From an uncultured delta proteobacterium (GTDB lineage: Bacteria > Myxococcota_A > Polyangia > Fen-1088): a stretch of DNA of 64,000 nucleotides. Shown here one piece after another: positions 1-64,000 of this stretch. A program made the translations under genes and the position numbers. The notes below the pieces were generated by a model. It searched no databases and had not been told where the DNA came from. It worked only from the letters and a program-made list of their open reading frames with translations. The DNA lies in assembly GCA_963796685.1 (NCBI GenBank), contig CAWCMR010000009.1, positions 160,001 through 224,000 on the forward strand, given 5' to 3'. Position 1 is the stretch's first letter; every line of letters begins with the position of its first letter.

Positions 1-204
1 CTGCCTACCTACGTGACGCTCAAAGAGGTGAAGCGCCGATGGGGTAATGCCCAGGAGGACGTCTATCCCCTCGCTCAATTCGAAGGTGCGAATGGAGGCG
101 CGTTCTACGTTCACGGCTCGCAGTCACGTGATGGCAGGTGCTGCCGATGCTCATTCCACCGGCGAAGTGAAATGATTGTTCCCGACATCAGCGACACGAG
201 CTGA
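1..204 (+). CDS. Possible 3' part of a hypothetical protein entering from the left edge
   Basis: Frame 1 is open from base 1 ([29 protein letters not shown]...). The first ~30 codons look protein-like; family not recognised. Confidence 0.3.
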
Positions 205-770
205 GCAGCACGCCCACCGAGTCCTTGCTCGTGATAACAAGATCCAGCCTGCCATCGCCGTTCAAATCGCCGAGCGCTACCCCAACCGCATAGCCCCCGG
301 CCAGATATTCCATCTCCGCCGCAAAGGTCCCGTCGTTGTGCCCAAGCCGGACGCTTACCGTGTCCGCATTTGCCGTGACGATGTCCACCCAACCGTCGCC
401 GTTCAAGTCACCCAAGGTCAACGAGCCATCCATTTCGTACCACGCGTTGTCCGCAAAGGTGCCGTCGCCGTTCCCGAGCAGCACGCTTTTCGTGGTGTCA
501 CCGATGATGACGTCCAGCTTGCCATCACCGTTCAAATCACCGAGCACCACCGCACCGGGAAAACCGCCGACTGGGTAGTCCACACTGTCGGCGAAAGTCC
601 CGTCCCCCCTCCATCACCCTTTTCCAAACAACGCGCCCACCGAGCTGCCGCTCTCGACGAGGAGGTCCAGCTTGCCGTCGCCGTTCAAGTCGCCCAGCAC
701 CAGGGAGGCTATCCCGCCTGGATAGTCGACCCTGTCGGCGAAGGTCCCGTCTCCCTTTCCAAGTAGCTCA
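188..770 (-). pseudogene. FG-GAP/VCBS repeat protein remnant (5'-truncated, in-frame TGA)
   Basis: Repeated GDLNGDGxLD and LGxGDGTF motifs in ORFs 614-832 and 188-583, which share a frame and are separated by TGA at 614-616 (LFGKG*WRGDGTFADSVDYP). No signal peptide or proper start. Confidence 0.8.
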
Positions 771-1316
771 GGTGGTGGTGGCCCGCAGCTCGGCCAGGTC
801 GAAAAGAGCGCCGGGAGAGTCGCAAGCAACATCGATCCATGACAGCAGGGTGTTTCTCTTTCCCGTGCCGGGAGCGGGCCACGGCGGTGGCGGCGCGAGG
901 TAGGACCCGTCGGGCTTGCGCATGTGCGAGCGATCCGAGGCCAGACCCGTCAGGTAGTCGGCCGCGGCAATGACCCGGAAGATGGGCCGGTGTCGCAAGT
1001 GGCGCGTGGGCGGAAAGGTCTCGTCTAGATAGCGGGCAAGCGGACAGGGAAAGGGAAGCTCCGAGTCCAGGTCGAGGGCCAGGCGCGTCCCGTCCGGATC
1101 CCCGACCATGGCGAAGACGTGGTAGTCCCAGCACACGAGCCCGTCCCCGGAGCGACCGGCCCTTTGGCGAAGCGCCACGATGTGGCCGGCCGGACTGGAG
1201 ACGATGACAGCCCACGCCTGGCGGCCTGCGAGCTCGCCGCGCACGAGCAGGCGCCAAACGTTCTCCTCGCAATAGCGAGCCTGGTAGTCGAGAGACAGCC
1301 GATCGATGCCGAGCAC
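768..1316 (-). CDS. Protein N-terminal glutamine amidohydrolase (NTAQ1/WDYHV1-like, Nt_Gln_amidase family)
   Basis: YCEENVW, WDYHV, DLDSELPFPC, FRVI, ASDRSHM and PPPPWP occur in the same order as in eukaryotic NTAQ1; Cys-His-Asp triad present. Start placed at GTG 1316 (ORF track extends to TTG 1346). Confidence 0.92.
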   Translation of the reverse strand: MLGIDRLSLDYQARYCEENVWRLLVRGELAGRQAWAVIVSSPAGHIVALRQRAGRSGDGLVCWDYHVFAMVGDPDGTRLALDLDSELPFPCPLARYLDETFPPTRHLRHRPIFRVIAAADYLTGLASDRSHMRKPDGSYLAPPPPWPAPGTGKRNTLLSWIDVACDSPGALFDLAELRATTT

Positions 1317-1328
1317 GAGGCAATCATA
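1317..1328 (-). promoter_or_regulatory. Putative sigma70 -10 box for a leaderless transcript
   Basis: TATGAT lies 6 nt before GTG 1316; no Shine-Dalgarno sequence. Confidence 0.45.
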
Positions 1329-1479
1329 CTGGATTATCCACACCAACCTGAACCCGACCGCCGATCCCGACGGCCTCGTCTACTGCATCATCGACTGCAC
1401 GATACCTCGGTGTTGCATCTACTGACCGCCGAGAGCACCTCGGGCTCGTTGCGGAGCGGCCAGCCCCTGCCGCCGCGGC

Positions 1480-2778
1480 TCAGAACTGGGTGATGAACTT
1501 CCAGGCTTCCGGGGCGTCCCAGCTCGTCGTCTGACCGGGATCCACCGGTTGCCATCCGTGCGGGCCGTTGAAAACGCAGTATTCGGTCGGGTGGCCCGCG
1601 GAGCATCCTTTGTAGATCGTGCAAGTGTGCGGCTGGCCGGCGGCTGGGTAGGTGGTGGACGCCGGCTCGGGTGTGCATCCGTTGACGGCGGCAAACTGGG
1701 CTTGCTTCATTTCCCCGGTCATGGGGTCGGTGGGTGACATGCCGTTGGCGTCCTGGCTCGCTTGCGACGCATAGTACGCAATCGGCTTGGTCAGAGTCGT
1801 GGGGCAGGAATTGGTGAGATCCGCTCCCGAGAAAAACGCGGCGGCGCGGAACACGTCCGCCCGCGTGCACGCGAGGGCCATGGCCATGGCCCCGCCAAAG
1901 CTGAAGCCCGTCGCGAAGATTCGGGTCGTGTCGATGCAGAGATCGCCTTCGATCTTGGCGAGGATCGTATCGGTGAACGCCACGTCCGTGTTGCTCCAGG
2001 AGCCGGCCCCGTTCGCGGCGTCGGGCGCGACGAAAATGGTGTTCTTGCTGTCGTAGGTTGCCATCGTGAAGTAATTCCTGGTTGCAACAGACTGGGCGGA
2101 TGATCCGGACTCGGCGAAGGCGAAGACCAGGCGATAGGGGTGGCTGTTGTCGTAGCTGCCGGGCACGAGCAGAATGTAGTTTCGCGCGGCGCCACTGTAC
2201 GTGATGTTGATGGTCCCGTTCTGAAGCGTCCGCGTCTTTCCACACCCCGCGCTTTGTGCCACACCGGCGTCAACGTCAGAGCTGCCAGAGCTGCCGCCCG
2301 ACCCACGTCCGGTCGCGCCGCCCGTACCAGAGCTGCTCGCGCCGCCCGTGCCAGAGTTGCTCGCGCCGCCCAATCCTCCATTGCCGCCGGAGGCTGTGGG
2401 CACCGTGCCCCCGGTGCCGGTCGCAGCGCCCCCAACGCCAGCGCCTCCCGAGCCCGATCGACCACCCGCACCCGCGCCACCGCTTCCCGGGCTGGTGCGC
2501 CCGCCGGTGCCATTCACTCCACCTGTTCCCGGTTGCGTGGTTCCACCGCTTCCCGTCGTTTCTCCCTGGCTGCCCCCCTGGCTGGGCGCGCCCCCGGTGC
2601 CATCCGCTCCACCCGTTCCCGATTGTCCACCGCTCCCAGTTGTTCCGCCTCGGCCGGGCACGCCGCCCGAGCCATGACTACCGCCACTTCCTGAAGGATG
2701 CGAGCTGCTCGATGAACAAGAAGTCCCAAGAATTGCGAGCACGGTCAGCATCGAATGGGCAAAACGCATAGGTGTCAT
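1480..2778 (-). CDS. Lipoprotein with Gly-rich tether and alpha/beta-hydrolase esterase domain (feruloyl esterase / PHB-depolymerase-like, CE1-like)
   Basis: AAGGAGG RBS before ATG 2778; lipobox-like LGTSC; long G/S/T linker; SAGCGK, nucleophile motif GFSFGG, C-terminal FNGPH. Confidence 0.85.
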   Translation of the reverse strand: MTPMRFAHSMLTVLAILGTSCSSSSSHPSGSGGSHGSGGVPGRGGTTGSGGQSGTGGADGTGGAPSQGGSQGETTGSGGTTQPGTGGVNGTGGRTSPGSGGAGAGGRSGSGGAGVGGAATGTGGTVPTASGGNGGLGGASNSGTGGASSSGTGGATGRGSGGSSGSSDVDAGVAQSAGCGKTRTLQNGTINITYSGAARNYILLVPGSYDNSHPYRLVFAFAESGSSAQSVATRNYFTMATYDSKNTIFVAPDAANGAGSWSNTDVAFTDTILAKIEGDLCIDTTRIFATGFSFGGAMAMALACTRADVFRAAAFFSGADLTNSCPTTLTKPIAYYASQASQDANGMSPTDPMTGEMKQAQFAAVNGCTPEPASTTYPAAGQPHTCTIYKGCSAGHPTEYCVFNGPHGWQPVDPGQTTSWDAPEAWKFITQF

Positions 2779-2829
2779 GAATGCCTCCTTGGCAAGAGCC
2801 AATGTGAAACGTCCGCGCAGCCGGTCGCA

Positions 2830-5391
2830 TTAGGGACTCGTCTTCAGACTGGCATAGGCCGGCTCTAGGCCCGCGGCGCTGACGATCGCCTGGGCGTCCA
2901 CGGGGAACGTGTCTCCACTGATGGCGATGTTGCCAGAAACCGTGTTGCCCGAGCCGCCAAGGCCGGGGCTGGCCGAGCTGCCCCAGTTGTTGGTGAACGT
3001 GATATGGCCGGTGTTATTGGTGGAATTCGCGTTCGCGGTAACGTAGGAACCAAAGTTCGCGTACACGTTCTTCGTTTCCGTGATGTAGGCAGAGCCTTCG
3101 TCATTGTACTCGCCCCAGAAGGTACCGGAAAGTCCGGAGCCCTTGCCCTCGCAGTAGTTCTGCGTAACGAGCGCCCCGGGTTGGAACCCCAGGTTGTAGT
3201 GGCACCCGCCGTCGTTCATCTGGAGCATACCCAGGTGGACGTAGTTGGCGCTGATCGTGTTGTTCTTGGCGACGGTCGGGTTCTGGTACAGGGGCTGGTA
3301 TTTGTAGAGATCGCCTGTCGCGCGCGTCTTGTAGTCGTTGTTGCCGCCCGCGTCGTTCGTGCCCCACCCGAGACCGCTCGCGATTCCTGAATACGGCAGG
3401 TTGTAGAGCTCGTTGTGCGACACGACCACGTTCGTCGTATAGGTGAACATGAGGCCGGCAAAGTCCCGGTAATCGATCCCGACGTCGTGGATGAGGTTGT
3501 CCTGGAGTGTCATGTTCTGGTTGACCAGCCGCGCCCCCGGATCGTTCGACGTGCATACCTTGTCGCCACACGGGTGGTGCGCCCACGCCTCTATCCCCCC
3601 GATTACGATCCCGCCGCCGGCGATCTGCGAGAATACGCAGCCGGTAACGTGGATGCCATTCGCCCCGAGCCCGACGCCCGTTGCGTTGGCGTTGGCATCG
3701 TTGCCGATCCCGAGCCCTACACTACCGAGCGCGACGAACCTGTCGCCCACGAACGAGATGTTGTACGCGTTCGACACTTGGACCGCGGCCGGCATTTGGT
3801 GCCAATGCGGCCGGGCGGCCTCGAACACGGGGGATTGGCCGCCGCCCGGGTAGTTGGACGTGGCCCCGACGAGGTACCCGCCCGTCTGCTGGTCGGCGAA
3901 TCCGTCGGCGGTATTGGGATGCAGCCAGCTCGTGCACGAGAACGTCAGGCCGCTGAAGGTGAGGTCGTGCGCCGGCTGTGCATAGGGGTCGCCCCCGGCC
4001 GGAGCCGCATATGGCACGGCCACCGTTGGGTCGCTGCCGGTTGGCTGGACGCAGTCCGCCCCGCCGGGCGGCGTGCCAGCGGGGCAATCGCCTCCCACCG
4101 CGAGGAGCAGTTGCAACTGCGGCAGCTCGACGTCGGCCGTGCTCATGTCCTGGCCGGAGAGCGGGATGTAGTAGAGCGCGCCGGCAGTCGTGTCCTGGTA
4201 CCATTCCCCGGGCTGGTCGAGGAGCGTGTAATCGTTCTCGACGTAGATGGGGCCCTGCCGATACGGGCTCTGAACCGTGTCATACCCCCAGGTGTTTTCG
4301 TTCCAGGCGGGCTGCTGCATGGTCACCGTACCGTTCGAGACGCTCTGGATCGGCGAGTACCGATTCGTCCACGAGCCGATGATGTTCAACTCGGCACGTT
4401 GCGGCTGGGCCAGATTGTTCAAATAGCTCAGGCTGTTGTTCGAAAACGTCCAGCCAGTGGTGCTCGCGCCATTGTTCGTCGACGGAAGCCCGTTCATGTC
4501 GGAGCGGCTGAGCGAAGACGAACGCGCGCGGGTGGCGAGCTTGCCGTCGACGTAGAGCTGCCGGGTGACAAAACTGCTCGGCGCCGTGGCCTTGTAGATC
4601 TTCTTGCCCGAATCGCTGACCGTCCATCCCGTGATCTTCTGCGCGCCCGAGAGCACCGGGTGAGCACCGGCCGCGGCCTGCCAGGTGACCGTGAAGCCAT
4701 TGGCTCCCGCGTCGGCCGCGGGGCCTGCCACCCCAGCCGCGGCGGGCGGCGAGTCGGCCGCGGTGAAGACCAACGGCGCCGTCAGGGTGTAGACCCCATC
4801 GGCGAGCTCGACGATGATGTCGCTTTGCAGGGTCTTGACGGCAGCCTGCACCACCGTCTGCGCTTGCGTGATCGAGCAGGGAGCGGAGCTGGTGCAATCG
4901 GTCCCGGTTCCGCTCGGTGAGACATAGTAGTGACCGCTCCCAGAGCCCGCGTCGGCGGGCCTGGCGCCAGCATCGGGTGCGCCGCCGCTGCCTGTGGCGC
5001 CACCAACTGCAGAAGCGCCGCCGCTGCCTGTGGCGCCACCAACTGCAGAAGCGCCGCCGCTGCCCGTAGCACCGCCGCTGCCCACGGCACCGCCGCTGCC
5101 CACGGCACCGCCACCGGTCGTGGCGCCGCCCGAGCCCCCAGCACCGCCGCTGCGCGTGGCGCCGCCCGAGCCCGCAGGTCCGCCGCCGCCCGTGCCGCCG
5201 CCCGACGACGCCACGCCCCCACTTCCGGCGCCGCCCGAGCCAGAATCTCCACCGCTGCTCACGCGACCACCGCGTCCACCCCCCGCACTGATGGCACCCC
5301 CGGCGGCCGATCCTCCGCCGGAGCTGCCGCCTCCGCAGCCCCAAAGAGCGAGAACAACTACCGACCCTGTGACAACTGCTGTTGATCGCAT
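2830..5391 (-). CDS. Lipoprotein with Gly-rich tether and right-handed beta-helix glycoside hydrolase (GH141-like)
   Basis: LWGC lipobox; YYVSPSG, ELADGVY.L..PL.F...DS, RQLYVDG..A.RAR, LLDQPGEWY, HNELYNLPYSGI..G.GW, DGG..Y, DEGS. Confidence 0.85.
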   Translation of the reverse strand: MRSTAVVTGSVVVLALWGCGGGSSGGGSAAGGAISAGGGRGGRVSSGGDSGSGGAGSGGVASSGGGTGGGGPAGSGGATRSGGAGGSGGATTGGGAVGSGGAVGSGGATGSGGASAVGGATGSGGASAVGGATGSGGAPDAGARPADAGSGSGHYYVSPSGTGTDCTSSAPCSITQAQTVVQAAVKTLQSDIIVELADGVYTLTAPLVFTAADSPPAAAGVAGPAADAGANGFTVTWQAAAGAHPVLSGAQKITGWTVSDSGKKIYKATAPSSFVTRQLYVDGKLATRARSSSLSRSDMNGLPSTNNGASTTGWTFSNNSLSYLNNLAQPQRAELNIIGSWTNRYSPIQSVSNGTVTMQQPAWNENTWGYDTVQSPYRQGPIYVENDYTLLDQPGEWYQDTTAGALYYIPLSGQDMSTADVELPQLQLLLAVGGDCPAGTPPGGADCVQPTGSDPTVAVPYAAPAGGDPYAQPAHDLTFSGLTFSCTSWLHPNTADGFADQQTGGYLVGATSNYPGGGQSPVFEAARPHWHQMPAAVQVSNAYNISFVGDRFVALGSVGLGIGNDANANATGVGLGANGIHVTGCVFSQIAGGGIVIGGIEAWAHHPCGDKVCTSNDPGARLVNQNMTLQDNLIHDVGIDYRDFAGLMFTYTTNVVVSHNELYNLPYSGIASGLGWGTNDAGGNNDYKTRATGDLYKYQPLYQNPTVAKNNTISANYVHLGMLQMNDGGCHYNLGFQPGALVTQNYCEGKGSGLSGTFWGEYNDEGSAYITETKNVYANFGSYVTANANSTNNTGHITFTNNWGSSASPGLGGSGNTVSGNIAISGDTFPVDAQAIVSAAGLEPAYASLKTSP
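4979..5104. repeat. Tandem repeats inside the Gly-rich linker (36-bp unit x2+, 18-bp unit x2)
   Basis: gcgccgccgctgcctgtggcgccaccaactgcagaa at 4979 and 5015; gcaccgccgctgcccacg twice from about 5069. Confidence 0.85.
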
Positions 5392-5578
5392 TCGTTTTGT
5401 GTCGAGCAGTGGCCTCAAGGCCTGAGTTCCATCATGTCGGCCTAGGGTTCTGCGCCCCGCTGGAACGCATGGAGAAACCAAGGGACGTATGCACGGGACA
5501 GGCAGGAGAATGCCAGGGTGCGTTGTGCGCACGGATGAACTATAATTGGACCGCGGCCGTGAAGGCGAAGGAGACACT

Positions 5579-5887
5579 GTGATGATGAGGTCCCTCGCGC
5601 TCGTCGGGTTGGCAGCAACCATGTTCTACTCGGGCTGTGCCCATGAAGGCCGGTGTGTTTGGGTCGACGGATCGGTGCGCACGGTGGCCGTCGATGCTCG
5701 GGCAGTTCGGGCGCGGCGGAACGTTCGGAAGAGCTACGCCGGAACCTGCAACAGATCACGCGTCCCTAGCCTCGGGTGCCGAGCAGCGACCTCCGCGGGC
5801 TGGTCCAGGACACGGCGGCCACGACGTTTTGCGTCCGCTGCGGCTTCCTGCTTGACTCGTAACCCTGACACTCTGGCGCCGTCCTGA
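5579..5887 (+). CDS. Putative small lipoprotein or gene remnant
   Basis: TATAAT at 5541-5546, AAGGAG at 5568-5573, then MMRSLALVGLAATMFYSGC (signal peptide plus lipobox). The downstream part looks degenerate. Confidence 0.4.
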   Translation: MMMRSLALVGLAATMFYSGCAHEGRCVWVDGSVRTVAVDARAVRARRNVRKSYAGTCNRSRVPSLGCRAATSAGWSRTRRPRRFASAAASCLTRNPDTLAPS

Positions 5888-5893
5888 TATTCT
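5865..5893 (+). promoter_or_regulatory. Putative sigma70 promoter for a leaderless kinase mRNA
   Basis: CTGACA-N17-TATTCT with extended -10 TG; -10 box ends 6 nt before GTG 5900. Confidence 0.45.
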
Positions 5894-5899
5894 GCTCCT

Positions 5900-8176
5900 G
5901 TGGCGTGCTTGTATTGCGGCGGAGCGCACCCGTCGGAAAACGGAAGCTGTCCGGCCCTGGGTCCGTGGGCCGGGCTGCAACCGTTGCCCTCGCTGGCGCC
6001 GGGGCAGATCCTGGAGGGCAAGTACAGGATCGTTCGCGAGCTAGGCCGCGGCGGCATGGGCGTGGTTCACGAGGCGCTGCACGTGACCTTGGGCCGCCGG
6101 ATTGCCGTGAAGACCCTGCTGGCCGGAGCGGGCCAGGACCCTGACCTGGCGGCGCGGTTCGAACGCGAAGCGCGTGCCGCCAGTGCCATCGGGCATCCCC
6201 ATATCGTCGACGTCTTCGATCTCGGCCGCACGCCCGAGGGCCTGCTCTTCATGGCCATGGAGCTCCTGGATGGCAGACCGCTCGCGGCTCTGCTCGAGGA
6301 GACGCCATCCCTTCCGATTCCGCTCGCGCTGGATCTGGCTGGCCAGATGCTGTCCGGGCTGGCTGCTGCGCACCGGAACGGCATCGTTCACCGCGATCTC
6401 AAACCCGAGAACATCTTCATCCTCAATACGCAAGACCGGCCGAGCTTCGTCAAGATCGTGGACTTTGGCATTTCGAAGATCCTCGTCCATGCGGCGCACG
6501 GGCAGCGCGCGGCAAGGCAAGGCCCCGGAACCGCGGTGGGAACGATCCTCGGGACTCCGCTTTACATGTCCCCCGAACAAATCCTCGGCCAGGTGGCCCG
6601 CATCGACCATCGCACGGACATCTACTCGGCCGGCGTAGTGCTGTACGAGATGCTGTGCGGCCGCACGCCCTTCGAAGGCGAGAGCCACGCCAAGATCTTC
6701 GCCAGCATTCTCGACGGCTGGTATCCCCTGCCGCACGATCTGCGCCGCGATATTCCGGCGAACGTCGATGCCGCCATCGTGCGCGCGCTCGATCGCGACA
6801 TGGACAAGCGCTTTGCCAGCGCCGCCGACATGCGCGAAGCCGTGACGGGCCGGAGCGCGGATGTGACGCCATCTCCACAATTGCTTTCCGGTCCGTTTGC
6901 AACACAACCTGCCACCCTTCGTCAGCCGAGCAGCGTGCAACGCGGGGATCCCTTCGCGCCTCTTCCCGACCAGGCCTCCATTCCTCTTCTGCCGCGCGAT
7001 CTCGAACACCCGCTGGCCGATGCCGTTCCCCAGGCCAGTCCGCCCCTCGAGCTGGCCCGGCCCGTGCGGGCCAGCGCATCGGCCATGCCCCGCCGCCAGT
7101 TGTCGCAAGCGTCCGCGCGCCCTCCACGAATGGGAGCACGCGTTGGTCTCGCGCTGGGGCTGGTCGCGCTGATCGTCGGCGCGCGCGTCGCCCATACTTA
7201 CCTTCGCTCGTCCGGTGGAAAGAACGCGCCGGTCGCGGCGCAAGCGCAACACAAGGTGACGCTTGCGCTGGATCCCTCGGACGCCACGGTGCAGATCGAC
7301 CACCTGCCGGCCGTGACAGACGACCTCTTTCTCGACGCGAGCAAGTCCCACGTTCTTCAGGCAACGGCGCCCGGACGCATCTCCCGCAGCTTCGCCTTCG
7401 AGGCCAAATCGGGACTGGAGCTCTCGGTTCATCTCGGCCGCGCCCTCGCACTTCCTTTACCTGCCGACCCTGGACCCTCGCCCGGTGAATTGGCGGCGCA
7501 CAGCCCTGCGAATCCGGCGTCGCGAGACGAGCTCAACCACGCCTTCGCGAAGCTGGAACGCTATGACGGATGCCTGATGCTGTTGGGCCACGCGGACAGA
7601 CAAGCACGAAAGGCCGGCAATTCGGCCGGCCCGAGCAACAGCGACATGAGCGGCTGCGTCCAGCTTCTCGACGAGGCGAGCACCTTGGCGCCCGTGATGT
7701 TCCAGCTGCATGCCGCGGGCGTGGCCTATGTACGAGGCGTGCAAAGCGCACAGAGTCCGGCGGCGCTGCACAAGCTGCTCGCGTCGTTTCGTGGGGAATT
7801 TCTCGCCGAGCGCGCTCGCTGGCAGATGGAAGAGCTTTCGCGCCAGGAGAAGGACGAAGGTCGAACGGCGGGGTGGCACATGCGCCAGCTGGCCCTGGCC
7901 GCGCAGGCCTGGTTGCGCCAGGGCAAGGCCGCTTCGCTGTCCACGCGAGGAATCAAGGAGATGCAGGCCAAGCTCGACCAAGCTTACCAAGCCTTGCTGT
8001 CATTTGCCCAGCGTTCCCCCAAGGAGCTGGCACGGGTAGCGGGCGCGGCTGCATTCATGAAGGCCGCCGAGGACGTGGTCGCGCTGGCACAAGGCGAATC
8101 CGATAAGCGGCGAGGAGCTGCGCTTGCAGCCTGCTCGCAGCTCCTCGCGGCGTTCAACGTGCTCGTCGTCGAGTAG
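5900..8176 (+). CDS. Hanks-type Ser/Thr protein kinase with TM segment and C-terminal extracytoplasmic domains
   Basis: LGRGGMGVV, IAVK, HRDLKPEN, DFG, GTPLYMSPEQ, DIYSAG; hydrophobic VGLALGLVALIVGA; N-terminal CxxC..H.....C. Confidence 0.95.
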   Translation: MACLYCGGAHPSENGSCPALGPWAGLQPLPSLAPGQILEGKYRIVRELGRGGMGVVHEALHVTLGRRIAVKTLLAGAGQDPDLAARFEREARAASAIGHPHIVDVFDLGRTPEGLLFMAMELLDGRPLAALLEETPSLPIPLALDLAGQMLSGLAAAHRNGIVHRDLKPENIFILNTQDRPSFVKIVDFGISKILVHAAHGQRAARQGPGTAVGTILGTPLYMSPEQILGQVARIDHRTDIYSAGVVLYEMLCGRTPFEGESHAKIFASILDGWYPLPHDLRRDIPANVDAAIVRALDRDMDKRFASAADMREAVTGRSADVTPSPQLLSGPFATQPATLRQPSSVQRGDPFAPLPDQASIPLLPRDLEHPLADAVPQASPPLELARPVRASASAMPRRQLSQASARPPRMGARVGLALGLVALIVGARVAHTYLRSSGGKNAPVAAQAQHKVTLALDPSDATVQIDHLPAVTDDLFLDASKSHVLQATAPGRISRSFAFEAKSGLELSVHLGRALALPLPADPGPSPGELAAHSPANPASRDELNHAFAKLERYDGCLMLLGHADRQARKAGNSAGPSNSDMSGCVQLLDEASTLAPVMFQLHAAGVAYVRGVQSAQSPAALHKLLASFRGEFLAERARWQMEELSRQEKDEGRTAGWHMRQLALAAQAWLRQGKAASLSTRGIKEMQAKLDQAYQALLSFAQRSPKELARVAGAAAFMKAAEDVVALAQGESDKRRGAALAACSQLLAAFNVLVVE

Positions 8177-8226
8177 CGGTAGATTCAGAAGCCAGGAAGG
8201 ACGTCGGCGGACTGGTGGCAATTCGG

Positions 8227-10530
8227 TTACGGCAGGATCGTGATGACTTGACAGTTGCCATCGCAGTCCTGTCCAGGCTGGCCATTGTCGGGCCCGAGAT
8301 CGCACTGCTCGCCAAAGGAAGAGTCCACGTTCCCGTCCCCGCAATAGGGCGGCGTTCGGCAACCCGGCGCGCAACCGGTCGCCATGCCGTAGGTCGACAG
8401 GTTGACCCCATCGTCGCATTGTTCGGGTGGGTTCTGCACGACGCTGTCGCCACAGCGGGGCGGCAAGGTGCAGTCCGGGTTGCAGGTTCCGTAGGCACCG
8501 GTGTTGTTCGCGGCACCGAGGTCGCACGCCTCTCCGCGCGTGACGATGCCGTCGCCGCAAACGCCCTGGCAGACGCTCTTCGGGGCGTTGAACCCGCTTA
8601 GGGTCAGCTTGTAGTTGGAGCCGATCACGTGGCGCTCGGCCTGGAAAACGGCGATCTCGTAGATGTTGCCGGCCACCAACCCGAAGCCGCCCGCCACCGT
8701 CGTGCAGTCCGACGGCGCCGGCGTGTCGCACACCGCCTGACCCGCGCACGCCGGCGACGTGTCGTCGACGCAGACCTGGGTGTTGGCGCCGTCGAGCGTG
8801 ACGACGCCGCGCAGCTCACCGTGGATGCCGCCGAGATCGACGGAGAGCTGACCGTCTACGAACACCCACACGTCGTCGTCGCCGCGGAACTCGAGTTGCT
8901 CGCCACCGTTGTACTGAAACCAGTAATGCGTCTCGCTCGTGAAGCTGAAATTGTGAACCAAGGTGGGATTGGTGGCCGGGTAGCTGATGTCGCCGAAGCC
9001 CTGGCCGTCGATTGGGAAGAACGCCGAGCTGTAGTACTGGTAGGTGCCGGCGCTGATCTGGCTCAGGGTCAGCGTGCTCTGGATGGTAATACGCATGACG
9101 GCTGGGTTCGCCGCGTCCACGGCGGCGTTGCCCGTGGCATTCGGATCGTCGGTGTACCACTGCGCGTAAGCCTGTGCGATCTGGTCCGTGGTGGTCAGCG
9201 ACGCTGGCGTATTGCTGGCACTCTTGGTGTAGAAGGTGGCCCCGGTTGCATCGCTCATGACAGCTCCGGTGGTGTCCATGGGCGGTCCGTCCATGGTCCA
9301 TGGCCGGCCCAGCGAGGTGCCGGCATTGCTACCGACGTACGACGGGTTGTACACCGGCTTGCCGTTCACTCCAATGGCGCTGCTGGCGATGCCTGCCTGC
9401 CGCCGGATGTAAACGGGATCGACTTCGAACTGCGGGTGGTGCCAATTGAAGTCGCGGTAGAGGATAGGCACGGTCAGCGAGGAGCCGAGCGCCGGCTCTG
9501 TTGCCGTGCAGGCGTACCCGGGCTCGATGGTGCAGGTCGACGAGCAACCGTCGCCGTCTTGGTTGTTGCCGTCGTCGCACGCCTCGTCGGGCATCTTGAT
9601 ACCGTCGCCGCACACCGAGAAGCACTGGTAGGACTGGGTAATGTCGTCGTTCGGGTATCCGCACTTCGGCTCGTTCGTGCAGGTCGGCGAGCAGCCATCG
9701 AACGGTACGGTGTTGCCGTCGTCGCACTGCTCGGTCCCTTCCTTCTTCCCGTCGCCACATACCGTCGGATAGCACTCGGTCGACAGCGCCGTCGGATGCC
9801 ACTGGTCGGGCCCGCAGGCATAGCCCGTTTCGAGTTGGCAGGTCGATGAGCAGCCGTCGCCAGAGACCGTGTTGCCATCGTCGCACTGCTCGGCGCCGGC
9901 CACGATGCCGTCTCCGCAGGCTGCGGCAACGCACGCAGCATCGAGCACGGGACAGGTCCACCCTGGTTCGAGTTGGCAGGTCGAGCTACACCCGTCACCC
10001 GAAACGGTGTTTCCGTCGTCGCATTGCTCGGTCCCGCTGATTCTGCCGTCCCCACAGCGTACGGTGGAAACGCACGGTTGTCCGGCCACCGGGCAGACGT
10101 AGTCGGACTCGACGATGCACTGCGGGTTGCAGCCGTCGCCAGCCTTGGTGTTCCCGTCGTCACACCCTTCGCCCTTGTCGAGGATGCCGTTGCCACAACA
10201 CGACCCGGCGTCGGTCTCCAAACAGGCCGGCGCGACGTCGGCAGCCGTGCCTGCATCAGGCAGCGTGATAGTGACGTCTGTGCTCCCGCCGGTGCCCTGA
10301 TTGGCGCCACCACCGGCGGCTCCGCCTCCTCCGGCTCCACCTCCTCCGCTCCCTCCTGCACCGCCTCCCCCACCAACGACTCCGACCTGGGAGCTGCAGG
10401 CAACCAGGCAAGAACCAAGGCAGATTGCAATCCGCTTGCTGGCCAGACGCAAGGCGGTGCGATTCGGCAGCGAGGAGGCAAATGCCATCCATCGCGAGCT
10501 TGTGCTGTGACAGATCGAGTTGGTTCGCAT
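8227..10530 (-). CDS. Myxobacterial Cys-rich repeat (DUF4215-type) / fibro-slime domain lipoprotein
   Basis: Multiple CGDG....EQCDDGN...GDGC repeats; YRDF, FFPIDG, HNFSFTSE, FRGDDDVWVF..G.L.VDLGGIH, FQAERH; LVAC lipobox. Confidence 0.93.
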   Translation of the reverse strand: MRTNSICHSTSSRWMAFASSLPNRTALRLASKRIAICLGSCLVACSSQVGVVGGGGGAGGSGGGGAGGGGAAGGGANQGTGGSTDVTITLPDAGTAADVAPACLETDAGSCCGNGILDKGEGCDDGNTKAGDGCNPQCIVESDYVCPVAGQPCVSTVRCGDGRISGTEQCDDGNTVSGDGCSSTCQLEPGWTCPVLDAACVAAACGDGIVAGAEQCDDGNTVSGDGCSSTCQLETGYACGPDQWHPTALSTECYPTVCGDGKKEGTEQCDDGNTVPFDGCSPTCTNEPKCGYPNDDITQSYQCFSVCGDGIKMPDEACDDGNNQDGDGCSSTCTIEPGYACTATEPALGSSLTVPILYRDFNWHHPQFEVDPVYIRRQAGIASSAIGVNGKPVYNPSYVGSNAGTSLGRPWTMDGPPMDTTGAVMSDATGATFYTKSASNTPASLTTTDQIAQAYAQWYTDDPNATGNAAVDAANPAVMRITIQSTLTLSQISAGTYQYYSSAFFPIDGQGFGDISYPATNPTLVHNFSFTSETHYWFQYNGGEQLEFRGDDDVWVFVDGQLSVDLGGIHGELRGVVTLDGANTQVCVDDTSPACAGQAVCDTPAPSDCTTVAGGFGLVAGNIYEIAVFQAERHVIGSNYKLTLSGFNAPKSVCQGVCGDGIVTRGEACDLGAANNTGAYGTCNPDCTLPPRCGDSVVQNPPEQCDDGVNLSTYGMATGCAPGCRTPPYCGDGNVDSSFGEQCDLGPDNGQPGQDCDGNCQVITILP

Positions 10531-10754
10531 CGGCGGGTGCTCCTGGCTAGCGGCTCGGACAGTCCGGATACCTTCTTTGTGCCCCGAGCCTGGCTATTGT
10601 TGAATGCAGAATTCAGACCGAGCGCGGCGGAGCGCAGGCACGGCGGAGGAACCAGGTGCTGATTCCTCGTCCCATATTTCCGCCAGCCTTGAACCCCACC
10701 ACGTGGTGCAAGTCGAAAAATGGCCAAGTCGGCAGATCCACGCCGTTCCCTGCC

Positions 10755-13325
10755 CTACTGAATGACGTAGTTGCACTGGCTGTCGCACGGCTGTCCTGGC
10801 TGGCCATTGTTGGCGCCCAGGTCGCATTGCTCGCCTAGGTTGGTGTCGACGATGCCATCGCCGCAGTAGTGGGGCTTGGTGCAGCCGATCGTGCATCCGG
10901 AGGAACCCAGGGTGGTGTCCCCATTCTGCTTGCCGAGGTCGCAGTCCTCGGGTGGACTCTGCACGGTACCGTCGCCGCAGAATGGTCCGAATTTGCACTG
11001 GGTCGTGCAACCGCCGTAGGTGGAGTCGTTGTTCGGGCCGGAGCAACCCGAGGGCGTTGGCACCGAGCCGTCGCCACAGTCGCACTCCTCGCCGCCGGAT
11101 ACGATTCCATCCCCGCAGCGTGGGGTGCAGATCGATCGCTTGGTGGTGTAGCCATTGAGGGTGAGCTGGTAGTTGGATTCGGGTGGGTGACGGTCGCCGC
11201 CGAAGATGGCGATCTCGTAGACCTTGCCGGTGTTGAGGCCCAAGGGGACCGTGCGGACCCGGAAGTCATCCGGTGTCGTGGCGGTGGGAGGGGTGGTGTT
11301 GGTCGGGGAGCAGGCACTCGAGCCCACGGTGACACCGGTGATGTTGCCGGCTGCATCGAGGCACCCGCCTTCCGTCACCTGCGCGTCACCCGGATCGCCC
11401 GTGACGACCACCTTGCCGGGCAACTGCTGATGAACGCTGCCCAAATCGAGGACGAGGACGCCGTTGATGAAGATATAGAGATCGTCGTCGCCGAAGAACT
11501 GGAGCGTGATACCATTGGTGCCGTCGTAGACGAAGTAGTAACGCGCCTCGTCCGTAAAGTAGGAGTCGTGCTTGACGCCCGGGATTGCGGTGACCCAGCA
11601 GCCGTTGCTGAGCGGGTTCTGATTCGGGCAATCGGATTGAACGACGCGAGGTGGGAATAAATATTGATCGCCGGTGCAAGTGCTCCAGATGGGCGTCTTG
11701 CCGTCGCTCCTGTTCCAATACGGCCACAGGTTGCACAAGGTTGCTTCGCTGGGATTCAGGGTATCGAGGGGGAAGAAGCCCCCTTGGGCCAAATGCGACG
11801 TGCTGGCGTACTGGTAGATGTTGGTACCGATCGACGGCATCTCGAGCACCGACGTGAAGGTCTGGTTGACCGTGCTATCGTCGTTCCACCACTGCGAGAA
11901 GCTCTTGGTGCTGGAGTAGGTGGGGACCATGACCCCCTTCACAATCGGCCCGCCAGGGGAGCCCGTCGTATAGGCGGTCACCGACGGAATATAGCCGCCG
12001 TTTCCGTTGGACAGAGGACTGTCGTTGTTGGCCTGGGTGTACCCACCCGGGATATGGCTTGAATTGCTGATGTTCCAGTCGCTGAATTGACATGTGCAGG
12101 TCGTGGTAGGTCCCGGTTGCGGTTTGCCATTGAGCAAGTTGGGAGCCACGATGCCCCAGCAACGGGCCGTCGAATCGTTGCCCTTCGCCGGACCGCCGGA
12201 ATTGGGGACGCAGATGGTCTTGTTGCCGCTCGCGTCCTTGGAACCGTAGAAGTAGAAATCCGGATGACCGTCCGGGGTCAGGTTCTGGGGTTTGAAGTCG
12301 CGGTAGATGATGGGCAATTCGAGACACTGCCCGGTCGTCTGCGTGCAAGGTGAGGAGTCCTGGTAGGTCTTGGTCGTGCAAGTGAAACCGTCCTCTTTCG
12401 TGCAGTGCGAGGAGCACCCATCACCGTCGGCCAGATTGCCGTCGTCGCAGTCTTCCCCCGGATCCAAGTTGCCGTCGCCGCAGGTCGAGGTGCAGGCCTG
12501 GGTCTTGCCGCTGCTGTCCTGGCAAGTCGGCTCTTTCGTGCAGGTCTTCGAGCACCCCTTGCCGTCTCCGTAGAAGAGCCCGTTGACCGCCTTGCAACCG
12601 CTGGGAAGATTCTTGGGGTCGGTGCCGCAGTCACACAGCTCGCCGGTTTCCAGCTTGCCGTTCCCGCACACGGACTGGATACAGGGCTGTCCGAGTGTCG
12701 GGCAGGTGTAGCCTGGCTCGATTTGGCACGTGCTCGAGCAGCCGTCGCCGCTGGCGTCGTTGCCGTCGTCGCAGTTCTCCGAGCCTTTGAGCTGGCCGTC
12801 TCCGCACTTGGGGGTGCACGCCTTGCCCGGCACGCGACACACATAGCCGTCCTCGACGGTCTTGCAGTCTCCCGAGCAACCATCGCCACTGACCGTGTTA
12901 CCGTCGTCGCAGGTCTCGTCGGAGGTCAAGACTCCGTTGCCACACGCCGCGAGATTCGTGCAGGGCTGCCCAGGCGTCCTGCATACGTAGTTGGCTTCGA
13001 GCTGGCAAAGCGCATTGCATCCGTCGCCGCTCGTCGTGTTTCCATCATCGCACTGCTCGCCCGAGTCCAAGCTGCCATTTCCGCAACTTGCCTTCGAACC
13101 GACGGTCACGGTGGTGAGCGTGAGGCCGCCGGTGCCGCCGCCGCCCGAGACGCCGCCGCCGCCCTTGCCACTGCCACCATGGCCCGAGTTTCCAGCAACA
13201 GACGGGCCGATGGTGCCGCCGGATTGGCAGGCATGCCCGCCAAGCAGAAAGACTGCTCCAAGCAGCAGCGTCGGAGAAAGAGCTTTTGTCGTCGCGATGA
13301 TGGGAGAAGAACCTATGGTTGTCAT
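10755..13325 (-). CDS. Second Cys-rich repeat / fibro-slime domain protein
   Basis: Same repeat type; YRDFK, FFPLD, HDSYFTDE, FFGDDDLYIFING.LVLDLGSVH; GGAGG 9 nt before ATG 13325. Confidence 0.93.
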   Translation of the reverse strand: MTTIGSSPIIATTKALSPTLLLGAVFLLGGHACQSGGTIGPSVAGNSGHGGSGKGGGGVSGGGGTGGLTLTTVTVGSKASCGNGSLDSGEQCDDGNTTSGDGCNALCQLEANYVCRTPGQPCTNLAACGNGVLTSDETCDDGNTVSGDGCSGDCKTVEDGYVCRVPGKACTPKCGDGQLKGSENCDDGNDASGDGCSSTCQIEPGYTCPTLGQPCIQSVCGNGKLETGELCDCGTDPKNLPSGCKAVNGLFYGDGKGCSKTCTKEPTCQDSSGKTQACTSTCGDGNLDPGEDCDDGNLADGDGCSSHCTKEDGFTCTTKTYQDSSPCTQTTGQCLELPIIYRDFKPQNLTPDGHPDFYFYGSKDASGNKTICVPNSGGPAKGNDSTARCWGIVAPNLLNGKPQPGPTTTCTCQFSDWNISNSSHIPGGYTQANNDSPLSNGNGGYIPSVTAYTTGSPGGPIVKGVMVPTYSSTKSFSQWWNDDSTVNQTFTSVLEMPSIGTNIYQYASTSHLAQGGFFPLDTLNPSEATLCNLWPYWNRSDGKTPIWSTCTGDQYLFPPRVVQSDCPNQNPLSNGCWVTAIPGVKHDSYFTDEARYYFVYDGTNGITLQFFGDDDLYIFINGVLVLDLGSVHQQLPGKVVVTGDPGDAQVTEGGCLDAAGNITGVTVGSSACSPTNTTPPTATTPDDFRVRTVPLGLNTGKVYEIAIFGGDRHPPESNYQLTLNGYTTKRSICTPRCGDGIVSGGEECDCGDGSVPTPSGCSGPNNDSTYGGCTTQCKFGPFCGDGTVQSPPEDCDLGKQNGDTTLGSSGCTIGCTKPHYCGDGIVDTNLGEQCDLGANNGQPGQPCDSQCNYVIQ

Positions 13326-13389
13326 TGGGCGCAACCTCCGCGGTGCAAGTGTGCAGGCGATTCACGAAGACCGTATTCTGGAGTCTCCC

Positions 13390-13405
13390 TGCAAAGTTGG
13401 TACCG
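13390..13405 (-). promoter_or_regulatory. sigma54 (-24/-12) promoter of the fibro-slime gene
   Basis: CGGTACCAACTTTGCA on the minus strand: GG-N10-GC with TTGC. Confidence 0.65.
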
Positions 13406-13518
13406 CAGAGGAAGGAAACTCAGTCATCCGGAATAGATGATGCGTGTTGGGAGCTTGGTCGGAACGACCACCTTCGCGCTCCCGGCTCGCGTGTACGCTG
13501 CCACCCTGACCTGAAACC

Positions 13519-13574
13519 ACCTCGCCCCGCGAGGCGAGGAGAGGTCGCCGAGCGCAGCGAGGCGGGTGAGGGGC
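13519..13574. repeat. REP-like palindromic element
   Basis: ACCTCGCCCCGC-GAG-GCGAGGAGAGGT followed by CGCCGAGCGCAGCGAGGCGGGTGAGGGG: two imperfect hairpins in intergenic DNA. Confidence 0.55.
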
Positions 13575-13678
13575 TGTCACGTTCACACCTGAAGGATCCG
13601 GGCCTTTGTCCCGGTGGCGTTACTGAGACGGAAAGGGCGCGACCTGAGCGCGCACCCTCGATCGAAAGTCCCGGCTCA

Positions 13679-13715
13679 GCGGCAAAACGCCGCACCTGCA
13701 GCGGCAGACCACCGC
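13679..13715. promoter_or_regulatory. Tandem palindromes, putative enhancer (UAS) for a sigma54 activator
   Basis: GCGGC-AAAAC-GCCGC (13679) and GCGGC-AGACC-ACCGC (13701), 22 bp apart, about 150 bp upstream of the -24/-12 site. Confidence 0.5.
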
Positions 13716-13856
13716 GCCAAGCCTCAGCTCTCGGCGTGCGTCGGCCTAGATGCTGCGCGGGGCAATCTGCCCCAGGCCGCTGCTGGGGATGCGTGAAGAT
13801 CGAAAAGCCGCTCGGCTCTCGTGATCGAGCAACCCCGCCTGTAACCTGCCCCGGAA

Positions 13857-13872
13857 CGGCACGCTCATTGCG
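13857..13872 (+). promoter_or_regulatory. sigma54 promoter of the czcBA-like operon
   Basis: CGGCACGCTCATTGCG closely matches TGGCAC-N5-TTGC. Confidence 0.75.
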
Positions 13873-13980
13873 TAGGCGGCGGTCATGTGCTGGATCCATG
13901 TCCGTGCTGCCTCCTTGGGAACCCTCGAAGCTCGTCCTGGGAGTGGCATCAGGTCGAGAGGCGAGCGTGTAGCTTGGCCC

Positions 13981-15111
13981 ATGAAGAGTCGTTTGCTCCT
14001 CGTTCTCGCGCTCCATCTCGGGGGCGCGTGTCGAAACAGTCCGGTTCGACAGAATTCGATGGATCGACCTTCCGGCGAAATCTGGCTCCGGCACGATCAG
14101 GTGGTTGCGGCCCAATTGGTTGTCGAACCGCTCGCCTTGCAGCCGATCGGCGGCTTGGTGGTGACCAGCGGTCATGTGACCTTCGATGACCTGAAGGTGG
14201 CGCACGTGATGAGCCCGGTCACGGGACGCGTGATTCGCATCGACGCCCAACCGGGCCAGCACGTCAAGAAGGGCGACACGCTTGCCGTCATCGAGTCGCC
14301 GGACGTGGGCAGCGCGTTCTCGGACCTTGAAAAGGCACAGGCGGATGCCATTTCCACGGAGAAGGACTTCAAGAGGCAGAAGGAGCTGTTTGATGTGCAC
14401 GCCGGTTCGCAACGCGACCTCGAAGCCGCGCAAGGCAGCTTCGCCAAGGCGAAGGCGGAGCTTCAGCGGTCGAGGAGAAAGGCGCAGCTTCTGCGCGCCG
14501 GGGGCGCAAGCGCGGTCGAGCAAAGCTATACCTTGCGGGCTCCCATCGGTGGCGAGGTCATCGCGCGCAACGTGAACCCCGGCGCGGAAGTACAGGGACA
14601 ATACACCGGAGGCACCCTCCTCGAGCTGTTCACCATTGGCGAGCTGGATACCGTGTGGGTCATGGCGGATCTGTTCGAAATGGATCTCGGACGTGTCAAA
14701 CCCGGGGATGCGTGTCTGGTCAAGGTGGTCGCCTATCCCGATCGCCTCTTCCATGGCATCGCGGATTGGGTCTCCGACACGATCGATCCGGCCACGCGCA
14801 CCGCCAAGGTTCGCTGCAAGCTGGGCAATGCGGATCGCGCCCTCAAACCCGAAATGTACGCCACGGCCGCCCTGGCGGTGGATCGGCAGAGCGCTCTAGC
14901 GCTCCCGCGCAGCGCGATCCTGCACTTGGGTGATAAAACCATGGCATTCGTCGACCTGGGCAACGCACCCGATGGACGGCTGCGCTTCCAGCGCAGGCTG
15001 GTCTCGGTCAACGAAGGATTGAGTGGCCTCTATCTGCCGGTCGTTCGTGGCATCGCGGCGGGTGAGCGCGTGGTCACCTCCGGGGCCATCCTGCTTTCCG
15101 GGCTGATCTGA
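13981..15111 (+). CDS. czcB: Heavy-metal RND efflux periplasmic adaptor (CzcB/CusB family)
   Basis: SPVTGRV, G..VKKGD.L..IESPD, LRAPIGG.V, IDPATRT.KVR, LKPEMY; directly upstream of the CzcA-like gene. Confidence 0.85.
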   Translation: MKSRLLLVLALHLGGACRNSPVRQNSMDRPSGEIWLRHDQVVAAQLVVEPLALQPIGGLVVTSGHVTFDDLKVAHVMSPVTGRVIRIDAQPGQHVKKGDTLAVIESPDVGSAFSDLEKAQADAISTEKDFKRQKELFDVHAGSQRDLEAAQGSFAKAKAELQRSRRKAQLLRAGGASAVEQSYTLRAPIGGEVIARNVNPGAEVQGQYTGGTLLELFTIGELDTVWVMADLFEMDLGRVKPGDACLVKVVAYPDRLFHGIADWVSDTIDPATRTAKVRCKLGNADRALKPEMYATAALAVDRQSALALPRSAILHLGDKTMAFVDLGNAPDGRLRFQRRLVSVNEGLSGLYLPVVRGIAAGERVVTSGAILLSGLI

Positions 15112-15113
15112 CC

Positions 15114-18100
15114 ATGATTGCCAGATTGGTGGCTTCAGCGGTACGGGCACCCGTACTGGTCGCGGTGCTGGCCATCGCGCTGGTCGGGATTGGCCTCTAT
15201 TCCTACAAGGTGCTCGCCATCGAGGCCTATCCCAACCCGGTCGCGCCCATGATCGAAATCATCGCCCAGCCGCAAGGCTGGAGCGCCGAAGAAGTCGAGC
15301 GCTACGTTTCCCTACCACTCGAAACCGGCCTGGTGGGGATGCTTGGCTTGGAGCACATCCGGTCGCAATCGCTGTTCGGCCTGGCCGACGTGAAGTGCTA
15401 CTTCGGTTGGGATACCTCCTATGCCTTGGCACAGCAGCGAGTGCTCAACCAGCTCAACTTCGTGACCCTGCCCCAAGGGGTGTCGCCGGAGCTGTCGCCC
15501 TGGAGCGCGATCGGCGAGCTCTACCGTTACAAAGTCGTGGGCAAGGGGTACTCGCTTGCCGACCTGAAGACGGTGCAGGACTGGATTCTCGAGAAGCAGT
15601 TCCGGCAGGTGCCGGGGGTCATCGACGTGGTTGGCTTCGGCGGTCTGACCAAGCAGTACCACGTGGAGGTCGATCCCTACCGCTTGCGCGGACGCAGCGT
15701 GCCCCTGTCGCAGCTTCAGGCTGCCATCGCCAACGCCAACCAGAATGTGGGCGGCCAACGCATCACGCTTGGCGCGCAGTCGTTCGATGTGCGTGGGGTC
15801 GGTCTCATCCGTTCCGTGCAGGACATCGGCGACACTACCATTGGCGCTGTCAAGGGCGTGCCGGTCCGGGTGCGCGATGTGGCCAACGTCAGCGTGGGGG
15901 CTGCCCCTCGCCTTGGAATTGTCGGGCAGGATGACGAACCCGACGTGGTCGAGGGCATCGTGCTCATGCGCTATGGCGGCGATTCGCTCAAGACCATCCG
16001 GGGCATTCACGATCGCGTGGACTACATCCACCGCAACCGCGTGCTTCCCCCGGGCATCGACATCGAGCCCGTCTACGACCGTGCCGATCTTGTCAATCTG
16101 ACCACCCACACGGTGATGGAGAATCTCCTTACCGGCATGATCCTCGTCTCCATCGTGCTCTACCTGTTTCTCGGCAATGTCCGCGCCGCGCTCATCACGG
16201 CGATCAACATTCCCTTGGCATTGCTCTTCGCCTTTTCGGGCATGGTGGCCAGCGGCACCGCCGCCAATCTGATTTCCCTGGGCGCCGTGGACTTCGGAAT
16301 CGTCGTCGATTCGACCGTCATCGTGATGGAGAGCATCTTCGTCAAGTTCCTGTGCAAGGGCGGGGATGCGTTCGAGCGCGTGGTCGCGGCGGCGCGCGAG
16401 GTCGGACCGCCCATGTTCGCTTCCACGCTGATTATCGCCGTGGCCTTCATCCCGCTGTTCACCTTGACCGGCGTCGCGGGTGTCATCATGTCGCCGATGG
16501 CGCATACCTATGCCTTCGCCATCGGTGGCGCCATCCTGCTCGCGCTCACGTTCACGCCCACACTCGCCGCGAGAGCACTGCCCATGCGCAACGCCGAGCA
16601 TGGGGAAGGGGAGAGCGTGGCGATGCGCTTCCTCAGCCGGCTCTACCGTCCTTTGTTCGCATTCTCGTTGCGCCGTCCGAGGATGGCTATCTTCGTCGGG
16701 CTGGTCCCGGTGGCGATCGCCTTGGCGGCGTCGGTATTCCTCGGCCGGGAATTCATGCCCAAGCTCGAAGAGGGCAATTTCTGGATCCGTGCGACACTGC
16801 CCATCTCCATTTCACTCGAGCAGTCGGCTCGCTACGTGGGCCGTATGCGTGCCATCGTGCGCGGCTGTCCCGACGACGAGCGGGCCCCGTGCACGAAGGA
16901 ACAGCAGCGTAGGCCGGAAGTGCAAACCGTGGTCTCTCAGCTCGGCCGCCCCGACGACGGCACCGACGTGTCCGGCTTCTACAACATCGAGATCTTGGCC
17001 CCGCTGCGCCCGGCGAAGAAATGGCGCGCGGGTCTGACCAAGGAGATGATGACCCAGGAAATCCAGACGGATCTCACGAATGCCTTTCCCGGCGTGGTAT
17101 TCAACTTCTCCCAGGTCATTTCCGACAACGTGGAAGAGGCCATGTCGGGCGTGAAAGGGGAAAACACCGTCAAAGTCGTCGGTCCCGATCTGCATGTCAA
17201 CGAGACCAAGGCCAACGAGATTGCGGCCGTGCTGGCGAAAGTACCGGGCGTGGCCGATCTGGGCATCTTTCGCTCCCTCGGCCAGCCCGCCATCCGCATC
17301 ACGCCCAACCGGACGCAGATCGGGCGCTACGGGCTCAACACGGGCGACGTTGCCGCGGTCGTGCAAGCCGCCATCGGCGGCCAGGTCATTACCCAGGTAT
17401 TCGAGGGGGAGAAGCGCTTCGATCTGATCTTGCGCTGGGCGGAGCAGTACCGGCGCGACGTGCCCTCCATTCGCAACATTCTGGTGTCGACGCCGGACAG
17501 CTCGCAGGTTCCCCTCGGCCAACTGGCCGAGGTCGTCGAGGAGGAAGGCCCTTCGGTGATCTTTCGCGAAGACCTCAAACGCTACGTACCGGTCAAGTTC
17601 TCGGTGCGTGGTCGCGATCTCGGCTCGACCATTTCGCAGGCACAAGCTGGCATCACCGCGGCGGTCAAGCTGCCGTACGACACGCACCTGGAGTGGGACG
17701 GCGAGATGAACCAGTTGCGCGAGACCACCGAACGCCTTCTGCTCATCGTCCCCGTCACGCTCGTCGTCATCGCGTTTCTTGCCTTCAGCTCGGCCAAGAA
17801 CTGGCGTGACACCCTCATCGTGCTGCTCGGGGTTCCGGTGGCGTGCAGCGGAGGCCTGATGGCTCTCTACGTGACGGGGACCGACTTCTCCATCTCGGCC
17901 GCCATGGGTTTCATTTCCATCCTGGGGGTGGCGGTCCAGGACGCGCTTCTGGTCGTCACCTACGCACGTCAGCTGCGCGAGGACGGCCACACCGCCGAGG
18001 AGAGCGCCCTTTGGGCAGCCGAGCGACGCCTGCGCCCCGTCCTGATGTCGACCTTCGTGGCCATGCTCGGGCTCCTCCCCGCCGCTCTCTCGCGTGGCAT

Positions 18101-18239
18101 CGGTTCGGAAACGCAGAAGCCGCTCGCGATCGTGGTCATCGGCGGCGCGCTCGCGCTGGTCGTCTTGCCTCGCCTGCTCCAGCCCGCGCTGGTCACCCTC
18201 GCCCACCGCAAACGTTCCTCGTTGTCGGGGGTACCCTGA
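15114..18239 (+). CDS. czcA: CusA/CzcA family heavy-metal efflux RND permease
   Basis: IEAYP, SAEEVER, ANLISLGAVDFGIVVD..VIVME, EFMPKLEEG, QLGRPDDGTD, RLRPVLM, GSETQKPLA.VVIGG. Confidence 0.92.
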   Translation: MIARLVASAVRAPVLVAVLAIALVGIGLYSYKVLAIEAYPNPVAPMIEIIAQPQGWSAEEVERYVSLPLETGLVGMLGLEHIRSQSLFGLADVKCYFGWDTSYALAQQRVLNQLNFVTLPQGVSPELSPWSAIGELYRYKVVGKGYSLADLKTVQDWILEKQFRQVPGVIDVVGFGGLTKQYHVEVDPYRLRGRSVPLSQLQAAIANANQNVGGQRITLGAQSFDVRGVGLIRSVQDIGDTTIGAVKGVPVRVRDVANVSVGAAPRLGIVGQDDEPDVVEGIVLMRYGGDSLKTIRGIHDRVDYIHRNRVLPPGIDIEPVYDRADLVNLTTHTVMENLLTGMILVSIVLYLFLGNVRAALITAINIPLALLFAFSGMVASGTAANLISLGAVDFGIVVDSTVIVMESIFVKFLCKGGDAFERVVAAAREVGPPMFASTLIIAVAFIPLFTLTGVAGVIMSPMAHTYAFAIGGAILLALTFTPTLAARALPMRNAEHGEGESVAMRFLSRLYRPLFAFSLRRPRMAIFVGLVPVAIALAASVFLGREFMPKLEEGNFWIRATLPISISLEQSARYVGRMRAIVRGCPDDERAPCTKEQQRRPEVQTVVSQLGRPDDGTDVSGFYNIEILAPLRPAKKWRAGLTKEMMTQEIQTDLTNAFPGVVFNFSQVISDNVEEAMSGVKGENTVKVVGPDLHVNETKANEIAAVLAKVPGVADLGIFRSLGQPAIRITPNRTQIGRYGLNTGDVAAVVQAAIGGQVITQVFEGEKRFDLILRWAEQYRRDVPSIRNILVSTPDSSQVPLGQLAEVVEEEGPSVIFREDLKRYVPVKFSVRGRDLGSTISQAQAGITAAVKLPYDTHLEWDGEMNQLRETTERLLLIVPVTLVVIAFLAFSSAKNWRDTLIVLLGVPVACSGGLMALYVTGTDFSISAAMGFISILGVAVQDALLVVTYARQLREDGHTAEESALWAAERRLRPVLMSTFVAMLGLLPAALSRGIGSETQKPLAIVVIGGALALVVLPRLLQPALVTLAHRKRSSLSGVP

Positions 18240-18472
18240 GACCACCTTGGCAATGCTCCGACTGGCCGCCATGGGCTTGGGATCGATTTGAATCGGGGAT
18301 CCATCGGTGTATCTTCACCACCCGCCGCTTCGTGAACCATGTCTTCCATCCATTTGTTCTACTCGTCGTCCTCATTTACGGTACCCGCACCATCGAGCGA
18401 GGGTGACGCCACGCGTCCGCCCCGCGCCGAAAATGCGTCGTCCTTCTGCATCGCGGGACTCTCCTCCGGATC

Positions 18473-19839
<1,367 letters not shown>

Positions 19840-19843
<4 letters not shown>

Positions 19844-21138
19844 GCAACCCTGCCGAGGCTCCTGCGTCCTTTCCCAAACAGCCCCCGAAGGCTTGGCCTG
19901 TTCTCGTTGCTTTGGCCATCGTCGCCATTTTGCTGCTCTCGATGCTGGTTGCCGATCTCATGGTGGCTCGTCGGGTCGCCTCGCGAACCTCGGAGATGGT
20001 CGACGACGAACAGCGGTCCATCGAGCTGGTGGATGACATGCGTGATGACGCCGAGCGCATGGCGTCGCTGGCGCTCTCCGAGGAGGAGTTGGTCGTGGCG
20101 GCGCAGCACATCGCGCTCCACGCGCAAGCCTACGAGCCGCTCACATCCCAGCCCGGCGAGCTCGAGGAGTGGCGCCGCCTGCGCACCAATCTCTCGGACC
20201 TCGAGAGCTTCGTTCGCAAGCACGACTCGTCGGCCATTCCCGCCCGCATCGCGCGCATCCGTTCTTCGGTCCGCCGGCTTGGCGTCATCAACCGCGACGC
20301 TACCCGCAGGCAGGCCAAGGCCATCCGCTCCATCCACCTGCAGGCGATGGCCTTGGACGGGCTCGTGGGGCTCGTGGCGTTGGCCCTGGTCGCCGCGATT
20401 GTCTTGTTCATCCTCCGCGTCTTGGCCAGGCAACGCGCCTTGACCGAGGCACACATCAACCTTCTCTCGGAGCGCAACCGAGAGCTGGACGCGTTTGCCG
20501 AGCGCGCCGCCCACGACCTGCGCGTGCCCTTGAGTCCCATTCGAGGCTATGCGGACCTTCTCATGGCAGGCCGGGAACCTCCCGACAGCGTTCAGCAGAT
20601 GGCGGCGCAGATTCGCCTCGCGGTGGATCAGATGACGCGTGTCGTGGAGAACATGCTCCACATGTCGCGCGCCGGCCGTCTTTCGCCTGGGACCGCATCT
20701 GTCGCGGAAGTCGCGACCGAGGTGCTTCGCGAGCTTCGTCCGCAGTTACTTGGCGCGGAGGTCACCACGTCGCTCTCGGGCGATGTCGTGGCTTGTGCAC
20801 CGAGCGTGCTCGCCCAGATCTTGCGCAATCTCATCACCAACTCCGTCAAGTTCCAGTCCAAGCAACGGCGATTGAGGCTGGCCATGACCACCGTTTCCCA
20901 CCCAAGCGACATCGAATTGATCCTCGATGACAATGGCATCGGGATGAGCGACGAGGACCTTGTCCACGCCTTCGAACCCTACTACCGCGGGAGCGAACAG
21001 CGAGAGGTGCCGGGGCATGGCCTGGGGTTGGCCATTGTCCAAAGGACGATGACCGCGCTCGGCGGCAGCTGTCGACTGGCCCATTCATCCTTGGGTGGGA
21101 CATCCGTCGCGCTGCGCCTTCCGCGCGCTTCGGCCTAG
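19840..21138 (+). CDS. Membrane sensor histidine kinase
   Basis: Two TM segments, AHDLRVPL H-box, NLITNSVKF, DNGIG, GHGLGL; ATGA overlap with the regulator. Confidence 0.93.
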
Positions 21139-22038
21139 AAGCGCCGATGAGGAGCAGCGCAACAGCCATGGCTCGGGGACGTAGCAGGCGACCAGCAGCG
21201 TGCTCATCAGTATCGCGAACCAGATCACCGGCCCGAACATAAGGCCGATGAGCGCGTGCATCGAGAGCCCGAAGAGCACGGCGTAGCGGCGCGTCCAGGG
21301 GAGCGCGAACCAGAGCGGAGCCAGGACCTCGAAGGTCAGCGAGCCATACTGCAGAAGCTGCCACGCCCAGCCGGGTACCGCCCGCGCCAGGAGCCAGGAG
21401 ATCGTCGTTTGATAGTTGTCGTGCAGATGACTCCAGAGCACATCGCCGCCCAGCCAATCGCCTCGCAGCTTGGCGATCCCGGCACCCGAGTACATCGCAC
21501 AAAGGAAGATCTGGAAGAACCGGATGACGCCCCCCCGGACGTGGGTCGGCACGGGCACCTCCGGATGCCACCGCCGATGCAGCCAGGCGTCGATGCCGTA
21601 GCGCGCACCCGATGGGCTCAGGCAGAGCGCAACTGCGATCATCGGCCCGAGCTTGCTAACCGTGAACGCCTCCAGCCTGTCCGCGAGCGCCAGATAAGCC
21701 AGCAGCGCAGCGAACAGCCCGCCTGAGACGCGGGTGAAGAGCCCGGCCGATAGGGCCAGCCCGGTCAGCACGGTCACGACGGCAATCGTCCAGGCAAGCC
21801 CGGGCGACACAGGGGGGATGTAGAGCGGCTGGCGCCAGTCGTGGCCGCCGAGGTAGGGGACCCGAAATCCGACTGTGGAAATCCAATGATCGGCGTGGAC
21901 GAGCCGCGAAGTCTGGAAGAGCAAAAGGACCAGCGGCAACACGATGCGCGCCAGCGCCAGCCGCTGAATCGGTTGCGGCGCATCGATCCAGGCGAGGAGG
22001 CGAGTCCAGGACGTCTTGGGCAACGGCGGGCGTCTCAT
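21085..22038 (-). CDS. HTTM-domain membrane protein (SdpB / gamma-carboxylase-related)
   Basis: LALARI, AGLFTR, YGIDAW, Q....MYSGAGIAKL.GDW..G, FE...PL, H..I.L; overlaps the kinase 3' end convergently. Confidence 0.8.
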   Translation of the reverse strand: MRRPPLPKTSWTRLLAWIDAPQPIQRLALARIVLPLVLLLFQTSRLVHADHWISTVGFRVPYLGGHDWRQPLYIPPVSPGLAWTIAVVTVLTGLALSAGLFTRVSGGLFAALLAYLALADRLEAFTVSKLGPMIAVALCLSPSGARYGIDAWLHRRWHPEVPVPTHVRGGVIRFFQIFLCAMYSGAGIAKLRGDWLGGDVLWSHLHDNYQTTISWLLARAVPGWAWQLLQYGSLTFEVLAPLWFALPWTRRYAVLFGLSMHALIGLMFGPVIWFAILMSTLLVACYVPEPWLLRCSSSALLGRSARKAQRDGCPTQG

Positions 22039-22625
22039 GGTGGACCGGGCTCCTGACAGCGCCGGATCCGCTCGGCGGACGAGGTGACGTACCAGTACTT
22101 CCGCCCGACATCGCGCGGGTAGTCGGTGAGCGGCAGGCGCTGGTATCGCCCCTCGGACGTGCCAGGGGGCGGAATAGGTATCCGCAGGCTCAGTAGCGTG
22201 ACGCCGCCAATCCGGGCCTCGGGGTGGGCACGGTTTTGCTGCTCGACGATGAACGCGTCCAGCGCCTCGAGCACGCGCCGCTGGTGGCGGTGGAAGAACA
22301 TCGCCCGGTAGAAGCGGCTCTCCTTGTCGTCGCGCCGGATAGGAAAGAACGGGCGGATGTCGATCTCCTCGAAATGGCCGGCTTCGCAGAGCCAAGCCTC
22401 GGCGCGGTACTCGATGGAGTCGCGTGCCGCATTCGGAAACAGCGCCGCCTCTTGCACGAAGAATCGGACCGGCAGCGGCAGGATCTTCTCCGCAAGCCTC
22501 AGCCCAACCGCGTCCATCCAGACGAGGAGTGCGTAGAGTCCGCCGAGGACGACGAGCACTCTGCGGACGCGGAGAGGCGTCCACGGCTCGGCCACGACGC
22601 GTCCGTCGGACTTTGCGGCAGGCAT
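22035..22625 (-). CDS. Membrane-anchored partner of the HTTM protein (SdpA/DUF5819-like)
   Basis: N-terminal TM followed by FFVQEAALFP, which resembles the Q-W-x-x-F-A-P motif; ATGA coupling to the HTTM gene. Confidence 0.55.
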   Translation of the reverse strand: MPAAKSDGRVVAEPWTPLRVRRVLVVLGGLYALLVWMDAVGLRLAEKILPLPVRFFVQEAALFPNAARDSIEYRAEAWLCEAGHFEEIDIRPFFPIRRDDKESRFYRAMFFHRHQRRVLEALDAFIVEQQNRAHPEARIGGVTLLSLRIPIPPPGTSEGRYQRLPLTDYPRDVGRKYWYVTSSAERIRRCQEPGPP

Positions 22626-22836
22626 GCGATGGATCTACAACGAAGTCATCTCTTTCGCTGCAACAGGCGACTGCGGACACCGCACAGTATGGCTCGGCGT
22701 GCTGCCGGATTGTGCCAATTGTGAAGCCCGTGTGATCGGAAGAGCCTGCTGGCGGCATCTAACATATTGGCGCACGTCCAGCACATGGACCTGCAAAGGA
22801 CAATCTGACGTCGAGTGAGGAGAGTCCCAAACCCGA

Positions 22837-24258
22837 TCAATTGACGACGACGACGCCGACAGGGACGTTGCCCACGCTGGCGGCGTCGGTGGCATAATTG
22901 CACTGATAGTCCGCCGCGGTTCGCTGTCGCAAAAAATACACCCCCGACTGACTTGGTGCCTTGAACGAAAACGCCCGCGTGGCGACCTCGGTGGGCCCCG
23001 ATGAGCCTCCCGTACCCATGACACAATCGACCCAAGGGCCGTCCTTGCTGACACTGACACCGTCCAATCCCACGTCGGTCGTCAAGATGGCGCCACCCGT
23101 CCCCGAGGAACCATTCCACACTGTTTCGTGGCAAGTCCCCGCTAAAGCCGCACCCTTGCTCACGACAGCGATGGGGCCACCTCCGTTGAGCCGAAGATTG
23201 TCGAAAATACCACCCCAATGGGTGTAGTCCCCGTTGACGGCTACCGTGATGGATCGAACGGCCTCCTGAAACGTCCCAAAATCCGCATACCAGGATAGTG
23301 TCTGCGACGCCACGCCCGCCGTGCCGGGAACGGTCACGAAAGCATAGGTGGGGCCTGCGCTGGCCGTGACCGCTGTCGTCGCAGTGGCTCCCTTGCTGGG
23401 CGTGCTGCCGTCGGTCGTGTAGTAAATCGTCGCGGCCGAAGTGGTTGCAATGCCAAAGGTTACCGGACGAGGAACGGTCCAGCCGAGAATGTTGGGATTG
23501 GGAAAGATGAGGCTCGAGAAGGCCACATCCTGCCATACACAAATTCCGTTCCTGCAAGTGCTCACGCCCGTGGCACCTGTGACACATTGGTTTCCACAAG
23601 AGCCGCAGTCGTTGTTGTCGGTTTGAAGATTGGCACAATACCCTGGTCCGGCGTCGAAAGAGCACAGCGAGGCGCCTGCGCCGCAGGTGACTGCACACAC
23701 CCCATTCAAACAAGCCGTTCCGTCCCCACAGACATTGCCACACGCTCCGCAATTGGAATTGTCGGTTCGCGTGCTCGCACAATAGGAATATCCACCATCA
23801 AGCGCCGCGCACACCGTGCTGTTCACGCCACACCTGGTCGTGCACCTTCCGGCAGTGCAGACGCTGTCACCTGAGCAAGGCGTTCCGGCACTGCCCATAC
23901 CGCTCTCACCACAGCCGGAGCTTGCCCCACAGTAGGTCATGTCGGTGGCTGGATTGACACAAAGGCCGCCGCAGAGAATTTCAACCCCTGCCGTCGTGGC
24001 AGGACAGATAATGGTCGGATAATCGTTCTCGACGTCCAAGGCACCCGTGTCGTAGACCGCAGGCGCGTCCACCCGGTCCACACCATCGTTGCCGTCCACG
24101 CTGGCATCGACGCCACCGTCGATGCCACCGTCGATGCCTTCGGGCCGAGAACGAAGCTCGTCGTGCTCGAACGTACAGCTCGCCCCCGTCATGCCTAGGA
24201 CGGCGCACAGAACACCGGACAGAAGACCTCTGCTCTGAAATGTGCATGTCGTCTTCAT
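22837..24258 (-). CDS. Cys-rich repeat lipoprotein with Fn3-associated/chitobiase-like module
   Basis: GASC lipobox; C...tD..NCG.CGN.C repeats; TIYYTTDGSTP. Confidence 0.8.
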   Translation of the reverse strand: MKTTCTFQSRGLLSGVLCAVLGMTGASCTFEHDELRSRPEGIDGGIDGGVDASVDGNDGVDRVDAPAVYDTGALDVENDYPTIICPATTAGVEILCGGLCVNPATDMTYCGASSGCGESGMGSAGTPCSGDSVCTAGRCTTRCGVNSTVCAALDGGYSYCASTRTDNSNCGACGNVCGDGTACLNGVCAVTCGAGASLCSFDAGPGYCANLQTDNNDCGSCGNQCVTGATGVSTCRNGICVWQDVAFSSLIFPNPNILGWTVPRPVTFGIATTSAATIYYTTDGSTPSKGATATTAVTASAGPTYAFVTVPGTAGVASQTLSWYADFGTFQEAVRSITVAVNGDYTHWGGIFDNLRLNGGGPIAVVSKGAALAGTCHETVWNGSSGTGGAILTTDVGLDGVSVSKDGPWVDCVMGTGGSSGPTEVATRAFSFKAPSQSGVYFLRQRTAADYQCNYATDAASVGNVPVGVVVVN

Positions 24259-24260
24259 GA

Positions 24261-25229
24261 TTAGAACTCCACCTTGGCGAGCATGCCCTTGCTTTCACCC
24301 AGCATCGGCGCTACCGCGACGGCGTGGTCCTCGACGAAGAACAGAACCCCTGCCGTCACCGCTGCCGCTCCCGCCAGACCCCACAAGACATTGGCCGTTG
24401 TCATGCGCGTCTGAAGCGCATTGATATCGCCTTCACTACACCCCGTCCCATTCGCGCTGGCTCTTCCGCAAGATTTCTTGAGGTCGTTGAACCTCGAGTT
24501 GGCAAGCCCGCCAACGATGGCGGCCGACCCCGCCAGGGCCACAGCCGACCCTGCGGCTACCCAGGTCCATTTCCTTCCCAGCCACCAGCCCGGCTCGGCT
24601 TGCGAAGCTGGTTTTGCCTGGGCGGCGACAGCCTCTGTCCCGAGCTGCAGCGGCGCCGCCGAGACCGGCAGCACCGCTTTGGGTACTTGAATGACGACCG
24701 ACAGGAGCGTGCCTGCCCTGACCTCCGGGTTCTCGACGACGATCGGGGCCCCCGGGTACGTGGCGAGGATCTGGTGACGGCCCGGCGTGGCCCAGGTGTC
24801 GACCGACAAGGGTGTCTGTCCGAGGCGCTTGCCGTCCATGCTGACCTCCGTGCCGGCGCGTGTGCACTCGATGCGAACCCGTCCCAGCTTCCTTCGCAAG
24901 ACCTCCATCGAGGTTTGGGCATCTTCAAGCGCGCCCTTCGAGGCATCGGACGGAAGGGCGACGAACTTCTCGAATGCGCTCAGCGCTTCGACAGGCCTAC
25001 CGAGGTCGCGATTGGCTTGGCCAATGTTGAACCACAGTTTGGGCGAAGGAAAGGCCGCGTATGCAGCCTCGAACGCTTGGAGCGCACCTACGTAATCACC
25101 CTTTCTGTAGAGGGAGGTTCCCTCTCCCACCAGGGTTTTGGCCTTGGCTTTGCTCTCGATTTCCTTGGCGGGTGTCGCGGATTGTGCCAACCAGGCGAAA
25201 AGGACAAGGGAAGTTGTAGTCAGGGTCAT
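24261..25229 (-). CDS. TPR + PEGA domain protein
   Basis: Signal peptide; GDY.GAL.AFEAAY...P.P.L.FNIG TPR; V.MDGK.LG.TP.......PGRH PEGA; C-terminal hydrophobic helices. Confidence 0.85.
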   Translation of the reverse strand: MTLTTTSLVLFAWLAQSATPAKEIESKAKAKTLVGEGTSLYRKGDYVGALQAFEAAYAAFPSPKLWFNIGQANRDLGRPVEALSAFEKFVALPSDASKGALEDAQTSMEVLRRKLGRVRIECTRAGTEVSMDGKRLGQTPLSVDTWATPGRHQILATYPGAPIVVENPEVRAGTLLSVVIQVPKAVLPVSAAPLQLGTEAVAAQAKPASQAEPGWWLGRKWTWVAAGSAVALAGSAAIVGGLANSRFNDLKKSCGRASANGTGCSEGDINALQTRMTTANVLWGLAGAAAVTAGVLFFVEDHAVAVAPMLGESKGMLAKVEF

Positions 25230-26617
25230 AGGTCCTCGATGAGTTTCCGCTCGACCTTGGGCCGAGACGACGGCGACGATGCGGCAGGGCCCCCCGCATT
25301 TCCTGGACGGGCTGGCCCCTTGGCTTTGTTCTGGCGGGAACGTGCTGTCTTGCTGCCCGGCCGTTCCTCGACGGTCGGCTTTTCTGCGCCGGCAGATGCT
25401 GCCGCAGGCACCTGGGGTGGTTCGGCCGACCTGGCCGGCGGGACGGGCAGCGCGGCTTGCTCCGGTTGCGCCGCAGGTCTCGCAAGGTCAGGAGCAGTTG
25501 GCGCGGAAATCGGGAAGGGACTCGGCCGGGGACGAAGCAGAAGAAATCCGGTTCCCAGAAGCGCGAGGAGCAGGCCGCCAGCCGCGGCCCAGATCCATCG
25601 GAGCCGTGACGCAGGGAGGGCGAGCCTGCTGCCCAGCTCGCCCGCGGTTTGCGTGAAGGTGGTGGGCTTCTTCGCCGCCGGGCTGTCTCTCGACACGGGC
25701 AAGAGCTCGGTCTTCGGCGAAGGCGCAACCGCACCGAGCCCACCAGCCTTCCCCGATACGCTGAGATCAAGCGCGGAGGCAAAAGCGCTCACGCTGGGAA
25801 AACGGTCGGCTTTCTTCTTGGATAGTGCGCGACGAAGGACGTCTTCGACTTCGGGCGAAAGGCCGGGAACCTTTGGCGTGAGCGGCGGGGCCGGTTCGTG
25901 TACGACCTGGAAGAGGAGGGACGGAACATTCTCGCCGATGAAGGGCGCGCTGCCCGACAGACACTCCCAGGTGATGCACGCGAGGGCCCACTGGTCGGTG
26001 CGATCGTCGATCTCGTCGATAGCGCCCAACGCCTGCTCCGGAGACATGTAGTCCGGCGTGCCCATCACCGATTCAGCTCGGGTGAGCTTGGTCGTGGCCG
26101 CGCGAACTTTGCTGATCCCGAAGTCGAGCACCTTGACGAAGTCGGCCTCCTCGGCAGCTGCCAACAAATAGATGTTGGCGGGCTTGAGGTCGCGGTGAAC
26201 GATCTTCTTGGCGTGGGTGGCGGCCAAGGCCGATGCGACCTGCTTGATGATGCGAAGGGTACTGGTGGGCGACAGGCGCCGGTCGCGGCGGAGGCGCTGG
26301 TCGAGATCCTCGCCTTCCAGGAACTCCATGACCAGAAAGGGTTCACCTGTCGGCATGCTGCTGAAATCGAAGACCTGCACGATATGCGGATGGCCGAGGC
26401 CGCTGGTTACCAGGGCTTCGCGGTGGAAGCGAAGCAGGGCCTCGTGGTTTTCGGCCAATTCGCGCGCCATCACCTTGACCGCGACGCGCTTGCCAAGGCG
26501 AAGATGCGTCGCCGTGTAGACCGCGCCCATGCCGCCCTTGCCGAGGAGACCTTCGATACGATAAGCCCCTTCGAGGACGGTTCCCATCAAAGCTTCGGCC
26601 GATTGGTCGTGCGGCAT
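25226..26617 (-). CDS. Hanks-type Ser/Thr protein kinase with TM segment
   Basis: LGKGGMGAVY, VAVK, HRDLKPAN, DFG, GTPDYMSPEQ, DQWAL; TM followed by a Pro-rich tail. Confidence 0.95.
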   Translation of the reverse strand: MPHDQSAEALMGTVLEGAYRIEGLLGKGGMGAVYTATHLRLGKRVAVKVMARELAENHEALLRFHREALVTSGLGHPHIVQVFDFSSMPTGEPFLVMEFLEGEDLDQRLRRDRRLSPTSTLRIIKQVASALAATHAKKIVHRDLKPANIYLLAAAEEADFVKVLDFGISKVRAATTKLTRAESVMGTPDYMSPEQALGAIDEIDDRTDQWALACITWECLSGSAPFIGENVPSLLFQVVHEPAPPLTPKVPGLSPEVEDVLRRALSKKKADRFPSVSAFASALDLSVSGKAGGLGAVAPSPKTELLPVSRDSPAAKKPTTFTQTAGELGSRLALPASRLRWIWAAAGGLLLALLGTGFLLLRPRPSPFPISAPTAPDLARPAAQPEQAALPVPPARSAEPPQVPAAASAGAEKPTVEERPGSKTARSRQNKAKGPARPGNAGGPAASSPSSRPKVERKLIEDL

Positions 26618-26747
26618 GATCTTGGACGCTCGTTGTCGCAGGTCGTTTTTCTGGTAATTAGCATAGAAAATGACGCTTTGGGGAACCGATTGTCCCTCCC
26701 GCTTCGGGCTTGTCCCAAACCTGCGGCGAGCTCGGGCGTATCTCCGT

Positions 26748-28019
26748 TCAGGGTGCGCCGCTGCCCGATGCCAGTCGGAGCTGTCTGCGCGCATTGAGCA
26801 GGTCGCCGTCCGCCTGGATGCGTGCAACCTCGGCGGCGAGGGCATCCCGATCGGCTTGCAGCAGATCGAGCTGCGTGGTCTCCCCGGAACGATAGCGCGC
26901 CCGCGCGATGTCCGCCGCCCGTGCGCTGGCGATCGACTGCGCGCGGGCGGATTGGCTGCGAGCGATGTCGGCTTCGATGGTACGGAAGGCTTGCTCGATG
27001 GCATCGCTGACGGTCAGTCGTACCTCTTCTTCACGCGCTTTGGCTGCGAGCACCTCGGCGTTCCGTGCCCGGATCGCGGGGCCGGTACCGAAGTCGAGGC
27101 CCCAGGCAAGGGTCAAGCTCGCCGCGTAGGCTTCGTGGTTTCCATTGAGAAACCCGGTCGCGTTGGTGTAGCGCTCGACCAGGGCAGCCCCGAGGGTCGG
27201 CACCAGTGCGAGGCGTTGGGCCGAGGCGTTGCGTTGCGCCGCTTCGCGGCCTGTGGCTGCGGCCACCACCGAGGGGGTCGCCGACGTGCCGGCCAGGAAT
27301 TGGTCGAGTGGCGGCTCGGCATGCAAATCGTCGACCAGCTCGGGTGGCGTCGCAACCTCGGGGCGAATGCCGGTTCTCGAGGTGAGGGCCTGCGCCGTCA
27401 GGCTCACCGCCAGCTCGGCCCCGATGACCTGCTGGCTGCGCTGCTCGACTTCGGCGCGCGCGCGGGACACGTCCAGGGCGGCCGCGGTTCCAGCGCCCGC
27501 AGCTGCCTCGGTCAGCTTCAGATCCACCCGCGTCACCTCGAGCGCCTTGCGTGCAACCGCCACGAGCGCGAGATCCGCGGCCAGCTGATAGTAAAGCTGA
27601 ACCACCTCCGCCTCGACCGCACGGGCGGTGGCGTCCTGTTGGTGGTAGGCCGCCTCCGCGGCCTGATGGGCCGCCGAGATGCGCGCAAACTTCGCCAAAT
27701 CCACGAGCGGCACCGAAAGCGTGACCGCTGCGTCGAGCTCATTGCGGGGAAGGACAGCCAGCCCGGAGAAGCTCACGTCCCACTGGTTGCGGGTGTAGGT
27801 GGCCGCGGCCGTCAGTCCGGGCAGGGCACGCGCAAAGGCCTCCGCGGCCTGTGCGTCGGCGGCCGCGCGGCTCGCGCGAACCTCCTGATTGCGAGGATTG
27901 TGGACACGCGCGCTCGCCACGAAGTCGTCGAGTGGCTGCAAGGCCGAGGCCGAAGACGGCAAGCCGGTGGTTACAAGGATTGATGCCAGCAGTGTCTTGT
28001 TGATGGTTCTTTTGTTCAC
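26748..28019 (-). CDS. TolC-family outer-membrane efflux protein
   Basis: Signal peptide, A...NP motif, two OEP-like helical repeats (Y..G....LDLLQA). Confidence 0.85.
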   Translation of the reverse strand: MNKRTINKTLLASILVTTGLPSSASALQPLDDFVASARVHNPRNQEVRASRAAADAQAAEAFARALPGLTAAATYTRNQWDVSFSGLAVLPRNELDAAVTLSVPLVDLAKFARISAAHQAAEAAYHQQDATARAVEAEVVQLYYQLAADLALVAVARKALEVTRVDLKLTEAAAGAGTAAALDVSRARAEVEQRSQQVIGAELAVSLTAQALTSRTGIRPEVATPPELVDDLHAEPPLDQFLAGTSATPSVVAAATGREAAQRNASAQRLALVPTLGAALVERYTNATGFLNGNHEAYAASLTLAWGLDFGTGPAIRARNAEVLAAKAREEEVRLTVSDAIEQAFRTIEADIARSQSARAQSIASARAADIARARYRSGETTQLDLLQADRDALAAEVARIQADGDLLNARRQLRLASGSGAP

Positions 28020-28031
28020 AGACGTTTGCGA

Positions 28032-28047
28032 TGCAACCCGGGGGCCG
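28032..28047 (-). promoter_or_regulatory. sigma54 promoter of the tolC-like gene
   Basis: CGGCCCCCGGGTTGCA on the minus strand (GG-N10-GC). Confidence 0.65.
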
Positions 28048-28088
28048 GACCGACGAGGCGAGAGATCGGTGCGCTTGCGCCCCAGGCC

Positions 28089-28125
28089 TGTCGAAAAACC
28101 GGCGGGTGTTGTCGTTCTTTACACC
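28089..28125. promoter_or_regulatory. Putative tandem UAS (TGTC-N8-GACA-like)
   Basis: TGTC at 28089 and 28110 (21-bp period); shares GGTGTTGTC with the mexE-like upstream region. Confidence 0.45.
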
Positions 28126-28158
28126 TGCCGGACTCCCTGCCGAGCGGCCGCCCGCTTT

Positions 28159-29529
28159 TCAACCGATAAGACCGTACTTGTGCAGCTTCTCGATGAGCGC
28201 CGGGCGTGAGACCCCGAGACGCCGGGCAGTTTCACTTTGGTTGTTCTTGGTGGCGGTGAACTGCTCGGCGATGATGGAGCGCTCGAAGCTCTCCACGCGT
28301 GTACGAAGCGGGTGGTTGGCGCCAGGGTCGGGGCTCGACGAGGAGGCGTCGCCGTTCGGGCGAGGCTCGGACAGCGACCGCCACAGCTCCAGCGACACCC
28401 GCTCATCGGGCGCCAGGGCCAAGAGCCGCGCGATCGTGTTCTCCAGCTCGCGCACGTTGCCAGGCCAAGGGTGTGTCTTCATGGCCGCGACGAGCGCCGG
28501 CTCGACCTGGACCGGGTCCATTCCATAACGTTCCACGTACTGGCGAATGAACACGGCGATGAGCGGCTCGATGTCCTCCTGTCGCTCGCGCAGCGTGGGA
28601 ACTCTTATGGGAACCACGTTCAGACGATAGAAGAGATCCTCGCGAAAGCGACCCGCCGCCGCTTCGGCCGCCAGATCGCGGTTGGTCGCCGCCACCAGAC
28701 GGACGTCCACCGTCTCGGGGCGGCCACCCACCGGCTGCACCTCCCCGGACTGCAACGCGCGCAGGATCTTGGCTTGAATCGCCTGGGGCAAGTCGCCGAT
28801 CTCGTCGATGAACAGGGTGCCGCCCTGGGCCTGCTGGAAGTAGCCGAGCTTCGCCGACTGCGCCCCCGTGAACGCGCCCTTGGTGTGGCCGAACAGCTCC
28901 GCCTCGGCCAGCTCGGTCGGGATGGCAGCCGCGTTGAAGCGAACGAAGGGCTTGTCCGCGCGCCGCGAGTGAGCATGGAGGGCGGTGGCCACCACCTCTT
29001 TGCCGGCTCCGCTCGGTCCGGTCAAAAGCACGGTTACGTCTTTCGGGGCCACGCGCGCCACCACGTCGAGAACTCGATGCATGGCCGGGCTCTGCGCGAC
29101 GATGACCCGCCCCAGCGTGTTCTGGGTGCGCAAGAGCGCGTTCTGCACGCGCAAGGAGCGCGCCTCGATCGCCCGCTTGAGGGCGAGCGCGACTTCGTCG
29201 GGATCGAAGGGCTTGGGCAGATAGTCGTAGGCGCCCGCCTTCATCGCGGTGACCGCGACGCGCTCCGAGCCGTGCGCGGTGAGCATCAGGACCGGAACGC
29301 CGGGATCCTGCGCGCGCAGCCTCTCCAGCACGCGCAGCCCATCCATGTCGGGCATCGCCAGATCGGTCAAGACGGCGTCCGCGCCCCGGGCCTCGAAAGC
29401 GAGCAGGCCATCCGGACCGCTGGCGCAGGATTCGACGGTCAGTCCGGCGTCTCCCAACACGGCCTCGAGCGCGAAGCGCAGGGAAGCATCGTCGTCGATC
29501 ACCAAAACCCGCCCAGAGACTTGTTCCAT
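28159..29529 (-). CDS. sigma54-dependent response regulator
   Basis: IDDD, DLAMP, GPSGAGKE, GAFTGA, FIDEIG, WPGNVREL, HTH. Confidence 0.95.
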   Translation of the reverse strand: MEQVSGRVLVIDDDASLRFALEAVLGDAGLTVESCASGPDGLLAFEARGADAVLTDLAMPDMDGLRVLERLRAQDPGVPVLMLTAHGSERVAVTAMKAGAYDYLPKPFDPDEVALALKRAIEARSLRVQNALLRTQNTLGRVIVAQSPAMHRVLDVVARVAPKDVTVLLTGPSGAGKEVVATALHAHSRRADKPFVRFNAAAIPTELAEAELFGHTKGAFTGAQSAKLGYFQQAQGGTLFIDEIGDLPQAIQAKILRALQSGEVQPVGGRPETVDVRLVAATNRDLAAEAAAGRFREDLFYRLNVVPIRVPTLRERQEDIEPLIAVFIRQYVERYGMDPVQVEPALVAAMKTHPWPGNVRELENTIARLLALAPDERVSLELWRSLSEPRPNGDASSSSPDPGANHPLRTRVESFERSIIAEQFTATKNNQSETARRLGVSRPALIEKLHKYGLIG

Positions 29530-29539
29530 GGATTTCACT

Positions 29540-30910
29540 TCAACCTGGTGCAGCCACGTTCGTCGTCACGGAGGAGAAGACCTTCGGCGGCTCCACGCCG
29601 GCAGGAGGCCGAGGCGGAAGCTCGATGGTAACGGTGGTGCCTTGGCGCGGGACGCTCTCGTAACGGAGCCGCCCACCGTGCTGATGGATCAGGGCCCGGG
29701 CCACGGCGACCCCCAAGCCGCTGCCACCCTTGCGGGTGCTGAAAGGCGGTCTTTGCAGGCGTTCCAGGGTCGTATGGCACATGCCGAGCCCGTGGTCGAC
29801 GATGCGAATGACCAGAGAACCGGGCGCAGGCGTGGATGCCACGTCGATGGTGACGGCCTGTCCGGACGCCGAGGCCTGGACCGCGTTCATGGTCAAATAG
29901 AAGAGCGCGCGCTGCAGCTTGCGTGCGTCGGCCAACACCTCGAGCTCCGGTCGGCCGGTCACCTCGATGGTCACACCCGCCTCGGCCGCCCGCTCGTCGA
30001 GCAGCAGCTTCAGCTCGACGGCAAGGGCGTGCGGACACACCTGCCCGAGGTGCAGCTCGCCCAGGCCGCGCGACAGCGACAGGAAGCTGTCCACGATCGA
30101 CTCCAGACGATCGGCCTCCGTCGATACCACCTCCAGCCGCTGCACGGTGCGCGGGTCGAGGGTCGGGCAGCGCGCCATGTGAGCCGAGAGTGCCTTGATC
30201 GAGGCCAGCGGGTTCTTCATCTCGTGGGCGAGGTTTGCGGCCGCGCCCTCCAGCTCGCGCATGCGGTCCTCGCCCACCGAGCACAGCTCTTCCCTGCGGT
30301 GACCCAGCTCGACGGCAACCTTGGCATAGGCGGCCGTGACGAGCCCCCAGAACCCGGCGACGTTCACCACGGTGATCAGAAGCGAGCTGGCGACAATCAC
30401 GAGGTAGTCGATGGAAGGCCTTCCGTCGACCGGAGCGATGGGGGCCACCAGCCGCCCGATCGGCAAGGTCGACAGCGCGGCGACGCCCAAAAGCACAAGC
30501 GTAGCCCCCCCGGCGAAAAGCACCCGCAGCCGTCCGGTATCGAAGACCAGCAAGGCCGGAAGGACGATACCTAGCCCCAGCGGCAAGAGCGGGCTCTGCA
30601 GCCCTCCGGTGTTGACCGACCACGCCCCAAACGAAAGCAGAGAGCAGAACAGGAGGCGCATCTTGCTTCGCTCGGAGATCGGGAAACCCGGGCTCCGACA
30701 AGCGGCGAGGTAGAAGAGACAGATGGCGGCGTGTGCGGCCAACCTTTCGGCGGGGAAACCGCGAAGGCCGAGGAGGAGCATCGTGGCAATCTGCAGAACG
30801 ATGACCAACGAATGCCGGGTTCGGGCCAGGCCCTGCGCCATCTCGGTAGGGGGCGAGCGCAGCACGTGATGACGTGCACGCCGTCGAAGCTCCGAGGCGC
30901 TGGGCTGCAT
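29540..30910 (-). CDS. Multi-TM sensor histidine kinase
   Basis: About six hydrophobic segments, AHEMKNPL, DHGLG, PFSTRKGGSGLG; start codon uncertain. Confidence 0.92.
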   Translation of the reverse strand: MQPSASELRRRARHHVLRSPPTEMAQGLARTRHSLVIVLQIATMLLLGLRGFPAERLAAHAAICLFYLAACRSPGFPISERSKMRLLFCSLLSFGAWSVNTGGLQSPLLPLGLGIVLPALLVFDTGRLRVLFAGGATLVLLGVAALSTLPIGRLVAPIAPVDGRPSIDYLVIVASSLLITVVNVAGFWGLVTAAYAKVAVELGHRREELCSVGEDRMRELEGAAANLAHEMKNPLASIKALSAHMARCPTLDPRTVQRLEVVSTEADRLESIVDSFLSLSRGLGELHLGQVCPHALAVELKLLLDERAAEAGVTIEVTGRPELEVLADARKLQRALFYLTMNAVQASASGQAVTIDVASTPAPGSLVIRIVDHGLGMCHTTLERLQRPPFSTRKGGSGLGVAVARALIHQHGGRLRYESVPRQGTTVTIELPPRPPAGVEPPKVFSSVTTNVAAPG

Positions 30911-30977
30911 GAGACTACAGTCAAGCAAACTTCGTGCGCGTTTGCCACGGCCAAAGATGTCCGCAACGTTTCCAAGA

Positions 30978-30997
30978 CCTGTCGGAAAGGTGACAGG
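30978..30997. promoter_or_regulatory. Palindromic operator between divergent kinase genes
   Basis: CCTGTC-GGAAAGGT-GACAGG, a perfect inverted repeat with N8 spacer. Confidence 0.55.
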
Positions 30998-31041
30998 TCT
31001 TATCTGCTTTTGTACGCCGACACCGGAATGTCATTTGACCC

Positions 31042-31923
31042 ATGGCCGACGCGTGCCATCTTTCGCGTGAGCTTGGGGCGATGTTGCCGATGCACCAAAG
31101 AACCGCCGAGGATTCCGAGGAAGACGCCGTCCTCCCCGCCGTCGGCGTGCGTGATCGCGTGGCGCGACCACAGCCGGGTTTGCAGGAGCTGACCCACGCG
31201 CTCGCCTTGCGCGAAGAGGCCATGGGGATACTCGGCCACGAGCTGCGCAATCCTCTGAGCGCCATCGTCGCGCTGGCACGGGCCACCATGGGAAGCGAGG
31301 GGCTTCCGGCCGAGGCACGCCAACGGCTGGCCCACATGGATCGCGCCGCCCGGCGATCGCTGTCGATGATCGAAGTGCTGCTGGATTTCGGGGAAAGCCG
31401 CTGGCAAGGGCCGCTCGACCTCCGAGTGACGCCTTGCGATCTGGCCGCCATTGCGGCCGAGGTCGTAGAAGAGACCCGGGCCGCCAATCCCGGCCGGGTC
31501 ATCGAGCTCGAGGTGCGCAGTGCCGCCTCATTCGTCGTCGATCCGCTGCGCATCGCTCAGGTGCTCGTCAATTTGATAGGCAACGCGCTCGTCCACGGCT
31601 TCCCGCACACGCCAGTGCAGGTCACGGTGGAGGTCTGCAACGGGGAGGCTTTGCTCGCCGTTCGCAATCACGGGCCGGTCATCCCGCCCGACCAGGTGCC
31701 AACGCTGTTCGAACCGTTCACCCGGGCCGGTGGAGGGGCCGGCGAAAGCGACGTCACGGCGATCCGGACCACGCCTGGCCTCGGTCTTGGCCTCTACATC
31801 GTGCGCACCATCGTCCACGCTCACGGGGGAAGCATCGAGGTTGTGTCGGACGTCGAAAGCGGGACCAGCTTCCTCGTGCGCTTGCCCCAACCCGGTCCGA
31901 AACCGCTGCAAGATCCCGCCTAG
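31042..31923 (+). CDS. Cytoplasmic histidine kinase (HisKA + HATPase only)
   Basis: GHELRNPL, NLIGNA, NHGP.IP, LFEPF, GLGLGL; no TM or sensor domain; start uncertain. Confidence 0.88.
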   Translation: MADACHLSRELGAMLPMHQRTAEDSEEDAVLPAVGVRDRVARPQPGLQELTHALALREEAMGILGHELRNPLSAIVALARATMGSEGLPAEARQRLAHMDRAARRSLSMIEVLLDFGESRWQGPLDLRVTPCDLAAIAAEVVEETRAANPGRVIELEVRSAASFVVDPLRIAQVLVNLIGNALVHGFPHTPVQVTVEVCNGEALLAVRNHGPVIPPDQVPTLFEPFTRAGGGAGESDVTAIRTTPGLGLGLYIVRTIVHAHGGSIEVVSDVESGTSFLVRLPQPGPKPLQDPA

Positions 31924-31937
31924 CGCGGGCCATTCCT

Positions 31938-31960
31938 GGCAGCGCCGGGCTGCCTTCTTT
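31938..31960 (+). terminator. Putative intrinsic terminator
   Basis: GGCAGC-gccgg-GCTGCC followed by TTCTTT. Confidence 0.4.
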
Positions 31961-31987
31961 CCGACAGGTGTTGTCCGTTTGCCGACG
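31951..31987. promoter_or_regulatory. Tandem UAS (TGYC-N8-GACR x2)
   Basis: TGCC-N8-GACA (31951) and TGTC-N8-GACG (31972), 21 bp apart. Confidence 0.55.
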
Positions 31988-32049
31988 GACCGGGCGACTG
32001 TAGGCGCGCGATACCTCGTTCAGCGCCTTGATCCAAGGTAGCGCAAGGT

Positions 32050-32065
32050 AGGCCCGGCGGTTGCA
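32050..32065 (+). promoter_or_regulatory. sigma54 promoter of the mexEF-like operon
   Basis: AGGCCCGGCGGTTGCA (GG-N10-GC). Confidence 0.65.
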
Positions 32066-32096
32066 TCGGAGACGAGCCAACAATCGGAGAGCTCAC

Positions 32097-33260
32097 ATGC
32101 GAACGTTCAATTCTACGTCCAATGCCATGTGGCGCGTCATGCTGGGCGCGCTGTGGTTTGCTTCCGGGTGCCGTGTGGCCTACACGGCGCCAGCGGCCCC
32201 TCTGCCCGCGGTCACCGTGGCGGAAGTCGAAGAGCACAAGGTCGCGGATTGGGATGAATTCATTGGACGCTTCGACGCGGTCAATTCGGTCGAGATCCGC
32301 CCGCGCGTCTCGGGAACCGTCGAACGCGTGCTGTTTCAGGAAGGCAAGGAAGTGCGCAAGGGCGACCTTCTCTTTCAGATAGACCCGCGTCCGTACCGGG
32401 CCGCGCTGGCACGCGCCCAAGCCGAGCTTGCGGAAGCCCGAAGCACGGCGACGCTGGCAACCCGCTCCCTCGATCGATCGAAGCATCTGATTGCGGCCGA
32501 CGCCACGACGCGCGCGGATTTTGACGACCACACCGCCGGGTCCGAGCGGGCCGAGGCTGCCGTGAACGCGGCCGAGGCCGCAATAACCATGGCACGCCTC
32601 AATCTCGAATGGACACAGGTACGCTCGCCGATTCGCGGGCGGGTGGGCCGCGCCGAGATCACGACGGGCAACCTGGTACAGGCCGGTGCCTCGCGCCTGA
32701 CCACGGTGGTTTCGAGCGATCCCATCTACGTCTACTTCGACGCGGACGAGCGCAGCTACCTCAGGATGGTGGCGCACCAGCGGGCGTCCAAGGACGAGCA
32801 CATCCCCATCGTGATGGGTATGGCGGACGAAGAGGCCCGCTTCCCGCATCAGGGCCACCTCGACTTCATCGACAACCGGCTGGATCCGAGCACCGGCACC
32901 GTGCGAGCGCGGGCCGTGTTTACCAACAAAGATCAACGTTTCACACCCGGGCTGTTCGCGCGCCTCAAGGTGCTGGACAGCAACGAATATCTCGCCCCAG
33001 TGGTGAACGACCGCGCGATTGGAACCGATCAGGACAAGAAGTTCGTGCTGGTGCTCAAGCACGACAGCACGGTGGAGTACCGCCCGATTGAGCTGGGACG
33101 GCTGGTGGACGGCTATCGGGTGGTCACCAAGGGCCTCGAGCCGCACGAGAAGATCGTCGTCAATGGCCTACAACGGGTGCGGCCGGGCGCCAAGGTCGCC
33201 GCAACCCTGGGCCCCATGCTTGCGCAAGCGGAGCACGAGCATCCGAGCGCAAATCCCTAG
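32097..33260 (+). CDS. RND efflux periplasmic adaptor (MexE-like lipoprotein)
   Basis: ASGC lipobox; WDEF.GR..AV.SVEIRPRVSG, LFQIDPRPY.A, FIDN.LD..TGT, FTPGLFAR, AIGTDQ.KKFV, NGLQRVRPG. Confidence 0.92.
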   Translation: MRTFNSTSNAMWRVMLGALWFASGCRVAYTAPAAPLPAVTVAEVEEHKVADWDEFIGRFDAVNSVEIRPRVSGTVERVLFQEGKEVRKGDLLFQIDPRPYRAALARAQAELAEARSTATLATRSLDRSKHLIAADATTRADFDDHTAGSERAEAAVNAAEAAITMARLNLEWTQVRSPIRGRVGRAEITTGNLVQAGASRLTTVVSSDPIYVYFDADERSYLRMVAHQRASKDEHIPIVMGMADEEARFPHQGHLDFIDNRLDPSTGTVRARAVFTNKDQRFTPGLFARLKVLDSNEYLAPVVNDRAIGTDQDKKFVLVLKHDSTVEYRPIELGRLVDGYRVVTKGLEPHEKIVVNGLQRVRPGAKVAATLGPMLAQAEHEHPSANP

Positions 33261-33277
33261 GCCGAACTGGAGACAGC

Positions 33278-36200
33278 ATGCGTTTTTCTCGCTTTTTCAT
33301 CGACCGGCCCATCTTCGCGGCCGTGCTTTCCATCGTCATCTTCATCGCCGGGGCGGTCTCCATCTTTCGCCTGCCCGTGAGCGAGTATCCCGAGGTGGTG
33401 CCTCCCTCCGTGGTCGTGCGCGCGGTCTACCCGGGCGCCAATCCGCGCGTGCTCGCCGAGTCGGTGGCGGCCCCGCTCGAAGAGCAGATCAACGGCGTCG
33501 AGGACATGCTCTACATGTCGTCGCAGGCCACCGCGGACGGCGCCCTCAGCCTGACCGTGACCTTTCACGTGGGAACCGACGTGGATCTGGCGCAGGTGCA
33601 CGTGCAGAACCGGGTCAGTCAGGCGCTTCCGCGTCTGCCCGACGAGGTCCGACAGCTCGGCGTCACCACGATCAAGAGCTCGCCCAACATCACCATGGTC
33701 GTGCACTTGGTGTCGCCCGACAACCGCTACGACATGGTTTACCTGCGCAACTACGCCGTCCTGCAGGTCAAAGACGCGCTGGCACGCATTCCGGGCGTCG
33801 GCCAGGTCAACATCTTCGGCGCGGGCGATTACGCGATCCGGGTGTGGCTGGATCCCGACAAGGTGGCCTCGCGCGGCTTGTCGGCCAGCGATGTGGTCAG
33901 AGCCATCCGCGAACAGAACGTGGAGGTCGCGGCCGGCGTGGTGGGTGGGATGCCCATGCCCAAAGCGGTCGACTACACCCTGACCGTCAATGCCCGCGGG
34001 CGCCTCACCAGCGAGCAGGAATTTCGCGACGTCGTGATCAAGACCGGCGCGGACGGACAGATCACCAGGCTCGGCGACGTGGCCCGCGTGGAGTTGGGCG
34101 CCGGCAGCTACTCGCTGCGCTCGATGCTGGACAACAAGGATGCGGTCGCGCTCGGCATCTTCCAGGCGCCCGGCTCGAACGCGCTGCGGGTTTCCACCGC
34201 GGTCCGCGAGACCATGGCCGAGCTCTCGCGCAACTTCCCGCAAGGGGTCGAGTATCGCGTGGTCTACGATCCCACCACCAACGTGCGCGAGGGCATCGCC
34301 GAGGTGGCCAAGACCCTGTTCGAGGCCATCGGGCTGGTCGTGCTGGTGGTGGTGCTGTTTCTGCAGACCTGGCGCGCGTCGATCATCCCGCTGTTGGCGG
34401 TTCCCATCTCGATCGTCGGTACGTTCGCCATCATGTCGATATTCGGATTCTCCATCAACACGCTGTCGCTCTTCGGGTTGGTGCTGGCCATTGGCATCGT
34501 GGTCGACGACGCCATCGTGGTAGTCGAGAACGTCGAACGTGGCATCGAGGAGGGACTGTCCCCTCGCGAGGCGAGCTATCGCGCCATGGCGGAGGTCAGT
34601 CGTCCCATCATCGCCATCGCGCTGGTGCTGTGCGCGGTCTTCGTCCCGGTGGCCTTCGTCAGCGGCTTGACCGGTCAGTTCTACCGTCAGTTCGCCCTCA
34701 CCATCGCCTTCTCCACCGTGATCTCCGCCTTCAACTCGCTCACCCTGTCTCCCGCTCTCAGCGCCATTCTGCTGCCGCGCCACGGGGCCAAGCCCGATTG
34801 GCTGACCCGTTTGCTCGACCTCACCTTCGGCTGGCTGTTCCGCGCTTTCAATCGCCTTTTCAAGCGGGGCTCCCAGCGCTACACCCGCACCGCCGGCGGT
34901 TTGATTCGCCACCGTGGGCTCGCCTTCGGCGCCTATCTTGTCCTGATCGCCGCCACGGCGCTGGGATTCGCCCGGCTGCCGAGCGGATTCGTGCCTACCC
35001 AGGACAAGAGCTATCTCATCGCCTTTGCCCAACTCCCCGACGGTGCCACGCTGGATCGAACCACCGACGTGGTCAAGCGGATGGCCGACATCGGGCTCAA
35101 GCAGCCCGGAGTCGCGGGCGCGGTTCAGTTCCCCGGTCTTTCCATCAACGGCTTCGTCAACGCGTCCAACGCCGGCATCATCTTCTTCGTCCTGAAGCCG
35201 TTCGACGAGCGCGAAAGCAAGCCCCTGTACGGGCCCGCCATCGCGGGAGCCCTGAACGCAAGATTTGCGAGCATCCAGGATGCCTTCGTGGCCGTCTTTC
35301 CGCCGCCACCGGTGATGGGCCTCGGTACCGTCGGAGGTTTCAAGCTCGAGCTCGAAGACCGAGCTGGCCTCGGGGAGGAGGCGCTCGGCAAGGCCAGCCA
35401 GGCGCTCCTCGCCAAGGCCTACCAGACGCCGACCCTGGCCGGGCTCTTCTCCGGCTACCGTCGCAACGTGCCCCAGGTGGACGTCCAGGTCGATCGCGAG
35501 AAGGTCAAGCAGCTCGGAGTTCCGCTGACCGAGCTCTTTCAGACCATGCAGATCTACCTTGGGTCGGTGTACGTCAACGACATCAATCGCTTCGGCCGAA
35601 CCTACCAAGTCCTGGTTCAGGCCGACGCCCCCTTCCGCGCGACTTCGGACAGCATCGCGCAATTGAAGGTGCGAAACAACCGGGGGGACATGGTGCCCCT
35701 CGGATCCCTGGTGAAGGTCACGCCGTCGCGTGGGCCTGACCAACAGCTTCACTACAACGGCTATCCCGCGGCGGACATCAACGGTGGCCCGGCGCCCAGG
35801 GTGAGCTCGGGCGCGGCCGTGGCGACCATGGAACGCATCGCGAAGCAGACCCTGCCCAACGGCATCGGGTTCGAGTGGACCGACCTGACCTACCAGCAGC
35901 AGCTCGCCGGCGACACCACGCTGCCGGTGTTTCTCTTGTGCGTGCTGCTGGTGTTCCTGGTGCTGGCCGCGCAGTACGAGAGCTGGTCGCTGCCGGCGGC
36001 GGTGATCCTGATTGTGCCTCTGTGTCTGATGTGCGCGGCGGCCGGCATCTGGCTTACCGACGGCGACAACAACATCTTCACCCAGGTCGGGTTCCTGGTC
36101 CTCATCGGGCTTGCGTGCAAGAACGCCATCCTCATCGTCGAGTTTGCCCGCGAGCTCGAACGCGAAGGGCGTTCCACCGTCCAGGCGGCCATGGAGGCCG

Positions 36201-36460
36201 CGGGCATCCGCCTGCGTCCCATCCTCATGACCTCGTTCGCCTTCATCATGGGCGTCATCCCGCTGGTGATCTCCTCGGGTGCGGGAGCCGAGATAAGGCA
36301 GGCCATGGGCATCGCCGTGTTCTCCGGCATGCTGGGCGTGACCTTCTTCGGCCTGGTGCTGACTCCGGTGTTCTACGTGCTCGTGCGCAAGCTGGCTGCC
36401 CGTCGCCTGCGTAGCGCAGAGCCTCAGGTGGCGCCGTCCCAAGCACTGGCCGACGGGTGA
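33278..36460 (+). CDS. Multidrug RND permease (MexF/BpeF-like, HAE1)
   Basis: FFIDRPIFAAVLS, LPVSEYPEVVPP, LAIGIVVDDAIVVVENVER, GLACKNAILIVEFA, RLRPILMTS. Confidence 0.95.
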   Translation: MRFSRFFIDRPIFAAVLSIVIFIAGAVSIFRLPVSEYPEVVPPSVVVRAVYPGANPRVLAESVAAPLEEQINGVEDMLYMSSQATADGALSLTVTFHVGTDVDLAQVHVQNRVSQALPRLPDEVRQLGVTTIKSSPNITMVVHLVSPDNRYDMVYLRNYAVLQVKDALARIPGVGQVNIFGAGDYAIRVWLDPDKVASRGLSASDVVRAIREQNVEVAAGVVGGMPMPKAVDYTLTVNARGRLTSEQEFRDVVIKTGADGQITRLGDVARVELGAGSYSLRSMLDNKDAVALGIFQAPGSNALRVSTAVRETMAELSRNFPQGVEYRVVYDPTTNVREGIAEVAKTLFEAIGLVVLVVVLFLQTWRASIIPLLAVPISIVGTFAIMSIFGFSINTLSLFGLVLAIGIVVDDAIVVVENVERGIEEGLSPREASYRAMAEVSRPIIAIALVLCAVFVPVAFVSGLTGQFYRQFALTIAFSTVISAFNSLTLSPALSAILLPRHGAKPDWLTRLLDLTFGWLFRAFNRLFKRGSQRYTRTAGGLIRHRGLAFGAYLVLIAATALGFARLPSGFVPTQDKSYLIAFAQLPDGATLDRTTDVVKRMADIGLKQPGVAGAVQFPGLSINGFVNASNAGIIFFVLKPFDERESKPLYGPAIAGALNARFASIQDAFVAVFPPPPVMGLGTVGGFKLELEDRAGLGEEALGKASQALLAKAYQTPTLAGLFSGYRRNVPQVDVQVDREKVKQLGVPLTELFQTMQIYLGSVYVNDINRFGRTYQVLVQADAPFRATSDSIAQLKVRNNRGDMVPLGSLVKVTPSRGPDQQLHYNGYPAADINGGPAPRVSSGAAVATMERIAKQTLPNGIGFEWTDLTYQQQLAGDTTLPVFLLCVLLVFLVLAAQYESWSLPAAVILIVPLCLMCAAAGIWLTDGDNNIFTQVGFLVLIGLACKNAILIVEFARELEREGRSTVQAAMEAAGIRLRPILMTSFAFIMGVIPLVISSGAGAEIRQAMGIAVFSGMLGVTFFGLVLTPVFYVLVRKLAARRLRSAEPQVAPSQALADG

Positions 36461-36491
36461 TACCCGAGGCGCGGCCATGCATCCAAGGCGT

Positions 36492-37602
36492 ATGGCCAAT
36501 CCAACTCGCACCATCGCAAGCCTCACCGACTACGCACTGCTCGGCCGGAGCGGCCTGCGCGTCTCGCCCATCTGCCTGGGAACCATGACCTTCGGCACGG
36601 AGTGGGGCTGGGGAGCACCGAAGGATACTGCCTTCGCCCTACTCGACCGCTACCTCGAAGCGGGCGGCAACTTTGTCGACACGGCCGACGCTTACACCGG
36701 CGGCACCAGCGAAACCTTCATCGGAGAGTACCTGTCCGCACGCGGCTTGCGCGACCGAGTCGTGCTGGCGACCAAGTTCACCTTCAATTCCGCCCCTGGC
36801 GATCCGAATGCGGGTGGCAACGGGCGCAAGAACATCTACCGTGCCCTCGAGGCGTCGCTGCGCCGGCTGAAGACCGACTACGTCGATCTGTACTGGCTGC
36901 ATGCCTGGGATGGGCTCACGCCGGTCGAAGAGGTCATGCAGACGCTGGCGGACCTGGTACGGGCCGGCAAGATCCGCTACATCGGTCTGTCCGACACGCC
37001 GGCTTGGTACCTCGCGCGCGCGCAGACCCTCGCCGAGCTGCGCGGACTTCCCATGATCGTTGCCCTGCAGCTCGAGTACTCGCTGGTCGAACGCAACATC
37101 GAGCGCGAGCACATTCCGGCCGCGCTGGAGCTGGGTATGGGCGTCTGCCCGTGGAGCCCTCTCGCGAGCGGGATGTTGTCGGGGAAGTACGCCCGCAACG
37201 GCACCGCGGCGACCGGCGCCGGCCGCCTCGAGTCAGTGCAGAAATCAGGCAATCCGGCCATCCTCAAGATTCTCACGGAAAAGAACTGGCGCATCGTCGA
37301 TGCCCTGGTGGCCGGCGCAAAGGAGGTCGGCAAGACGCCGGCCGAGGTTGCGCTCAACTGGGTCACCAAGCGCCCCGGCGTGAGCCTCGACCATCATCGG
37401 CGCGACCAAGCTCGATCAACTCGACGCGAACCTGCGCGCGCTGGACTTCGAGCTTCCGGGCGAGCTCTCGGCGAGGCTGGAGTCGCTCGGGCGCCCCGAG
37501 GCCGTGCACCCATACTTCTTCTTCGAGCCCGCGATGCGCGCCATGCTGACCGGCGGCACCAACATCCGGCGCGAGCCCGCCTGGTTCCGCATGCCCTGCT
37601 GA
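36492..37602 (+). pseudogene. Aldo/keto reductase, frameshifted (or sequencing error)
   Basis: LGRSGLRVSPICLGTMTFG, DTADAY, LATKF, LKTDYVDLYWLH. One extra base near 37383-37386 breaks PGVS|STIIGATKLDQLDANL, which continues to TGA 37600-37602. Confidence 0.85.
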
Positions 37603-37725
37603 CAGGAACTACCGTTTGTTCTGATTATCCTTGGTGCAGTGGCGCGGGCCGTGCGTTTCCGTTTCGCTGATCCTCCGCAGCAAAAAGAATGGGCCTGGCA
37701 CCGACGGGTTGGCCCCTCTATTCGC

Positions 37726-37755
37726 GTGACAAGAATCTCCTCTCCACGACACTAT
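37726..37755 (+). promoter_or_regulatory. Putative ECF promoter (shared motif copy 1)
   Basis: GTGACA-N16-GACACTAT ends 6 nt before ATG 37762. Confidence 0.55.
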
Positions 37756-37761
37756 CCAGTC

Positions 37762-39354
37762 ATGAATACTCGATCCGCGCTCGTTCTGTCGTTGGGGGCC
37801 ATCTTGGCCAGTACGCTGCCAGCCGCGTCTGCCAGGGCGGCGTCGTTGCAGCAGGTCAGCAACTGGGCCGGCGGCACGAGCTTGCCATCGGACGTGAGCA
37901 TGTATGTCTATGTCCCGGACAAGGTGGCCACGAACCCTCCACTTCTGACCCTTATCCACTATTGCGGGGGAAGCGCCCAAGCAGTCCTTGGCCAGGCGAC
38001 GGGTAACGGCACCACAAACGGCGGTATCAAACAGGCGGCGGACCAATACGGATTCATCATGGTCGTCCCTAGCAACGCGAACGCATCGGGTGCGAATGGG
38101 AGGTGCTGGGACGTCACCTCTAGCAAAACCCACACGCGCGACGGTGGGGGCGACAGTCACGCCATCGCCCAAATGGTCAGGTACGCGATCACCCAGTATC
38201 ACGCCAACGCGGAACGCGTCTATTCGACGGGAGACTCGTCGGGCGCCATGATGACCGAGCTTCTGCTCGCTCTTTACCCGGACATCTACAAGGCCGGCGC
38301 CGCGTTTGCCGGGGTGCCGGCCGGATGCTCGAACGAGTTCGACGGATCGGGCCTGTGCGGCCTGCCAGCTCAAACCGCACAGCAATGGGGCGATCGCGTG
38401 CGCCTCATGGATCAGGGATATTCTGGCCATCGCCCGCGCGTTCAGCTCTTCCACGGCGATGCGGACGGGACCATCACGTACAAGAACTTGGCCCAAGCCA
38501 TCAATGAGTGGACCAACGTTCTCGGTCTCGCTGCGACTCCGACGTCGACGAGCAGCGGCCTGACGCTTGGAACCCATCAAGCCTCGGAACAGCAGTGGAA
38601 GAATTCGTGCGGCTATGTGGTCCTGGACGCACTCACGTCGATCGGCGGCGATCACGGCCCATCGGACGCCCTGTTCGAAGGCAAGTATGTGCTGCCATTC
38701 CTGGGGCTTGACAGCCAAGCCGCAACCGCCGCGGCAGTCGATCCCGAAATCGCACAGTGCGGTGGCGACGCTGGCGCGCCCACCGGCGACGCGGGCAGCG
38801 ATGCAAGCAAGACGGACATCGGTGCCGCCGGTGGTAGCAGCGGTGGGGGTGGCAGCAGCGGTAGAGGCGGCAGCGGCGGCGGCAGCGGCAGCGGCGGCAG
38901 CAGTGGCAGCGGCGGCAGCAGCGGCAAGGGCGGCAGCAGTGGCAGCAGTGGCAGCAGTGGCAGCGGCGGCAGCAGCGGCAAGGGCGGCAGCAGCAACAGC
39001 GGCGGCAGCAACAGCGGCGGGGCACAGGAAAGCGGTGGGACACCGGGTAGCGGTGGCGGCCAAGGCACCGGCGGCAGCGGCAACGGCGGTGCGCCAGGCT
39101 CGGGCGGTGCGACAGGAAGTGGTGGCAGGTCAGCGAGTGGTGGAAGCGCAGGCGGAACGTCGAGCAGCGGTGGGGCGGCTGGTAGCTCCTCCGCGGGAGT
39201 AGGTTCCGGAGCGAATGGATGCAGCTGCGCTCTCGGCAAGCCTCATTCGAGGCAGGGCGCGAGCCTCGCAACGTTTGCGCTGGCATTTGCCGCAGCAGCT
39301 TTCCTGCGCCGGCGGCGGCGAACGATGCGGAAGCCTGGCGAAGTCAAGGCGTGA
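37762..39354 (+). CDS. PHB-depolymerase-family / acetylxylan esterase (CE1) with Gly/Ser tether and MYXO-CTERM
   Basis: Signal peptide; MYVYVPD, IHYCGG, RCWDV, GDSSGAMM, QLFHG.AD, QAINEWTNV; C-terminal GCSC + TM + RRRRR. Confidence 0.9.
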   Translation: MNTRSALVLSLGAILASTLPAASARAASLQQVSNWAGGTSLPSDVSMYVYVPDKVATNPPLLTLIHYCGGSAQAVLGQATGNGTTNGGIKQAADQYGFIMVVPSNANASGANGRCWDVTSSKTHTRDGGGDSHAIAQMVRYAITQYHANAERVYSTGDSSGAMMTELLLALYPDIYKAGAAFAGVPAGCSNEFDGSGLCGLPAQTAQQWGDRVRLMDQGYSGHRPRVQLFHGDADGTITYKNLAQAINEWTNVLGLAATPTSTSSGLTLGTHQASEQQWKNSCGYVVLDALTSIGGDHGPSDALFEGKYVLPFLGLDSQAATAAAVDPEIAQCGGDAGAPTGDAGSDASKTDIGAAGGSSGGGGSSGRGGSGGGSGSGGSSGSGGSSGKGGSSGSSGSSGSGGSSGKGGSSNSGGSNSGGAQESGGTPGSGGGQGTGGSGNGGAPGSGGATGSGGRSASGGSAGGTSSSGGAAGSSSAGVGSGANGCSCALGKPHSRQGASLATFALAFAAAAFLRRRRRTMRKPGEVKA

Positions 39355-39364
39355 AGCAGGCACC

Positions 39365-39531
39365 CTAGGAGGCTGGTGCTAAATGGCGGACCGAGCTTCT
39401 GGCGAGGCGAGGAGCCCCGGCCGCGAGGCGCGAGGAGGGCGAATACTGGACGTATTTAACCGACGAGCAACGAAGCGGGCGGGGCCCGCAGCCCGCCAAG
39501 CGACGGGAGCCGTTTGACACCAGCCTCCTAG
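39365..39531. mobile_element. MITE / palindromic repeat element (167 bp)
   Basis: Ends CTAGGAGGCTGGTGCTAAATGGC and GCCGTTTGACACCAGCCTCCTAG are inverted repeats (first 14 bp perfect); no coding capacity. Confidence 0.75.
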
Positions 39532-39593
39532 TCCCGCAATCGCTGCAGAAGCTCGCACCGTGGTAACGGTGTGTTCGATGTCTGCGTGTACGT

Positions 39594-41618
39594 TCAGCCG
39601 TGCGACCTTGGTATTGCTGAGCTCGAGCCGAGCCGCAGTCCTCGGCGGCGAACGAGGAGCAAGAGCAGCAGGGCTAACGCGGTCAAACCAGGCCGACTGC
39701 CACCGGACCCCATACGGCAGCTGCAGCCGGAGGACTTGTTCGACGCAAGGGTGTTGCTACCTGCGGCGCCACCCGCACCCGCACCACCCATGCCGCCTGA
39801 GCCGCCGTTACCCGATCGGCCTCCGTTCGCGCTGCTGGCGCCGCCACTGGCCATCGCCCCACCCGAAGCGGCTGCGCCGCCTCCTGTGCCAGAGGCTCCG
39901 CCCGCGCCGCCGCCCGCTCCCACGGTTCCGCCGCTTGCAGGTGCGCCGCCCACACCACCGCCATCGGTCCTGGTGCTGCTCCCTCCACCAGCGCCTGATG
40001 TTCCGCTGTTGCCGCCGGTGCCGCCGGTGCTTCCGGTGCTTCCGCCCGTTCCAGGTGCTCCACCAGAGCCACCGCTTGTGCCGCCTGCCCCGGATCTTCC
40101 TCCGGAGCCCGAGCCGCCCGCGCCGCCGGTGGCGCTCGCGTCCCCAGCCTCTGGCGGCGCCCCGCCATCCTGCTGGTCAGCCGCGCCGGGTCCGCTGAAT
40201 TGCCACCAGTTGAAATTGAAGAGGTTCGAGCTTCCGCTTCCGGTGAACTTGAAGAACAGATCGTGCAATCCCGTGGCACCGCTGACCGAGCAGGTCTTGG
40301 TGGTCCATGTCTGGGCGCCACCGGTGCCTGAGACCGCGCAAGTCCCGAGCAATGTTCCGGTCTGGCTGTCGAGGTGCAGCTCGATGCTTCCACCGCTCGC
40401 GTCCGAGGCGACCCTCGCGTCGAAGGATGTGGCGCCGCTGCCGAAATTCACGTTCTTGACCTTGATGTAATCCCCGTTCTGGATGCCCGTGACATCCATC
40501 CCACCTCCCGTATCGCTGGTCACCTCCGTCTGGACGCCGGATTCCCAGGCGATGGTCTCTGCTTCGGTCTGCACGAACGGGTTCAGGTTGGCAATAGCCT
40601 TCGGGCCCCCGCTCGTCGGTGTAATCGTCGGGAAGGACCCGTCGGCATTGTAGGTGAACTCCTCGAGACACACCGAGCGGTGATAGCCGTCGCCGTTCGA
40701 GGGGACCGAGCCGCCTTTTTGCAAGGCACCGTCGTGGTAGAAAAAATAGGAATGCCCATTGAAATCGATGATGCCGGTGTGATTGGTGAAGCTCGCCCCT
40801 GAAGCCTTCATGATGGTCCCTCCGTAGGTGAAGGGGCCCGTGGCTGCGGTGGCTCTGGAATAGGAGATGTCCTCCGGAATGTTGTTGGCCGCGTAAGCGA
40901 GGTAGTAGGTCGTGCCGTGCTTCATGATCCACGGCCCCTCTTCATATTGAGAGGGGAAGCCGCCTGCGGACGGAGCAGGCCCGAAGGATTGGGTGTTGAC
41001 CGTGGGGCATTGGACGCTCCCCGAATACGAGATCATGTCCGAGTTCAGCTTCACGTAGCCTGGAACGCTTCTGCCAAAATAGAGATACGCTTGCCCGTCG
41101 TCGTCGATGAAGACCGTGGGATCGATGTCGCCCGTCCCTCCTGAGCAACCGGCGGTGACCAGCGGCTTGCCGATGGCGTCCGTGTACGGGCCGATGGGAC
41201 TACTGGAAACGCCGACTCCGATGACCGTCGAGCCGGAGGTGTTGTTCAGGGGGACGTAGAGGTAAAATTTGCCGTTGCGGGGGATGGCTTGTGGAGCCCA
41301 CGCAGCGGTGCCCGCCCAGCTGAACGATTTCCAGCTGGCCACCACGCCGTGGTCGGTCCAGTTCACCATGTCCGCGGACGAGTACGCAAACCACTGGCAC
41401 AGGGTGTAACCGGCCACCGCGCTGCATGGCTGTCCGGCTGCGTTCTCGTCGTGCGTCGTGATGAGGTAGATTCTACCGTCAGAAACCATGGGCGCGGGAT
41501 CGGACGTGTAGTTGGTCTGTACGATGGGATTATCCGCCAGAGAAGGCGACGAATAGGTGGCCACCAAGCAGACCACAAGTGCCATGGTGAGGAAACGACG
41601 TCGATTCGTGCCGGTCAT
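39594..41618 (-). CDS. GH43 xylosidase/arabinofuranosidase + CBM6, Gly tether, MYXO-CTERM
   Basis: NPIVQTNYTSDPAPMV, WAPQ, IDPTVFIDDDGQAYLY, EEGPW, TNH; CBM6 (EAETIAWESG, YIKVKNVNFGSGA, FNFNWWQF); SGCSC + TM + RRR. Confidence 0.93.
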   Translation of the reverse strand: MTGTNRRRFLTMALVVCLVATYSSPSLADNPIVQTNYTSDPAPMVSDGRIYLITTHDENAAGQPCSAVAGYTLCQWFAYSSADMVNWTDHGVVASWKSFSWAGTAAWAPQAIPRNGKFYLYVPLNNTSGSTVIGVGVSSSPIGPYTDAIGKPLVTAGCSGGTGDIDPTVFIDDDGQAYLYFGRSVPGYVKLNSDMISYSGSVQCPTVNTQSFGPAPSAGGFPSQYEEGPWIMKHGTTYYLAYAANNIPEDISYSRATAATGPFTYGGTIMKASGASFTNHTGIIDFNGHSYFFYHDGALQKGGSVPSNGDGYHRSVCLEEFTYNADGSFPTITPTSGGPKAIANLNPFVQTEAETIAWESGVQTEVTSDTGGGMDVTGIQNGDYIKVKNVNFGSGATSFDARVASDASGGSIELHLDSQTGTLLGTCAVSGTGGAQTWTTKTCSVSGATGLHDLFFKFTGSGSSNLFNFNWWQFSGPGAADQQDGGAPPEAGDASATGGAGGSGSGGRSGAGGTSGGSGGAPGTGGSTGSTGGTGGNSGTSGAGGGSSTRTDGGGVGGAPASGGTVGAGGGAGGASGTGGGAAASGGAMASGGASSANGGRSGNGGSGGMGGAGAGGAAGSNTLASNKSSGCSCRMGSGGSRPGLTALALLLLLLVRRRGLRLGSSSAIPRSHG

Positions 41619-41983
41619 TCTGATTCTCCTGTAACGTTGTTGTCACTACCGCTTGCATTAACCGACATGAACTATTGCTCCGCGAGGCCGCAGGAGCCAC
41701 GAAGCCGGGTCATGGTTTCGTCAGCCATGCCTCGTTGCCCGGGAACGACCTCACACCGCTGTTTCAAGACTGTCGACGGTTTCGACTTTGCTTCGATCTT
41801 GATTCGAGGTCAATCCAATCCTCCTATCGGCCAAGCCTCTACGCACCGGATCTCGATCCCGGTCTGGCCTTCCGCGATAGACACATTCGCCAAAGGCAGT
41901 GGCGCTAGCCCCGCATTTCCGTTTCGCGGAAACGTAGGTAGGTGGAATGGGCTCAATCTCGCAGGAGCAAGGGGCAGAGCCAG

Positions 41984-42071
41984 ATGGAATTCACGCGCTT
42001 CCACCACTGCGAGGAATGGCTTTGCGCTGAAGGTTCGTCCACGAAATTGCCAGAGAGTGAGGAACGTATGA
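41984..42071 (+). pseudogene. Possible collapsed ECF sigma remnant
   Basis: Start context AGGGGCAGAGCCAG-ATG and end AAATTGCCAGAGAGTGAGGAACGTATGA resemble the start (AGGGGAACGTCAG-ATG) and end (AAATTGCAAAGAGAGGACCGCATGA) of the sigma gene at 51163-51822. Confidence 0.4.
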
Positions 42072-42603
42072 CATCAAGTGGCTTCTTGCGAACAACGATC
42101 GCGGCTCTTGCGCTTGCGGGTGCTGCGTGCTCATCGAGTACGCCTGAAGGTTCCATCGGTACCGGAGGGACTGGGAAGGCGGGTACTATGGCGGCGGCAT
42201 GAGCTACGAAATCGCGTGTGCCCGGGCGAAGGTCTTCCGCGCGGTCGCGATCTTCGAAGGCGCTCAGCTCAGCGGGTGCGACGGCGGCACCGACCCGATC
42301 GCAAACTGGCAGATGGTCGGCACCGCGGACACCACGTGCACCGAGGCCATGGCAACACCGCTACGCGACAATTTCGTCAAGAACAATGCCTGCACCGCCC
42401 AGAACCCGCCCCAACCGGCTGCGGGCAGTCTGACGCACACCTGCACCAGCTACTCCGGATGCTCGGCCGGACATCCTCTCCGTTGGTGCGTACACGGCTC
42501 GGGGCACACCCCCGCTCCCATCGATGGAAGCTCGTCCCTGTACGGACCCGGCGGACAGTCCTGGGTCCCGGGAGACCTGTGGCCATGGTTGACTTCGTTG
42601 TAG
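42068..42603 (+). pseudogene. Internally deleted lipoprotein esterase (paralogue of 1480-2778)
   Basis: Lipoprotein signal MTSSGFLRTTIAALALAGAAC is joined out of frame near 42185 to YGGGMSYEIACARA.VFRA...H..C..Y.GCSAGHP; the catalytic Ser region is missing. Confidence 0.8.
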
Positions 42604-42626
42604 ATGAGCTTGCCTCGGAGGTTCGC

Positions 42627-43042
42627 ATGCGGGTAAGACGATGGCACGAGCACCTCGAGCCAGGCGAGCTACCTGTGGTTCCAAGGCCTGACCTTCGCGC
42701 ATTCGACGTTCATGCGTCCGAGTCAGTCCGGCTTCCTGGATGGGCAAGCCGGCCACTGGCGACGAGATGCAGTACAACTACATCCACGACTACGCGTGCA
42801 GCAAGTGGGCCGACTACGGGTGTAACGGGTTGTACCTGGATGAGAAGACGTCCGGCTATACCGTCGCCCACAACGTCATGGTCAACTGCCCGACCAACAT
42901 TGCCCAGAACCAAACCGGGACCAATACCATCACGGACAATGGGGCTAATCCCAGCGGAGCCCAGAACACGATCAACACCGCTGGCATCGAGGCCGCCTAC
43001 GCCGACATCAAGACCCTGACCGTCCCTCCGGCCACGTTCTGA
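42627..43042 (+). pseudogene. Internally deleted beta-helix (GH141-like) gene
   Basis: GGAGG-ATG start, a middle piece (GTSTSSQASYLWFQGLTFAHSTFMRPS..GFLDGQAG) and a C-terminal piece (NYIHD...GLYLDE.TSG...AGIE.AY) lie in three different frames. Confidence 0.75.
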
Positions 43043-43089
43043 CGATATCCATGGCAGAACGCAGGCTGTCTCGATCGTCGCGGCTGCGA

Positions 43090-43767
43090 TTACCGCAGAT
43101 CTCGACCCGCTCGCGGTAGCAGGACGCTGCGCGGAAACCTGTCTGCAAAAGCGGCCGCCGCCCGCTGGGCCTCGTCCGTACGACCAGCCTTGGTCAGGGT
43201 CCTCACGCGCAGGGCCTCTCTTTCTTCGGCGAGACGCCCGGTGGGAAAACGTCGGTCGTGCTCTGCGACCAGGGCCAGCGTATCCGCGTAGTCCCCTTCC
43301 GCATAAGCAACCTGGGCGCGCTTGAGCAGGTTGAGCTCGGCCGCATAGGACTCTCGGGCACTGGCCGGACGCACCGACGGACGGGGCCGCGTTGTCGGGG
43401 TAGTCCGCGCAGGGAGGGTGACGGCCGCGGGTGGCGTCGCTTGCGCAGGACCGCCGGTTGCGCTGCGTGCAGGTGCCGCCGCGCGTGCCGCGGGGGGAGC
43501 GGTTGCGATTCCGTGATCGCTTCGAAGTGCCAGCGCGGCCAAGGCGCTTGCACCGGCAACGGCCACCGCAACCGAGGCCGCCAGGGCGATGGTCAGGCCG
43601 CGCCGGCGTGGAACGAGGATCGGCTCGGCGCGGGAGGGCTCTGCCACCACGATTGCGCGTGCTCGTGCCAGCGACCGTGCGCGAACCACATCGGGCAGGC
43701 GAGGAACCACCTTGCCGGCCTCAACCAGGGCCTCCAAATCGGAATCGAGGTCAGGATCGCGCGTCAT
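43090..43767 (-). CDS. Putative anti-sigma factor (single TM, Pro/Ala linker, C-terminal TPR-like helix pair)
   Basis: ATGA coupling to the ECF gene; EL.LL.RAQ.A...GD....L.....H.RRFP.G.LAEERE.L.V..L pattern. Confidence 0.7.
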   Translation of the reverse strand: MTRDPDLDSDLEALVEAGKVVPRLPDVVRARSLARARAIVVAEPSRAEPILVPRRRGLTIALAASVAVAVAGASALAALALRSDHGIATAPPAARAAAPARSATGGPAQATPPAAVTLPARTTPTTRPRPSVRPASARESYAAELNLLKRAQVAYAEGDYADTLALVAEHDRRFPTGRLAEEREALRVRTLTKAGRTDEAQRAAAAFADRFPRSVLLPRAGRDLR

Positions 43768-44316
43768 CGTGGTACTCCGCCTTTCGACAAGCGTCGCACA
43801 GCCGCCGCCAGTTCCTTTCGGCCCTTTCGCAGTCTGGCGTAGACGCCGAATCGAGTGATGGACATCTTCCGTGCAACATCGGCAATGGGAATCTCGTCGA
43901 GCTCGTGCATGACAAGCACAGTCCGGCGCGAGAGGGGCAGGGAATCGAGCGCAGCCTGAAGAAGAGAGGCCGACTCTTTGCTTTGTAGCTGCCCTTCCGG
44001 ACTGACCGCGAGATCGGTGACGTCCAACGCCGGGTGGGGGATTTCGCGGGACCGGCGTCGATGGTGGGCGCTGACGATCCTGAACGCCACCCCCACGAGG
44101 TAGGGGCGGAGAGGCCGCTCCGTATCCAGGCTCGGCCAATTCCTGCGCAGCACCACGAAAATCTCCTGCGCGAGATCTTCGAGCTGCGTGAGGTGCAGCC
44201 CCCAGTCGCCGCAGAGTGGCAAAGATGTAGTCGAGCTCGCGATCGTAGGCGTCGAGGCAGCCGCTGTCTGGCGTAGGCGAAGCACCTGCAGAGTGGATGA
44301 GTCGTAAATACGCCAT
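43764..44316 (-). pseudogene. ECF sigma factor, frameshifted (or sequencing error)
   Basis: YDRELDYIFATLRRLG | EDLAQEIFVV...LRPYLVGVAFR...LP..RR.V.V.HELD......A......VYARL; one extra base near 44186-44187. Confidence 0.85.
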
Positions 44317-44339
44317 GGGGCAACCTGATTCTCTCCCTA

Positions 44340-44369
44340 ATACTGTCCTGGCCGAGAGGGTTGTTCACC
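44340..44369 (-). promoter_or_regulatory. Putative ECF promoter (shared motif copy 2)
   Basis: GGTGAA-N16-GACAGTAT (or GTGAAC-N15) upstream of the sigma start; the -35 match is imperfect. Confidence 0.45.
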
Positions 44370-44423
44370 AAAATCGCACGCACCGACGAAGGCGGGACCA
44401 GGTTTGACTACATCGTCCCGCGG

Positions 44424-45464
44424 TCAGGGCGCGTAGGTCTTCGGATCGAGGAGGATCTTCCAGAACCGGGCGATCGCCACGTCCGGCGCGATTTGGCGGA
44501 CGAGCCACAGGGGGCCGTCCGGGTTGTCCGTGAGGGTCGGTCCGGCGTTTGCACCAGCGGCAATGGGCCCGCTGCCCGCCACCCTCTCGACCGAGACCAC
44601 GAAATTCAAGATCCCCACGGCTGCCACGCCCACCTGGTCGGCCGCTTGCTGGTCATTCCAGATCTGGGATTGCCTCGACGCGATCCAGGTCCCGAAGGCG
44701 TTGTTCGGCAGCTCGGACAGGCGCGACGCAGGAACGTCGGTGGTCTGATCGTAGTAGGCGCTGACCTGGACAAAGCGAAAGCGGGAGACGACGATGGTGT
44801 CGGCCCAGGGGTCCATCTCTCCGTTGGGGATCCCCATCGCAGCGCCTGAGGCGGTCAGGCTGCCCAGCTCCGAGACGATGACCACTCGGTCCACCACCGC
44901 CGGATCGATCAGATAGGCATCGGCGACATCGGTCAAGCGCCCGCCCATCACCACCACGAGCGGCCTGTAGGGAAGGCTGAGACGGTTCGATTCGTTGACC
45001 ACGAAGAGGGCGCCGTCCGAGTTGTTCGGAACCGTTGCATCGATGTCGCCGTTCGCAGGCCGAACCAGCGGCGCGCCGACGCTCTTGATGGGATCCGGGA
45101 TGTTTCGCATCCCGCTCTTCCGTGCCACCGCGACCAGGTTCTGTCGGTCGGTGAAGTTGTCGTCGATGTTGGTGGCGTTCGAGCCCGTGATGACCACGAT
45201 TCCATCGAGTGTCAGCTCGCCGGCGGCGGCGAGCAGCACCGCATATTCGCCTTGCCAGTTATCGGACTGGCTGTCGTTGAACAGCACGACGGGGTTGCGC
45301 GCATCCACCGGAAGCAGTCCGCGTGGCGCGGTCGACCCGGCATCGTAGGTCTCGGTACAGCCGGCGATGCATGTGGCCAGCAGCATCGCCGCTACCATCG
45401 TCCCAGGACTCGGCAGGCCTGCCGGTCCTTTGGCGCAACACCGGGTTCGGACGACTTGCCTCAT
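44424..45464 (-). CDS. Lipoprotein with nucleoside-hydrolase-like fold
   Basis: IAGC lipobox; PVVLFND...D, PLVVVMGGRLTDVADAYLIDPAVVDRVVIV resemble IU-nucleoside-hydrolase motifs. Confidence 0.6.
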   Translation of the reverse strand: MRQVVRTRCCAKGPAGLPSPGTMVAAMLLATCIAGCTETYDAGSTAPRGLLPVDARNPVVLFNDSQSDNWQGEYAVLLAAAGELTLDGIVVITGSNATNIDDNFTDRQNLVAVARKSGMRNIPDPIKSVGAPLVRPANGDIDATVPNNSDGALFVVNESNRLSLPYRPLVVVMGGRLTDVADAYLIDPAVVDRVVIVSELGSLTASGAAMGIPNGEMDPWADTIVVSRFRFVQVSAYYDQTTDVPASRLSELPNNAFGTWIASRQSQIWNDQQAADQVGVAAVGILNFVVSVERVAGSGPIAAGANAGPTLTDNPDGPLWLVRQIAPDVAIARFWKILLDPKTYAP

Positions 45465-46519
45465 TGGAATCGCACACCCAAATCAAGACCTAGTGTCCCA
45501 GCAAATCGCGGGGAGGTCCAGACCAGGATTTGGTCGAGAGTCACGCGTGAGCGAGTGAGCGTCACCAGCCCCTCGGTTCTCACCGACACGAAGGCCCGAC
45601 GCCAAAATGGCTGCGTCGCAGCCAAGCGAAGTCCCGCTTGCAGGAAAGGGCCGGAGCCCGAGCGCGGAGTATCGATGTCTCGACCCGCAATACGGATCTC
45701 GCCGCCCTTGGCTACGAGGCACGCGCCAAACCGCCCGATGTTTCCGCAGCCGGCGAGACTGGCCATCAGCTCTTGGTGCGTGAATCCGCTCCCGTCCTGG
45801 CGCCGGACCGTCGCAGGCATTCCGGCTTCGCCGGCCAGCTCGACTGAAAAGGAGTGCCAGGCGAGGCTGCCGAACAGCCGGCCGAGCCCCACCAGGCTGG
45901 ACGACATCCCCAGCGCAACCGACCCGCCGACGCCGAGGGAGAGAATCGGGGGTGGCGAGGGGATGGTCGCTTCATGCGTGACCGTCCTCGATTCCGGCAG
46001 CGCCCGCTCCTGTTTGGCAGGCGGGGTGCTCTTCGGCGCCGGTGGCAGCTGCACCGGCGCGGCCGGGATTCCGGCATTTTCCGACGGTGGAGGTGCAACG
46101 ACGCGTGGAGAGGTGTCGGCGGCGGTCAGGAGCTGAATTTGCAGGGCCAGCGCGAAGCCCATGGCGCGCACGAGCTCCCGGCAATCGTTGCTTCGCGAGG
46201 GAAAGGTTCGATCTCCCTGCCATTTCCCGGCGGCATCTCGCCACTCGATGTGCCCTTCATACGCTTGACCGCGGGCGGCAACCTGGGTGAGGACGTGATT
46301 GGGTGCCCCCTCGCGAAAGGGATCATAGCCGAGTCGGCCACTGACGATGCTCTTGAATTCGCCCTCTTGCGGGCAATCGGGGGCGGAGGCGTATTCGAGG
46401 GCAACGGCGAACGCAGGACTCTCGGCACGGCTGGACGCCGACGTCAGGATGGTGACGCAGATGGCTGCCGCATAGGCAGATGTCCTGGCAGGCATCGATC
46501 CGTCTCGGGGTGACTTCAT
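45461..46519 (-). CDS. Hypothetical exported protein with Pro-rich linker and beta-strand-rich C-terminus
   Basis: Signal peptide, CP....F...V..RLGYDPF, C.ELV.A...AL; ends GLDLGVRFQ (beta-barrel-like); ATGA coupling to the next gene. Confidence 0.7.
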   Translation of the reverse strand: MKSPRDGSMPARTSAYAAAICVTILTSASSRAESPAFAVALEYASAPDCPQEGEFKSIVSGRLGYDPFREGAPNHVLTQVAARGQAYEGHIEWRDAAGKWQGDRTFPSRSNDCRELVRAMGFALALQIQLLTAADTSPRVVAPPPSENAGIPAAPVQLPPAPKSTPPAKQERALPESRTVTHEATIPSPPPILSLGVGGSVALGMSSSLVGLGRLFGSLAWHSFSVELAGEAGMPATVRRQDGSGFTHQELMASLAGCGNIGRFGACLVAKGGEIRIAGRDIDTPRSGSGPFLQAGLRLAATQPFWRRAFVSVRTEGLVTLTRSRVTLDQILVWTSPRFAGTLGLDLGVRFQ

Positions 46520-46662
46520 AGCGTGCAAAAGGAAATTCCCCCACAGCAAAGATTTCCTTTCACAAGCTCGGCTCAACCAACAGGTAAGTCTAGGGCAGAG
46601 GCGCTCGTTCGCGATGCCCCCTGGCCAAAGAAGAAGATCGTACGTCTTCGAAAGGTAGAGCC

Positions 46663-49179
46663 ATGACCCGAGGGACCCGAAAACGCAGCCGAGTTTTTCT
46701 TCCTGCAAGCCTAGCCTTTGCGCTCCCGACCTTCTCTGTCGCCTTCGCCGCAAGCTCGGTGGAGAAGCTGCAGGATTTCCCTTTGGACCAGGTCCAGATC
46801 ACCGATACCTACCAGCAGAACCTGTTCACCAAAGACATCACCTACCTCATCACGACGCTCGACTCCGATCGCCTCATGGCAGGTTTCAAGGCGGTGTCCC
46901 AGAACGTGACCCCGACCAACCTCTACGGCGGCTGGGAGAACCAGGGCATACGCGGTCATACCATGGGCCACTGGCTGTCCGCGGTGGCGCACGCCTACCA
47001 GCAGGCTCTGGCCAGCGACGCAACGTTGGCAGGCAAGATCAAGACCAAGCTCGACGACGTGATCTCGAAGCTCAAGTCCTATCAGGGATCCGATGGTTTT
47101 CTGTTCGCAACCCCCGTATCCCAGTTCGACCAGTTCGACAGCGGCGCCTCCGGGACGAGCCTGGCCACGGTTTGGGTGCCCTACTACACCTTGCACAAGA
47201 TCCTCGCAGGCCTGGTCGACGTCTACAAGTACGAGGGCAACGCGGACGCCTTGGCGGTCGCGAGCAAATTGGGAGACTGGCTCTACAGTCGAGCCACGGG
47301 TTGGAGCTCGAGCGCGAAATCGAGGGTGCTCAGCCAGGAGTACGGCGGGTTGAACGACGCCCTGTACGAGCTTTACAAGTACACGAACAACGCCAATCAC
47401 CTGGCGGTCGCTCACATCTTCGATGACACCAGCCTGTTCACGACTCTTGCCGCGGGCACCGACAGCTTGGCCAATTTGCACGCCAATATGACGATCCCGA
47501 AGTTCATCGGTGCCCTGAATCGCTATCGAACCGTGGGGGCGAGCGAGTCCGCTTACCTCAACGCCGCCACTGGGTTCTTTGGCGTCGTGCTGAAGGATCA
47601 CACCTACGTGACGGGTGGAAACAGCGAGGACGAGCATTTCCACACGCCTGGCAAGCTCGACCAATACCGCGACAACGTCAACAACGAGACCTGCAACGCC
47701 TACAACATGTCGAAGCTCACCCACGACCTGTTCAAGGTCACCGGTGACGTGAAGTACGCGAACTTCTACGAGAAGATTCACATCAACGAGATCTTGTCCT
47801 CGATGAACCCCGACACGGGCATGACGACCTATTTCAAGCCGATGGGAACGGGGTATTTCAAGGCGTTCGGCACGACGGACAGCAGCTTCTGGTGCTGCAC
47901 CGGCACGGGCATGGAGAACTTCACCAAGCTCGGCGACAGCGTGTACTTCCACGATGACAAGGATCTCTGGGTGACCTTCTACGTGAGCTCGACGCTAAAC
48001 TGGAAGGACCGCGGTTTGTCGCTGACCCAGACGACGGATCTTCCCCTCACGAACAAGGTGACCTTCACCATCACCGCTGCCCCGACCGACGCAGTCAATC
48101 TGCAGCTCAGAAAGCCGGACTGGACCTCGACCTGTCAGGTGGCGGTTTCGGTCAATGGTCAGGCGGTCACGCCGGTCGAGTCCAACGGGTTCCTCGGCGT
48201 AAGCCGGGTGTGGCAGGCGAACGACACGGTGGAGCTGGCATTCCCGCTCTTCGTGCAGGTGTCGAGGCTCCAAGACAACCAGAACGCGGTGGCGTTCACG
48301 TATGGGCCGCTCGTCCTCTCCGCCGGTCTTGGAACCGCCAGCATGACCACGACGGGGCATGCCATGACGATTGCAGCGACCTCGCCGGGGGGCCTCCAGG
48401 ACACCATGACGATCAACAGCGGAACCAAGATCGAGGACTGGCTCTCCAACATCCAGAGCAACCTGGTGCAGACCCCGGGCAAGCTCGAATTCACCCCCAA
48501 GGGCACCGATTCGGACAGCAAGCTGGTCTTCATTCCTCACTACTCGCGCTACAAAGACAGGTACGGCATCTATTGGAAGCTGGCCGGCACCGCGGGCGGG
48601 ACCGCTAGCACCACGGTCACCTGTCCGACGGTGGCAACAGGGGGAACGGGCGGGGCAGCCGGGGCGACTGGTAGCGGCGGCGGCGCGGGTGGCGGGAGCG
48701 GCAACAGCGACGCGGGCTCGGGCTCCGGCGGTGCAGCGGGTAACAGCGCTACGGGCGGGGCACCAGCGAGCGGCGGTCGAATCGGAAGCGGCGGTTCGGG
48801 AGCAGGCGGGGCAACGAGCCCCGGCGGCTCGGGCGGCAGCAGCGCCGGCGGGGCCGGCGCTGGCGGCCATGGCGTTGCAGGGGCCGGCGGCTCGGGCGGC
48901 GGTGGCAACGTCGGCGCCGGCGGTGCCCGGGCCGGCAGCGGAGGCATCGCGAACGGCGGTTCCGCAGCCGGCGGCGCCCAAGCTTCGGGCGGCGCGGCGG
49001 GCGGTGCGGCTCATGCGAGCGGAGGCACAAGCGGCTCGGCTGGCACCAACGGAGCGAGCGGCTCGACGAACACGGGCTGCGCATGCAATGTCGGCAAGGC
49101 TGCCTCGCCTGCGCACGGGATGCTCGGTCTGCTGCTCGGCCTAGGCCTGGTCGCCTGGCGTCGGCGCAGGCAGCGCTGA
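46663..49179 (+). CDS. GH127/GH146 beta-L-arabinofuranosidase-like enzyme, Gly tether, MYXO-CTERM
   Basis: YGGWE, GHTMGHWLSA, WVPYYTLHKI, EYGGLN, HANMTIP, ETCNAYNM, FWCCTGTGME, YGPLVL; GCAC + TM + RRRR. Confidence 0.92.
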   Translation: MTRGTRKRSRVFLPASLAFALPTFSVAFAASSVEKLQDFPLDQVQITDTYQQNLFTKDITYLITTLDSDRLMAGFKAVSQNVTPTNLYGGWENQGIRGHTMGHWLSAVAHAYQQALASDATLAGKIKTKLDDVISKLKSYQGSDGFLFATPVSQFDQFDSGASGTSLATVWVPYYTLHKILAGLVDVYKYEGNADALAVASKLGDWLYSRATGWSSSAKSRVLSQEYGGLNDALYELYKYTNNANHLAVAHIFDDTSLFTTLAAGTDSLANLHANMTIPKFIGALNRYRTVGASESAYLNAATGFFGVVLKDHTYVTGGNSEDEHFHTPGKLDQYRDNVNNETCNAYNMSKLTHDLFKVTGDVKYANFYEKIHINEILSSMNPDTGMTTYFKPMGTGYFKAFGTTDSSFWCCTGTGMENFTKLGDSVYFHDDKDLWVTFYVSSTLNWKDRGLSLTQTTDLPLTNKVTFTITAAPTDAVNLQLRKPDWTSTCQVAVSVNGQAVTPVESNGFLGVSRVWQANDTVELAFPLFVQVSRLQDNQNAVAFTYGPLVLSAGLGTASMTTTGHAMTIAATSPGGLQDTMTINSGTKIEDWLSNIQSNLVQTPGKLEFTPKGTDSDSKLVFIPHYSRYKDRYGIYWKLAGTAGGTASTTVTCPTVATGGTGGAAGATGSGGGAGGGSGNSDAGSGSGGAAGNSATGGAPASGGRIGSGGSGAGGATSPGGSGGSSAGGAGAGGHGVAGAGGSGGGGNVGAGGARAGSGGIANGGSAAGGAQASGGAAGGAAHASGGTSGSAGTNGASGSTNTGCACNVGKAASPAHGMLGLLLGLGLVAWRRRRQR

Positions 49180-49279
49180 TCTACTACAGTGAATCCAAGG
49201 GATTGCCTGGCGTTGCCGTGTTCTCTGTTGACCTGTCCATGAATTGGATGGGTCGACGGAAGCCGTGCTAAAGGCAATG

Positions 49280-49346
49280 CCGTAGGTAGGGTGAAGTCCG
49301 CGAATTCACTTCGCGAACGAGGGGCGGGTCGTGGCCCGCCCCTTTG
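49280..49346 (+). ncRNA. Candidate small RNA ending in a terminator hairpin
   Basis: Between convergent genes; hairpin CGCGAA-ttcac-TTCGCG followed by a GC-rich terminator-like stem. Confidence 0.25.
49320..49346 (+). terminator. Intrinsic terminator-like hairpin
   Basis: AGGGGCGGGT-cgtg-GCCCGCCCCT followed by TT. Confidence 0.6.
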
Positions 49347-49423
49347 AAATCTTCAAGACGGGACTTTCATGGACACGTCTTGTGTCCTCAGCGGTTCAAT
49401 GAGCCAGGCGCCTCCGGGGCTCT

Positions 49424-51166
49424 TCAAGGCGTGCCCACGAAGGTGGTGACACTCTGGGCATCGAGCGTTGCACTGAAGCGAGCATTGCTGACCGTGATCG
49501 GGCTCTTGGAAGCCAGGCTGTCGGTGGCTGAAGTCACCCAGGGCGTGATGCTGCAGGGGACGACGCCGGAAACGTAGAGCGAGATCGGGGTTGAAGAGGA
49601 GTTGGTGTTGATGGCCACCACGGCCACGGTCCCATCCGCCGGGTTCTGGTAGGCACTCAGCGAGATCCCCGACGGGACGGTTCCCGAGGTGGAGACCCGC
49701 ATGAAGCCGGGCCGCACGAAGCGCGCGTAGTTGCCCAGGACCCACAGCCGCTTGGTCCACACATTGTTGGTCGTGTCGTAGAGGCAGCCGCCGTTGCCGC
49801 TGGCGTTGTACAGCCACCAGAGGTGCCAGGCGTTGAGGTTGGCTTTGGTGAGGTCGTTGTGAATGGTCGTGGCCATCTTCAGCGCGCTGGCGATACCATC
49901 GCCGCTCGAGTCGCCCGACCCGGTCCCCGTGTCGACCTCCGTCTCCCAGTATTCCTTGCTGGCGGCCGCAATCGACGTTTCGGCAGGCAGGGTGCCGCAA
50001 CCATATTCGTGGCTGGCGAAGATGCTGACCGCGTCCCAGGCGGCCGTGTCGGCCTTGATGGCGTTGAAGTAGCTGGTGAATCCGCAGGCATTCATGGTCT
50101 CGGGCGCCATGATCTTCACATTGATGGCCGCCATGGCAGGGCCGAGAACGTCGATCCATGCGGCCAACTGGGCCGCCGAGTAGGAGGTCGTGCTGTTGAT
50201 ACCGCAGCTGTCCGGCTCGTTCTCGGCGGACACGGCGTAGATCGGTACCCCCTGGGTCTTCGCGTTCTGCACCCAAGTCACGAGAGCGCTGGCCAAGCCC
50301 TGCGGGTTGGTCAGCACGGGCATGCTGCCCTTGCCGGTGCAGCCGTTGGGGTCGGTCTGGTTGGTGGTGAAGCTGCCGCCGGTCGCGCCGTTGGTCCCCG
50401 TCCCCCAAGGCGTCATCCACACCGTGGCGCCGTTCTGAGCGGCCGATTTGGCGATCGTGAGCCCGTCACCGTACCGGATGCGGAGCAACGTCAACCCGGC
50501 CCCCTTGGTGGTGGACCATAGATAGTCGGCGTCCGACGCATTTCTGTAGCTCCCTGCCCAGGCGGAGGATACGCCGAAGCCGGACATCTTCTGCTGCAGG
50601 CTGGATAGGCTGACCGTCACGTCACCGCTCTGCGCACTGCCAGTGCTGCAGGCGGTTGGGTTGATGACCGCGCCATCCGTGGCGCTGCCCCCCGCACCGG
50701 TGGCCCCGCCCGATCCGCTGCTACCACCACTCGCGCCTGGTTGGCCGCCCGAGTTGGTGACGCCCGCGTCGGTGCTGCTACCGCCCGAGCCACTGCGACC
50801 GCCGCTCGCGCCGCCAGTTCCTGTGCGGCCGCCCGAGTTGGTGACGCCCGCGTCGGCGCTGCTGCCGCCCGACCCGGCGCGACCACCGCTCGCTCCACCA
50901 CTTCCCGTTTGGCCGCCCAAGCTCGTTCCCCCGCCGCTGCCAAGTGCGCCCCCTGAACCGGTGCGGCCACCGGTCGCTCCGCCCGAGCTGGTCACCGCTC
51001 CACCTGTCGACACGCCCTCGCCTCCGCTCCCTGTCTCCCCTCCTTCGCCAGTCTTACCTCCTATCCCCGAGCCTCCGGTTCCTTGGGAGCTTGTGCCCGA
51101 CGAACAAGCGGCAGCGGCAAGGGTGAGCACAGCGATCGTCGTACGCAAGAAGCGGCGTGGTGTCAT
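49424..51166 (-). CDS. GH30 (glucuronoxylanase-like) lipoprotein with Gly tether
   Basis: AAAC lipobox; Q..SGFG.S, G.GL..LRIR, TPW, AVSAENEPD (acid/base), WETE (nucleophile), NYARFVRPG..R, QSVTTFV. Confidence 0.9.
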   Translation of the reverse strand: MTPRRFLRTTIAVLTLAAAACSSGTSSQGTGGSGIGGKTGEGGETGSGGEGVSTGGAVTSSGGATGGRTGSGGALGSGGGTSLGGQTGSGGASGGRAGSGGSSADAGVTNSGGRTGTGGASGGRSGSGGSSTDAGVTNSGGQPGASGGSSGSGGATGAGGSATDGAVINPTACSTGSAQSGDVTVSLSSLQQKMSGFGVSSAWAGSYRNASDADYLWSTTKGAGLTLLRIRYGDGLTIAKSAAQNGATVWMTPWGTGTNGATGGSFTTNQTDPNGCTGKGSMPVLTNPQGLASALVTWVQNAKTQGVPIYAVSAENEPDSCGINSTTSYSAAQLAAWIDVLGPAMAAINVKIMAPETMNACGFTSYFNAIKADTAAWDAVSIFASHEYGCGTLPAETSIAAASKEYWETEVDTGTGSGDSSGDGIASALKMATTIHNDLTKANLNAWHLWWLYNASGNGGCLYDTTNNVWTKRLWVLGNYARFVRPGFMRVSTSGTVPSGISLSAYQNPADGTVAVVAINTNSSSTPISLYVSGVVPCSITPWVTSATDSLASKSPITVSNARFSATLDAQSVTTFVGTP

Positions 51167-51822
51167 GCGGTCCTCTCTTTGCAATTTGGAATTACTTCAA
51201 CCAAAGTCCGAGCCTGTCGCCGACTCGCGTCGGCGAGCGCCTCGTGATCGGCGAGTGCCTTCTCGAAGGACAGCCTCGCCACCCGCAGCCGCGAATAGGC
51301 GGTGCCCAGGGGTATCGCGAGTGCTTGAACCACCTCCGGCACCGTCATTCCCAGAACCTCCACCATCACGAAGACCTCCCGCTTCGCTTCGCCGAGACCT
51401 GCCAGGATGCGATCGAGCAGGCCCAGCTCGGCATTCATCTCTGCCATGTCGAGAGGCGATGGCCGAGGCGGTTGAGACCATTTGAGCTCGGTGCCGAGCC
51501 GAGCACATGCGGCATCCCTCGTCCGCCTGGAGCGCCGGTGGTCGCTCGTGGTGCGACGCACGATGCCGTAGATCCAGCTTCGCAGAGACTCCGGGTGTTG
51601 CAACGTGGCAAGCCTGGCGTGGATCACGACGAATACGTCTTGAACCACATCGTCGACGGCATCCCTTTCGACGCCGAGATGTCTGACCGAGCACCACACG
51701 AAGTCAAAGTATTGTTTGTAGATGTGCCCGAATGGAGGAAGCGAAAACGTTGAGCGTCGCGGGCCGATCTCGACACCCGACAAGGCGATTGGCTCAATGG
51801 CATTTGCATTGCTTTCAATCAT
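51163..51822 (-). CDS. ECF RNA polymerase sigma factor
   Basis: Y..YFDFVW..VR.LG, DDVVQDVF, LRSWIYGI, REVFVM.E..G....E...L.IP.GT.YSRL..AR. Confidence 0.93.
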   Translation of the reverse strand: MIESNANAIEPIALSGVEIGPRRSTFSLPPFGHIYKQYFDFVWCSVRHLGVERDAVDDVVQDVFVVIHARLATLQHPESLRSWIYGIVRRTTSDHRRSRRTRDAACARLGTELKWSQPPRPSPLDMAEMNAELGLLDRILAGLGEAKREVFVMVEVLGMTVPEVVQALAIPLGTAYSRLRVARLSFEKALADHEALADASRRQARTLVEVIPNCKERTA

Positions 51823-51948
51823 CTGACGTTCCCCTGCTGTGAACGGCGAGCTCGAGGTTCCGGCGTCGGGCTGGGCGGAATCGCGTGCCGCCCCAAAAGA
51901 ACGCTTCCGCGAGGACCCGGGTCCGGCTCATGGAGATCTCCATAGTAA

Positions 51949-51978
51949 TGACTGTCTCGACGCCGCCTTTGTTGTAAC
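51949..51978 (-). promoter_or_regulatory. Putative ECF promoter (shared motif copy 3, possibly autoregulatory)
   Basis: GTTACA-N16-GACAGTCA, about 125 nt upstream of the sigma ATG. Confidence 0.55.
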
Positions 51979-52142
51979 GATTTCTCGATCTCCGACGCTG
52001 ACGCCCGTTTACCTCGTCCGACTCATCACACACGTCGCAATGGAAGCGTGAGGCTTGCGCCACTGCACAAGACGTTACGGGTTTGGTGAAAGCGTGCGGT
52101 TTCGGTACGCGAAGGTCGACATCGGATTTTTCGGAGGTTTGT

Positions 52143-53687
52143 ATGCGCGTAAGACAATTCCACTGTGTCGCCCTCGCCCTGCTTCTTGGGCCACTGGGCT
52201 GCGGGTCCTCGGGATCGGGCGACGCCTCGGGCCAAGGGGGAGCTGGCGGCAGCGGCGGCGCCGGGGCCGGCGGCGGATTTGCTGGCACCGGTGGCGTGTC
52301 CGGCAGCGGTGGGGGGACCGGCACCGGCGGCGCGAGCGGTGGTGGTAGTCGCGGCTCGGGTGGAACAAGCGGGTCGGGAGGAGCAACCGGTTCAGGTGGG
52401 GCGGCCAGCTCAGGCGGAGCGGCCAGCTCGGGCGGGACAACCGGCTCGGGTGGCGTGGCCGACAGCGGGGGCCGCAGCTCGGGCGGCGCGACTGGCACCG
52501 GCGGCGGCGGTACCTCCGGCAGTGGCGGTCGCAGCTTGGGCGGCGCAACCGGCTCAGGGGGAACGACCCGTTCGGATGCAGCGACCGACGGCGGTGACGC
52601 GAACGGCTCAGGCGGCTCGAATGGGAACGGTGGAGCAGCCGGGTCCGGCGGCACCACGGGAGTCGGCGGAGCGGCAGGCGACCTTTGTCCACCCGTGGAT
52701 GCGGGGGTCGTCACCGGCACCATCAACAACAGCGGCTCTTGGAATGATACGACGGGCAAGCACATTCAGGCCCACGGCGGTGGGCTCATCAAGGTCTGCG
52801 ACACCTGGTACTGGTTCGGTGAAGACAAAACCCTGAACACGAATGGTACGGGCAACTTTCACGCCATCAGCTGCTACGCCTCCAAGGATCTTGCCAACTG
52901 GGAGCATCGCAATTCGGTCGTCACCACCAGCACGGACCCCGTGCTGAACAACGTCAATCTGATCATCGAGCGACCCAAGGTCATCTACAACGCATCCACG
53001 AAGCTATACGTGATGTGGGCCCACTGGGATATGGAAGCCTGCTCCGGGGCGAGCGGCGGCTACTGTGACTCCGAGGCCGTGATTTTCACCAGCCCCACCG
53101 TGGATGGCAACTACACGTACGTGAAGCACTTCACGCCCGGGGGAAACGCTTCGAGAGACTGCACCCTGTGGCAAGAGCCCGACGGGACCGCCTACTTCGT
53201 CTCCACAGGAGCACAGGGCCAAACCTCGTCGGGAACCTTTAGTCAGACGGAGGTCTACCAGCTCTCGAGCGACTATTTGACCGTCTCGAACACCACGAAG
53301 ATTTGGGCCAATGACACCCGGGAGGCCTACGCATTCTGGAAAGTCGATGGCAAGTACTACGGTATCAGCTCGGGGCAGACCGGCTGGGCCCCGAACCAGG
53401 CAGCGTACTTGACCTCCACCGGCTCGATTACCGGGCCGTGGAACAATAGTTTCACCGGCGTCGGCGCGAACAACTCGACCTGGAGCTCTCAGCCCACCTA
53501 CGTGATCCCCATCGTGGGCAGCCAGACGACGACCTATATCTACGCGGCTGACATATGGAATTCCAACAATCTCAGCCTTTCGACGTATCTCTGGCTACCG
53601 TTCACCTTTGACGGCACAAAGTGGACCTTGACCTACTCCGCCCAATGGTCCATCAACCTTGCGACAGGTGTCGTGACGACCAACTGA
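52143..53687 (+). CDS. GH43_24-like exo-beta-1,3-galactanase lipoprotein with Gly tether
   Basis: GGAGG RBS; PLGC lipobox; IQAHGGG, YWFGEDK, CY.S.DL.NW, IERPKVIYN, SRDCTL, REA, TGWAPN, SQPTYV. Confidence 0.9.
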   Translation: MRVRQFHCVALALLLGPLGCGSSGSGDASGQGGAGGSGGAGAGGGFAGTGGVSGSGGGTGTGGASGGGSRGSGGTSGSGGATGSGGAASSGGAASSGGTTGSGGVADSGGRSSGGATGTGGGGTSGSGGRSLGGATGSGGTTRSDAATDGGDANGSGGSNGNGGAAGSGGTTGVGGAAGDLCPPVDAGVVTGTINNSGSWNDTTGKHIQAHGGGLIKVCDTWYWFGEDKTLNTNGTGNFHAISCYASKDLANWEHRNSVVTTSTDPVLNNVNLIIERPKVIYNASTKLYVMWAHWDMEACSGASGGYCDSEAVIFTSPTVDGNYTYVKHFTPGGNASRDCTLWQEPDGTAYFVSTGAQGQTSSGTFSQTEVYQLSSDYLTVSNTTKIWANDTREAYAFWKVDGKYYGISSGQTGWAPNQAAYLTSTGSITGPWNNSFTGVGANNSTWSSQPTYVIPIVGSQTTTYIYAADIWNSNNLSLSTYLWLPFTFDGTKWTLTYSAQWSINLATGVVTTN

Positions 53688-53695
53688 ATCACCGG

Positions 53696-55486
53696 TCACG
53701 ATCTTCTACGCCGAATCCACGGCACGAGGGTGAGGCCGAGCAACAGCCACAAGCCGCCGCCCGCTCGTGTGCGTCCCTGTATCGTACAGGAACAACCAGA
53801 GGATGAGGTGCCGCCCGCCGTGGTCGAGGCCCCAGCCGCACCCGAATTGCCGCCTTCCTGGCCACCTGAGCCGGCAGCGCCATGTCCACCCGAGCCCGCA
53901 CCGGCTGCTCCTGCGCCGTCGCCACTGCCCGCGCTCGATCCGCCAGAGCCGCCTCCGCCGGAGCCCGCCGCGCCGCCGGAGGCAGCTACGGTCGTTCCGC
54001 CGGTGTTGCCCAAGCGCCCCCCGGTGGCAGTTGCGCCGCCGGAGCCGCTTCCGCCTGGCCCGCCATCGGCCCCGTTGCGACCACCCGTGGCAGTTGCACC
54101 GCCCGATCCGGTGCCCCCCACACCGCCCGCCCCAGTCGCGCCGCCTGCTCCATTTCCTCCTGACCCGCCGTCCGCCCCACTGCGCCCGCCACTTCCGGTT
54201 GCACCACCGGAGCCGCTTCCACCTATCCCGCCGTCGCGACCGCTGCTTCCCGCAGCGCCCCCGGTTCCACTGCTTCCCCCGCTCCCACCTGTGCCGATGC
54301 TTCCGCCGGTACCAAAGTCGTTGTCGAACGCGACGCCGTCGAAGGGCACCACGATGACCTTGGTGCCGTGATTGGTACCGGGCAGGACCTGGTTGTCCTT
54401 GTCGACATCGGATACGGCCCAAGTGATATGGGTTGGGTGGCCGTCTTCCAGCACCACGCCCGGTCGCTCCATCTTGTACCATGCCGTGCAGGTGGTGGTT
54501 CCTTCGTAACAGAAGATCTTCTGGTAATCCCGCGGAGACCAAGCGTACCCGTTGTCCTGCCAACTGAGGCCGTCAGGCGAATACACGTGCCAGCCGACTC
54601 GATCTCCGGAACCCGAATAGATGACGTGGTAGGTCCCGCCGCTGCGCCAAATGTGGGGATCTTCTTGCCAGATATTGGTCGGATTGGGTACGCCCGGTAT
54701 CGAGGTCCGCTTCGGGTAGATGCTGCCGACGACCGGATTACCCTGTGCGTCGGTAGGGTTCTGGGTATACGCGCACGTCGGCTTCTGCTTCACGTAGTGG
54801 CCACACAGGGTGTCCGCGATCGCGATGGTCCCGTTGCGCTCCACGATTTGGTACTTGCCGTCGTGGCGCGGAAACATGCTTATGTTGGACGCACCGATAT
54901 CGCTTTGGGGCGAACAACCCGTCCATGGGCCGTCGAGCGAGCTCGACTTGAAGATCTGGAAGGGAACGATCTCGCTGACGATGACCGCGTAGGTACCGTC
55001 GGGCAGCTCGACCGCGGAGACGTTGTGCCCCTTGTGCGGTGTGGAGCCGCCGGTACTGTACACGTAGTCTTGCCGTAGGTACGGACCAAGCACGTTGGTT
55101 TGGCTGATGGCATGGTAGGCGTCCGAGCCCTGCCAGGCCGTACCGAAGTTCGAGTTTGCGTCGAACGTGCTCATGAACATGTGGTACTTGCCGTCGGTGG
55201 CCTTGATGATCTGGCCGTCCCAGTAGTACCACTGCGGATGAACGCCAGCGCCCATGGCGCTCTCGATGCCGTTGGAGATGTCGCGCGGAATGACGCCCGC
55301 CACGCCCCAGGTGGCGGAGCTGAGCGGCGCGACCGTGGGAGTCGGTTTGATATACTCTTCGAACGGTTTCGCGCTTGCGGTTCCAGCCAGGCCGACGTAC
55401 GCGAGAACGACGGCCGTCGCGATGCCGCCCGCCAGTCGTGCCGATTGCGTTGAAGAAGGTGAAAGCGCTTGGTGCGGTTTGCGCAT
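53696..55486 (-). CDS. GH43-like five-bladed beta-propeller hydrolase, Gly tether, MYXO-CTERM
   Basis: YWDG.IIK..DGKYHMF.S, GHNV, EDP.IW.....YH, KMERP; SGCSC + TM + RRRS. Confidence 0.75.
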   Translation of the reverse strand: MRKPHQALSPSSTQSARLAGGIATAVVLAYVGLAGTASAKPFEEYIKPTPTVAPLSSATWGVAGVIPRDISNGIESAMGAGVHPQWYYWDGQIIKATDGKYHMFMSTFDANSNFGTAWQGSDAYHAISQTNVLGPYLRQDYVYSTGGSTPHKGHNVSAVELPDGTYAVIVSEIVPFQIFKSSSLDGPWTGCSPQSDIGASNISMFPRHDGKYQIVERNGTIAIADTLCGHYVKQKPTCAYTQNPTDAQGNPVVGSIYPKRTSIPGVPNPTNIWQEDPHIWRSGGTYHVIYSGSGDRVGWHVYSPDGLSWQDNGYAWSPRDYQKIFCYEGTTTCTAWYKMERPGVVLEDGHPTHITWAVSDVDKDNQVLPGTNHGTKVIVVPFDGVAFDNDFGTGGSIGTGGSGGSSGTGGAAGSSGRDGGIGGSGSGGATGSGGRSGADGGSGGNGAGGATGAGGVGGTGSGGATATGGRNGADGGPGGSGSGGATATGGRLGNTGGTTVAASGGAAGSGGGGSGGSSAGSGDGAGAAGAGSGGHGAAGSGGQEGGNSGAAGASTTAGGTSSSGCSCTIQGRTRAGGGLWLLLGLTLVPWIRRRRS

Positions 55487-55623
55487 GATGGGAACCTCGT
55501 CTTTCATGGCGGAACGGATTGATCTTACGTGGGCAGTGGCGCGAACCTCACGGTTCCGTCTCGATCGCGCCCTCGGTTGCCACGCACGACCGCACACGGC
55601 ACCAGACGGCAGCAACAGACGAC

Positions 55624-58296
55624 TTACTGCACGCGCAAGAGGGCCGCCGATTCCCCCAGCTTCTTACCCTGGGAATCCAGGACCGACAGCTTGTAGCTGC
55701 CCGCCGTCGTGGGCACCGGAATCGACGTTGCATTCCCCGCAGCCTTCGTCATCGTCGCACCCTCCGCGAAGGCCGTCGTGCCGGCTGGAGCAAACCACAC
55801 CGTGCTCGTGGCGTCGCCGCTACTCCTGATGGTCAGGCTGGCGGTCCCTTTCGGCGCCGCGCAACTGGCGGGAAACACAAAGTCCGGTGTCGAAACCAGA
55901 CTGGTCGGCACAACGCTCCGATAAGCGTCCTCGACGCCCGAGGCCACGGCGTATCCATACTGGGTCACGGGCCACACGGCATCGGCAACCACCACAGGCG
56001 TGTCGATCTGGCTATTCGGCGGGTTGGCGCCCATCTTGTTGACGGTTGCATAGGTCCTCAAAATGGTCAGGTCGTGCTTTGCACCGTAGTCCTCGCAATT
56101 GATGGTGTAGGTGACGCCCTTGTCAATGTCGAGGACGCTGTCATTCTCCGTGATAAACGCGCTCCCCTCGTCGTTGTGCAGGCCGTACGTGGGGCCTGAG
56201 GTATTGGGTGGAATCCCCTTGACGTAATTCTGGTTGATGGTGGTTCCCGGCTCTTGCCCGATGGTGTAGATGGCGCCGCTGTCGTGCAGTCGGGTCATCA
56301 TGTTATTGAAGCGATTGAAGCTGCACGTGTTGTTCTTGCAAGTGGTCGAGTCCGTGAAGTTCTTCCAACCCCATCCCAGATTGATCCCGTTGTAAGCGGT
56401 CGAGTGAATGAGATTGTGGGTAATTGCAAGCGTGTCCACGAAGAACGCGGTAATCCCCGAATGCCCGCCGAACCCGGGAAGGGTACTCACGTTGTAGACG
56501 ACGTTGTTGTCTATCGTATCCTTGATGCAGGCACCCTCCACGCCCTTGGCGTACTTCTCGTGGGTGCCGCCGTCTCCTATGTAGACGTGCTGCGGGTGAC
56601 CAATCGTGATGCCACTGCCGGCAATGTCGGTGATGTAGTTGCCAACGATGTTCGAATTGACAACGTCGTTGATCATCGAAATCCCCTCATTGCCGCTGTG
56701 CTTGATCACGTTGCCGACGATGTCGATCGAATCGGCGCTGTTCACCATGATCATCCCCGGGAACGTGTCGACGATCTCGTACTTGGAGGCGTGCCAATCG
56801 CCGCTACCGTAGGCGATGAACACGGTTGCGCCCTGCACGCTCGCCTTGCCGTAGGAGTCCCCCACCTTGTACAACATGTAGTCGGTGTTGGCGAAGGTGA
56901 TGCCCTGGATGGTGATGTTCTTGACCCGGTCCGTGGTCGAAGTCCCGGCGATACTGAGCAAGGTCTCCGCCACAGGTGCCTCGACGTCTGCCGTGCTCAT
57001 GTCCTCACCCGAGCGGGGATAGTAGTAGAGCGTTCCCGTGGTCTTGTCGAAATAGAACTGCCCCGCGGCGGTCAGCCAGGCGAATACGTTGAGGATCTTG
57101 TGACTACCCGTCACGCTGAAACCGGAGCTCCAGCCCGGCAACTGCGCGATGATCCCGTAGGGCTGCTGCAGCATCAGCCCCCTGTTGCCGTCGGAAGCGG
57201 TCACGACGTCTCTCGTGCAGACGATGTTCTCATTCCACGTGGTGCCGTTGACGATCTCGAGGTCGTCCTTGTTGCTGGTGATGGCCGGCACGTCCGATGC
57301 GCTGTACTCGACCCCGTCGCTACCGCTGCCACTGTTCCACGCCCACGTGGCTTGTCCGCTGGTAACGGAATAGGTCCCGGTCCCGCCTTTCGACGTGACG
57401 GTCTTGCTGGTCATGTTGGCCCTGGCGTCGTTCACGTACAGGTTGCGCAACTTCGTCTTGCGGTCGAGCGAGGCCTTGTAGATGTTGCCGCTGCTCACGG
57501 TCCAGCCGGTCACCTTCGTGGCGCCGCTCAGCACCGGCGTTTCACCGGGATACGCCTGATAGTAGATCCGATGGTTGCCCGTACCCGAATCCTTGCTCTC
57601 GAGGCTGATCGCGCTCGTGATCCGGTAGTCCCCGCCTCGAAGATAGACGTAGATGTCGCCGGTCATGTTGCTATTGACGGCGCGAACCGCGTCGCGCGCC
57701 TTGGTGATGGTCTGAAAGGGCGTGCCTGCGCTGCCGTCATTGGTGTCGCTGCCTGACGGTGAAACGTAGTAGCAGGCCTGGGCTTGCGCCTTGGGACACA
57801 CGTCGGTCGAGCCGCCAGCGCCGCCTGTGCCGGCGCTCGTGCTCCCGCCCGTGACCGGGCTCGCAGTGCCACCCGAGCCGGCTGTCGACTTGCCGCCAGC
57901 CCCGCCACTGCCAATCGTGCCGGCGACACCGCCCGTCCCGGCGCCCGTGCCGCCACTGCCAGCCCCGCCGACGCCGCCTGCGCTGCCGCTCGTGCCGCCG
58001 GCGATCTTGCCACCCGATGCCACCACGGTGCCGCCGCCGAAGCCACCGCCAGCGCCCCCTCTGCCGCCCGTGCCAGAGCTCGCAGTGCCACCCGAGCCGC
58101 CGATCACGCTGCCACCAGAGCCGCCCCCGGCGCCGCTCGCTCTTCCTGCGGCGCCGCCACTGCCGGAGAGGGTCCCGGCACCGGAGCCGCCATTCTGATG
58201 GGTCGTGGCGGTCCCCGAGCTACAGGCCATGAGCAGAAGCGCAAGCCCACCGGCAACACCCGATTGTCGAGCTCTTTCCATGAGACGAAGCTGCAT
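55624..58296 (-). CDS. GH141-like beta-helix lipoprotein with Gly tether
   Basis: LMAC lipobox; YYVSPSGSD.N.G, DIYVYLRGG.Y, AYPGETPVLSG, HN.I....Y.GI.LGWGW, DSGAIYT.G, DEGS. Confidence 0.87.
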   Translation of the reverse strand: MQLRLMERARQSGVAGGLALLLMACSSGTATTHQNGGSGAGTLSGSGGAAGRASGAGGGSGGSVIGGSGGTASSGTGGRGGAGGGFGGGTVVASGGKIAGGTSGSAGGVGGAGSGGTGAGTGGVAGTIGSGGAGGKSTAGSGGTASPVTGGSTSAGTGGAGGSTDVCPKAQAQACYYVSPSGSDTNDGSAGTPFQTITKARDAVRAVNSNMTGDIYVYLRGGDYRITSAISLESKDSGTGNHRIYYQAYPGETPVLSGATKVTGWTVSSGNIYKASLDRKTKLRNLYVNDARANMTSKTVTSKGGTGTYSVTSGQATWAWNSGSGSDGVEYSASDVPAITSNKDDLEIVNGTTWNENIVCTRDVVTASDGNRGLMLQQPYGIIAQLPGWSSGFSVTGSHKILNVFAWLTAAGQFYFDKTTGTLYYYPRSGEDMSTADVEAPVAETLLSIAGTSTTDRVKNITIQGITFANTDYMLYKVGDSYGKASVQGATVFIAYGSGDWHASKYEIVDTFPGMIMVNSADSIDIVGNVIKHSGNEGISMINDVVNSNIVGNYITDIAGSGITIGHPQHVYIGDGGTHEKYAKGVEGACIKDTIDNNVVYNVSTLPGFGGHSGITAFFVDTLAITHNLIHSTAYNGINLGWGWKNFTDSTTCKNNTCSFNRFNNMMTRLHDSGAIYTIGQEPGTTINQNYVKGIPPNTSGPTYGLHNDEGSAFITENDSVLDIDKGVTYTINCEDYGAKHDLTILRTYATVNKMGANPPNSQIDTPVVVADAVWPVTQYGYAVASGVEDAYRSVVPTSLVSTPDFVFPASCAAPKGTASLTIRSSGDATSTVWFAPAGTTAFAEGATMTKAAGNATSIPVPTTAGSYKLSVLDSQGKKLGESAALLRVQ

Positions 58297-58410
58297 TAGC
58301 CCGGCAGTGGCGCCAGCATCATGATTCCGTTTCTCCCACGGGCGGAGCCCTTGATTCTAGCCAACTGTCGGGAAGCTCCGCGGAGACCAACGATGCACGC
58401 GGAAGATTCC

Positions 58411-58440
58411 GCTACACAGAAGCGGCCCTGTCGACAGTAT
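58411..58440 (+). promoter_or_regulatory. Putative ECF promoter (shared motif copy 4)
   Basis: GCTACA-N16-GACAGTAT, followed by GGAGG and ATG 58455. Confidence 0.55.
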
Positions 58441-58454
58441 AGGTTGGAGGTGTT

Positions 58455-60464
58455 ATGCGAAACGGACTTTTCGGCCCCGTCGCCGGTGCATTGCTCGCCT
58501 TGACCCTGGCGCCCCAGGGCTGCGGCTCCGGTGGCGGGACACCAGGTGGGACATCCGGAGGCTCCAACGGGGGTGCGGCCGGTGGACCGTCCGGAGGCTC
58601 CGGTGGCACGGCAAACGGCACATCTGGCGGCTCCGGCGGCAGGGCCGCGAGCAGCAGCGGTGGCAGCGCCAGCGGCGGTTCGAAGGGAGATGGCGGAGCC
58701 TTGGGCAGCGGTGGAGGTGGGGCTGGCGGCAACGGCCAAGCGGCCGGTTCGGGTGGCGGAGCGGCCTGTTCCAGCGTGGCGCCATGTGGCGGTGACGTCA
58801 TCGGGACCTGGACCGTGACGTCATCATGCCTGGCCCTGTCGGGGAACATGGACGGAAAGCTGCTCGAGCTGGGATGCCCTACCGTGCCCGTCGTCGGCAG
58901 CCTGAACGTGACGGGAACGTGGACCGCCAACGCCAGCGGATTGTATGTGGACAACACGACCACCAAGGGCACCATCACCTTCCCGCTCGACCCCTCGTGC
59001 CTCATCATTTCGTCGACGCCGGTCGAGTGCTCCAAGATTGGCAGCATCTTCACCGCGGCAGGCTGGGCCACTGCCTCGTGTACCAACGACACCGGCACCT
59101 GCAACTGCACGGCCACTGCCAACCAGACCGGCGGCATCGGCGCGATTACCCCTTATGCGGCGCCCAGCGGGACGTACACGACATCGGGCAGTGGGCTCAA
59201 CCTCGACGACTATGTGGACTACGCCTACTGCGTTTCGGCAAACACGTTGGCCCTGACGCCACAGCCGACGGGACAGCCCTTGACGGGCACGGTCGTTCTG
59301 CAGAAAAACGCCGCCCCGGGGACAGGCGGAGCCGGCGGCTCCACTGGCTCCGGCGGAGCAAGCAACGCCTCGGGAGGAAGAGCCGGCGCGGGCGGTGCCG
59401 CCGGCCAGGCCGGTTCGGGCGGAAGGACCGGTGCAGGCGGAGGGGCGGGCTCTGGCGGCACCAACGGGTCAGGCGGAACAACTGGCGCTGGCGGCGCCAC
59501 TGGGCCTTGCGATATCTTTGCGGCTGCCAGCACGCCCTGCGTGGCCGCACACAGCGTGGTCAGGGCGCTCTATGGCGCCTACGACAAGCCCCTCTATCAG
59601 GTCAGGCGCGCCTCGGACAACGCCACGAAAGACATCCTGCCCCTGGCCGCCGGTGGCATCGCCGACACCGCGCCAGAGGACACCTTCTGCGCCGGCTCGA
59701 CCTGTGTCCTGACCGTCGTCTACGATCAATCGGGCAAGGGAAACGACCTGTGGTACCAGGGCTCGACGCAGGTCCCCGCATCGCCCTCGAGCAGCCCGGC
59801 GAAAGCGACCGTCGACGCGGTGACGATCGGCGGCCACAAGGTCTACTCCGTGTACATCAGTCCGGGGAATTGCTACTGGCACGACGGTTCCAAGTCGGGC
59901 ATGGCAACCGGTAGCCAACCCGAGGGAATGTACATGGTGACCAGCAGTCGGCACGCCAACGGCGGCTGTTGCTTCGACTATGGCAACAGCGAAACCGACC
60001 GAACTGCAGATGGATCGGGGGCTATGGATTCCCTCAATTTCAGCACGACCGGCACCTGGGGCACCGGGGCCGGATCCGGTCCATGGGTGATGGCCGATCT
60101 CGAGTACGGACTATTCGCCGAAGGCGACAGCAAGAGCAACTCGAAGGATCCCGCCCAGACGGCCCCGTTCGTCACCGCGGTGTTGAAGAACAACGGCACG
60201 ACGGAATACGCGCTGAGGGGTGCCGATGCAACTTCGGGCAGCCTGGCCACGTACTACAAGGGTGCGCTGCCTGGAGGCTGGAGCCCGATGAAGAAGCAGG
60301 GTGCGCTCATCCTCGGCTGTGGCGGCGACTGCTGCAAGCCCAGTGGCGGCGCCAACGCCAGCTCGGGAATCTTCTTCGAAGGGGCGATTGTCACCGGCTA
60401 TCCGAGCGACGCAACGGAAGAAGCGATTCAGGCGAACATCGTGGCCGCCGGATACGGCAAATAG
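58455..60464 (+). CDS. abfB: GH54 alpha-L-arabinofuranosidase B lipoprotein with an extra Cys-rich domain
   Basis: GPCDI......PCVAAHS.VRALY, LYQVRR.SD, YDQSG.GN.L, GCCFDYGN.E, GPWVMADLE.G, M.KQGA.ILG.GGD, GYPSDATE..IQANIVAAGY. Confidence 0.92.
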   Translation: MRNGLFGPVAGALLALTLAPQGCGSGGGTPGGTSGGSNGGAAGGPSGGSGGTANGTSGGSGGRAASSSGGSASGGSKGDGGALGSGGGGAGGNGQAAGSGGGAACSSVAPCGGDVIGTWTVTSSCLALSGNMDGKLLELGCPTVPVVGSLNVTGTWTANASGLYVDNTTTKGTITFPLDPSCLIISSTPVECSKIGSIFTAAGWATASCTNDTGTCNCTATANQTGGIGAITPYAAPSGTYTTSGSGLNLDDYVDYAYCVSANTLALTPQPTGQPLTGTVVLQKNAAPGTGGAGGSTGSGGASNASGGRAGAGGAAGQAGSGGRTGAGGGAGSGGTNGSGGTTGAGGATGPCDIFAAASTPCVAAHSVVRALYGAYDKPLYQVRRASDNATKDILPLAAGGIADTAPEDTFCAGSTCVLTVVYDQSGKGNDLWYQGSTQVPASPSSSPAKATVDAVTIGGHKVYSVYISPGNCYWHDGSKSGMATGSQPEGMYMVTSSRHANGGCCFDYGNSETDRTADGSGAMDSLNFSTTGTWGTGAGSGPWVMADLEYGLFAEGDSKSNSKDPAQTAPFVTAVLKNNGTTEYALRGADATSGSLATYYKGALPGGWSPMKKQGALILGCGGDCCKPSGGANASSGIFFEGAIVTGYPSDATEEAIQANIVAAGYGK

Positions 60465-60776
60465 GTCGGGGGCTCCGAGGAACGCCGCGGCTCGACATGC
60501 GCGACGGGTGCGGGCGGACAACGCAGCCCCGCGGCAGAGCGACATCGCAATGCGGCACGACGGCGAACGGCGCCCCCCCTAGCCGCACCCATACAATCGG
60601 CGACGGTCATGACACGCGGGTCAAGTCCGGGAGCATCATGCTGTCAAAGCAGATGGACTTCCGTGGCTGCTCCCACTGCTCAGCCTGACGGGTGCTCGTA
60701 CCGGTTCTATTCGCCAGTCGCGGTCACCCTTCATAGCCACGAAACCGAACACCTCCACACAGCAAAGAGGACGATC

Positions 60777-63614
60777 ATGAGAAGCTCAATCTTGTCGCGA
60801 CGGGGCGCCACCCTACTCGTTAGCATGCTTTGTCTCCCGGCCTGCGGGACCAGCAGTCATCCAAGCGACAACGGCTCCGGGGGTAGCTCCAGTCCGGGCG
60901 CGGCGGGTGGAAACACGGGGACCGTCGGCAGCGGAGGCACGGCCGGTAAGACTGGCAGCGGAACCGGAGGGGCTGCCGGAGGACAGGCAGGCGCGGGAGC
61001 CGGCGGGACGGGAGCGGGCGGCAGAGGACTTGGAGGGGCGGCAGCGGGAGGCCAAGCAGGGACCGCAGTCGGTGGGTCGGGAGTGGCCGGCAGAGGAAGT
61101 GGCGGAGCGGGAGGAACAGCGGCGGGAGGCCAGTCCGGCGCGGGAGCGGGTGGAAGGGGCGGCAGCGCAGCCGGAGGCGCTGCGACGGGCGGCCAGCCCG
61201 GCACTGGAACGGGTGGCGCAGCGGCCTCAGGGGGTGGCGGCGCGGGCGGCGCGGGCGGTTCGAGCAGCTCGGCCGCCACGCTCGTCAACAATTACGATGG
61301 CGCCCGTTCGACCACGGTCAGCTTCGACCAGGGATGGAAGTTCCATCTCGGCGACGTGACAGGCGCGCAAGCAACGACTTTCGACGACTCGGCCTGGACG
61401 TCTTTGAACGTGCCCCATGACTGGAGCATCTCGCTGGCGTTCAATCAAAGCTCAAAAGCTGGCGGCGGCGGTGGCTACCTCGATGGCGGCACGGGCTGGT
61501 ACCGCAAGACGTTCACGCTGCCCGCCTCGAGCTCGGGACAGAAGGTCTTTGTCCAGTTCGACGGTGTCTACATGGACAGCACGGTGTACCTCAACGGCAC
61601 GCAAGTAGGCGCCCGTCCCTATGGTTTCTCCTCCTTCGAATGTGACCTGACCGCCAGTGCCAAGTTTGGCGCATCGAACGTGCTTGCCGTCCGGGTCAAC
61701 AACCAGCAGCCCAGCAGCCGCTGGTACTCGGGCAGCGGCATCTACCGTCACACTTGGCTCAAGACCGTGAACCCCGTGCGGGTCGCCTATACCGGCGCAT
61801 TCGTGACCACGCCGCAGGCCTCGGCCACGAGCGCCACGGTAAACATCGCGGTGACCGTGCAGAACGACGCAACAGCCGACCAATCGGTGACGGTCGCCAG
61901 CTCGGTTCGCGACGCCTCCGGAGCCGAGGTAGCGAAAGGCTCTTCGGCCGCGACCACGGTGGCCGCCGGAAAGACCGCCGACGTGACCTATACCGCGACC
62001 GTGTCCAATCCCAAACTGTGGTCACCATCGTCGCCGACTCTCTACGCCGCGGTGACAACCGTATCGGCGGGAGGCGCCGTGGTCGACACGTATACGACGT
62101 CTTTCGGGATCCGCACCTTCGCGTTCGACGCGAACAAGGGCTTCACCCTCAATGGTCAGAGCGTAAAGCTCAACGGCACGTGCAATCACCACGACCTCGG
62201 CGCCCTCGGCGCCGCGGTGAACAACCGCGCCATCGAGAAACACCTCCAGATGCTCAAGGACATGGGCGTCAATGCGCTTCGCACGTCGCACAACCCGCCC
62301 GCACCCGAGTTCCTCGACATGGCCGATCGCATGGGTTTCCTTGTGATGGATGAGGCATTCGACTGCTGGGACCAGGGCAAGAATACGTACGACTACGGAC
62401 GATTCTTCAATCAGTGGTCCAAGACCGATATCGGGGACATGGTGATGCGCGACCGCAACCACCCAGGCATCATCATTTGGAGCATCGGAAACGAGATTCC
62501 CGATGACAACAACGCCACCGTCGCACAATCCCTCATCACGGCGGTCAAGGCCAAGGACACCACGCGCGTGATCGGTCAAGCCTTTGCCTCCGGTGCCACC
62601 GGCGCCGCGACAGCTCCCTTGGAAGATGTGGTCGGCCTCAACTACGCTCCGTACTCGTATGCCGGGACGCACTCGAGCAATCCGACCTGGAAGCTCTTCG
62701 GCAGCGAGACCTCGTCCGCGGTGCGGAGTCGTAACGTCTACAAGACGCCGGTCACAACGAATATCCTGTCATCCAGCGACAACCAGTGCTCGTCCTACGA
62801 CAACAGCGTGGTGTCCTGGGGAACGAGCGCCGAGAGCTCGTGGCAGACCGTCAATGCGGACGCTTACATTGCCGGCGAGTTCATCTGGACAGGCTGGGAC
62901 TACATTGGCGAGCCCACGCCGTATGGCTGGCCGTCCAAGAGCTCGTACTTCGGTGCTATCGACACGGCCGGCTTCCCCAAGGACATCTTCTACTTCTACC
63001 AGAGCAAGTGGAACGCCAGTGGCCCCACCATGGTCCACATCGTACCGATGGACTGGACGAGTTGGACGGCGGGGCAATCCGTGACTGTCTGGGTCTACAG
63101 CAATGCGGACAGCGTCGAGCTCTTCCTCAACGACAAGTCCCAGGGTTCGAAGACCATCTCCGCCACGACTGCGCACGCCCAGTGGTCAGTCCCATTCGCG
63201 ACTGGCACACTCCAGGCGAAGGCCACCAAGGGTGGTACAGTCGTCGCAACCGACACCGTTCAAACCGCTGGGGCCGCCGCCGCCTTGGCGCTCAAGGCCG
63301 ACCGCGCATCGATCGCCGCGGATGGCAGCGACCTGTCCTACGTCGAGGTGGACATCCTCGACGCGCAGGGCGTGGTTGTGCCGCAAGCCAAGAACACCAT
63401 CGCCTTCACGATCAGCGGTCCCGGCGCCCTGGTGGGCCTCGATGCCGGAGATTCCACGAACCACGATTCCTACAAAGGCACCTCGCACGCTGCGTTCAGC
63501 GGCAAGCTGATGGCCATCGTTCAGTCCACCACCACCGCCGGAACGATTACCTTGAAGGCGACCTCCGGCTCGCTCACGGCAGGCTCGGTCGACATCACCA
63601 CGACGGCACCCTAA
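60777..63614 (+). CDS. GH2 beta-galactosidase-like lipoprotein with Gly tether
   Basis: LPAC lipobox; VPHDWSI, GWYRKTF, FDGVY, SRWYSGSGIYR, HHDLG.LG, RTSHNPP, RNHP.II.WSIGNE, G.F.WTG.DY.GEPTP. Confidence 0.93.
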   Translation: MRSSILSRRGATLLVSMLCLPACGTSSHPSDNGSGGSSSPGAAGGNTGTVGSGGTAGKTGSGTGGAAGGQAGAGAGGTGAGGRGLGGAAAGGQAGTAVGGSGVAGRGSGGAGGTAAGGQSGAGAGGRGGSAAGGAATGGQPGTGTGGAAASGGGGAGGAGGSSSSAATLVNNYDGARSTTVSFDQGWKFHLGDVTGAQATTFDDSAWTSLNVPHDWSISLAFNQSSKAGGGGGYLDGGTGWYRKTFTLPASSSGQKVFVQFDGVYMDSTVYLNGTQVGARPYGFSSFECDLTASAKFGASNVLAVRVNNQQPSSRWYSGSGIYRHTWLKTVNPVRVAYTGAFVTTPQASATSATVNIAVTVQNDATADQSVTVASSVRDASGAEVAKGSSAATTVAAGKTADVTYTATVSNPKLWSPSSPTLYAAVTTVSAGGAVVDTYTTSFGIRTFAFDANKGFTLNGQSVKLNGTCNHHDLGALGAAVNNRAIEKHLQMLKDMGVNALRTSHNPPAPEFLDMADRMGFLVMDEAFDCWDQGKNTYDYGRFFNQWSKTDIGDMVMRDRNHPGIIIWSIGNEIPDDNNATVAQSLITAVKAKDTTRVIGQAFASGATGAATAPLEDVVGLNYAPYSYAGTHSSNPTWKLFGSETSSAVRSRNVYKTPVTTNILSSSDNQCSSYDNSVVSWGTSAESSWQTVNADAYIAGEFIWTGWDYIGEPTPYGWPSKSSYFGAIDTAGFPKDIFYFYQSKWNASGPTMVHIVPMDWTSWTAGQSVTVWVYSNADSVELFLNDKSQGSKTISATTAHAQWSVPFATGTLQAKATKGGTVVATDTVQTAGAAAALALKADRASIAADGSDLSYVEVDILDAQGVVVPQAKNTIAFTISGPGALVGLDAGDSTNHDSYKGTSHAAFSGKLMAIVQSTTTAGTITLKATSGSLTAGSVDITTTAP

Positions 63615-63674
63615 CCCACCCAGTCGCGATGGCGAAGCCGGGCTCGACCCGGCGTAGCCAGAACGCGGGAAGGC

Positions 63675-63699
63675 ATGGAAACCCTCCGAGGGTTTCCAT
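63675..63699. terminator. Perfect palindrome between convergent genes (terminator or REP)
   Basis: ATGGAAACCCT-ccg-AGGGTTTCCAT. Confidence 0.55.
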
Positions 63700-63767
63700 A
63701 TCAACGGTTTGCGTCGGGTGCGCGGGAGCGAGAAGGTCCATGGCCCACCAAGCCCGTCTTCCACCAG

Positions 63768-64000
63768 CTATTTCGCGCTTACCGTCACCGCCGAGCCATC
63801 GTACTTCACCACTTGGTCCGCGGTGGCCGTGACATCCACGCCAGCGCCGTGGTTCGCGCTGACCCAAACGATGTTGAACGTCCTCGTGGCCGGCATGCCG
63901 GTATAGCTGCCCTCCCGAGCGCCAATGGAGAGCTGTTGCGAGGCATCGTTCCACGACAACGCGATCTCCGCATGCTGCCCGGTTTCGTAGTTGTACGAAT
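63768..64000 (-). CDS. C-terminus of a GH31 alpha-xylosidase-like protein (DUF5110-like end), partial
   Basis: SYNYETG....I.LSWND..QQL.IG.R.GSY.GM...R.F.IV.V ... V.YDG; runs off the window edge. Confidence 0.7.
   Translation of the reverse strand, partial: SYNYETGQHAEIALSWNDASQQLSIGAREGSYTGMPATRTFNIVWVSANHGAGVDVTATADQVVKYDGSAVTVSAK

What the first reader, a model, noticed from the sequence alone, without database searches (positions are those of the whole stretch)
768..1316. Bacterial homologue of the eukaryotic N-degron enzyme NTAQ1 (Nt-Gln amidase)
Seen: YCEEN, WDYHV, DLD, FRVI, ASDRSHM and PPPP are colinear with human NTAQ1, the Cys-His-Asp triad is intact, and there is no signal peptide. 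Known: NTAQ1 converts N-terminal Gln to Glu in the eukaryotic Arg/N-degron pathway; bacteria have Bpt (adds Leu to Nt-Asp/Glu), Aat and ClpS, and I know of no characterised bacterial Nt-Gln amidase step. Inference: this may provide a Gln -> Glu -> Leu -> ClpS/ClpAP branch in myxobacteria.
Basis: partly seen in the sequence, partly recalled or inferred. Interest (0 to 1): 0.75.

Follow-up and report, generated by a model that had tools for sequence, protein, structure and literature searches.

The report
Bacterial N-terminal glutamine amidase homologue
This myxobacterial gene encodes an intact-looking relative of the animal enzyme NTAQ1, which turns a protein's first-position glutamine into glutamate; it belongs to a scattered, unstudied bacterial branch of that family, and a role in protein degradation is possible but not shown.

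Summary
Window 768..1316 (-) encodes a 182-aa protein that matches Pfam Nt_Gln_amidase (141.8 bits, cut-off 27) and human NTAQ1 (E 4.8e-28). The predicted fold superposes on hNTAQ1 (TM 0.90). The Cys-His-Asp triad and all five human residues that hold the substrate's alpha-amino group are kept. The gene is under purifying selection (dN/dS 0.18-0.27).

It belongs to a patchy bacterial branch, present in 48 of 401 sampled Myxococcota and 17 of 151 genomes of one spirochaete order. The window's copy groups with Spirochaetota sequences, not with other myxobacterial ones.

The pathway idea is only partly supported. This genome has bpt, aat and clpS, each on a different contig. No locus links them to the amidase. 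Among Myxococcota carriers, 18 of 48 have Bpt against 103 of 353 non-carriers. Some single-contig genomes carry the amidase without Bpt. In the spirochaete order, all 17 carriers have either Bpt or a divergent second L/F-transferase.

I class it as a new member of a known family. The scan noted such homologues twice before on other DNA.

The parts
768..1316 (-). Coding sequence of the NTAQ1-family protein (182 aa, GTG start at 1316, stop codon 770-768)
   Evidence: ORF list and translation. Pfam PF09764 141.8 bits. Human NTAQ1 E 4.8e-28. Identical to collection protein P0002. Homologue N-termini align to this start.
1317..1346 (-). Possible 10-codon N-terminal extension (TTG at 1346, GTG at 1343); probably not translated
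   Evidence: translation. The 26-sequence alignment shows most homologues begin at the position of the 1316 start.
1257..1274 (-). YCEENV motif: catalytic Cys16 (codon 1271-1269) and Glu17, which equals human Glu29 of the alpha-amino water network
   Evidence: Alignment to 4w79. C16, E17, E18 and N19 are invariant in 26 bacterial sequences. Roles of the human residues from PMC4214742 section 11 and PMC11168063 passages.
1116..1130 (-). WDYHV motif: Asp64 and Tyr65 (= human Asp79/Tyr80, which bind the substrate N-terminus) and catalytic His66 (codon 1121-1119)
   Evidence: DNA read.
1065..1073 (-). DLD motif with catalytic Asp82 (codon 1073-1071) = human Asp97
   Evidence: (D82 invariant); DNA read.
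921..941 (-). ASDRSHM motif: His131 and Met132 = human His148/Met149 of the alpha-amino recognition site
   Evidence: (D128, R129, H131, M132 invariant).

Best explanation
The gene encodes a cytosolic, single-domain cysteine amidohydrolase of the NTAQ1 family. Like the human enzyme, it should hold the free alpha-amino group and backbone of a substrate's first residues with Glu17, Asp64, Tyr65, His131 and Met132. It should then use Cys16-His66-Asp82 to hydrolyse the side-chain amide of an N-terminal Gln, giving N-terminal Glu and ammonia. Methionine aminopeptidase does not expose Gln, so substrates would be fragments made by internal cleavage. This genome also holds a Bpt L-transferase, which in Vibrio vulnificus leucylates Nt-Asp/Glu, together with ClpS. 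Nt-Glu made here would therefore be expected to be leucylated and handed to ClpS/ClpAP, making Nt-Gln a tertiary destabilising residue in this organism. What is shown: homology, key residues, predicted fold, purifying selection, and presence of bpt, aat and clpS in the genome. What is inferred: the Nt-Gln activity itself, and every step downstream of it. The coupling to Bpt is not a property of the whole bacterial family.
For: Family membership and active site:
- Pfam 141.8 bits; human NTAQ1 E 4.8e-28.
- AlphaFold model pLDDT 93.1. Its 17 Foldseek matches at E<=0.001 (15 are printed) are all hNTAQ1, TMq 0.89-0.91, rmsd about 2 A, 34-35% identity. The next hit is a protein-glutaminase at E 0.02, TM 0.35.
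- The triad and the five alpha-amino/backbone-binding residues of hNTAQ1 are kept, and are invariant or >=90% conserved in 26 bacterial sequences.
- dN/dS is 0.18-0.27 against seven relatives.

Pathway parts in this genome:
- One ATE_C (92.8 bits) with ATE_N next to it, one Leu_Phe_trans and one ClpS.
- Bpt's Nt-Asp/Glu to Leu chemistry comes from passages of PMC9351520 and of preprint 10.1101/2021.07.26.453911.

Co-occurrence:
- Close relatives: 7 of 8 carriers have Bpt against 13 of 33 non-carriers.
- Spirochaete order: 9 of 17 carriers against 31 of 134 non-carriers (naive p 0.017). All 17 carriers have Bpt or a second L/F-transferase paralogue, against 90 of 134 non-carriers (naive p 0.003).
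Against: - No activity was measured.
- bpt, aat and clpS lie on contigs other than the amidase's.
- tblastn with this genome's own Bpt, Aat and ClpS found nothing at E<=1e-3 within about 6 kb of the amidase in 88 loci.
- No neighbour family recurs in more than 7 of 88 loci.
- Myxococcota sample: Bpt in 18 of 48 carriers (4 of these are weak ATE_C hits) against 103 of 353 non-carriers (odds ratio 1.46, naive p 0.24).
- Families f29, f43 and f50 carry the amidase largely without Bpt.
- The single-contig genomes G407 and G410, the complete Sulfidibacter corallicola genome and Acanthopleuribacter pedis have the amidase but neither ATE_C nor ATE_N.
- Inside the window's own genus, Bpt is common with or without the amidase: 5 of 5 carriers against 6 of 8 non-carriers.
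- All Fisher tests ignore relatedness, and many genomes are incomplete MAGs.
- Human Glu158, said to favour a basic second residue, is Ala here.
Confidence: 0.5

Rival explanations
1. It is a true Nt-Gln amidase, but its selected role does not depend on Bpt/ClpS. One example would be converting N-terminal Gln of cleavage products or imported peptides to Glu before it cyclises to pyroglutamate and blocks aminopeptidases. Another would be marking N-termini for some other reader. Any flow into Bpt would be incidental.
For: 30 of 48 Myxococcota carriers, and 17 of 50 carriers across phyla, show no Bpt. These include complete or single-contig genomes that lack both ATE_N and ATE_C. There is no genomic linkage to any N-degron gene and no conserved operon partner. 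Neighbours and fusions vary: ADP-ribosylglycohydrolase downstream in 3 loci, one PrmA-like methyltransferase fusion, and one unknown 190-aa N-terminal domain.
Against: No positive evidence exists for any particular alternative role; the pyroglutamate idea is my inference only. In the spirochaete order, every one of 17 carriers has a second aminoacyl-transferase (Bpt or Aat2), against 90 of 134 non-carriers. That points towards a transferase-coupled role.
Confidence: 0.3
2. The fold and triad are kept, but the substrate differs from that of eukaryotic NTAQ1. Candidates are a small Gln-containing metabolite or peptide, free glutamine, or N-terminal Asn.
For: Only 34-35% identity to the human enzyme. 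Human Glu158 is not kept. No NTAN1-type Asn amidase was found in 5 carrier genomes, though that search had no positive control.
Against: All five residues that hold the alpha-amino group and first peptide bonds in 12 hNTAQ1-substrate crystal structures are conserved across the bacterial branch. The strand that pairs with the substrate backbone (V-C-W-D-Y-H here, V-I-W-D-Y-H in human) is kept as well.
Confidence: 0.12
3. It is an exported glutamine-deamidase toxin or effector aimed at prey or host proteins, like the papain-fold deamidases of pathogens.
For: It has a papain/transglutaminase-like Cys-His-Asp fold (PMC10318531 passages). It occurs in predatory groups (Myxococcota, Bradymonadales). 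The neighbouring genes in the window look secreted.
Against: There is no signal peptide and no room for one. It is a 182-aa single domain with no delivery or targeting domain. It has no immunity-like conserved neighbour. It is also present in Spirochaetota, Planctomycetota and Acidobacteriota.
Confidence: 0.03
4. It is a recently transferred gene that is decaying or idle in this genome.
For: Patchy presence: 4 of 12 other genomes of the genus. No synteny within the genus. It groups with Spirochaetota sequences.
Against: The frame is intact and every key residue is kept. dN/dS is 0.18-0.27. Its GC content (0.68) matches its surroundings (0.60-0.74).
Confidence: 0.05

Closest known systems
Human/mouse NTAQ1 (WDYHV1, C8orf32; protein N-terminal glutamine amidohydrolase; PDB 3C9Q, 4W79, 6KGJ, 8JJF-8JK2) and its arthropod orthologues ('tungus')
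   Same: Same Pfam family, collinear motifs, Cys-His-Asp triad, alpha-amino-binding Glu/Asp/Tyr/His/Met, and the same predicted alpha-beta-alpha fold (TM 0.90). Similar size: 182 against about 205 aa.
   Different: 34-35% identity. Bacterial host with no ubiquitin system, ATE1 or UBR. Human Glu158 is replaced by Ala. The C-terminal tail is shorter. Activity is untested. The downstream partner, if any, would be Bpt/ClpS rather than ATE1/UBR.
Bacterial Leu/N-degron pathway (Aat, Bpt, ClpS-ClpAP; Nt-Asp/Glu secondary residues in Vibrio vulnificus)
   Same: This genome has one copy each of bpt, aat and clpS. The amidase's expected product, Nt-Glu, is a Bpt acceptor (passages).
   Different: No amidase step has been described for this pathway in the papers I searched. 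There is no gene linkage. Many amidase carriers lack Bpt.
Yeast Nta1 and metazoan/plant NTAN1 (the other N-terminal amidases)
   Same: Same kind of reaction: deamidation of an N-terminal amide residue by a Cys nucleophile (PMC7022378 passages).
   Different: Unrelated folds: nitrilase for Nta1, and a distinct alpha-beta sandwich for NTAN1. No NTAN1 match in 5 carrier genomes (no positive control).
Protein-glutaminase of Chryseobacterium proteolyticum (PDB 2KSV, 2ZK9, 3A54)
   Same: Distantly similar papain/transglutaminase-like fold and Cys-His-Asp triad; deamidates Gln.
   Different: Only a marginal structural match here (E 0.02, TM 0.35). It is secreted with a pro-peptide and acts on internal Gln of proteins.

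Membership tests
Pfam PF09764 Nt_Gln_amidase / NTAQ1 family | Sequence match above the curated family threshold over the whole domain | tested here: met
   141.8 bits against a cut-off of 27, profile positions 1-181 of 184. phmmer to human NTAQ1 chains gives E 4.8e-28.
Pfam PF09764 Nt_Gln_amidase / NTAQ1 family | Catalytic triad Cys28-His81-Asp97 (human numbering) | tested here: met
   Cys16, His66 and Asp82 are aligned and invariant in 26 bacterial sequences. The triad is defined in PMC4214742 section 11 and PMC7022378.
Pfam PF09764 Nt_Gln_amidase / NTAQ1 family | Residues that recognise the free alpha-amino group and first backbone atoms (human Glu29, Asp79, Tyr80, His148, Met149) | tested here: met
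   Glu17, Asp64, Tyr65, His131 and Met132 are aligned. Four are invariant and Asp64 is >=90% conserved in the bacterial alignment. Roles from PMC11168063 passages.
Pfam PF09764 Nt_Gln_amidase / NTAQ1 family | Three-layer alpha-beta-alpha fold of hNTAQ1 | tested here: met
   Predicted model pLDDT 93.1, pTM 0.91. Foldseek against 8jjg: E 2.3e-16, TMq 0.90, rmsd 2.1 A. This is a prediction, not a solved structure.
Pfam PF09764 Nt_Gln_amidase / NTAQ1 family | Nt-Gln-specific deamidation (EC number 3.5.1.122 recalled, not from a call) | not testable with these tools
   Needs an enzyme assay.
N-degron pathway component (tertiary-residue step upstream of an aminoacyl-transferase and an N-recognin) | Downstream transferase for Nt-Glu and an N-recognin in the same genome | tested here: met
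   G000 has ATE_N+ATE_C (Bpt) on C22, ClpS on C15 and Aat on C1.
N-degron pathway component (tertiary-residue step upstream of an aminoacyl-transferase and an N-recognin) | Co-inheritance with the transferase across genomes | tested here: inconclusive
   Myxococcota: 18 of 48 carriers against 103 of 353 non-carriers (naive p 0.24). Spirochaete order: 9 of 17 against 31 of 134 (naive p 0.017), and 17 of 17 against 90 of 134 if Aat2 is counted. Complete genomes carry the amidase without Bpt. None of the tests is corrected for relatedness.
N-degron pathway component (tertiary-residue step upstream of an aminoacyl-transferase and an N-recognin) | Gene linkage or operon with bpt, aat, clpS or clpA | tested here: not met
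   No tblastn hit for Bpt, Aat or ClpS within about 6 kb in 88 loci. No neighbour family is present in more than 7 of 88 loci.
N-degron pathway component (tertiary-residue step upstream of an aminoacyl-transferase and an N-recognin) | Nt-Gln shortens protein half-life in an amidase-, transferase- and ClpS-dependent way | not testable with these tools
   Needs reporter-stability experiments.

The most novel reading that the evidence does not exclude
Some bacteria run a three-tier N-degron hierarchy like that of eukaryotes. N-terminal Gln would be a tertiary destabilising residue, deamidated by this NTAQ1-type enzyme. The resulting Nt-Glu would be leucylated by Bpt, or in Treponema-like spirochaetes perhaps by the divergent L/F-transferase paralogue that replaces Bpt there. 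The product would then be degraded through ClpS-ClpAP. If so, the amidase step of the eukaryotic Arg/N-degron pathway has a working bacterial counterpart and possibly a bacterial origin.
Probability: 0.3. Interest if true: 0.75.

Novelty: new member of a known kind. Interest (0 to 1): 0.45.

Why it matters
[quoted passage not shown] The amidase tier is treated as eukaryotic. A conserved bacterial NTAQ1 branch with all substrate-binding residues intact gives a concrete gene for testing whether bacteria also use N-terminal Gln as a conditional degradation signal.

My comparative data sharpen that test. Bpt-bearing lineages, such as this genus, Polyangium and Enhygromyxa, should show the effect. 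Bpt-less carriers, such as Sulfidibacter and Acanthopleuribacter, should reveal whatever other role keeps the gene.

The family's scattered, transfer-prone distribution is also relevant to where the eukaryotic enzyme came from. My trees do not resolve that question.

Tried and rejected
- **Complex prediction (collected).** The amidase with this genome's Bpt gave no verdict (median score under the mark, controls not run). This is neither for nor against binding.
- **Sequencing runs.** No RNA holder was listed, and only small-share DNA holders (0.05-0.10 of words). I did not lay reads, so there is no statement on expression or habitat.
- **Direction of transfer.** Both trees nest the window clade inside Spirochaetota. 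An AU test did not reject spirochaete monophyly (p 0.64). The constrained tree was in fact 19 log-likelihood units better than the short free search (one search had not finished). I therefore claim grouping only, not direction.
- **Eukaryote-bacterium relationship.** Only arthropod sequences came with names. A look-up of ten representative clusters returned no organism names. Deep branches are unsupported, so I make no claim on origin.
- **Aat2 as an amidase-specific partner: rejected.** It occurs in 8 of 17 carriers and 60 of 134 non-carriers. The two cases where it seemed to sit just outside an amidase locus turned out to be on different contigs.
- **Synteny within the genus.** The window's flanking genes lie on other contigs in G010 and G001. 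No insertion site could be defined.
- **NCBIfam.** No family matched.
- **Promoter/terminator scan.** Nothing above the shuffled expectation.
- **Composition.** No GC anomaly.
- **Earlier notes on this genome or on look-alike sequence.** None.
- **Wang et al. 2009, the original NTAQ1 paper.** Not held. Anything about it here is recalled, not read.
- **Supplementary files.** None were consulted.
Full report
**1. What is there**

On the minus strand, an ORF runs from a GTG at 1316 to a stop codon at 770-768 and encodes 182 aa. A TTG at 1346 would add ten residues. The 182-aa form is the one on record in the public protein collection (P0002, on a 425-kb contig). In an alignment of 26 bacterial relatives, most proteins begin at that position.

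The protein matches Pfam PF09764 (Nt_Gln_amidase) at 141.8 bits (E 2.3e-41, curated cut-off 27), over profile positions 1-181 of 184. NCBIfam has no model for it. Against the sequences of solved structures, the only matches at E<=0.001 are 15 distinct human NTAQ1 sequences (E 4.8e-28 to 1.2e-26; three further rows have E 0.05-0.8).

**2. Active site and fold**

Counting along the alignment:

| Human residue | Window residue (182-aa numbering) | Role |
|---|---|---|
| Cys28 | Cys16 | catalytic |
| His81 | His66 | catalytic |
| Asp97 | Asp82 | catalytic |
| Tyr111 | Tyr96 | hydrogen bond to Asp97 |
| Glu29, Asp79, His148 | Glu17, Asp64, His131 | water network around the substrate's alpha-amino group |
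| Tyr80, Met149 | Tyr65, Met132 | further hydrogen bonds to the substrate N-terminus |

- The triad is defined in PMC4214742 (section 11 read) and in passages of PMC7022378.
- The alpha-amino recognition roles come from the 12 hNTAQ1-substrate structures (passages of PMC11168063).
- The strand that pairs with the substrate backbone is V-I-W-D-Y-H in human and V-C-W-D-Y-H here.
- In the bacterial alignment, C16, E17, Y65, H66, D82, H131 and M132 are invariant, and D64 and Y96 are at least 90% conserved.
- One difference: human Glu158, proposed to favour a basic second residue, aligns with Ala.

An AlphaFold model built on the 26-row alignment has mean pLDDT 93.1 and pTM 0.91. Its 17 Foldseek matches at E<=0.001 (15 are printed) are all hNTAQ1 entries (E about 1e-16 to 1e-15, TMq 0.89-0.91, rmsd about 2 A, 34-35% identity). 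The next hit is protein-glutaminase at E 0.02 and TM 0.35.

The catalytic Cys is residue 16, so there is no room for a signal peptide. I read this from the sequence and ran no predictor.

Nei-Gojobori dN/dS against seven relatives is 0.18-0.27, so the gene is under purifying selection.

**3. Distribution**

- A word-indexed search found 338 relatives at E<=0.001 among 783 candidates. The best 120 all carry PF09764 and are at least 54% identical. Many are already named 'protein N-terminal glutamine amidohydrolase' by JGI's automatic annotation. The two NCBI names shown are Polyangia and Spirochaetales bacteria.
- A full HMMER pass over 1.84 billion 50%-identity representatives gave 1,937 clusters at E<=0.001 and 1,206 at E<=1e-10, eukaryotes included.
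- A pattern-seeded scan of one genome per prokaryotic species found 124 relatives. This is a lower bound, because only two peptide patterns were used.
- Of the 80 loci kept from that scan, record titles place 28 in Myxococcota, 20 in Spirochaetota, 7 in Planctomycetota, 6 in Pseudomonadota, 5 in Acidobacteriota, 1 in Lentisphaerota and 1 in Melainabacteria; 12 are unplaced.
- Cultured carriers include Polyangium fumosum DSM 14668, Polyangium sp. 6x1, Enhygromyxa salina SWB005, Sulfidibacter corallicola M133 and Acanthopleuribacter pedis KCTC 12899.
- By whole-genome Pfam search, the family is in 8 of 41 close relatives including this genome, and in 4 of the 12 other genomes of the genus. It is in 48 of 401 sampled Myxococcota, or 35 of 255 genera, and in 17 of 151 genomes of the spirochaete order around G043. 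It is in none of 14 control genomes.

**4. Phylogeny**

Two trees were built.
- The FastTree run used 231 rows. Seven of 238 were dropped for covering fewer than 130 profile positions.
- The IQ-TREE run (LG+C20 PMSF, short search) used 92 rows: 84 chosen from the 231 to span the clades, plus 8 named arthropod sequences.

Both trees place the window's protein and its same-genus copies in a clade with SH-like support 99. That clade sits with Treponemataceae/Rectinemataceae sequences (supports 97-98), away from the copies of other Myxococcota such as Polyangium, Sandaracinus and Nannocystaceae. It also sits away from the copies in G034 (same class) and G014 (same family). This indicates transfer between phyla.

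The direction is open. An AU test does not reject a tree in which the 16 spirochaete rows form one clade (p 0.64).

Within the genus, the flanking genes of the window lie on other contigs. GC content is unremarkable.

Named arthropod NTAQ1 sequences form a supported clade (95) inside a group of unnamed representatives. Deep branches are unresolved. I could obtain names only for arthropods, so I make no claim about which domain the family came from.

**5. Test of the pathway idea**

*Own genome.* There is one Bpt, with ATE_C at 92.8 bits and ATE_N at 64.1 bits side by side on contig 22. There is one Aat on contig 1 and one ClpS on contig 15. The amidase is on contig 9. Bpt adds Leu to Nt-Asp/Glu (passages of PMC9351520, and of preprint 10.1101/2021.07.26.453911). 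The proposed chain is therefore chemically possible here.

*Linkage.* In 88 amidase loci with up to 6 kb on each side (853 selected ORFs), the most widespread neighbour family occurs in 7 loci. tblastn with this genome's Bpt, Aat and ClpS finds nothing at E<=1e-3.

*Co-occurrence.*

| Sample | Feature | Amidase carriers | Non-carriers |
|---|---|---|---|
| 41 close relatives | Bpt | 7 of 8 | 13 of 33 |
| Own genus | Bpt | 5 of 5 | 6 of 8 |
| 41 close relatives | ClpS | 8 of 8 | 27 of 33 |
| 50 carriers across phyla | Bpt | 33 of 50 (32 over cut-off) | not sampled |
| 50 carriers across phyla | ClpS | 48 of 50 | not sampled |
| 50 carriers across phyla | Aat | 48 of 50 | not sampled |
| 401 Myxococcota | Bpt | 18 of 48 | 103 of 353 |
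| 151 spirochaete-order genomes | Bpt | 9 of 17 | 31 of 134 |

- The 50 carriers were 50 of the 80 loci, because the tool takes at most 50 per call. I chose them before seeing any result.
- ClpS is near-universal in the relatives (35 of 41 overall), so its co-occurrence carries no information.
- In Myxococcota the odds ratio is 1.46, naive Fisher p 0.24. Four of the 18 are weak ATE_C hits.
- Three Myxococcota families (f29, f43, f50) hold most Bpt-less carriers.
- The single-contig genomes G407 and G410, the complete S. corallicola genome and A. pedis lack both ATE_C and ATE_N.
- In the spirochaete order the odds ratio is 3.7, naive p 0.017.

These tests ignore relatedness, and many genomes are incomplete MAGs.

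My reading is as follows. The Gln->Glu->Leu->ClpS route is expected to run in this genome if both enzymes have their family activities. The bacterial family as a whole is not tied to Bpt.

**6. A by-product: a second L/F-transferase in spirochaetes**

In the spirochaete order, 68 of 151 genomes show a second, divergent Leu_Phe_trans match, which I call Aat2 (58-83 bits, core of about 250 aa; for example L096:2003-2749). My proxy is two or more matches, or a single weak one, so it may include a few duplicates or split genes.

- Aat2 and Bpt almost never coincide: 1 genome has both, 39 have Bpt only, 67 have Aat2 only and 44 have neither (naive p 1.6e-11).
- All 17 amidase carriers have one or the other, 9 with Bpt and 8 with Aat2, against 90 of 134 non-carriers (naive p 0.003).
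- Aat2 alone is not enriched among carriers (8 of 17 against 60 of 134).
- It is not near clpS. In two loci it follows an NMO/FabK-like gene.

Whether Aat2 stands in for Bpt is an open lead and may simply reflect lineage structure.

**7. What is known and what is new**

Six full-text searches found no paper that describes or assays a bacterial NTAQ1 homologue. I read passages of PMC10318531, PMC4214742, PMC11441550, PMC7022378, PMC11168063, PMC9351520 and one preprint. Reviews and structure papers treat the amidase tier as eukaryotic. The original Wang et al. 2009 paper is not held, and no supplements were seen.

Automatic annotation already gives the enzyme name to bacterial members. This scan noted such homologues twice before on other DNA: e1-927892, in a myxobacterium with an FHA partner, and e1-692384, in Planctomycetota. 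No FHA or other conserved partner appears at this locus or among my ten most frequent annotated neighbour families.

I therefore class the finding as a new member of a known family. It carries an untested but directly testable physiological question.

**8. Verdict**

- The protein is an NTAQ1-family member with an intact active site: about 0.95.
- It is an Nt-Gln-specific amidase: about 0.8.
- In this genome, its product feeds Bpt and ClpS: about 0.5 overall.
- That route is the reason the family is kept in bacteria generally: unlikely on present data.

Noticed in passing
L092:2320-3423(+), L094:1948-2967(+), L096:2003-2749(+) (spirochaete genomes G043, G049, G050): A divergent second Leu/Phe-tRNA-protein transferase paralogue (PF03588 at 60-66 bits in these three loci, 58-83 bits over the order; the canonical copy scores about 225-250). 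It occurs in 68 of 151 genomes of one spirochaete order and is almost mutually exclusive with Bpt (1 overlap). It follows an NMO/FabK-like gene in two loci. It could be a stand-in for Bpt.
   Followed up: partly
P0210, P0230 (unnamed 50%-identity cluster representatives): The NTAQ domain is fused behind a shared N-terminal domain of about 190 aa (46% identity over the full length). P0210 gives only a sub-threshold MMACHC match (18.8 bits, E 0.0013, cut-off 27).
   Followed up: partly
P0140 = L029 (Spirochaetaceae MAG), about 401 aa: The NTAQ domain is fused to a C-terminal PrmA / Methyltransf_16-like protein methyltransferase domain. This is a single instance. It would pair two protein-modifying activities.
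   Followed up: no
L024:5901-7418(+) and two further Treponemataceae loci; P0129: An ADP-ribosylglycohydrolase fused to a dual-specificity phosphatase domain lies directly downstream of the amidase, on the same strand, in 3 loci. P0129 reads as a truncated NTAQ joined to ADP_ribosyl_GH, probably by read-through or frameshift.
   Followed up: no
L017 (MAG titled Acidobacteriaceae; G044): It carries a copy 80% identical to the window's protein. The MAG shows no ClpS, Aat or Bpt, and my ORF call gives only 148 aa there. The contig may be mis-binned, or the copy may be broken.
   Followed up: no
window 188..583 (-): A 131-aa ORF made of three FG-GAP-like repeats (PF13517 at 74.7 bits), with no room for a leader. 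It may be a fragment of a larger repeat protein.
   Followed up: no
window 1480..2802 (-) and 2830..5622 (-): Two large genes with long Gly/Ser-rich N-terminal regions follow leader-like starts. One is an esterase / dienelactone-hydrolase-like protein and the other a protein with a GH141 insertion domain. Their homologues lie on different contigs in same-genus genomes.
   Followed up: partly
G000 contig 22 (L002:1180-1968, +): This genus's Bpt is only 29-35% identical to the Bpt of most other Myxococcota sampled and 43% identical to that of G021. The transferase may therefore also have a mixed history.
   Followed up: no
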